Source: Bacteroidota bacterium (GTDB taxonomy: Bacteria; Bacteroidota; Bacteroidia; NS11-12g; UBA955). Taken from it: DNA of 32,000 nucleotides. Both the position numbers and the translations under genes were made by a program. The stretch is taken from positions 1,474 through 33,473 of the forward strand of contig JBEGUW010000009.1 in the NCBI GenBank assembly GCA_041178665.1, written 5' to 3'. Position 1 is the stretch's first letter; each line of letters starts with the position of its first letter. Below the pieces are notes generated by a model, which was not told where the DNA came from, ran no database searches, and was given only the letters and a program-made list of their open reading frames with translations. This document shows, in pieces, positions 1 through 32,000 of the stretch.

Positions 1-33
1 CACCCAATAATTGTAATTAAAAGCCTTTTCATC

Positions 34-2319
34 TTATTTCCCTCCATGAATTAAACAATACATTTGATTAAACACCCGTGACTGAGCAAAATCGCCTCGC
101 CAGCGATGCGAAAATTCTTCTTCTTTTACCTTTATCAACTTACCATCTTTTACATCGCACACAAGCAGAAACTCTTCCCACGACCTATCCGATCCCATCT
201 GATAGTACAAATAATAGGGCAACACAGGGTAAAGCAAACAACAAATGAGTAAGTTACTCATTTTGAACTTTCTACGCAATAATGAAGATTCAATAGACGT
301 GTATGCCAAATAGCGATTCCCCTCACCACCCATCGCCTCGGCAATATATTGAGAATGATACAAAACCATCGATTGGGTATCGTTATTTAGCCGCTCCATC
401 ATGTAATCGTTGATTAACATTTGTCGATTAATCAAGTCGGTTGAAATACCTTGTACGCCCGTAGAGGAGGGTATAATTTCCACGGAAACATCTAATTTGT
501 CGCCACCATCAAGCCAATAATCCACTAACTCTTCACGTTTGTTTGCCTCATCAAAGGGGTCTCGGCTAGAAGTCACTTCGTTTCCTACCGTATATTTGAC
601 ATTGGGCTCCATTAATACCAGGTGATGAAAATCTTTTAACCCTTCAAAGCGCTTTGATTTCTTTTGCGATTTGGCCTCGGTTGTAACAGCGCTAACAGGA
701 AAAACTCTCATCCTGCCCAAATATCCCTGCAATGAGTCCCTATTCAACAAACCATAATAAATGGCCATGAAATAATCGCCGCTCACTACGTTCGCTGCCC
801 TACTCCTTGCAACGCGAGAACGCGGGTTGCGCAATGACCCATCACCTGCCTCGCCTTTGGCTGATGTGCTGTCCAACTTAGCAGCCTCTTCAGCAGGCAA
901 ATAATCAATAAAATCCTGCAAACGAAAATTACAAGCCCCTTGAACCAAACCAAAAACACCTTTGCTCAATTGCTCCATCATCTTATCTCGGCCTGGAACC
1001 CTGGACGAAATTAACCACATTCGCATCGCCGCAAACGCTCCGAAACTCCTCAAATCCATCTCACTAATTCCAACAATCACCGGTCGCCAATCACCACGAG
1101 ATTCCGCCACATTACAACCATATCGATCCAAATCATGTTCCTTCGATTTATGCAGCAATAACCCATACAACGACATCGCCTCCAGCTGGTCTAAAAACAA
1201 ACTTTCTCCATACAAACGACGCATCACGTGTGTGAGATAGAACAATTCTCCATAATCCGCCCGCCGTTCATAAATCAATAACAATTCATGTCGAGCCACC
1301 TTCTGCATATCCTTGAAACGACCTTCACCCACCAAGAAAAATGCCTTTGTCTTCTTGGGTTCTCCATCAATCATATCGCGCAAACGCACTACCCTACGAT
1401 CCAAACTAGGATGGGTTTTATTCTCATCATCACCCTGAGAAACTAAAAATTTCTGATCCTCAATCTCCGCCGCCGCCACCTTCAAAGCCACTGCATCCTT
1501 CAATGTTTTTGGCAATACATACGCGCCGTGCTCAAACGAATCCAAAGACAATTTCATTTCTAAAAATGGATAGTCGCCATACTTTAGCATATCGAATACA
1601 AAAACACCCTCCACCAAATCATAGCCAGAGCGCAACATCATCTGAAAACCCTTCTCATCGGCTTCCATCTCATGATCCTTCGAAAATTGATATAGCGACT
1701 TTAACGATTCATCTTGATCGCGCTTGCCTTTTTGTTTTTCCTGACCAATCCTTTGTTTATAAAGTTGGAGCGAATGCTTCTGTGTGTAATGCTGAATTTC
1801 ATGAGCCAAAATAAAGGCCAACTGACTCTCATTCTCAATCCGGCTAAGTAAACCTACTGTCACCATAACCACGCCATTGCTCGTTGCATAGGCATTCACT
1901 TCCTGGGATTTCAATACATAAAACCGAAGTTCGTTGAGCAAATCCTCTCTCTCATTTGCCTTCAGCAATCTCTCCGCAACGGACTCTACAAATTGTGTTA
2001 GGGGGTCACCATACAAAACACGACCCGACATTAGGATTTCATCTACTCCAAATACTGAGGAAATCGCGTGCTCACTTTCTTGCGATCTCTCCGAGCGCCC
2101 TAAATCTTTATCCAAGACAGCAGTTTCAGCCCGCATAGCTTTACTGGCTGACGTTTCCCTATAATCCGCAGGCATTTCGCCTTCACATTTCAGACCCTTA
2201 TAAAGATTGAAATCAATATTCAATTTAGACGCTTGAGCATACAAATTATGACTCCCAAAGCCTAAAACACCTACCCATAACAAACTTTTGCAAGCCCACT
2301 TTGTCAAGTTTCGCAACAT
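34..2319 (-). CDS. Secreted M48-family zinc metallopeptidase with a roughly 430-aa uncharacterised C-terminal region
   Basis: 761-aa ORF with ATG at 2317-2319. N-terminal signal-like segment (LLWVGVLGFGSHNLYAQ). HExxH zinc motif HEIQH at nt 1789-1803, in the context LAFILAHEIQHYTQKH typical of M48 peptidases. Starts 9 nt after the dnaJ stop. Confidence 0.8.
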   Translation of the reverse strand: MLRNLTKWACKSLLWVGVLGFGSHNLYAQASKLNIDFNLYKGLKCEGEMPADYRETSASKAMRAETAVLDKDLGRSERSQESEHAISSVFGVDEILMSGRVLYGDPLTQFVESVAERLLKANEREDLLNELRFYVLKSQEVNAYATSNGVVMVTVGLLSRIENESQLAFILAHEIQHYTQKHSLQLYKQRIGQEKQKGKRDQDESLKSLYQFSKDHEMEADEKGFQMMLRSGYDLVEGVFVFDMLKYGDYPFLEMKLSLDSFEHGAYVLPKTLKDAVALKVAAAEIEDQKFLVSQGDDENKTHPSLDRRVVRLRDMIDGEPKKTKAFFLVGEGRFKDMQKVARHELLLIYERRADYGELFYLTHVMRRLYGESLFLDQLEAMSLYGLLLHKSKEHDLDRYGCNVAESRGDWRPVIVGISEMDLRSFGAFAAMRMWLISSRVPGRDKMMEQLSKGVFGLVQGACNFRLQDFIDYLPAEEAAKLDSTSAKGEAGDGSLRNPRSRVARSRAANVVSGDYFMAIYYGLLNRDSLQGYLGRMRVFPVSAVTTEAKSQKKSKRFEGLKDFHHLVLMEPNVKYTVGNEVTSSRDPFDEANKREELVDYWLDGGDKLDVSVEIIPSSTGVQGISTDLINRQMLINDYMMERLNNDTQSMVLYHSQYIAEAMGGEGNRYLAYTSIESSLLRRKFKMSNLLICCLLYPVLPYYLYYQMGSDRSWEEFLLVCDVKDGKLIKVKEEEFSHRWRGDFAQSRVFNQMYCLIHGGK

Positions 2320-2328
2320 AGGCGCAAC

Positions 2329-3441
2329 TTAAAACAAATCTTTCAACTTGTCAAAAAACGACTTCTCTTTTGATGAGGGTTTAAAATTCTCGGATTCGGC
2401 CAGTTTTTCTAACAATGCTTTTTCCTCGCTATTCACTTTGGTTGGAACATACACATTCAAGATTACCATTTGATCCCCAGTGCCATATCCATTCAAATCA
2501 GGAAAACCTTTGCCTTTCAAACGCAACATCTTGCCTGGCTGAGTCCCCGCATCAATCTTGATTCTCACCTTGCCATCCAATGTAGGTACCTCAACGCTAT
2601 CGCCCAATGTGGCCTGCGTAAAGCTCAACCACAAATGATAAATCACATTGTTATCCTCACGGGTTAAATCATCATGTGCAATTCCTTCCACCAAAACGAT
2701 CAAATCCCCAGCAGAACCTCCGCCAGGACCATAGTTGCCCTTGCCACTCATGCTCAACTGCATGCCTTCTGCTACCCCACCTGGAATGCGAATGCTCGTC
2801 TCAATTTCCTGCGATATCAAGCCCTGCTCGTTGGCCTCCTTTGGCTTGCTTTCTATCATTTTACCCATTCCAGAACAAACCGGACATGGGCTATTGGTGG
2901 CCATCTGACCTAAAAATGTGTTCTGTATTCTACGAACCGCGCCGGTGCCATTACACTGCTTACAAGTAGCATATTTTACACCTTCGGCTTGTACCATTCT
3001 GCGATACTTTACCGTTTTCTCCACCCCAGCCTTCATCTCGGGAAGCGTCAGTTTTATTTTGATGCGAATATTGGAGCCTGCAGATCTTCTCGACCTACCG
3101 CCGCCACCGCCGCCAAAAAACGAACCAAACACGCCATCATCCCCGCCAAATACATCGCCAAACTGAGAGAAAATATCCTCCATGCTAAAGCCATGCGCAC
3201 CTCCGCCACCACCAGCTCCCATACCCGCATGACCGTATTGGTCGTACCGCTGCTTTTTCTCCGGATTGCTCAGCACATCATAAGCCTCAGCCGCTTCCTT
3301 AAACATCTCCTCAGACTCCTTATCGCCCTGATTTTTATCGGGGTGATACTTGATGGCAAGCTTTCGGTACGCCTTTTTTATTTCTTCTGCCGAAGAACTT
3401 CTAGTGACACCAAGTATATCGTAAAAATCTCTTTTGCTCAT
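2329..3441 (-). CDS. dnaJ: Molecular chaperone DnaJ (Hsp40), with only two CxxCxGxG motifs
   Basis: 370 aa. J domain with HPD (AIKYHPDKNQGD), Gly/Phe-rich linker, CKQCNGTG and CPVCSGMG motifs, and C-terminal substrate-binding domains. Starts 5 nt after the grpE stop. Confidence 0.95.
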   Translation of the reverse strand: MSKRDFYDILGVTRSSSAEEIKKAYRKLAIKYHPDKNQGDKESEEMFKEAAEAYDVLSNPEKKQRYDQYGHAGMGAGGGGGAHGFSMEDIFSQFGDVFGGDDGVFGSFFGGGGGGRSRRSAGSNIRIKIKLTLPEMKAGVEKTVKYRRMVQAEGVKYATCKQCNGTGAVRRIQNTFLGQMATNSPCPVCSGMGKMIESKPKEANEQGLISQEIETSIRIPGGVAEGMQLSMSGKGNYGPGGGSAGDLIVLVEGIAHDDLTREDNNVIYHLWLSFTQATLGDSVEVPTLDGKVRIKIDAGTQPGKMLRLKGKGFPDLNGYGTGDQMVILNVYVPTKVNSEEKALLEKLAESENFKPSSKEKSFFDKLKDLF

Positions 3442-3446
3442 AGGAA

Positions 3447-4013
3447 TTAACTACCAACTACAACCTTAGCAAATCGAATCACCTTGTCATTCAAATAATA
3501 TCCTCTTTCCACATCGTCGATCACCTTGCCTTTCATATCTGGCGTAGGCGCTGGGAACTGTGTGATTGCCTCATGAATCTCTGCGTCAAACACCTCGCCA
3601 ACACTCTCCATGGCTTTCAAACCCGTTTTTTGAAAAATCCCCGCCATTTTCTTATGAATCAAATCAAATCCTTCCACTGCCTTTTTTTCAGTCTCTGACA
3701 AATTTTCCATTGCCTTTAAAGCACGTTCCATATCATCCAAAACTGGCAACAAACTTACTATTAAATCTTTAGAGGCTGTTTGCATCCAATCCAAGCGATC
3801 TTTGGTGGTTCTACGACGGAAATTCTCGAATTCACTGTACAAACGCAAATATTTGTCGCGCTCCTGAGCCAATTGATCGTTCAAATCAACCACTGGCGTT
3901 TCTATTTCCTGCGCAGACGCTGCATTTTCACCATGCCCCTCAACCGCTTCATTCATATTTTCTTGGTCTTTCAAGGGCTCTTCGTTCACCGATTTATCTT
4001 TATTCTTTGGCAT
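3447..4013 (-). CDS. grpE: Nucleotide exchange factor GrpE
   Basis: 188 aa. Acidic N-terminus, coiled-coil segment YLRLYSEFENFRRRTTKD and C-terminal GYYLNDKVIRFAKVVV, characteristic of GrpE. Lies immediately upstream of dnaJ. Confidence 0.95.
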   Translation of the reverse strand: MPKNKDKSVNEEPLKDQENMNEAVEGHGENAASAQEIETPVVDLNDQLAQERDKYLRLYSEFENFRRRTTKDRLDWMQTASKDLIVSLLPVLDDMERALKAMENLSETEKKAVEGFDLIHKKMAGIFQKTGLKAMESVGEVFDAEIHEAITQFPAPTPDMKGKVIDDVERGYYLNDKVIRFAKVVVGS

Positions 4014-4117
4014 TGCTCTCTGCTACTTTCAATTTTATTGCCATTTATTGCAAAATGCCATATTGTCAGATGAACTATTATGAATAATTTGCGTTATTTG
4101 TTTTCATTCACAGCAGC

Positions 4118-4714
4118 ATGTTTACGGGAATCATAGAAAATCAAGCCGAGGTTATCTCAATCAATCAAAATGGTAGCAATGTTGATTTCGTTTTTGAATC
4201 GGCCCTTGCGACTGAGTTAAAAATCGACCAAAGTTTGTCGCACAACGGAGTCTGCTTAACCGTAACCAGCATCGCTGAAAACACCTACACCGTAACTGCA
4301 ATTCAAGAAACCCTGCTGCGTACCAATCTTGGCCAGTTATCACCCAACCAATTTGTCAATTTGGAACGATGCCTACCCGCTAACGGTCGACTCGATGGCC
4401 ATATTGTCCAAGGGCATGTAGATTGTGTGGGCAGCATCGACGAAATCCATGACTTAGATGGCAGCTGGATGATTTTTATTAGCCATCCTGTTGAAGCAGG
4501 ACTCACTGTAACCAAAGGCTCTGTATGCTTAAATGGCGTTAGTCTCACTGTGGTCGATAGCTTCCCCGATGCATTCAGCGTTGCCATCATTCCTTACACC
4601 TGGGAACACACCAATTTATCGAAACTAAACCTAGGCGATAAGGTCAATATTGAGTTCGACATATTAGGGAAATACATGAAAAAAATGTCCGTATCTTTGC
4701 CCCTAATAAAATAA
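4118..4714 (+). CDS. ribE: Riboflavin synthase (alpha chain)
   Basis: 198 aa starting MFTGIIE. Two internal lumazine-binding repeats (SLSHNGVCLTVT and KGSVCLNGVSLTVV). Confidence 0.9.
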   Translation: MFTGIIENQAEVISINQNGSNVDFVFESALATELKIDQSLSHNGVCLTVTSIAENTYTVTAIQETLLRTNLGQLSPNQFVNLERCLPANGRLDGHIVQGHVDCVGSIDEIHDLDGSWMIFISHPVEAGLTVTKGSVCLNGVSLTVVDSFPDAFSVAIIPYTWEHTNLSKLNLGDKVNIEFDILGKYMKKMSVSLPLIK

Positions 4715-4731
4715 GACTGAAACAGCACTTT

Positions 4732-5406
4732 ATGAAACTCCTCTCCTTCCTCTTTACATCCAGTATCGGCAGGAAAGTACTTATGGCGGTCACCGGGTTA
4801 TCCTTGGTGGCTTTTTTGTTGGTACACTGTGGTATCAACGCCTGTATTTTCTTCAACGATGGCGGCGAAACTTTTAACGCAGCCGCAGAATTCATGGCTC
4901 ACAATTGGCTCATCAGATCTGCTGAAGTGGGACTGTTTGGTGGCTTGCTCATCCACATCATTCAGGGATTGGCGCTTACTTTCAGCAATCAAACCAAAAG
5001 GAAAGAAAAATACGGAGCCACTGCCGGCAATGCCAACAGCAAATGGTACTCTCGTAGCATGGGTATCTTGGGAAGTTTACTTTTAATATTCTTGGTGATG
5101 CACCTTAGGCATTTTTGGGTTGTTTCTCGTTTTACCGATGCCATTCAGGAAACTGCAGGTTCTACGTTGTTCGATGAAATGATTATCGTTTTCACCGACC
5201 CAATAGCTGTTTTGATTTATGTAATTGGTTGTATTAGCTTGGCTTACCACTTGTTGCATGGTTTCCAAAGCGCATTTCAATCTATGGGCATCAACCACCC
5301 TGCATATTCGCCTATCATCAAATCGGTAGGTACTGCGTTTTCAATCATTGTTCCACTTGTATTTGCCGCCATGCCCATTGCGATGCATTTGGGTTGGATC
5401 AAATAA
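4732..5406 (+). CDS. sdhC: Succinate dehydrogenase/fumarate reductase cytochrome b subunit (b558-type single membrane anchor)
   Basis: 224 aa and strongly hydrophobic, with about five TM segments and conserved His residues. Directly precedes sdhA and sdhB in the same orientation. Confidence 0.85.
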   Translation: MKLLSFLFTSSIGRKVLMAVTGLSLVAFLLVHCGINACIFFNDGGETFNAAAEFMAHNWLIRSAEVGLFGGLLIHIIQGLALTFSNQTKRKEKYGATAGNANSKWYSRSMGILGSLLLIFLVMHLRHFWVVSRFTDAIQETAGSTLFDEMIIVFTDPIAVLIYVIGCISLAYHLLHGFQSAFQSMGINHPAYSPIIKSVGTAFSIIVPLVFAAMPIAMHLGWIK

Positions 5407-5427
5407 TTTATCGATCATTTCAAAACC

Positions 5428-7404
5428 ATGACACTCGAATCGAAAATCCCAGCAGGTACAGTTGCCGATAAATGGACTCAATACAAGAGTACCGTTCCGT
5501 TGGTGAATCCATCCAATAAAAGACAGTTAGAAATCATCGTGGTAGGTACAGGTCTCGCAGGAGCCAGTGCCGCAGCTACTTTGGCAGAAATGGGCTACAA
5601 AGTAAAAGCCTTCTGTTTTCAAGACAGCCCACGTAGAGCGCACTCAATTGCTGCCCAAGGTGGTATCAATGCTGCAAAAAATTATCAAAACGACGGTGAC
5701 TCAGTGCATCGTTTATTTTACGATACCATTAAAGGAGGAGACTATCGCGCCCGTGAAGCAAACGTGCATCGCTTGGCAGAATGTTCAACTTCTATCATCG
5801 ACCAATGTGTAGCGCAAGGAGTTCCTTTTGCCCGTGAATACGGCGGAACGCTTTCGAACCGCTCTTTTGGTGGAACCCAAGTACAGCGTACGTTTTACGC
5901 AGCAGGTCAAACCGGACAACAATTGTTACTCGGCGCCTACAGCGGTCTAGAACGTCAAGTGGGATTAGGCAACGTGAAAATGTATGCCCGCCACGAAATG
6001 ATCGAAGTAGTAAAAATCGATGGCAAAGCACGCGGAATCATCGCTCGCAATTTGGTAACGGGTGAACTCGAAAGACATTTCGGACATGCCGTGTTGTTGT
6101 GTACCGGAGGCTACGGAAACGTATTCTACCTATCAACCAACGCCATGGGAAGTAACGTAACCGCAGCATGGAAAGCCCACAAAGCAGGAGCCTACTTCGG
6201 AAACCCTTGCTTCACGCAAATCCACCCAACTTGTATCCCTGTTTCAGGTCATTATCAGTCAAAATTGACATTGATGAGCGAATCGTTGCGTAACGATGGT
6301 CGTATTTGGGTACCTAAAAAACAAAACGATGAGCGCCATCCTAACGATATTCCAGAAGATGAGCGCGATTACTACTTAGAACGTCGCTACCCTGCCTTCG
6401 GAAACCTAGTTCCACGCGATATCGCTTCACGTGCCGCCAAAGAACGTTGCGATGCCGGTTACGGTGTAGGTCAAAGCAAAATGGCCGTGTATTTGGATTT
6501 CAAATACAACATGATGCAGCGTTATGGTAGAACCGAAGCCAGCAAGTTAAATATCGCCAATCCAGACGATGAAACCCTTACCCGTTTGGGCAAAGAAGTG
6601 GTGAAAGAAAAGTACGGTAACTTGTTTGATATGTACAAGCAGATCACCGACGAGAATCCATACGAAACACCAATGCGCATCTACCCTGCAGTTCACTATA
6701 CGATGGGTGGTTTGTGGGTTGATTACGATTTAATGACAACGGTTCCAGGTATGTACGCATTAGGAGAGGCAAACTTCTCAGACCATGGTGCCAACCGTTT
6801 GGGAGCATCTGCTTTGATGCAAGGATTGGCCGATGGTTACTTTGTAATTCCTATTACCATTGGAAATTACTTGAACAAAGAAATCCATACAAAACCAATT
6901 TCTACAGATCACGAAGCATTTGTTGCCGCTGAAAAAAATGCCAACGAACGCATTCAACATTTGATGAATATCCAAGGTACTCGCTCCGTGGAAAGTTACC
7001 ACCGCGAATTGGGTCTAATCATGTGGAACAAATGTGGTATGGCCCGCAGCGAAAAGGGTTTGAAAGAGGCAATTGCTGAAATTCAAGCTTTGCGCGCCGA
7101 CTTCTATAAGAATGTACGTATCCCAGGAAGCATCAATGAATTTAACCCTGAATTGGATAAAGCCGGTAGAGTTGCCGATTTCCTTGAATTGGGCGAATTG
7201 ATGTGTGTTGACGCACTGGATCGCAATGAAAGTTGTGGAGGTCACTTCCGCGAAGAGTTCCAAACTGAAGAGGGTGAAGCTTTGCGCGACGACGAAAACT
7301 ACATGTACGTATCCGCATGGGAAAGCAAAGGCGATTCATGGGAACTACACAAGGAAGAATTGAAATACGAAAATATCAAAATCCAACAACGCAGTTACAA
7401 ATAA
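5428..7404 (+). CDS. sdhA: Succinate dehydrogenase/fumarate reductase flavoprotein subunit
   Basis: 658 aa. FAD dinucleotide-binding motif [13 protein letters not shown], the [12 protein letters not shown] region containing the covalent-FAD histidine, and the HYTMGGL motif. Confidence 0.95.
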
Positions 7405-7422
7405 TCCAATAACAATAAGATT

Positions 7423-8178
7423 ATGAGCAAGTTAATGAAATTAAATCTGAAAGTTTGGCGCCAAAAGAACACCCAAAGCGCCGGAAATTTCGAAGAATAT
7501 AAGGTCGATGCCAGTCCGGACATGAGCTTTTTGGAAATGTTCGATGTCTTGAATGAGCAATTGATCGAAACTGGAAAAGAGCCCGTAGCATTTGACCACG
7601 ACTGTCGTGAAGGCATTTGTGGAATGTGTTCGATGGTGATCGATGGCCGTCCTCACGGACCAAAACAAGGCGTTACCACTTGTCAGTTGCACATGCGTAG
7701 CTTCACCGATGGCGATACAATCACTGTAGAGCCTTGGAGAGCCAATGGATTCCCTGTGATCAAAGATTTGACAGTGAATCGCAGTGCTTTCGACCGCATC
7801 ATTGCCTCGGGTGGATTTGTTTCTACCAATGCGGGTAACGCGGTGGATGCCAACTCTATTTTGGTTCCTAAAGAAATTGCTGATGAGGCTTTTGAGGCAG
7901 CGACTTGTATTGGATGTGGTGCTTGTGTAAGTGCTTGTAAAAACGCTTCGGCGATGTTATTTGTAGGTGCCAAGGTCACTCAGTTGTCGATGTTACCCCA
8001 AGGAAAACCAGAACGCCAGTCCCGCGTGGTTGCCATGGTTAACCAAATGGATGCCGAAGGATTTGGAGCTTGTACCAACACAGGTGCTTGTGCTGCTGAA
8101 TGTCCAAAACAGATTCCATTGAGTGTAATTGCGACATTGAACCGCGAATACATCAGTGCGAAAATGAACGGTAAGTAA
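7423..8178 (+). CDS. sdhB: Succinate dehydrogenase/fumarate reductase iron-sulfur subunit
   Basis: 251 aa. Cys clusters CREGICGMC (2Fe-2S), [11 protein letters not shown] and [12 protein letters not shown] (4Fe-4S/3Fe-4S). Confidence 0.95.
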
Positions 8179-9003
8179 TTAATCCAAAGGGAATCTCAGC
8201 CCTAACTCTAAGCCAATCTGAGGCGAGAAATACGTTTGAACCCCTTTGTTATTGGGTAACAGGGGAAACAAAATTTTAGGGGAAGCATAAATATGCACAC
8301 CCTTATCCAAATTGTATTCCATCCGCATGGAGGCTGTCAAAAATGCATTGCCCTTAACAAGCGTTGATGGGCTCAATAGCACCCCGGTATCAACCGTTGT
8401 GGCAACATAATCGTTCACCACAAAATCATTCCCTTGAGGCATTTCAAAACCTACGGTGTGAATGCGCAACTCGTGATTCACTTGCAAGGCTGGCATTACA
8501 CCCACCTGATACCATAAACTTGAATTTTGTAATTGGAATCGAGAACCATCAAGTCTTTTTTCGTAAGCGAATAATCCGGCAATGAAACGACTCCGATATT
8601 CATAGTGCACTTGCATCAACCCGGCGCTTACCAAATTGGGATAAATCCCCACGTCTGGATGGATGATGTATTTAAACATCTGTCCTTCTTTTACTCGGGT
8701 AAATCCATTGTTAACCATGGCTACGCCAAATACGAAATTTGAGTATCCGTTGATTTTTTTGTGATAGTTTAGGTCGAAGTTAAAAGTCTTAAGCGAGCGA
8801 TCCGCCTTGGAGAAGGAGTCCCTCAACTGCGATTCCGTGAAGCCCCCGGCCACATCGGGTTGATATCCCACAATCAAAGCGGTGCTCCAATTGGGCGTAG
8901 TAGAAATCGACAGGGAATTAGCCCACTTTTTCTCATTCGGCTGTTGGGCGAGAACTGAACCCACCAAAGCCAATAAACTCAATATTGAAATACTTTTTTT
9001 CAT
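8179..9003 (-). CDS. Hypothetical secreted protein, possibly an outer-membrane beta-barrel
   Basis: ATG at 9001-9003; the ORF-track M1 at 9006 is a TTG. Signal peptide MKKSISILSLLALVGSVLAQ. Gly- and aromatic-rich alternating segments. No family motif recognised. Its start overlaps the MATE stop (TGATG). Confidence 0.55.
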   Translation of the reverse strand: MKKSISILSLLALVGSVLAQQPNEKKWANSLSISTTPNWSTALIVGYQPDVAGGFTESQLRDSFSKADRSLKTFNFDLNYHKKINGYSNFVFGVAMVNNGFTRVKEGQMFKYIIHPDVGIYPNLVSAGLMQVHYEYRSRFIAGLFAYEKRLDGSRFQLQNSSLWYQVGVMPALQVNHELRIHTVGFEMPQGNDFVVNDYVATTVDTGVLLSPSTLVKGNAFLTASMRMEYNLDKGVHIYASPKILFPLLPNNKGVQTYFSPQIGLELGLRFPLD

Positions 9004-10370
9004 CAATAATCTGTTTCATCTTCAAATTCCAAAACACGCAAATGGTTATAGAATCGCCATACGCCAAACATTGCAGCGGCGAACAACCCCACAGTAAACC
9101 CAATCCAAATGCCATACACTTGCCAATCCTGCCACACACCCAAAAGATAAGAAAGCGGCAAGGAGATTACCCAGTAGCTAAGGATGGAAAGACCAGACGA
9201 CCAATTCACATCTTTGATGCCTCTCAGCATATTCATCGCACCGGCCTGAATGCCATCGGCCAATTGGAATACGGCGGCCAATATAAACAGTGGCAAAATG
9301 GTGGGCATAACATCGGCCTTAACTTCATACAATTGCGCAATCCAATGGTTGCCAAAAATGAACATTAACGCCGTTCCTATCTCAAAAACCCCAATGATTA
9401 GAAATATTGCGTGGGCCGCATGTCTTATTTGGTCGCGATTTTTTTCGCCGTACTTATTCCCTACGATGATAGCACCTGCCATCGCGATTCCGCTGACAAC
9501 CATATAAGAAATCGATGCGAAACTCAATGCAACCGCGTGCGCTGCCAACTGTTTTGCTCCGTACCAGCCAACCATTACGCCCGATAAACCGAAACAAGCC
9601 CATTCGGCAAAGGTTTGCAATGCGATGGGCAAGCCCATTTTCCAAATACTGGGAAGTTCAATCTTGATTTTTGACCAGCCCGGCATCGCTTTAGGGACAT
9701 ATTCGCGCATGAATGCGGAATATCGAACATACCACAAACCCACCAAAGCCATCACAATCCTAGAAATCAAGGTGGCATAGGCTGCGCCGTTGAGTCCCAA
9801 CGCAGTGACCCCGAAATGACCGTAGATCAAAACGTAACATAGAAAAACATTCAGCGCCAAACCGCCTAGAGTGATCAACATCGCAATTTTGGTATGACCT
9901 AAGCCATCGGTAAACTGTCGTGTAACCACATTAAACAGCAAGGGCAAAATACTCCAACTCAAAATATTCAAGAACCCTGGAGCCAATCGCTCAATGGCAG
10001 CATCCTGCTGTAGCCAATGAAAATTGTGAACGAAGACTTGTAAAATAACAAATTGAAAAGCGAACAGAATCAAAGCCGCCACCAAACCTGCGCGATAGGT
10101 AATAAAACCATCGGCGGCCCTTTTCTGACCCACCTTGATGCTCACCAACGTACTCACAGAGAACAGAACCCCAAAAGTGAGCCCGCTCATCATGAAAAAT
10201 AAATTGTTCGCCTGGTTTACACTCGCCAATTCCTCAGAGCCCAAAGGACCCACCATCAACATATCAGCGACACCCATCAACACAATCCCTAACTGACCCA
10301 AAATGATAGGATAAGCCAATTTTAAGGTCTGTTGAATCTGTACTTTATACGTTTTGAAGGGGTTTTGCAT
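9003..10370 (-). CDS. MATE-family efflux transporter
   Basis: About 12 TM hydrophobic profile. N-terminal TLKLAYPIILGQLGIVLMGVADMLMVGPLGSEELA is typical of MatE/NorM. ATG 10368-10370 is preferred because the TTG at 10385 lies inside a TAnnTTTG promoter box. Confidence 0.9.
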   Translation of the reverse strand: MQNPFKTYKVQIQQTLKLAYPIILGQLGIVLMGVADMLMVGPLGSEELASVNQANNLFFMMSGLTFGVLFSVSTLVSIKVGQKRAADGFITYRAGLVAALILFAFQFVILQVFVHNFHWLQQDAAIERLAPGFLNILSWSILPLLFNVVTRQFTDGLGHTKIAMLITLGGLALNVFLCYVLIYGHFGVTALGLNGAAYATLISRIVMALVGLWYVRYSAFMREYVPKAMPGWSKIKIELPSIWKMGLPIALQTFAEWACFGLSGVMVGWYGAKQLAAHAVALSFASISYMVVSGIAMAGAIIVGNKYGEKNRDQIRHAAHAIFLIIGVFEIGTALMFIFGNHWIAQLYEVKADVMPTILPLFILAAVFQLADGIQAGAMNMLRGIKDVNWSSGLSILSYWVISLPLSYLLGVWQDWQVYGIWIGFTVGLFAAAMFGVWRFYNHLRVLEFEDETDY

Positions 10371-10382
10371 GGAAAGGGCGTA

Positions 10383-10390
10383 CAAAAATA
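10383..10390 (-). promoter_or_regulatory. Candidate Bacteroidota -7 promoter box (TATTTTTG) for the MATE gene
   Basis: The minus-strand sequence TATTTTTG matches the TAnnTTTG consensus 8/8. It lies 12 nt upstream of ATG 10370. Confidence 0.35.
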
Positions 10391-10433
10391 GGCCAATTAT
10401 CGCCCAACTCAGCGCGCTTGCTATGTTAAGTAT

Positions 10434-10441
10434 TAACTTTG
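10434..10441 (+). promoter_or_regulatory. Candidate Bacteroidota -7 promoter box (TAACTTTG) for the RluA-family gene
   Basis: TAACTTTG matches TAnnTTTG 8/8. It ends 4 nt before the GTG start at 10446. Confidence 0.3.
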
Positions 10442-10445
10442 TAGC

Positions 10446-11120
10446 GTGGTAGAAGTATTATGGGAAGACAATCACCTGTTGGTGGTAAGTAAACCCGCAG
10501 GTTTGGCGGTACAAGGTGATTTAACCGGAGACACTCATTTATTGGAATGGGCAGAACGATACATTGCTGAAAAATACAACAAACCAGGAAAGGCATTTAT
10601 TGGATTGGTGCATCGCTTGGACAGACCTGTTAGCGGGGTAGTTGTTTTGGCAAAAACTTCCAAAGCACTGACTCGAATGAACGAAATTTTTCGCGAGAAA
10701 AAGAACACCAAAATCTATCATGCAATCACAGTAAAGGCATTGCCAGGTGAATCGGGCACACTGACACACCATTTGCTAAAAAACAGTGAAACCAAAAAAG
10801 CCCACGCCTACAACTCCCACAAACCAGGCACAAAACCGGGCGTATTGCATTATGAATTATTAAAGAATTTTGCCGGCCGATATCTCTACGAAATCACTCT
10901 AGAAACAGGTCGTTTCCACCAAATCCGCGCCCAACTCTCAAAGATGGGTTCTCCCATTCTGGGCGATTTGAAATATGGAGCTTTGGAGCCACTACCCGAC
11001 AGAAGCATCGGTTTGCATAGCCGCAAGTTGATCACTCCGCATGTGGTTGCAGCGCAGCCCTCATTAACAATTACCGCTCCACATCCAAAAGGAACTTGGT
11101 GGTGGGATTTATTTAAATAG
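10446..11120 (+). CDS. RluA-family pseudouridine synthase
   Basis: 224 aa. LLVVSKPAGLAV, catalytic-Asp motif HRLDRPVSGVVVLAKT, and GRFHQIRAQL. Start is GTG 10446 (TTG 10440 is an alternative); an in-frame TAA at 10434-10436 forbids a longer N-terminus. Confidence 0.85.
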   Translation: MVEVLWEDNHLLVVSKPAGLAVQGDLTGDTHLLEWAERYIAEKYNKPGKAFIGLVHRLDRPVSGVVVLAKTSKALTRMNEIFREKKNTKIYHAITVKALPGESGTLTHHLLKNSETKKAHAYNSHKPGTKPGVLHYELLKNFAGRYLYEITLETGRFHQIRAQLSKMGSPILGDLKYGALEPLPDRSIGLHSRKLITPHVVAAQPSLTITAPHPKGTWWWDLFK

Positions 11121-11166
11121 AACGCTTGAACATTAAGGTTCTTTCCCAACTCATTTAAACGCGGAA

Positions 11167-11505
11167 TCAATCCCAACCCAATTCCGTTGATGGGTCCCAA
11201 AATACACGCGTAAAATCCTGAATTTGATCGTCGATGATGATCACCCCCTCCAATTCCAATCGCTCTTGCATTGCAGTTAGTGTTTCAAAATGTGCTTTCC
11301 CACTTAGAATTCCCATTCGGTTTACTACGCGATGCGCGGGCACGTCGCAACCTTCGCCATGACATTGATTCATCGCCCAGCCCACCAATCGACTACTTCG
11401 AGCAGCTCCTAAATATTTCGCAATCGCACCGTAGGATGTCGCCCTCCCCGATGGAACCAAACGCACCACCGCATACACCTTTTCGTAAAAAGTTTCTTCT
11501 TGCAT
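11167..11505 (-). CDS. MGMT-family DNA-binding protein lacking the acceptor cysteine (alkyltransferase-like, ATL)
   Basis: 112 aa from ATG 11503-11505; the ORF-track M1 is a TTG. GRATSYGAIAKYLG helix-turn-helix region. The active-site equivalent reads VPAHRVV (nt 11323-11343) instead of PCHRV. Confidence 0.8.
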   Translation of the reverse strand: MQEETFYEKVYAVVRLVPSGRATSYGAIAKYLGAARSSRLVGWAMNQCHGEGCDVPAHRVVNRMGILSGKAHFETLTAMQERLELEGVIIIDDQIQDFTRVFWDPSTELGWD

Positions 11506-11558
11506 CGCCGAACAACAAAATTGGAACAAAATTTGTCTATTTGCTCACAACTTATAAA

Positions 11559-13238
11559 ATGAACATGTCACGATTACGCCATATCTCAATTTACGCAATT
11601 ACAACCCTTACCGTTCTTGTCGCTCTTTGCACTACTGCCAATCCCCTAAAAGCACAAAACGTTGAACCTACGGAAGCACAAGTTCGCAAACAATTGGAAT
11701 CTGATTTAAAATTCACCCCATATTACAGAACGGCACCAGTAAAACCCAATGTATTTGGAAATTATCCAAAGCTAAAAAATGCACCCGCTTGGGATGGAAG
11801 AGAAGCCGGCGTTTACAGCGTTCGATTCAAATTCAGAACCATTACTCCCGCCAAAGCAACCCCAAAAATTACTAATATTTATGCCGGTGATACGGTTTAC
11901 CTAGCCGACCATAACATCGGTGGTAAGTACTTAAGAGATACCGCCGTAATTGACAAGAATGGGGTCGCCAATTTCCATGGCACCAAAAAGTTACAGCGCG
12001 GAATGTACCTCTTCGTCTTCCCAAAGAAGCGTGATTATTTCGAGTTCATGATAGACGACGACCAGGATTTTCAGATTGATTTTGATACCGCTTGGAGCAC
12101 CAGAGATTACTACTTAAAGATGACCGCTACGGGCTCTGCGGAGAATGCATCCTTCATTGAATATCAAAAAGGAAAAGTTGCCGTGATTGAAAAACTCATG
12201 GCCATCGACGAAGAAATTCAAAGAGATTCAGCAGGTCCGCAAGCATTGCTCGACTCATTAAATACGCTCCGTGATCGCTATTTGAACGACAAAGGAAATT
12301 ACGACTCAGCCTATATCATCAAGAATCCAGGTCACCTTTTATCCAAATTCTTAATTGCGATGATTGGCGTACCCTACCCCGAAATCTTACCCGTTATGGC
12401 CGATGGAAAAGCAGATAGTGCGTTCGCATTCCGTTGGTACAAAGAACATTATTGGGACCATATCGATTTTGCAGATGATGGATTGTTGCGCATGCCAGTG
12501 AACATCGTAAAGCAACGTTTGGATTTCTTTTTTGAAAAAATCATTGTTCCCGATGCAGATTCTTGCATCAAAGAAGCCGAGAAAATCATGGATGCGTGTA
12601 AAAACACCATCGAAATGGAGAAATATGTAATTTGGTACCTTACCAATCGCTTCGAAAGTTCCAACATTATGGGAATGGACCGCGCTTTTGTAAGAATGGC
12701 AATTAGCACCTACTGTCAAGGAAAGAGCTGGTGGGTAGATAGTTCAACCATCAATAAAATGTGTGAAAACGCCTTCCGCAGAGCCCATACGTTAATTGGC
12801 GAAACCGCACCCGAGTTGGAACTGAAAGACATCAAAGGAAACTGGGTAAATACCGACAAAATCCGTGGTCAATATGTCATCTTAATTTTCTGGGATCCCA
12901 CTTGCGGACATTGCAAAGAGGTAATGCCAAAATTGGCAAAAATACTCGCCGACAACAAAGACAAAGGATGGAAAGTTGTTGCTTTATCTAGCGGCGATAA
13001 AAAGAAGGAATGGGAGGAGTATTATAATTCTCACCCTGAAACCCAAACTTTCACGCATCTGATTCGCGGCGAAGTTCAAAGTCAGAAATATGCTGACAAT
13101 CTATATAGCTACCATATAAATGTATCGCCAACCATTTTTGTTTTGGATGCCAATCGCAAGATTGTGGCTAACCGTGTAGACGTGGACAAAATGGTAGATT
13201 TTCTTGCTCATCTCGATTCAGAGAAAGAGAAAAAGTAA
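11559..13238 (+). CDS. Secreted thioredoxin-fold (TlpA/AhpC-TSA-like) protein with a large uncharacterised N-terminal domain
   Basis: ATG 11559 gives the signal peptide MNMSRLRHISIYAITTLTVLVALCTTANPLKAQ. The longer ORF-track start overlaps the opposite-strand MGMT gene. C-terminal thioredoxin-like segment YVILIFWDPTCGHCKEVMPKLAKI, with CGHC at nt 12903-12914. Confidence 0.75.
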   Translation: MNMSRLRHISIYAITTLTVLVALCTTANPLKAQNVEPTEAQVRKQLESDLKFTPYYRTAPVKPNVFGNYPKLKNAPAWDGREAGVYSVRFKFRTITPAKATPKITNIYAGDTVYLADHNIGGKYLRDTAVIDKNGVANFHGTKKLQRGMYLFVFPKKRDYFEFMIDDDQDFQIDFDTAWSTRDYYLKMTATGSAENASFIEYQKGKVAVIEKLMAIDEEIQRDSAGPQALLDSLNTLRDRYLNDKGNYDSAYIIKNPGHLLSKFLIAMIGVPYPEILPVMADGKADSAFAFRWYKEHYWDHIDFADDGLLRMPVNIVKQRLDFFFEKIIVPDADSCIKEAEKIMDACKNTIEMEKYVIWYLTNRFESSNIMGMDRAFVRMAISTYCQGKSWWVDSSTINKMCENAFRRAHTLIGETAPELELKDIKGNWVNTDKIRGQYVILIFWDPTCGHCKEVMPKLAKILADNKDKGWKVVALSSGDKKKEWEEYYNSHPETQTFTHLIRGEVQSQKYADNLYSYHINVSPTIFVLDANRKIVANRVDVDKMVDFLAHLDSEKEKK

Positions 13239-13877
13239 TTACCAAATCCGATCAGCGGGGCGATGAAAAATTCGCTTGGCGTCTCTATACATCGTGCTTG
13301 GAAAGCAGGTAAACCCGATAAAATAAATGGGGCCTGTAAAATTCTGACCTCCGCGAAAAAGAGCAACCCGTGAACCCACACCCGCGCTAACACCAAAATA
13401 GCGAAGGAATCGGACCGAACCATTTACGCCAAATTCAAGGGGCATCATGAATCGCGTTTGTTGAGGCCGGCTGTCGGAAAATCGTAAAATTCGATACCCC
13501 GCTCCCACTTGACCAAATCCTGTCACCCCAAAACGATGGGTGCGATACAATTCATATTCAAACGTGCTACTCAAATACGAGAACTTATAGGAATCGTAGT
13601 TTTTGCCGTTGATTTGCTTGTAATCTGAGTAATAATATCCGGTGTAGGCCGCCATTTTATCCCAAAGGATTCCATAGCGATACCCGCTAATTGTGACCGT
13701 TTCACCAGAAATGGTAGAAATTTTTGAATCAAACCATAGGGAATACGAGGGTGTTTCATTCAACGACAATCGAATACTGTCTTTGGGATTCCAAGGAAAT
13801 GAATCATTTTGCGCATGAGCATCGGCCACCCAAAATATGGCTATCAATAAACCCAAGAGACGATAAAATGCGCGCAT
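13239..13877 (-). CDS. Hypothetical secreted protein (beta-barrel-like)
   Basis: ATG 13875-13877 gives the signal peptide MRAFYRLLGLLIAIFWVADAHAQ. Tyr/Gly/Phe-rich alternating strands. No family motif recognised. Confidence 0.5.
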   Translation of the reverse strand: MRAFYRLLGLLIAIFWVADAHAQNDSFPWNPKDSIRLSLNETPSYSLWFDSKISTISGETVTISGYRYGILWDKMAAYTGYYYSDYKQINGKNYDSYKFSYLSSTFEYELYRTHRFGVTGFGQVGAGYRILRFSDSRPQQTRFMMPLEFGVNGSVRFLRYFGVSAGVGSRVALFRGGQNFTGPIYFIGFTCFPSTMYRDAKRIFHRPADRIW

Positions 13878-13971
13878 CAACCACAAAGGTCGTACTTCAT
13901 TCCTAATCCTTGTCCACAGAAATCCCCGCTGTACTATCGATAATTCGCTGTAAACGATGGATATTTGATGC

Positions 13972-14733
13972 ATGAAGTCGCATTTCTTTGCAATTATGTT
14001 AGTGAGCCTTTCCTGCTTAAAAGGCCAGAATTCATCCACAACAATCGAGGCACCCAATGAAACACCGGTTACCAAAGAAGAACATTTGCTAAACGACGCG
14101 CACCGATTTTATCCGAAGGCCGGCGACTGGAGTACCGAAGCCACGTTGTTATTACAAACAGGAAATTCGGCTATCCGGATTGGCATTGAAGAGATAAAAT
14201 TTAGAAGATTTATCCAAAATCAATTTGTTTTACGCACCCGTGTGATGGCAACACAGAGCAAGGAAGTCACGATCATCAACCAAGGTTCTGGTTTGATGGA
14301 GCGCAGCATTACAGAGTTCGTAGGCCTTATTGCTCCGGGATTCGAAAAACACCAAGCGATGAATGGCAAACATACGCACCGCCTTTCTCCCTATTGGGGC
14401 GTTGAATTACCCATTGGAAAACGCAACTACGAATACAACATCACAAATTCTAAAGATGGTCAGAATTATTATACCGGTGGCACATTTAACAATAAAGTAA
14501 CAAAAGCCAGTACTATTGGAATAAATCTTCTCTATGGCATCGATTTTTATGTGGCCAAAGGTGTCTTTGTTGGCACAGAAATCGGATATGGGTTTATGCA
14601 TCAAAAGTACGGAAATAGTAACATTACGACCTCCGACGGCACCTTCAGCGACACGCGCAGCATCCCCATGGGAAGCAACAGTCAGCTCAATTTGAATTTC
14701 AATTCGGGAATACGATTTGGTATCGTTTTTTAG
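13972..14733 (+). CDS. Hypothetical outer-membrane beta-barrel-like protein
   Basis: 253 aa. Signal peptide MKSHFFAIMLVSLSCLKGQ. Gly/Tyr-rich amphipathic strands. C-terminal NSGIRFGIVF ends in Phe, as in many OMPs. Confidence 0.55.
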   Translation: MKSHFFAIMLVSLSCLKGQNSSTTIEAPNETPVTKEEHLLNDAHRFYPKAGDWSTEATLLLQTGNSAIRIGIEEIKFRRFIQNQFVLRTRVMATQSKEVTIINQGSGLMERSITEFVGLIAPGFEKHQAMNGKHTHRLSPYWGVELPIGKRNYEYNITNSKDGQNYYTGGTFNNKVTKASTIGINLLYGIDFYVAKGVFVGTEIGYGFMHQKYGNSNITTSDGTFSDTRSIPMGSNSQLNLNFNSGIRFGIVF

Positions 14734-14808
14734 TCAATTCACTCATTCTCTTTGTGTAAGAAATCAGACATTTAAAGTAATCTTGAACTTAGACAAATAA
14801 ATTTCACC

Positions 14809-14816
14809 TAATTTTG
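14809..14816 (+). promoter_or_regulatory. Candidate Bacteroidota -7 promoter box (TAATTTTG) for the desaturase gene
   Basis: TAATTTTG matches TAnnTTTG 8/8. It ends 4 nt before ATG 14821. A possible -33 TTG lies at 14783-14785. Confidence 0.3.
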
Positions 14817-14820
14817 TGCC

Positions 14821-15921
14821 ATGGCAACGAAACCCATAGGATTTACTAATAACGGCAATGATTTTTTCAATGAACTAAGGTCTCAAGTTGACGAGTACTT
14901 TACTTCTAGAAAACTTTCAAAGAACGGCGACATCCGCTTGTGGATGAAGACCGCATTCGCTCTTATCACTACACCAATACTCTTAATTCTTGCATTAAAT
15001 ATTCCAGCAGTTGGCATTCCTATGCCGATGTGGGGCAGCGTTATTTTGTTTGTCTTGATCGGCCAAATGCACACATTCACTGGATTTAATGTTATGCATG
15101 ATGCCTGTCATGGCGCATTTTCATCTAAAGGTTGGGTAAACAAATTGTTCGGCAACTCATTGAGCCTAATGGGAAGTCATGCCTTTATCTGGAAATTCAA
15201 ACACAACACCTTGCATCACACTTGGACTAACGTAGACGGATTAGACGATGATATCGCCAAAGCACCTATCCTTCGCCATTGTGAATCACAGCCTTTCAAA
15301 CCCTACCATAAGAACCAACATTTGTATATGTTCTTTTTGTATGGCATTTCAATCATTTTTTGGATGTACGCCAACGACTTTATGAAGTATTTCAACAAAG
15401 CGGTGAATGAGCAGCCGATGCCAAAAATGAGTTTGAGCGAGCACCTGATTTTCTGGTCAGCCAAAATTGTTTACACTGCTTTGTATGTTGTTGCACCACT
15501 CTATTTCTTGGGTATTGGATATGGATTCTTGTGCTATATGATGATGCAAATTTCTATGGGCATTGTATTGAGCTTGGTATTCCAGTTGGCCCACGCGGTT
15601 GAAGACTTACACTTTGAAGATGCAACTCAGTATGATATCCCTACCGAGCGTCTTCCAAATGAATGGGCAGTTCACCAGGTGATGACAACCAACAACTTTG
15701 CAACCAAATCTCCTTTTGCGACATGGTTCATGGGTGGATTGAATTTCCAAACAGAACATCACTTATTTCCTAACATAAGCCACGTGCACTACCCCGAAAT
15801 GAACAAGATACTGGTGCCATTGTGTGAGAAGTACAATGTTAAATATAACGAGATGCCAACCTTCGCATATGCTGTCGGTTCGCACATCAGATACATGAAA
15901 TCTTTAGGCGTAGCGGCTTAA
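14821..15921 (+). CDS. Membrane fatty-acid desaturase, front-end type (QxxHH third box), with no cytochrome b5 domain
   Basis: 366 aa. His boxes HDACHG (from nt 15097), HNTLHH and QTEHH (nt 15748-15762). Four or more TM segments. No HPGG heme-binding motif. Confidence 0.9.
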   Translation: MATKPIGFTNNGNDFFNELRSQVDEYFTSRKLSKNGDIRLWMKTAFALITTPILLILALNIPAVGIPMPMWGSVILFVLIGQMHTFTGFNVMHDACHGAFSSKGWVNKLFGNSLSLMGSHAFIWKFKHNTLHHTWTNVDGLDDDIAKAPILRHCESQPFKPYHKNQHLYMFFLYGISIIFWMYANDFMKYFNKAVNEQPMPKMSLSEHLIFWSAKIVYTALYVVAPLYFLGIGYGFLCYMMMQISMGIVLSLVFQLAHAVEDLHFEDATQYDIPTERLPNEWAVHQVMTTNNFATKSPFATWFMGGLNFQTEHHLFPNISHVHYPEMNKILVPLCEKYNVKYNEMPTFAYAVGSHIRYMKSLGVAA

Positions 15922-16023
15922 TCAGTAATAATTATACATTTTACTGATAAAAAAGTTGTTTTTACAAAAAAGGGACTTATCTTTCCCGCTCAATTTTATA
16001 ATAAAAATACTAATTATCAATTC

Positions 16024-16218
16024 ATGAAAACAGGTTCTGTTAAATTCTTCAACCACAGCAAAGGCTATGGTTTCATCATCGACAACGAAGACGGTCAAGA
16101 GTATTTCGTACACGTAACCGGTTTGAAAGACGAAATTCGCGAAGGCGATACCGTTAATTTCGAACTGAAAGACGGTAAGAAAGGTTTAAATGCAGTAAAC
16201 GTAAGTAACGCAGGATAA
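16024..16218 (+). CDS. Cold-shock protein (CspA family)
   Basis: 64 aa. RNP1 KGYGFI and RNP2-like YFVHV. MKTGSVKFFN start is typical of CSD proteins. Confidence 0.95.
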   Translation: MKTGSVKFFNHSKGYGFIIDNEDGQEYFVHVTGLKDEIREGDTVNFELKDGKKGLNAVNVSNAG

Positions 16219-16241
16219 TCAATCATCTTCATTTCTTTAAA

Positions 16242-16272
16242 GGGCCTCGTCTACGACGAGGCCCTTTTTTTT
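16242..16272. terminator. Rho-independent, probably bidirectional terminator
   Basis: Perfect 10-bp GC-rich stem GGGCCTCGTC/GACGAGGCCC (16242-16251 / 16255-16264) with a TAC loop, followed by T8 (16265-16272) and preceded by AAA. Sits between the convergent csp and GH29 genes. Confidence 0.85.
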
Positions 16273-16298
16273 GACCCAATATCACTCAAAGCGTATTA

Positions 16299-17897
16299 TC
16301 ACTCAAACTCTAATCGCCAAACCAAAGCCGGCGGCATATCGCGATAAGATTCCGGCTTGATGATTCTACTGCCGCTCGGCCCCACCGATTCCACTTTCCT
16401 AACTTGATAGGCCACCTCCTTGGGCAACTTCAATGTCTGATCACCCACAACAGAAACCGTTTCCATCTTCATATCATAACCCAACAACTGAACCCTACAC
16501 CTCGACACAACCTTTCTGGCCTCATCCTTGGGCAACATTGAATCCCTCCGCTCAGACCAAACCCTTGCCAATTCACCCAAATCCAATCGCAACTCCTTAC
16601 CCAAATCAATATCATCCCTCAAAATCGCATATACCACCCACTTCCCATTCTCCAATTTCGAAGTAAACATCCACTCTTGGGCCTTATACTTCCATTGAAA
16701 ATATGGCGCAATGGGCTCCGTGCCGTAAATGGCCTCGCCATTCACCTTCATCCAAGCCCCAATTTCCTCCAATCGCTTGTAAGCCGCAGAATCCCACTCC
16801 CCCGTGGCACTGGGCGCGATATTCAGCAAATAATTCCCTCCCCGAGAAACAATCAAACACAAATTGTAAATAATCTCGTTGATAGACTTGTACTGCTCAT
16901 TTTTCACGTAACTCCAACTCCCGCCCATCGTCATACAGGTCTCCCAAGGATAACTCAGTGGCTTCTGAGGTATCTGTTGCTCTGGAGTGAGATAATTCTG
17001 ATTCGGACCCTCCACCGCGCGATCCACCACAATCAACCCCGGCTGATAACTGCGCGCCATCTTCGCGATTTCATCCATTTTGATGTCTTGGTTGATGACC
17101 TTTCCTTTCCACAATCCCGATCCGGGCGATGCCGGCTGCACCTGTCCGCCGTCCAACCACAACAAATCCATCTTGCCATAATCCCTTACCAATTCCTTAA
17201 TTTGATTTGTGCTATACTGACGAAACTTGTCCCACTTCTTAGGATACCGCTCCAAATCATAATTCGGATTTCTGTCCATCGGCGGGAAATACGGATCCCA
17301 ATAATACGGACTGTGCCAATCGGGTTTTGAGAAATATGCCCCAACCCAAAGTCCCTCCTTGCGAAAGGCATCAAATACTTCCTTGGCGATGTTCGCCCTA
17401 GGATTCGTATGGAATGGGGTATTGGGCGATGTGATCTTGTAATCGCTGTACTTGGTATCGAACATGGCAAACCCATCGTGGTGTTTGGTGGTGAACACCA
17501 TGTACTTCATCCCCGCGTCGCGGGCCGCGGAGGCCCATTTCTCTGGATTGAATTTCACCGGATTGAACGTATTCTGCAAGCCCTCATACGCCTTCTTGTA
17601 CTCAAAATAATTCTGGGCATACGGCCCGCGACGCTCGCACCACGGTTCGTCTTCCGGACAAATACTCCAACTCTCCACAATCCCCCATTGCGAGTAGGGT
17701 CCCCAGTGCATCAACAATCCAAACTTCATATCACCCCATGCCGCCAATTTCTGCTGCACCAACGTATCCGTGGGCGGATAGTACTTCTGCAAATGATGCT
17801 CCTGTGCCAAAACGGCGCTGCTTATCGAACAGCAAAACAGAAGAACCCCTAGTTTAAATCCATTCAGCTTAGCTGTCTGAAAACCTATATTTCTCAT
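16299..17897 (-). CDS. Alpha-L-fucosidase, GH29 family (secreted)
   Basis: ATG 17895-17897; the ORF-track M1 at 17909 is a GTG. Signal peptide MRNIGFQTAKLNGFKLGVLLFCCSISSAVLAQ. GH29 hallmarks FGLLMHWGPYSQ, KYMVFTTKHHDGFAMFDT and DLLWLDGG. Confidence 0.9.
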   Translation of the reverse strand: MRNIGFQTAKLNGFKLGVLLFCCSISSAVLAQEHHLQKYYPPTDTLVQQKLAAWGDMKFGLLMHWGPYSQWGIVESWSICPEDEPWCERRGPYAQNYFEYKKAYEGLQNTFNPVKFNPEKWASAARDAGMKYMVFTTKHHDGFAMFDTKYSDYKITSPNTPFHTNPRANIAKEVFDAFRKEGLWVGAYFSKPDWHSPYYWDPYFPPMDRNPNYDLERYPKKWDKFRQYSTNQIKELVRDYGKMDLLWLDGGQVQPASPGSGLWKGKVINQDIKMDEIAKMARSYQPGLIVVDRAVEGPNQNYLTPEQQIPQKPLSYPWETCMTMGGSWSYVKNEQYKSINEIIYNLCLIVSRGGNYLLNIAPSATGEWDSAAYKRLEEIGAWMKVNGEAIYGTEPIAPYFQWKYKAQEWMFTSKLENGKWVVYAILRDDIDLGKELRLDLGELARVWSERRDSMLPKDEARKVVSRCRVQLLGYDMKMETVSVVGDQTLKLPKEVAYQVRKVESVGPSGSRIIKPESYRDMPPALVWRLEFE

Positions 17898-17945
17898 TTG
17901 ATTTTTCACCTTTATTCAATTTTTCTTTAATGAAATCCCCACCAC

Positions 17946-19520
17946 TTAATGAAATCCCCCCGCACCACGATACAACGAAAGCGGGCCTTTCAACTTCAAC
18001 TTCAACACGGTAACATCTGAATCTAATGCATCCACCGGCACCTCCATAAACACCGTCCCGGGCACCGAACTCCAGGAGATTTTACCCACGACTTTGGGCC
18101 TCAATTTGCCTTCAACGCCCAACACTTCCGCCGATAAAATCTCATTCCTCAATCCCTTTACCATCACCGAACACGTCAAACCAGAACTGCCATCCAATTC
18201 GATATGATCATCTCCCACTTTGCCCAACACTTCGTTTATAGCCTCCTCCAATTCTTCCTCATTGATGTATTTATCGTCTTTGTCAATCCCTTGTACTTGC
18301 GTTAAAAACAAATACAAAATCGTAGAATCCTTGCTAATCGTGCTTGGACCATAGAAATGTCCCGCTGGCATCCCCGCCAAACTACCATAAATGGCTTCGG
18401 CGTGCTTGCTCGTCCAACGACCCAAATCTTTTAGCAATCGGGTTTGTTCCCAAGTAATCGTGCCATCGGCCTTGGGCCCAATATCCAACAACAAATTTCC
18501 GCCCATCCCCAAACACTCCGAAAAAATTCGAATCACTTCGTTCGAAGTCTTCATCAATGTATCGTTCGGACGCCATCCCCAGTTGTCGTTGCTCGTCATA
18601 CACAACTCCCACAAAGTGCCGTGCGCTTTCCCATCCAATCCAACGAGAGTGGGTCTTTCTATCGGCATATTCTGTTCTGGCGTTGCATAATCACCGTAAC
18701 CCTGCAACCGTCCGTTCATGATGGCATTGGGGTTGGCGGTCAATATATCCCGACGGATCTTTGGCGCATTCCACTCCTCATTGCTATGCTCCCAGTCCCC
18801 ATCAAACCAAAACAAATCGGGGTGAAACTGTGTACTCAACTCGCCAATCTGACCGTGCATAAATTGTAGAAAGCGCTGCCATCGCATCGGATCCTCTGCC
18901 AATTTATACCGACCTTGATCGTTATAAAAACCCGGATAATCGTTGTGCGACCAATCCAAAAGCGAATAATACGCGCCAAACTTAAGACCTTGTTCCCGGA
19001 GGGCGGAAGCAAAAGGAGCAATCACATCGCGTTTGGCAGGGGATTGTGCGACAACACTCAAAGGCAATTTCGCATTCCACAAAGCAGGTTTTTGCATTTT
19101 CAAAGGATCCTTTGCACTCAAACTCCAAGGCGTGTTTGGGGTCAATTGCTGGGTGTTCCACAAGGCAACGCCATCGTGATGCTGGGTCGTAATCACCGCA
19201 TATTGCGCACCGCTCTCTTTAATCAATGTCGCCCACGCTTTAGGGTCATATTTTTCCGCACCGAAGCCTTTCAGCTGACCCATATAATAGGGATATGTCG
19301 TATTTCGGCTATGAAAACTCCAACTTTCCGATGTCCCTTCCACCGCGTAAATCCCCCAGTGAATAAAGATTCCCAACTTAGCATCGGCGAACCACTGCAT
19401 TTTTGGGGCTATACTATCCGCACTGAACCCTTTCGCCATCAAACCGCCACCGCCAAAAAATCCCTGCACCAACCCCATCAAACCCACCAAAAAAACCACC
19501 GAATGCCGTATTCTTTTCAT
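17946..19520 (-). CDS. Alpha-L-fucosidase, GH29 family (secreted), second paralogue
   Basis: ATG 19518-19520; the ORF-track M1 at 19541 is a GTG. Signal peptide MKRIRHSVVFLVGLMGLV. GH29 hallmarks LGIFIHWGIYAV, QYAVITTQHHDGVALWNT and DLFWFDGDW. Confidence 0.9.
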   Translation of the reverse strand: MKRIRHSVVFLVGLMGLVQGFFGGGGLMAKGFSADSIAPKMQWFADAKLGIFIHWGIYAVEGTSESWSFHSRNTTYPYYMGQLKGFGAEKYDPKAWATLIKESGAQYAVITTQHHDGVALWNTQQLTPNTPWSLSAKDPLKMQKPALWNAKLPLSVVAQSPAKRDVIAPFASALREQGLKFGAYYSLLDWSHNDYPGFYNDQGRYKLAEDPMRWQRFLQFMHGQIGELSTQFHPDLFWFDGDWEHSNEEWNAPKIRRDILTANPNAIMNGRLQGYGDYATPEQNMPIERPTLVGLDGKAHGTLWELCMTSNDNWGWRPNDTLMKTSNEVIRIFSECLGMGGNLLLDIGPKADGTITWEQTRLLKDLGRWTSKHAEAIYGSLAGMPAGHFYGPSTISKDSTILYLFLTQVQGIDKDDKYINEEELEEAINEVLGKVGDDHIELDGSSGLTCSVMVKGLRNEILSAEVLGVEGKLRPKVVGKISWSSVPGTVFMEVPVDALDSDVTVLKLKLKGPLSLYRGAGGFH

Positions 19521-19552
19521 ATTTTGCAGGCAATTTAACACGGAAAAAGGAT

Positions 19553-20707
19553 ATGCGAAAAGTTTTGGTCTCAGGATGTTTTGATATGATGCATAGCGGA
19601 CACATCGCCTTTTTGAAAACCGCGGCCGATTTTGGTCAAGTTTTCGCCTGTATCGGCAGCGATGAAACCGTATTTTCGCTCAAAGGCCGATACCCAATCA
19701 TCAACCAATCCGAGCGTGCTTTTTGCCTCGATGCGTTAGATTCTGTTTTTCAAGCCCGTGTAAGTCGCGGATCCGGACACCTCGATTTTTTACCCGAATT
19801 GCTAGAAATCAAACCCGATGTTTTTGTGGTGAATGCAGATGGAGATTCCGCCGAAAAAAAAGCACTCATGTCCCAACATGGCATCGAATACATTGTTTTG
19901 GATCGCATCCCCGCGGAAAATTTGCCCCCCAGAAGCACGACCGCGTTGCGCACGATTTGCGACATCCCTTATCGACTTGATTTGGCAGGGGGATGGCTCG
20001 ATCAACCGTTTGTGAATGCGTTGGCTAGTGGACCGGTGATCACCATATCCGTAGAACCAACACACGATTTCAACAACCGCAGCGGGATGTCGTCTAGTAC
20101 CCGTAAAGCCGCCATAGAACTTTGGAAAACGCAGATCCCCGATGGAAATCGCGAGTTATTGGCTAAGACCTTGTTCTGTTTTGAAAATCCTCCTGGCACC
20201 AAAGATGTGGCGGGTTCACAGGATGCCATTGGCGTGGTATTTCCTGGGCTAAATTGCATAAAATATGGCGAGCCCGGCAGTTATTGGCCCAGTAGAATCG
20301 AAACGATTTTAAACGATGATGTTTTGGCGTTCCTTGAATCGCGATTGTGGTTATTACCTCTCGGCGAGCGTGAAGCAGGGTATTCAGTTTTGGAGAACAC
20401 CCGCATAGAACCGGCTGCAGCGGCGGCCCTGGCCGCCGCTGCAGCAAACCTATTCCTCGCAGCGACAAATAAAGACGCCCGTGGAGTTGGAAAAGCAATG
20501 ACCGCATCCTTTGAAGCCCAGATTCAGATGTTCCCGAACATGACCACCAGCAGCATTCAAAATACCATCCAACAGTGTTATACAGAATCACCCTCGATCC
20601 TCGGACATAAACTCTCCGGTGCTGGCGGGGGTGGCTACCTCGTCCTCTTTTCCGAGCATCCCACCGACAATACACTCCAAATAAAAATCCGTCGCGCGGC
20701 AAATTGA
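19553..20707 (+). CDS. Fusion protein: N-terminal cytidylyltransferase-like nucleotidyltransferase plus C-terminal GHMP-type sugar kinase (putative fucose kinase/nucleotidyltransferase)
   Basis: 384 aa. Residues 1-134: GCFDMMHSGH (GxFDxxHxGH) and RSTTALR. Residues 139-384: PYRLDLAGGWLDQP, SGMSSST, GSQDAIGVVFPGLN and KLSGAGGGGYLVLF. First gene of an operon with fucP and a mutarotase. Confidence 0.75.
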   Translation: MRKVLVSGCFDMMHSGHIAFLKTAADFGQVFACIGSDETVFSLKGRYPIINQSERAFCLDALDSVFQARVSRGSGHLDFLPELLEIKPDVFVVNADGDSAEKKALMSQHGIEYIVLDRIPAENLPPRSTTALRTICDIPYRLDLAGGWLDQPFVNALASGPVITISVEPTHDFNNRSGMSSSTRKAAIELWKTQIPDGNRELLAKTLFCFENPPGTKDVAGSQDAIGVVFPGLNCIKYGEPGSYWPSRIETILNDDVLAFLESRLWLLPLGEREAGYSVLENTRIEPAAAAALAAAAANLFLAATNKDARGVGKAMTASFEAQIQMFPNMTTSSIQNTIQQCYTESPSILGHKLSGAGGGGYLVLFSEHPTDNTLQIKIRRAAN

Positions 20708-20757
20708 GTCACCGCATACAATTCCTCACAAAAAATCCAATCCAATAACTCTCCACG

Positions 20758-22059
20758 ATGCGCTATATCTACTCCCTCTTTTTCCTCTGGGCCATCGCCC
20801 ATAACCTCAACCCCCTGCTGATTCCGCATCTGAAAAAAGTTTGCGAACTATCCGACCTACAATCGGCGCTTGTGGATTCTGCCTTCTACATCGGATACTT
20901 TATCATGGCGCTTCCCGCCGGCGCCTATATCAAACGATACGGCTACACCAAAGCAATCACAGTGGGTTTGATGCTATTTGGTGTTGGCGCGTTAATGGTC
21001 GGTGCCTTTGGCTCCCAGCAACAATTCTACGCCGCACTTGCCGGTTTATTTACGATGGCAGCCGGTCTCACATTCCTTGAAACAGCCGCGAATCCTTTGG
21101 TAACGCTTTTAGGGAAACCCGAAACAGCCACCACCCGCCTCAATCTGGCGCAATCATTCAATGGCCTCGGTGCCGTGATTTCCGTCTTTGTGGGTGGGAT
21201 GATTCTATTTCCAAATTCAACCACCGATATCGCCTCAAATGCCATTGCTGTAACACCAGACGAAATTGCTGACACACTCTCGATACAAGCCGAAAAGCTC
21301 ATCAAACCCTATTTCTTCATCGCGATAATTACCGTTTCACTGGGCAGAGCTTTTTGGCGAGGCTGGATCAAATTGCCAGAAATCCCATCGAGCCAAAATA
21401 CAGAATCGCAAGACAATCCAAAATCGAGCAACTTCCTAAACCCCACCGAACCTTACCTCCAACCCAATCTCTCCTTGGTGCAGCAAATTCGCAGTTTACT
21501 CACCGCGCCCAACTACAACCTCGGCTTATTGGCTCAATTTTGCTACGTGGGTGCGCAAGTGGGCGTGGGAAGTTTCTTTATTCGATACGCCACAATCCAC
21601 AGCCATATCCAAGAATCCGTTGCAGCCACTGCGCTCTCGGCAGGTTTATTGCTTTTCATGACCGGCCGATTCCTAGGTACTTTTTTGATGCGATTTATTC
21701 CTGCAGCCAAACTCCTATTGATTTACGCAAGCATTTGCATCGTTTTATGCTTATTTGTGTCGCTCAACGCCAGCGCAGCAGGTATGTGGATCCTCATTCT
21801 ATTGCAATTTTTCATGAGTATCATGTTCCCCAGCATTTTTAGTTTGTCGTTGGGCCAACTCAAACAATCCCCACCGATGGCTTCTTCCTTGCTAATCATG
21901 AGCATCGTGGGCGGCGCCATTTTCCCACTTGCAATGGGATTTCTATCGGATCAATCTAGCATCCAATACGCCTACCTCGTCCCAGCCCTTTGCTTCGTCG
22001 CCGTTGCGATTTTCGCAAAAAGAATTTCAGCATTGGCGAATTCTGCAACAACATTGTAA
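20758..22059 (+). CDS. fucP: L-fucose:H+ symporter permease (MFS, FucP family)
   Basis: 433 aa. SLFFLWAIAHNLNPLLIPHLK, DSAFYIGYFIMALPAG, FLETAANPLVTLLG, RLNLAQSFNGLGAV and LAQFCYVGAQVGVGSFFIRYA closely parallel E. coli FucP as I recall it. Confidence 0.9.
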   Translation: MRYIYSLFFLWAIAHNLNPLLIPHLKKVCELSDLQSALVDSAFYIGYFIMALPAGAYIKRYGYTKAITVGLMLFGVGALMVGAFGSQQQFYAALAGLFTMAAGLTFLETAANPLVTLLGKPETATTRLNLAQSFNGLGAVISVFVGGMILFPNSTTDIASNAIAVTPDEIADTLSIQAEKLIKPYFFIAIITVSLGRAFWRGWIKLPEIPSSQNTESQDNPKSSNFLNPTEPYLQPNLSLVQQIRSLLTAPNYNLGLLAQFCYVGAQVGVGSFFIRYATIHSHIQESVAATALSAGLLLFMTGRFLGTFLMRFIPAAKLLLIYASICIVLCLFVSLNASAAGMWILILLQFFMSIMFPSIFSLSLGQLKQSPPMASSLLIMSIVGGAIFPLAMGFLSDQSSIQYAYLVPALCFVAVAIFAKRISALANSATTL

Positions 22060-22083
22060 TTAAAAAACGAACCGCCCAAAACC

Positions 22084-22422
22084 ATGAAGCAATTTGCACT
22101 CGCCCTCGACCTAAAAAACGACCCACATCTGATTGCTGAATACGAAGCGCATCACCAGGCTGTTTGGCCAGAAATACTGGCGAGTATAAAGGCGTCGGGC
22201 ATTCTGGATTGCAGTATTTATCGCATCGAAAACCGACTCACCATGGTATTGAGCACAACGGACGAATTTGATTTCAATCAGAAGGCCATCGACGATAAAA
22301 ACAACCCAAAAGTACAAGAATGGGAAACATTAATGTGGAAATACCAAGAAGCGCTACCCACCGCCAAACGCGGAGAAAAATGGAAACTAATGAAGTTGAT
22401 TTTTCAACTTTCCAATATATAA
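22084..22422 (+). CDS. RhaM/DUF718-family 6-deoxy-L-hexose mutarotase (L-fucose or L-rhamnose mutarotase)
   Basis: 112 aa. The pattern EYEAHHQAVWPEILASIKASG...SIYR...W..LMWKYQEALP matches the RhaM family (Y..H...WPE ... W..M). Context suggests fucose. Confidence 0.85.
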   Translation: MKQFALALDLKNDPHLIAEYEAHHQAVWPEILASIKASGILDCSIYRIENRLTMVLSTTDEFDFNQKAIDDKNNPKVQEWETLMWKYQEALPTAKRGEKWKLMKLIFQLSNI

Positions 22423-23595
22423 TAACGCAAACAACAGGGTAATGCAAATCATTATATAAGACGAAAAAATCGGGATGCAGCCGGTCTTACCCAACGTAAA
22501 AAAAAGGAAACCCCAAAGGAAGATTCTAAAGCCCTCCTGACAAAAATATATCCCTAAATATTTATGCCAACGGACACTGGCGCTGAGAATCCCCCAGCAA
22601 ATAAAAATGGCACAGGTGGATTTTAGAGACATATCCCATCCCTTCGACCAAAAAATCATATAGAACAGGCCCAAGGCACACAAAATAATCTGCGCCAAGA
22701 CATAGTTTTTTTGATCATCAATGGGTTGAAATTGCTTCGCTGGTATCTTGGTCTTTCCCACCATATAATCTGGAACATCCTTTGGCTTGCTAAAGAAAAA
22801 GGCAAATACATCTTCAATCCGTTGACCCAACTTTAATGGCAGCATCAACTGTCTAAACCCATATGTATGCGCCGCCAAAATGGTCATATTTCCTGTTTGA
22901 TCGGTAATGCCATATTTCACAACTTCAGTTTCCGGCTCGTAAGTTCCAAAAAGACGATCCCAAATCACAAACATCCCCCCATAGTTCTTGTCGAGATAGC
23001 GATCATTCACTCCATGATGGACCCTGTGTGTACTCGGCGTGACAAGGACTTTCTCAATGAACCCTAGCTTAGGCACCACTTGAGTATGCAATAGGAGTTG
23101 ATACAAGGCATGGCCTACTAAAACCAGCACAATCACGTCGGCAGAAAATCCCAAAATAGGAAGGGCAATCCAAAAGCACGTCCTAACGATATACTGAAAA
23201 ATTGAAATCCGAAAACCCACGGAAATATTGTAATGCTCACTTTGATGATGCAAACTATGAACGGCCCACAAAAACCTCACTTCATGTCCAAGCCTATGAT
23301 ACCAATACCAAACAAAATCTGTAACCAATAAACATAAAATTACACCCAACCATCCCTGGGGCATTGCAAAAATCCCAAATCGATTGCCAATGGCCGACCA
23401 AATCACATATTGCGCACCATCAAAAAACAAACTAAACAATCGATCACTCATGCCACAGCTCACATTTGTTATCGTATCAGCCACGTTATATAATGCGATT
23501 TTTTGTTTTCGCTGCATCCATATTTCAGCCATCAAAATACATATTATACCCAAAAACCCGGCATACATAAACAAGCTATACAAATCAAATTTCAT
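22387..23595 (-). CDS. Fatty-acid hydroxylase superfamily (sterol-desaturase family) membrane protein with an extra C-terminal multi-TM domain
   Basis: His boxes HRLGHE, HSLHHQ and HRVHHG, plus NYGGMFVIWDRLFGT. ATG 23593-23595 is preferred over the ORF-track TTG at 23709 because a DNA-level direct repeat lies between them in different reading frames. Confidence 0.8.
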   Translation of the reverse strand: MKFDLYSLFMYAGFLGIICILMAEIWMQRKQKIALYNVADTITNVSCGMSDRLFSLFFDGAQYVIWSAIGNRFGIFAMPQGWLGVILCLLVTDFVWYWYHRLGHEVRFLWAVHSLHHQSEHYNISVGFRISIFQYIVRTCFWIALPILGFSADVIVLVLVGHALYQLLLHTQVVPKLGFIEKVLVTPSTHRVHHGVNDRYLDKNYGGMFVIWDRLFGTYEPETEVVKYGITDQTGNMTILAAHTYGFRQLMLPLKLGQRIEDVFAFFFSKPKDVPDYMVGKTKIPAKQFQPIDDQKNYVLAQIILCALGLFYMIFWSKGWDMSLKSTCAIFICWGILSASVRWHKYLGIYFCQEGFRIFLWGFLFFTLGKTGCIPIFSSYIMICITLLFALLYIGKLKNQLH

Positions 23596-23650
23596 CTCAG
23601 TTGCTATAAAATCCTGAGATTCGAAATTGTAACTTATTACAAGGCAATCA

Positions 23651-23698
23651 TTACGGAAAAACGCAACTGTGCCATAGTTTTTTACGGAAAATCGCAAC
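23651..23698. repeat. Two copies of a 17-bp direct repeat (candidate operator) upstream of the hydroxylase-family gene
   Basis: TTACGGAAAAACGCAAC (23651-23667) and TTACGGAAAATCGCAAC (23682-23698), 16/17 identical, 31 bp start to start. Confidence 0.6.
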
Positions 23699-23726
23699 AC
23701 AATCCCCAACTAAGGCAGATAAAGCC

Positions 23727-25214
23727 TTAATCCAATTGCTGATCTAGTATATAAATCATTGCCGCCACTGCGGCCGCACCCAAGTGTAATTCCCTCTTAT
23801 TAACATTTTCAAACACGTCAGTTTCGGCGTGATGCACATCAAAGTAGCGCTGAGAATCTGGAATAAAACTCACAAATGTCGTATTCGGATTCACCTTCTT
23901 TAAGGGTCCGATGTCTGCCCCGCCCCCGCCTTTTTCAATCGTACCAATCCCATAGGCATCCAATAGTTTTTGATACATTTTCACCCCCGGCATAATAGCA
24001 GAATCCACCCCAAAGCCCCTTGGCACAAATCCACCGCGATCACTCTCTAAAGCTGCAATGTGATTTTCGCCTCTCTCCGCCGCCAAACGCGCATATTCCG
24101 TACCACCGCGCAATCCGTTTTCTTCGTTGATCCAAAATACGCATCGCAAAGTATGACGTGGCGTATAGCCCAAAGCCTTCAGCAATCGCAGCGCTTCAAA
24201 GGCATGCATGCAACCTGCCCCATCGTCGTGTGCCCCTTCGCCCTCATCCCAACTATCAAAATGTCCACCAAAGTCGATGATTTTTTCCGGATACTGTGAC
24301 CCCACCGAACTCGCAATCACATTGGCACTCAACCGATCCGGCAGCGTTCTACAATTCAACTCAATTTCAACACGATGATTTGGGTCGATCGCGCAAATAT
24401 CCTCCAACAAATCCGCCACCGCCGTTGCCACCGCCACCATCGGAATTTTGGTCACTGAGTCCTCGTAGTGTGTCACCCCAGTATGCGGATGCAAATCACA
24501 TCGATTGCTCATACTTCTCACCAAAACCGCCAAGGCACCATATTTTGAGCAAGGAACTGCGCCATTGACACGCTGACTTACGCAACCACCATAGGCCTGA
24601 AAGGTATTCAACAGTGTTTCATCAAACGCCCGATTTAGCAATACGATTTTACCACGCAATAGCCCCCCTTTCCCCAAACTATCCAACGCACGATTGCTAT
24701 TCACCACAATTACGGTCCCCGCAACATGTCCGCCCACAGAACCACCCAAGGCACAAGCGTTTAAGGGATAAAATTTCTGGGGTTTGGGATTGGCTTCAAC
24801 AAAGGCCTCACAATTATAATCGTCGCTGGACTTGCCCGACTTCAGATGATTCGTTAGCACTTTTGAATACAATTTCACCGATTCGATTTCTCCCCTTTCC
24901 CATCGAGGCACCATCACAGGCTGGGTAAATACAGTATCAAATTGATAGGATTTTAACATCGAAAGAGCCCATACAATTCCTCTTTCGGCATTGTCAGAAC
25001 CACTCAATCTGGAACCCACACCTTTACACAACTCCCCCAACCGCTTGTATGCATGTCCGTCCGTAAGCGCCAAATCAAACAAGGCCTTGAACATTATACT
25101 GTCGTCCTTGGCCCGCATACGCTCAACAATATCAGCTGGTTGCGCAGAAATCGACAAGCAATTGACGCAAACAAAAAGAAAAATCATTGCTACTTTTAAC
25201 CCTAACCTTTTCAT
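23727..25214 (-). CDS. M28-family zinc aminopeptidase with a PA-like insert (secreted)
   Basis: ATG 25212-25214; the ORF-track M1 is a TTG. Signal peptide MKRLGLKVAMIFLFVCVNCLSISAQ. Metal-ligand region GGHFDSWDEGEGAHDDGAGCMHAFEALR and WINEENGLRGG. Confidence 0.85.
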   Translation of the reverse strand: MKRLGLKVAMIFLFVCVNCLSISAQPADIVERMRAKDDSIMFKALFDLALTDGHAYKRLGELCKGVGSRLSGSDNAERGIVWALSMLKSYQFDTVFTQPVMVPRWERGEIESVKLYSKVLTNHLKSGKSSDDYNCEAFVEANPKPQKFYPLNACALGGSVGGHVAGTVIVVNSNRALDSLGKGGLLRGKIVLLNRAFDETLLNTFQAYGGCVSQRVNGAVPCSKYGALAVLVRSMSNRCDLHPHTGVTHYEDSVTKIPMVAVATAVADLLEDICAIDPNHRVEIELNCRTLPDRLSANVIASSVGSQYPEKIIDFGGHFDSWDEGEGAHDDGAGCMHAFEALRLLKALGYTPRHTLRCVFWINEENGLRGGTEYARLAAERGENHIAALESDRGGFVPRGFGVDSAIMPGVKMYQKLLDAYGIGTIEKGGGGADIGPLKKVNPNTTFVSFIPDSQRYFDVHHAETDVFENVNKRELHLGAAAVAAMIYILDQQLD

Positions 25215-25312
25215 TGCGTCCAAATTACTCAAAAACTTCCATTTACCTTTGAATAGTAAAATTCCCTAAGTAAAAATCAATCAGACAGTCAATCACCACC
25301 AAAATCACTCCA

Positions 25313-26671
25313 ATGAAAAACACATCACTCAACAAGAAAAGTTTGTTATTGCTTGTTTTAGTATTTTTATCAAGTCGATTTGCCACAGCACAGACCTCAT
25401 ATTTCCCGCCACTCACCGGCAACTGGGAAACCATTACACCGAGCAGCCTCGGTTGGTGTAACGAGAATATCGATAGCTTATACAACTACCTCAATCAAAA
25501 AAACACAAAGGCCTTCATCGTATTGAAAGACGGAAAGATTGTCCTTGAGAAATATTTCGGAAATTTTACGCAAGACAGTATCTGGTATTGGGCATCAGCG
25601 GGCAAAACACTTACCGCATTTAGCATCGGACTGGCGCAGCAAGATGGATTATTAAAAATCCAAGAATCAAGCAACAAGTATTTGGGAAAGGGTTGGAGCT
25701 CTTTAACATCAGCTCAGGAAGATAGCGTTACCATTAGACATCACTTAACGATGACAACAGGGCTCAACGATGCTGGGGCTGACCCAGACTGCACCCTTGC
25801 ATCGTGCTTAACCTTCAAAGCAAACGCTGGCAGTCGCTGGGCCTATCATAACGCACCTTACACACTACTTGACAAGGTTATCGAAAGCGCAACAGGTGGT
25901 AATTTAAATAGTTATATCACCAAGAAATTCACTACAAAAATTGGGATGAAAGGATTATTTGTAAAATCCGGTTACTTAAACGTTTATTTTTCCAATGCGC
26001 GCACTATGGCAAGATTTGGATTACTCCTATTAAACAAGGGAGTTTGGGACGGCACAACAATTCTTTCAGACACGCAGTTTTTTAAACAACAAACCAATAG
26101 TAGTCAAACCATCAATCCAAGTTATGGTTATTTGACCTGGCTCAATGGCAAATCCTCGTTTATGGCACCTGGATTTCAACTAAAATTCAATGGCAGTCTG
26201 AACCCCGATGGGCCAAACGATATGTATTGCGCATGGGGAAAAAACGGACAATATATTGATGTAGTACCAAGTCAGAAATTGGTTTTGATTCGAATGGGTA
26301 ACGCACCAGGTGGCAGCGGATCAGCATCGATGGCCGTTGGATTCAATAATGAAATTTGGCAATACATGAACCGATTGCCCTGTAAAAATAACACGGTAAA
26401 TTTTGAAAATCCCCCTTTCTCGATTGGCCCAAACCCTGTAAAAGTTGGTTCGAACATCAATATAACTGCCGGGAATAATCCATTGAATTCTACCGTAAAA
26501 AATGGCACTGTGTCTATCGCCGACAATCTAGGTCGGATCGTCATCGAAACCCCATTCAACCCCTCAGAGTACTTCACTTTGCCCATCAACATCAAACCAG
26601 GAATCTATTTCATACGCATTTCAAGTAACTCTCATCAGGGCCGGAGTCAGCGCTTGCTGGTCATCGACTAA
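25313..26671 (+). CDS. Beta-lactamase-fold serine hydrolase with a T9SS C-terminal sorting domain
   Basis: 452 aa. Signal peptide. SxxK (WASAGKTLTAF), YxN (WAYHNAPY) and a KNG third motif (WGKNGQY). C-terminal roughly 85 aa (GPNPVKVGSNINI...GIYFIRISSN...QRLLVID) resembles a type A Por/T9SS CTD. Confidence 0.8.
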   Translation: MKNTSLNKKSLLLLVLVFLSSRFATAQTSYFPPLTGNWETITPSSLGWCNENIDSLYNYLNQKNTKAFIVLKDGKIVLEKYFGNFTQDSIWYWASAGKTLTAFSIGLAQQDGLLKIQESSNKYLGKGWSSLTSAQEDSVTIRHHLTMTTGLNDAGADPDCTLASCLTFKANAGSRWAYHNAPYTLLDKVIESATGGNLNSYITKKFTTKIGMKGLFVKSGYLNVYFSNARTMARFGLLLLNKGVWDGTTILSDTQFFKQQTNSSQTINPSYGYLTWLNGKSSFMAPGFQLKFNGSLNPDGPNDMYCAWGKNGQYIDVVPSQKLVLIRMGNAPGGSGSASMAVGFNNEIWQYMNRLPCKNNTVNFENPPFSIGPNPVKVGSNINITAGNNPLNSTVKNGTVSIADNLGRIVIETPFNPSEYFTLPINIKPGIYFIRISSNSHQGRSQRLLVID

Positions 26672-26850
26672 CTGACAGAATAGAAATACTAAATAAAAAT
26701 AAAAATTACTACATCCCATCATAGAAGGCGATTAATAATCACCCGGGCCCGACTCTACAAGAAATTGTGAATCAAGGAACTGCAATTTTTTTGCACATTT
26801 GTTTGAATACCCAATTTTTTTCGTAACATTTGAAATCTAAGAATAAATCA

Positions 26851-28983
26851 ATGAAAAAAATATTACCCGTTATTGCATTTTTATTTTCAACATCCACAGC
26901 CTTTGCTCAGATGGTGGCATTGAATTTTGATGGCGTGAACGACCAAGTAGTAGTTAGCGGAACCTCATCACTGAGTCCTACACAAATCACTCTAGAAACT
27001 TGGATGTACGCCAAGAGTTTCAGCTCTAGCCCTTGCGCGGATTGTGCCCCAATCATATGGCATCAAGGAAAAGGATACAGATTTGGAACTGGAAATGGCG
27101 CCGGCGTAGATGTTCAATTCTTCGATGGAAGCTCAACCACAACCCTTAAGAGCTCGATGACCCTATCAACCAATGCTTGGCATCACTTGGCCGTAACCTA
27201 TGATAGTGCAATGATCAAAATGTATATCGACGGTTCGCTTACCGATTCAGTGGCTGCAACATTCGCTTTAAGCTACTCATCAAAAGGCGCCGATGTGTGG
27301 ATTGTAGACCCTGCAACAGGATACGGCGGCACCTTAGAAGAAACCCGCATTTGGAATTATGCCAGAAATTTCAAGGAAATCCGTGAAGGGATGTTCAAGA
27401 CATACAAAAGCGGAACAGCTGGTTTGATGCTTCAATTAAGTTACGACGATGGTGCTCCCTACAAAAACAATACAAGTATCACAACACTTAAAGACGGATC
27501 TGGCAACAGCAACAAATCAACCCTTGCCAATCTCCGCTTACAAGATTCAACATCCAATTTCGTTTTAGGTCGTTCCTACTGCGATACCGTGGCTTATGCA
27601 AAATTTAGCGTCACCCGATGTTCCAAATACCTTCTGCCTTCAAAGAAAAAGACAATTATCAAATCAGGAACATATCAAGACACCATCAAATCATGGAGAG
27701 GCTGCGATTCTGTGATGACAATCAAGTTAACCATCAATCAGCCCACAAGTTCAGGAATAAAAGTGAGCGCTTGCGATTCGTTCGTCAACCCCAACAATGG
27801 CGTTGTATATCGGAAATCAGGCACCTACAAGGCCACGATTTCTAACAAAGCCGGATGTGATAGTTCAATCGCCTATTTCGTGACTATCGGATATAAAGAT
27901 ACCAACTTCATCTATTATAATGAATGTCTGCAAGCAACCTTAACCAATGGCACCAAAGTAACCCAAAGCGGTACTTATGTAGATAAATTCAAAACCTATT
28001 TGGGTTGCGATAGTTTTGACTACCACATCGTTAATATCACCAAGTCGAGCACTGCAAAACGCACACTCAAACTCTGTAAATTCATCGTTTGCCCAACAAA
28101 TAGTAGCTTGGTCTTCAAAAAACCCGGCGTCTATTATGATACCATCAAAAACGTTGCTGGTTGCGATAGTGCCATCGAATACACCGTGGTAAGCGCATCA
28201 ACCTATGGAACTATTTCCCCCACTGCATGCAATAGTTACAAGAGTCCATCGGGCAATTACACATATACCACTTCTGGAACCTATTACGATACCCTCTTTA
28301 GTCTAAACAAAGCAGGTTGCGATAGCTTTATCACAATCAATTTGACAATGTCTACCGCAACCAAACTATCATTATCGCCCGTCGCTTGCAGAAGCTACAA
28401 AGTTCCATCCGGCGTTCAAGTGGTTACAACCAGTAAAACCGTAAAAGACTACATCAAAGGCTATAAAGGCTGCGATAGCATCGAATACACCATTAATGTC
28501 ACCATTAATAATGCCAACGTTGGTACAACAAGAAGTGTGAACACACTTTCGGCAACGACAACCAATTCCGCAGCGACATTCCAATGGTTGGATTGCAATA
28601 ATGGCATGGCTAAAATTGCTGGAGCAACAAACAAAGATTTCACACCGGCTCAAGATGGAAAATTCGCAATCTCAGTGACTGAAAATAGCTGCACCGACAC
28701 TTCAGCCTGTGTCACATTCGCGGTTAACGGATTGAAAGAAATTCCTGCTAATCTGCTAAAGTTGACACCCAACCCAAGCAGCGGTGCTTTTGTTCTCAAT
28801 TGCCTATCTCCTTTGCATGATGTCAATATCTCTTTAGTCAACATTCAAGGCCAAATCGGACAGACATGGTCGATCCGTGAACTCAAACAACAAGAGTTCA
28901 ACGTCCAAGTATCAGCTGGCGTTTGGTATTTGAAAATCTCAGCAAAGGAAGGCCAACAGGTGATCCCTGTGATCTTTGAGTAA
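26851..28983 (+). CDS. T9SS cargo protein: LamG-like lectin domain, six Cys-pair repeats and a T9SS C-terminal sorting domain
   Basis: ATG 26851 gives MKKILPVIAFLFSTSTAFAQ; the ORF-track start at 26830 is a TTG. LamG/ConA-like segment (LNFDGVNDQVVV...WHHLAVTYDS..IKMYIDG). Six repeats, each ending in GCDS. CTD LKLTPNPSSGAFVL...GVWYLKISAKEG..VIPVIFE. Confidence 0.8.
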   Translation: MKKILPVIAFLFSTSTAFAQMVALNFDGVNDQVVVSGTSSLSPTQITLETWMYAKSFSSSPCADCAPIIWHQGKGYRFGTGNGAGVDVQFFDGSSTTTLKSSMTLSTNAWHHLAVTYDSAMIKMYIDGSLTDSVAATFALSYSSKGADVWIVDPATGYGGTLEETRIWNYARNFKEIREGMFKTYKSGTAGLMLQLSYDDGAPYKNNTSITTLKDGSGNSNKSTLANLRLQDSTSNFVLGRSYCDTVAYAKFSVTRCSKYLLPSKKKTIIKSGTYQDTIKSWRGCDSVMTIKLTINQPTSSGIKVSACDSFVNPNNGVVYRKSGTYKATISNKAGCDSSIAYFVTIGYKDTNFIYYNECLQATLTNGTKVTQSGTYVDKFKTYLGCDSFDYHIVNITKSSTAKRTLKLCKFIVCPTNSSLVFKKPGVYYDTIKNVAGCDSAIEYTVVSASTYGTISPTACNSYKSPSGNYTYTTSGTYYDTLFSLNKAGCDSFITINLTMSTATKLSLSPVACRSYKVPSGVQVVTTSKTVKDYIKGYKGCDSIEYTINVTINNANVGTTRSVNTLSATTTNSAATFQWLDCNNGMAKIAGATNKDFTPAQDGKFAISVTENSCTDTSACVTFAVNGLKEIPANLLKLTPNPSSGAFVLNCLSPLHDVNISLVNIQGQIGQTWSIRELKQQEFNVQVSAGVWYLKISAKEGQQVIPVIFE
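27580..28512 (+). repeat. Six tandem, roughly 45-52-aa protein-level repeats (C...SGTY.DT....GCDS....[LV].I) within the LamG/T9SS gene
   Basis: GCDS occurs six times (WRGCDSVMTIKL, KAGCDSSIAYFV, YLGCDSFDYHIV, VAGCDSAIEYTV, KAGCDSFITINL, YKGCDSIEYTIN). Each is preceded about 25-30 aa upstream by a Cys and an SGTY/PGVY-like turn. Confidence 0.75.
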
Positions 28984-29063
28984 GCATTAATTGTATCATT
29001 GTCTCAAGCGCAATTTGAGGCATTGAATTTCACATTTTACAGACGCTGATTTCAGCGATCCCA

Positions 29064-29112
29064 ACTACAAAGAGGAAGGGGGCAACGATGTTGCCCCCTT
29101 CCTCTTTGTAGT
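29064..29112. terminator. Very long perfect hairpin (23-bp stem, 3-nt loop) between convergent genes; candidate bidirectional terminator or repeat element
   Basis: ACTACAAAGAGGAAGGGGGCAAC (29064-29086), loop GAT, then GTTGCCCCCTTCCTCTTTGTAGT (29090-29112). Every position pairs. No T-tract on either side. Confidence 0.55.
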
Positions 29113-29143
29113 CTAAACTGATCCACCCAGAATGAAATTAATA

Positions 29144-30313
29144 TTACTGAAAAACTCTTACAAAATCGACCTCCATAGACTGAGGGAATTTGGTATTCAC
29201 ATCAGGATTCCCGCCAAAGTTGCCACCCACGGCCACATTGAAAATGAAAAAATGAGGCTCGTTAAAGGGATAAGCAGCCTTACCCACATTGGCAGCTTTG
29301 AATGTGAAATACAACTGATCATCAACAAACCATTGCATTTGATCCTTAACCCAAATCAAGGAAAACACATGAAACTTATCGGCAAATGACCCAGAAGTTA
29401 AATTGAATTCTTTTGTCATGTAACTATTCCCACCTCCAACATCACTCCAATGCGGTGTGCCGTATACTCTATTGGGAATATTCCCCTTATATTCCATAAT
29501 ATCAATTTCACCACAACCGGGCCAACCCACCGTGGAAATCTTATCGCCCAACATCCACAATGCCGGCCAATACCCCTGTCCCTGAGGCAATTTTGCGCGT
29601 ATATCAATTCTACCAAAAACAAAAGACTGTTTGCCCTGGGTTTTAATTCTAGCCGATGAATAATTCGCACCTTGTACCGATTCCTTCCTTGCTGTGATTT
29701 TCAATTTACCATTACTCACCTCCACATTCTTAGGACCAGACTGATAATACTGAAGCTCATTATTGCCCCAACCCCAATTGCCTTGACCTACCTCATAAAC
29801 CCAATTTGACAAATTCAGACTGTTCCCTTCAAACTCATCAGACCAAATCAACCCATATCCAGGATATGACTTGGGCGTATTATACCCATCCACGTTTGAA
29901 ATCACACCTGCATCGTCATTCTTGATCTTAACAGTACAAAAAGGCGTGGGAATATTCAACCCCTCTGGACTAGAAAAAGAAACCCAAAAAACCTCATCCA
30001 ACTCCACAGATGTATCGCCAAAAATCTGCAATGAGATTTCAGCTGACTGCTGTCCCGCGGGAATGGTAATTGTTCCTGATTTGGAAGCATAATCCACGTC
30101 AGATTTTGCCGTAGAAGAAGTCGTTTTAAAGAAAAATCTAACATCCCGGCCACTAGGAGTATTCAGTGACACGATACATCGGACAACGTGTGAGCTGTCG
30201 CCTTCTAAGACGTTAATATCAGAAAGCAACAACGAAGGAATAGGGTCGTTTTGCTTGCAACCATTTGCTATAAATAAAAGTATTCCAACACCAAAAAAAG
30301 TTAAAAATCGCAT
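29144..30313 (-). CDS. GH16-family endo-beta-glucanase (laminarinase-like) lipoprotein with an N-terminal Calx-beta domain
   Basis: 389 aa. Lipoprotein signal LLFIANGC. Calx-beta segment (KSDVDYASKSGTITIPAGQQSAEISLQIFGDTSVELDEVFWVSF). GH16 catalytic motif GEIDIMEY (ExDxxE). Its ATG overlaps the upstream gene's stop by 1 nt. Confidence 0.9.
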   Translation of the reverse strand: MRFLTFFGVGILLFIANGCKQNDPIPSLLLSDINVLEGDSSHVVRCIVSLNTPSGRDVRFFFKTTSSTAKSDVDYASKSGTITIPAGQQSAEISLQIFGDTSVELDEVFWVSFSSPEGLNIPTPFCTVKIKNDDAGVISNVDGYNTPKSYPGYGLIWSDEFEGNSLNLSNWVYEVGQGNWGWGNNELQYYQSGPKNVEVSNGKLKITARKESVQGANYSSARIKTQGKQSFVFGRIDIRAKLPQGQGYWPALWMLGDKISTVGWPGCGEIDIMEYKGNIPNRVYGTPHWSDVGGGNSYMTKEFNLTSGSFADKFHVFSLIWVKDQMQWFVDDQLYFTFKAANVGKAAYPFNEPHFFIFNVAVGGNFGGNPDVNTKFPQSMEVDFVRVFQ

Positions 30314-31185
30314 TATTCAGGCGACGACAATGTAAAACGCCAAAGACCGGCACCGAAATTAACTTCTACCTCGGTAAAACGTTCAGTAGCCGTTTTTGTC
30401 TGCGATAAAACCTTATAATCTACGCCCATTTGAGGTGTACTCACTTCCTTTCCATTGGCTACTTTTTGAAGTCCGATGTAGGCACCTTTTCCAACCATTT
30501 TTAGCATCAATGGGTCAGTTCCCCCGCCAGTAAACATAAACTGATGAACCCCGCTACCCCAAGCCTTTCTGTCGGCAGAATACGACGAATCTGGAAAACA
30601 ACCATCGGGAGAAAGTCCAATTAGTGCCTCGCCCCAAACATCTCCCTTGGTATCGAATTTCACCGTACCATCTCCGTTAAATGTCCACTCATCATTAAAA
30701 GTACAAGCGCGAGAAACAATTCCTGGCATATCAATATACCACCATGTTGAACTGCCATCTGGGGGACCCACCCATAAAGCACCTGCCTTTTTTGCCAATT
30801 TCCATGTCCGAGAAGTGCAATCGGTCATAAACTCCATTGGAGCAGCACACGGCGGCTTATCGTTTTTAAAAATTTCTACGTATCCAGAAACCGTATCACT
30901 TCCACCCTGAGCATATACCGTAAGCAAAACCTTGTATTTACCCTTTTTTACGATGTTTGCTGTCACTTCCTTTCCCGACAAATTCCCCAAGCCGTCGATC
31001 GACCAGTTGAACAAAAAAGGATCGCCCTGCGATGTGCTGATTAGTTTAATGTTGTTAGAATCCACATAACTAACAGAAAATGCGGCTTCAGGTAAATCTT
31101 TCAGTTCAATTCGATCCCTTTTGCAAGCAAAGACGGACAATGTCAGTAACGATGCTACAATCCAAATCCCATTATTTTTTTTCAT
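30313..31185 (-). CDS. PKD-domain lipoprotein, candidate surface glycan-binding protein of the PUL
   Basis: 290 aa. Lipoprotein signal LTLSVFAC. PKD-like segment (AAFSVSYVD...FNWSIDG...GKYKVLLTVYAQGGSDTVSGYVEI). Trp/Cys-rich C-terminal domain. Position between SusD and GH16. Confidence 0.7.
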   Translation of the reverse strand: MKKNNGIWIVASLLTLSVFACKRDRIELKDLPEAAFSVSYVDSNNIKLISTSQGDPFLFNWSIDGLGNLSGKEVTANIVKKGKYKVLLTVYAQGGSDTVSGYVEIFKNDKPPCAAPMEFMTDCTSRTWKLAKKAGALWVGPPDGSSTWWYIDMPGIVSRACTFNDEWTFNGDGTVKFDTKGDVWGEALIGLSPDGCFPDSSYSADRKAWGSGVHQFMFTGGGTDPLMLKMVGKGAYIGLQKVANGKEVSTPQMGVDYKVLSQTKTATERFTEVEVNFGAGLWRFTLSSPE

Positions 31186-31207
31186 CCTATTTTAAATTAA
31201 AATTCTA

Positions 31208-32000
31208 TTAGTAACCCTTATTTTGAGTGATTACACCCTGACTTGCATCGATTTCATTTTGCGGAATAGGCAAAAATTCACTCACTCCTTTTATAAATCC
31301 ATCAACAGATAAAACGCTCGATGCTTGGTTTGTTCTTACCAAATCAAAGAACCTATGTCCTTCTGTTGCCAATTCCAACTGCCTTTCTTTATATATATCC
31401 AATAGCAACAAATTCCCCGTTGATGCAATGGCTGACAATCCAACCCGGTTGCGAACGCGATTCAAATAAGTCTGTGCCGCTGCATCACTACCACCGCTGC
31501 GGACCAGGCCTTCGGCGGCCATTAACAAAACATCAGCAAATCTAATTTCCCTAATATTGTTACCCCAATTCAACGCAGGCTCTCCATCAGATGCCTTATT
31601 TGCTGCGATAGGCGCATATTTCCGAATAAAGAACCCTGTATTTTGATATCCTTTAGAATAGGATCCCCCCGAAATTGTATCCGCATCAATAATAGTGTGC
31701 GCAAATCTTGGATCGCCACGCAACAGATCGGCAAGAGACTTATTGACAGGAGCAAACCCCCAACCTGGAGCAAATAAAGGTCCGTTATAATCGCGCATGC
31801 CTACAAATTGTACAGCCACGTTTCCTTCGCCCCAACCCGAGCCAAATGAACCCCAATCTGATCGTGCATTTTCACTATATGCAATTTCAAAAACCGACTC
31901 TTTGCCAAATTCACTAGAAGGTTTAAAAATATCGCCATAATTCTTCTCCAAATCATACGCATTAGAATTAATCACCTCTTCACACAACTTTGCGACATCG
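31208..32000 (-). CDS. SusD/RagB-family nutrient-binding outer-membrane lipoprotein (C-terminal part; the gene continues beyond the window)
   Basis: The frame stays open to the window edge; the ORF-track M1 is a TTG. C-terminal SusD-like features RQLELATEGHRFFDLVR and LPIPQNEID...NKGY. Confidence 0.85.
   Translation of the reverse strand, partial: DVAKLCEEVINSNAYDLEKNYGDIFKPSSEFGKESVFEIAYSENARSDWGSFGSGWGEGNVAVQFVGMRDYNGPLFAPGWGFAPVNKSLADLLRGDPRFAHTIIDADTISGGSYSKGYQNTGFFIRKYAPIAANKASDGEPALNWGNNIREIRFADVLLMAAEGLVRSGGSDAAAQTYLNRVRNRVGLSAIASTGNLLLLDIYKERQLELATEGHRFFDLVRTNQASSVLSVDGFIKGVSEFLPIPQNEIDASQGVITQNKGY

What the first reader, a model, noticed from the sequence alone, without database searches (positions are those of the whole stretch)
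19553..20707. Unusual fusion of a cytidylyltransferase-like domain with a minimised GHMP sugar kinase at the head of the fucose operon
The following is read directly from the translation. Residues 1-134 carry the cytidylyltransferase-like (HIGH-type) nucleotidyltransferase signatures GCFDMMHSGH (GxFDxxHxGH) and RSTTALR, the xSTTxI-type C-terminal motif of TagD/HldE-C/CCT-like enzymes. Residues ~139-384 carry GHMP sugar-kinase signatures: PYRLDLAGGWLDQP (motif I, as in fucokinase/HddA-type kinases), SGMSSST (a degenerate motif II), GSQDAIGVVFPGLN and KLSGAGGGGYLVLF (motif III). The established comparators differ. Bacteroides Fkp (~950 aa) fuses a GHMP fucokinase to an unrelated pyrophosphorylase domain. 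HldE fuses an N-terminal ribokinase-fold kinase to a C-terminal cytidylyltransferase-like domain. Here both the partner and the domain order are different. The GHMP N-lobe is also drastically shortened, with about 30 aa between motifs I and II rather than roughly 90. The gene is first in an operon with fucP and a 6-deoxyhexose mutarotase, opposite two GH29 fucosidases. It is therefore a candidate single-polypeptide kinase plus nucleotidyltransferase converting imported L-fucose to fucose-1-P and then to an NDP-fucose. The HIGH-type domain raises the possibility that the nucleotide is not GTP. I cannot tell from sequence alone whether this architecture has already been characterised.
Basis: partly seen in the sequence, partly recalled or inferred. 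Interest (0 to 1): 0.72.

Follow-up and report, generated by a model that had tools for sequence, protein, structure and literature searches.

The report
Compact fucose kinase–nucleotidyltransferase fusion gene
A 384-residue protein at the head of a fucose-uptake operon joins a cytidylyltransferase-type domain to a shortened fucose-kinase-like domain; it probably turns scavenged fucose into an activated sugar donor, it belongs to a very large family that nobody has assayed, and one distant relative in Akkermansia was linked to fucose genetically in 2026.

Summary
ORF 19553-20707 (+) encodes 384 aa. Residues 6-134 match Pfam CTP_transf_like, with HxGH and RSTT motifs. Residues 138-384 are a GHMP kinase-like domain whose nearest solved relatives are the Fkp fucokinase domain and the heptokinases WcbL/HddA. 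The Fkp fucose-binding and catalytic residues are kept (R141, W148, D150, Q223, D224). About 65-85 residues between the first beta-hairpin and the P-loop are missing.

The gene is followed by fucP and a RhaM-family mutarotase, and it faces two GH29 fucosidases. Ten close relatives conserve this layout. Elsewhere the same protein is fused to the mutarotase and sits next to fucP or GH29. Many 50-56% homologues lie in envelope-glycan clusters, often beside GDP-mannose dehydratase.

The architecture is not rare: about 8000 sequence clusters across at least four phyla, all annotated only as "cytidyltransferase-like".

It is also not unreported. Lakey et al. (Gut Microbes, June 2026) mapped D-arabinose-resistance mutations to Amuc_1591, a full-length homologue, and proposed that it is a fucose nucleotidyltransferase. 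They did no biochemistry.

Most likely function: L-fucose to beta-L-fucose-1-P to NDP-L-fucose. The nucleotide is unknown.

The parts
19553..20707 (+). Fusion gene, 384 aa plus stop: an N-terminal HIGH-type nucleotidyltransferase domain joined to a C-terminal short GHMP (fucokinase-like) domain
   Evidence: ORF and translation. Pfam and NCBIfam hits. AF2 model with mean pLDDT 88.7. Foldseek hits to both folds.
19553..19954 (+). Residues 1-134: cytidylyltransferase-like Rossmann domain with H14-S-G-H17 and R127-S-T-T130
   Evidence: PF01467, E 1.9e-8, above the gathering score. Best NCBIfam hit is rfaE_dom_II at 2.7e-14, far below its equivalog cut-off. Foldseek: TagD 2b7l TM(target) 0.87, 3glv 0.78, HldC 5xf2 0.70. 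The motif residues are invariant in 119 sequences.
19964..20704 (+). Residues 138-384: shortened GHMP kinase-like domain. Motif I 139-152; P-loop 176-183; GSQD 221-224 with the putative general base D224; glycine loop 355-361
   Evidence: Profile against PDB: Fkp C-terminal domain E 3.6e-18, 3k85 1e-9, WcbL 3.5e-8. Foldseek: WcbL 5e-10, Fkp kinase part 1.3e-9. Catalytic and fucose-binding residues mapped from PMC11982464 and conserved.
20758..22059 (+). fucP, L-fucose:H+ symporter (MFS), 50 bp downstream of the fusion gene
   Evidence: TIGR00885 fucP, 290 bits, above its cut-off of 280; MFS_1.
22084..22422 (+). RhaM-family 6-deoxyhexose mutarotase, 24 bp downstream of fucP
   Evidence: PF05336, E 8e-29. 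Homologous to the N-terminal domain of the triple fusion P0311.
17946..19520 (-). GH29 alpha-L-fucosidase, divergent from the fusion gene. The likely start is the ATG at 19520, which gives a signal-peptide-like N-terminus MKRIRHSVVFLVGLMGLVQG
   Evidence: PF01120, E 3e-76. Start inferred from the translation.
16299..17909 (-). Second GH29 alpha-L-fucosidase, downstream of the first on the minus strand
   Evidence: PF01120, E 5e-95.
16239..16267 (.). G+C-rich 13-bp-stem hairpin with a T run, just beyond the stop of the second GH29 gene. Possible terminator closing the fucosidase pair
   Evidence: Terminator-like scan only. This is a consensus match, not evidence of function.

Best explanation
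The gene encodes a compact bifunctional L-fucose salvage enzyme. It is a functional analogue of Bacteroides Fkp built from different parts.

Proposed sequence of events:
1. The two secreted GH29 fucosidases release L-fucose from glycans.
2. FucP imports it.
3. The RhaM-family mutarotase equilibrates the anomers.
4. The C-terminal short GHMP domain phosphorylates beta-L-fucose at O1 with ATP. D224 acts as general base. R141 and the P-loop 176-183 stabilise the transferred phosphate. W148, D150 and Q223 hold the sugar.
5. The N-terminal HIGH-type domain condenses beta-L-fucose-1-phosphate with an NTP to give NDP-beta-L-fucose plus pyrophosphate. H14, H17 and R127-S-T-T bind the nucleotide phosphates.
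6. The activated fucose then feeds surface-glycan synthesis.

Shown here: the domain identities, conservation of the active-site residues, the operon, and its conservation or fusion in other lineages.

Inferred: both catalytic activities, the anomer logic, the identity of the NTP, and the fate of the product.
For: Domain assignments.

Fkp active-site residues from the crystal-structure paper map onto R141, W148, D150, Q223 and D224. R141, D150, Q223 and D224 are invariant and W148 is at least 90% conserved in 119 homologues. They remain nearly invariant in a 35-sequence set that goes down to 27% identity.

The operon is conserved in loci L001-L010.

Fusion evidence: rhaM+HIGH+GHMP proteins P0122, P0311, P0333 and P0338. 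P0338 is followed by GH29. P0311 is followed by a FucP homologue, 32% identical, E 1e-59. Gmd is fused to the short kinase domain in P0213.

Anabolic context of the 50-56% homologues: a WecA-like GT4 at position -1 in 9 loci, Gmd in 9 loci, DegT in 7, Bac_transf in 6.

Genetics in a homologue: Amuc_1591 aligns over 317 columns across both domains (hhalign probability 99.7%, E 8.6e-26). All 12 D-arabinose-resistant Akkermansia mutants carry lesions in it, and L-fucose or mucin rescues growth (PMC13313206). By my alignment, the substitution G326E falls on our invariant G358 in the motif III glycine loop, and V176G falls in the loop just before the P-loop. Both are therefore in the kinase-like domain.

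The window holds no fucose-catabolic genes, so activation is the only locally encoded fate for imported fucose.
Against: No member of the family has been assayed.

The GHMP N-lobe lacks 65-85 residues. Pfam GHMP_kinases_N is not detected, GHMP_kinases_C is 1 bit below its cut-off, and motif II is degenerate (RSGMSSST). Loss of kinase activity therefore cannot be excluded.

By established knowledge of the family, no HIGH-fold nucleotidyltransferase is known to use GTP, yet all known fucosyltransferases use GDP-fucose.

Linkage to fucosidase and fucP genes is confined to the window's own clade and to the triple-fusion clade. Most homologues have unrelated or generic envelope-related neighbours.

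The relative orientation of the two domains in the model is not confident (pTM 0.66).
Confidence: 0.65

Rival explanations
1. The C-terminal domain is a catalytically inactive sugar-binding or sensor module, as Gal3p is relative to galactokinase. It would gate or target the N-terminal nucleotidyltransferase, whose real substrate is made by another enzyme: fucose-1-P from an unlinked kinase, or a non-sugar phosphate such as glycerol-3-P.
For: The large N-lobe deletion. Degenerate motif II and the absence of a GHMP_kinases_N hit. The Akkermansia authors themselves describe the C-domain only as a substrate-binding domain.
Against: The general base D224, R141, the P-loop serines and the GAGGGG loop are invariant or nearly so across the family, which is not expected of a mere binding module. 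No other fucokinase gene is present in the operon. The Akkermansia suppressor G326E hits the phosphate-binding glycine loop. In the close structural relative WcbL most nucleotide contacts are to phosphate and ribose (PMC4691232), so the deletion need not abolish ATP use.
Confidence: 0.12
2. It is a heptose (or other non-fucose sugar) kinase plus adenylyltransferase, an HldE analogue built with a GHMP kinase, making ADP-heptose or a similar donor. On this view the fucose genes are neighbours by coincidence.
For: The best NCBIfam hit for the N-domain is HldE domain II. The top Foldseek hit for the C-domain is the heptokinase WcbL. The relative P0131 lies in an LPS-core cluster with a GT9 heptosyltransferase-family gene, LpxD, LpxI and Kdo kinase.
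Against: The rfaE_dom_II score is 53 bits against an equivalog cut-off of 181. By sequence profile, Fkp (E 3.6e-18) beats the heptokinases (1e-9 or weaker). The family keeps Trp148, the residue that stacks on C4-C6 of fucose in Fkp. There are also the conserved GH29/fucP/mutarotase linkage and fusions and the D-arabinose/L-fucose genetics in Akkermansia. Some distant subfamilies may still differ in substrate.
Confidence: 0.06
3. It is a kinase acting in catabolism: the first step of an unrecognised fucose-1-phosphate degradative route. The N-domain would then serve another role.
For: Its position at the head of an uptake and hydrolysis locus resembles a catabolic operon.
Against: No aldolase, isomerase or dehydrogenase of any fucose pathway lies in the operon or the window. 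The homologues sit in glycan-biosynthesis clusters next to Gmd and glycosyltransferases. The HxGH and RSTT motifs of the N-domain are invariant.
Confidence: 0.05

Closest known systems
Amuc_1591 of Akkermansia muciniphila ('fucose nucleotidyltransferase', Lakey et al., Gut Microbes 2026, PMC13313206)
   Same: Same two-domain architecture and domain order. Homologous over both domains: hhalign probability 99.7%, 317 columns; BLASTP 32% identity over residues 1-189. Same motifs (HxGH, STT, AGGWLD, RSGxxxS, G-x-QD, GGG-Y). Same proposed role in fucose activation.
   Different: A distant subfamily, about 27% identical overall. Amuc_1591 has a 5-residue insertion before the P-loop and lacks a segment after it. 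It is reported to be co-transcribed with murJ, not with fucP or fucosidases. Its evidence is genetic (D-arabinose suppressors, fucose rescue), and the window protein has none. The paper does not claim kinase activity and does not name the nucleotide.
Fkp, bifunctional L-fucokinase/GDP-L-fucose pyrophosphorylase of Bacteroides fragilis (PDB 5yys, 9iip, 9iit)
   Same: Nucleotidyltransferase at the N-terminus and GHMP fucokinase at the C-terminus of one chain. The kinase domains are homologous (E 3.6e-18), with the same fucose-binding and catalytic residues. Same proposed pathway: fucose to fucose-1-P to NDP-fucose.
   Different: Fkp is 949 aa. Its pyrophosphorylase is an unrelated alpha/beta plus beta-helix domain that uses GTP. 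Here a 134-aa HIGH-type Rossmann domain takes its place. The kinase domain here is about 245 aa against about 430 and lacks about 85 residues of the N-lobe. The NCBIfam Fkp equivalog scores 32 bits against a cut-off of 721.
HldE / HldC (D-glycero-beta-D-manno-heptose-1-P adenylyltransferase; PDB 5x9q, 5xf2)
   Same: The N-domain is the same fold (TM 0.70) and HldE domain II is its best NCBIfam hit. HldE is the precedent for a HIGH-fold enzyme acting on a sugar-1-phosphate, fused to the kinase that makes its substrate.
   Different: The HldE kinase has the ribokinase fold and is N-terminal. The score here is far below the equivalog cut-off (53 against 181). Substrate context here is fucose, not heptose.
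HddA / WcbL GHMP heptokinases (PDB 3k85, 4usk/4usm, 4n3o)
   Same: Closest structural neighbours of the C-domain together with Fkp. They share the catalytic Arg/Asp pair; WcbL R13/D163 correspond to R141/D224.
   Different: They are full-length GHMP kinases (about 345 aa) with a complete N-lobe, they are stand-alone, and they lack the tryptophan of the Fkp-type AGGW(T/L)D motif (the last point is from my own knowledge of these sequences).

Membership tests
Cytidylyltransferase-like HIGH nucleotidyltransferases (Pfam PF01467) | Profile match above the Pfam gathering score | tested here: met
   35 bits against a cut-off of 21, residues 6-134 covering model positions 2-132 of 133.
Cytidylyltransferase-like HIGH nucleotidyltransferases (Pfam PF01467) | HxGH motif and C-terminal (I/R)STT-type motif | tested here: met
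   H14-S-G-H17 and R127-S128-T129-T130 are present. H14, G16, H17, R127, S128 and T129 are invariant and T130 is at least 90% conserved in 119 homologues.
Cytidylyltransferase-like HIGH nucleotidyltransferases (Pfam PF01467) | Rossmann-like fold of TagD/HldC | tested here: met
   AF2 model with pLDDT mostly above 85 in residues 1-120. Foldseek TM(target): 0.87 to TagD 2b7l, 0.78 to 3glv, 0.70 to HldC.
HldE domain II / HldC heptose-1-P adenylyltransferase (TIGR02199) | Equivalog score of at least 181.5 bits | tested here: not met
   53.2 bits. The protein is related but is not an HldE orthologue.
GHMP kinase superfamily | Motif I with substrate-binding Arg and Asp | tested here: met
   PYR141LDLAGGW148LD150QP aligns to Fkp 589-603. 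R141 and D150 are invariant.
GHMP kinase superfamily | Motif II phosphate-binding loop (PxGSGLGSSA) / Pfam GHMP_kinases_N | tested here: inconclusive
   A degenerate loop, N-R-S-G-M-S-S-S-T (175-183), sits at the N-terminus of helix 182-191, and R176, S177, G178, M179 and S182 are invariant. PF00288 gives no hit at E <= 0.01.
GHMP kinase superfamily | Motif III glycine loop / Pfam GHMP_kinases_C | tested here: met
   S355-G-A-G-G-G-G-Y362; G356-Y362 are invariant and S355 is at least 90% conserved. PF08544 scores 20 bits against a cut-off of 21 in the window protein and 29-31 bits in relatives.
GHMP kinase superfamily | Complete N-terminal lobe (beta-sheet segment between motif I and motif II) | tested here: not met
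   8 residues lie between the strand after motif I and the P-loop, against about 93 in Fkp. Profile position 26 maps to WcbL residue 96. The model has only two strands before the P-loop.
GHMP kinase superfamily | ATP-dependent phosphoryl transfer | not testable with these tools
   This needs an enzyme assay.
Fkp (NF009948, bifunctional fucokinase/fucose-1-P guanylyltransferase) | Equivalog score of at least 721 bits and an N-terminal GFPP pyrophosphorylase domain | tested here: not met
   32 bits, matching only residues 296-372. The N-terminal domain is PF01467 instead.
Fkp (NF009948, bifunctional fucokinase/fucose-1-P guanylyltransferase) | Fucose-binding and catalytic residues of the kinase site (Arg592, Trp599, Asp601, Gln761, Asp762) | tested here: met
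   R141, W148, D150, Q223 and D224.
Amuc_1591-type predicted fucose nucleotidyltransferase (PMC13313206) | HIGH domain plus short fucokinase-like domain in one chain, homologous over the full length | tested here: met
   hhalign probability 99.7%, E 8.6e-26, 317 aligned columns spanning residues 1-366. The Amuc_1591 sequence was taken from the paper's supplementary sheet S5.
Amuc_1591-type predicted fucose nucleotidyltransferase (PMC13313206) | Confers D-arabinose sensitivity that L-fucose relieves | not testable with these tools
   This is a genetic phenotype, reported only for Akkermansia.

The most novel reading that the evidence does not exclude
The HIGH-fold domain does not make GDP-fucose. 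It makes a nucleotide sugar that has not been described, ADP- or CDP-beta-L-fucose, which is read by its own set of glycosyltransferases. On this reading about 8000 sequence clusters in Bacteroidota, Verrucomicrobiota, Planctomycetota and Chloroflexota mark an unrecognised second currency for fucosylation. Even the conservative outcome, GDP-fucose, would be the first GTP-using sugar-1-P nucleotidyltransferase of this fold, paired with the smallest functional GHMP sugar kinase.
Probability: 0.25. Interest if true: 0.85.

Novelty: new member of a known kind. Interest (0 to 1): 0.55.

Why it matters
Fucose salvage in bacteria is currently credited to Fkp alone, and BLAST searches for Fkp fail in many organisms that plainly recycle fucose. 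This family is 2.5 times smaller than Fkp. It is spread across gut and environmental phyla and is annotated everywhere only as "cytidyltransferase-like". It would therefore be a second, widespread route from free fucose to an activated donor. That bears on how mucin and glycan foragers decorate their own surfaces. It also explains the D-arabinose toxicity seen in Akkermansia. It could give a compact catalyst for the chemoenzymatic synthesis of fucose nucleotides. The identity of the nucleotide is a sharp question that one assay can settle.

Tried and rejected
1. The first AF2 run used 30 close homologues and gave pLDDT 72, with the P-loop and GSQD region below 50. It was replaced by a 119-sequence run with pLDDT 88.7.

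3. I considered inferring ATP, CTP or GTP preference from sequence. NCBIfam and PDB scores place the N-domain about equally far from HldC, TagD, ECT and archaeal PPAT, and my recollection is that base recognition in this fold comes largely from backbone atoms, so I dropped the attempt.

4. A literature search for ADP-/CDP-fucose found nothing. The FKP phylogeny paper (PMC12732313) and the Ralstonia fucose-salvage paper (PMC8275744) do not mention this architecture.

5. I first took the 240-aa hits as evidence of a free-standing kinase family. The one I could check (P0152) is truly stand-alone, but it is on a phage-like contig and its nearest relative is a bacterial fusion. The others remain unverified.

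6. One Pfam call failed on a mis-framed coordinate and was repeated with sequences. A tblastn search against INPHARED phages found nothing.
Full report
**The observation**

ORF 19553..20707 on the plus strand starts with ATG and encodes 384 residues.

Pfam places CTP_transf_like on residues 6-134 (E 1.9e-8, above the gathering score). It places GHMP_kinases_C on 304-372 at 20 bits, one bit under the cut-off.

NCBIfam gives HldE domain II as the best N-terminal hit, at 53 bits, far under the equivalog cut-off of 181. It also gives a local hit of residues 296-372 to the Fkp equivalog.

Against PDB sequences the single protein finds 3glv and ECT for the N-terminal half, and Fkp at motif I and motif III.

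With family profiles the picture sharpens. For the C-domain: Fkp kinase domain E 3.6e-18, HddA-like 3k85 1e-9, WcbL 3.5e-8. For the N-domain: ECT 1e-28, 3glv 9e-21, TagD 9e-18, HldC 3e-15.

**Structure**

A first AlphaFold run on 30 close homologues was weak (pLDDT 72). A second run on 119 sequences gave pLDDT 88.7 and pTM 0.66, with only the inter-domain linker (130-132) below 50.

Foldseek against the PDB returns WcbL (5e-10) and the fucokinase part of Fkp (1.3e-9) for the C-terminal part. It returns 3glv, TagD and HldC for the N-terminal part, with target TM-scores of 0.78, 0.87 and 0.70. Both domain assignments are therefore secure.

**The shortened kinase**

In profile alignments Fkp residues 589-619 (motif I and the following strand) match our 138-168. 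The Fkp glycine loop is at 712-720 (PMC11982464) and ours is at 176-183. Profile position 26 maps to WcbL residue 96.

About 85 residues are thus absent relative to Fkp and about 67 relative to WcbL. The model shows only two strands before the P-loop helix.

This need not abolish activity. In WcbL most AMP-PNP contacts are to the phosphates and ribose (PMC4691232).

**Active site**

The Fkp crystal-structure paper names these residues:
- Arg592, Trp599, Asp601 and Thr602 in motif I
- Ser719 and Ser720 in the glycine loop
- Gln761 and the general base Asp762
- the backbone of Ala900

The window protein has R141, W148, D150, Q151, S181/S182, Q223, D224 and A357 at the aligned positions. R141, D150, Q223 and D224 are invariant and W148 is at least 90% conserved in 119 homologues. 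R141, D150 and D224 are at least 90% conserved in a 35-sequence alignment that reaches 27% identity, and W148 is the consensus residue there. The HxGH and RSTT motifs of the N-domain are equally conserved.

**Context in the window**

The gene is followed after 50 bp by fucP (TIGR00885, above its cut-off). After a further 24 bp comes a RhaM-family mutarotase.

Divergently lie two GH29 fucosidases. The first probably starts at the ATG at 19520, which gives a signal-peptide-like N-terminus and leaves only about 32 bp between the divergent start codons.

No fucose-catabolic gene is present anywhere in the 32 kb.

**Family size and distribution**

- The word-indexed search returned 7653 clusters (90% identity) at E <= 1e-3 among its 8000-candidate limit. 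The profile search returned 7987 at E <= 1e-20.
- The exhaustive search of 50%-identity representatives found 165 clusters at E <= 1e-30.
- Source names are only "cytidyltransferase-like protein" or "adenylyltransferase/cytidyltransferase family protein".
- Record titles and source names place members in Bacteroidota (Paludibacter, Dysgonomonas, Flavobacterium, Prevotella, Saprospiraceae, Pedobacter), in Opitutaceae and Kiritimatiellia, in Anaerohalosphaeraceae and in Anaerolineae.

The fusion is therefore not unusual in frequency. It is unusual only in being uncharacterised.

**Neighbourhoods elsewhere**

I called genes in 80 genome loci and clustered the neighbours.

The ten close relatives (77-93% identity, L001-L010) keep GH29-GH29 / fusion / fucP / mutarotase wherever the contig extends that far.

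The 50-56% homologues do not. Their recurrent neighbours are:
- a WecA-like GT4 at position -1 (9 loci)
- a DUF6016 (PF19480) protein of about 136 aa at +1 (10 loci)
- GDP-mannose 4,6-dehydratase (9 loci)
- DegT aminotransferases (7 loci)
- Bac_transf sugar transferases (6 loci)
- the RhaM mutarotase, immediately downstream in L017, L039 and L043 (and after fucP in L009)

In Dysgonomonas the neighbours, read by eye, are Gmd, MurB, MurA and an Fe-ADH.

Other members have unrelated neighbours.

**Fusions**

- P0122, P0311, P0333 and P0338 are mutarotase + HIGH + GHMP in one chain. P0338 is followed by a GH29 gene. P0311 is followed by a FucP homologue, 32% identical, E 1e-59.
- P0213 joins Gmd to the short kinase domain.
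- P0161 and P0182 join glycosyltransferases to it.
- P0131 has two HIGH domains.

These fusions tie the module to 6-deoxyhexose handling and to glycan synthesis independently of the window.

**Literature**

A full-text search for fucokinase plus cytidylyltransferase found Lakey et al., Gut Microbes, June 2026 (PMC13313206).

All twelve spontaneous D-arabinose-resistant mutants of two A. muciniphila strains carried lesions in Amuc_1591: V176G, G326E or a frameshift. L-fucose or mucin relieved D-arabinose inhibition. From a ColabFold model the authors described an N-terminal adenylyl/cytidylyltransferase domain and a C-terminal fucokinase-like domain, and they proposed a "fucose nucleotidyltransferase" feeding LPS. 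No enzyme assay was done and the nucleotide was left as "NDP".

I took the sequence from their supplementary sheet S5. It is 32% identical to the window protein over residues 1-189. It aligns to the family profile over 317 columns across both domains, with probability 99.7% and E 8.6e-26.

In that alignment G326 corresponds to our invariant G358 in the motif III loop, next to the residue whose backbone binds the phosphate of fucose-1-P in Fkp. V176 lies in a small insertion just before the P-loop. Both substitutions are therefore in the kinase-like domain. That fits a requirement for phosphorylation of D-arabinose, a known fucose analogue for Fkp-type enzymes (this last point is from my own knowledge).

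No paper in the library mentions ADP- or CDP-fucose.

**Mechanism and its status**

The most economical reading is a compact analogue of Fkp. GH29 enzymes release fucose. FucP imports it. The mutarotase supplies the beta-anomer. The short GHMP domain makes beta-L-fucose-1-P. The HIGH domain makes NDP-beta-L-fucose for surface glycans.

HldE/HldC is the precedent for a HIGH-fold enzyme acting on a sugar-1-phosphate.

The order of the two activities along the chain is the same as in Fkp, and the nucleotidyltransferase is a non-homologous replacement.

Everything catalytic is inferred. I put the bifunctional model at 0.65. The main alternative is that the truncated C-domain only binds sugar (0.12).

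The nucleotide is open. Biology points to GTP: all known fucosyltransferases use GDP-fucose, and Gmd is both a neighbour and a fusion partner. Fold precedent points to ATP or CTP.

**Verdict**

- Because a homologue with the same architecture and the same proposed role was published in 2026, this is a new member of a recently recognised but biochemically uncharacterised kind. It comes from a different subfamily and has much clearer fucose-operon context.
- The comparative evidence assembled here goes beyond that paper: residue mapping, the N-lobe deletion, the operon and fusion census, and the family size.
- Interest is moderate to high because a single assay would settle an open question about the nucleotide.

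Noticed in passing
L089 4001-4726; L090 6001-6726 (IMG/VR UViG_3300032216_000903, 94.8 kb): A stand-alone 241-aa copy of the short GHMP-like domain (P0152) sits in a phage-like gene row: DNA methylase, UvsX-type recombinase, DnaB helicase and ThyX, with its start overlapping the ThyX stop by 4 bp. Its nearest relative (P0388, 92% identical) is a 376-aa protein with a PF01467 (HIGH-type) N-terminal domain, i.e. a full fusion. There is no match in the INPHARED phage collection. A phage may have captured only the kinase half.
   Followed up: partly
L091 5587-6741 (IMG/VR UViG_3300024259_001450, 188 kb): A contig classified as viral carries a full-length 384-aa fusion, 56% identical to P0152 over the C-domain. 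I did not check whether the contig is a jumbo phage, a prophage or host contamination.
   Followed up: no
L082-L084 6001-7620 (P0131, Anaerohalosphaeraceae): A 539-aa variant with two HIGH domains before the short GHMP domain lies inside an LPS-core cluster: GT9, LpxD, LpxI, Kdo kinase, several glycosyltransferases and an MsbA-like ABC exporter. It occurs on 72 contigs. This subfamily could act on heptose or another core sugar rather than fucose.
   Followed up: partly
P0213, P0161, P0182, P0127 (representative proteins): The short kinase-like domain also occurs fused to GDP-mannose 4,6-dehydratase, to a GT2 and to a DXD glycosyltransferase, without a Pfam-detectable HIGH domain (P0213, P0161, P0182). 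The whole HIGH+GHMP unit occurs fused to a PNP_UDP_1 nucleoside-phosphorylase domain (P0127). The catalytic motifs are kept in P0213, P0161 and P0182.
   Followed up: partly
window 19520-19553: Only about 32 bp separate the likely GH29 start codon (ATG at 19520, minus strand) from the fusion gene's ATG (19553). TATTTTG at 19520-19526 resembles the Bacteroidota -7 promoter element TAnnTTTG and overlaps the GH29 start codon. The two divergent promoters must therefore overlap coding sequence.
   Followed up: partly
L001 (CAZZKP010000017.1): This contig is titled 'uncultured Bifidobacterium sp.' MAG, yet it carries the whole GH29-GH29/fusion/fucP/mutarotase locus at 79-88% amino-acid identity to the window. 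A binning or labelling error is likely.
   Followed up: no
window 22387-22422: The 3' ends of the mutarotase gene (+) and the convergent fatty-acid-hydroxylase-family gene (22387-23709, minus) overlap by 36 bp.
   Followed up: no
window 25313-26671 and 29144-31987: There is a beta-lactamase-family protein with a T9SS C-terminal sorting domain. At the window's end there is a GH16 with a Calx-beta domain next to a truncated SusD-family gene, which is part of a separate polysaccharide-utilisation locus. Both confirm a Bacteroidota origin.
   Followed up: no
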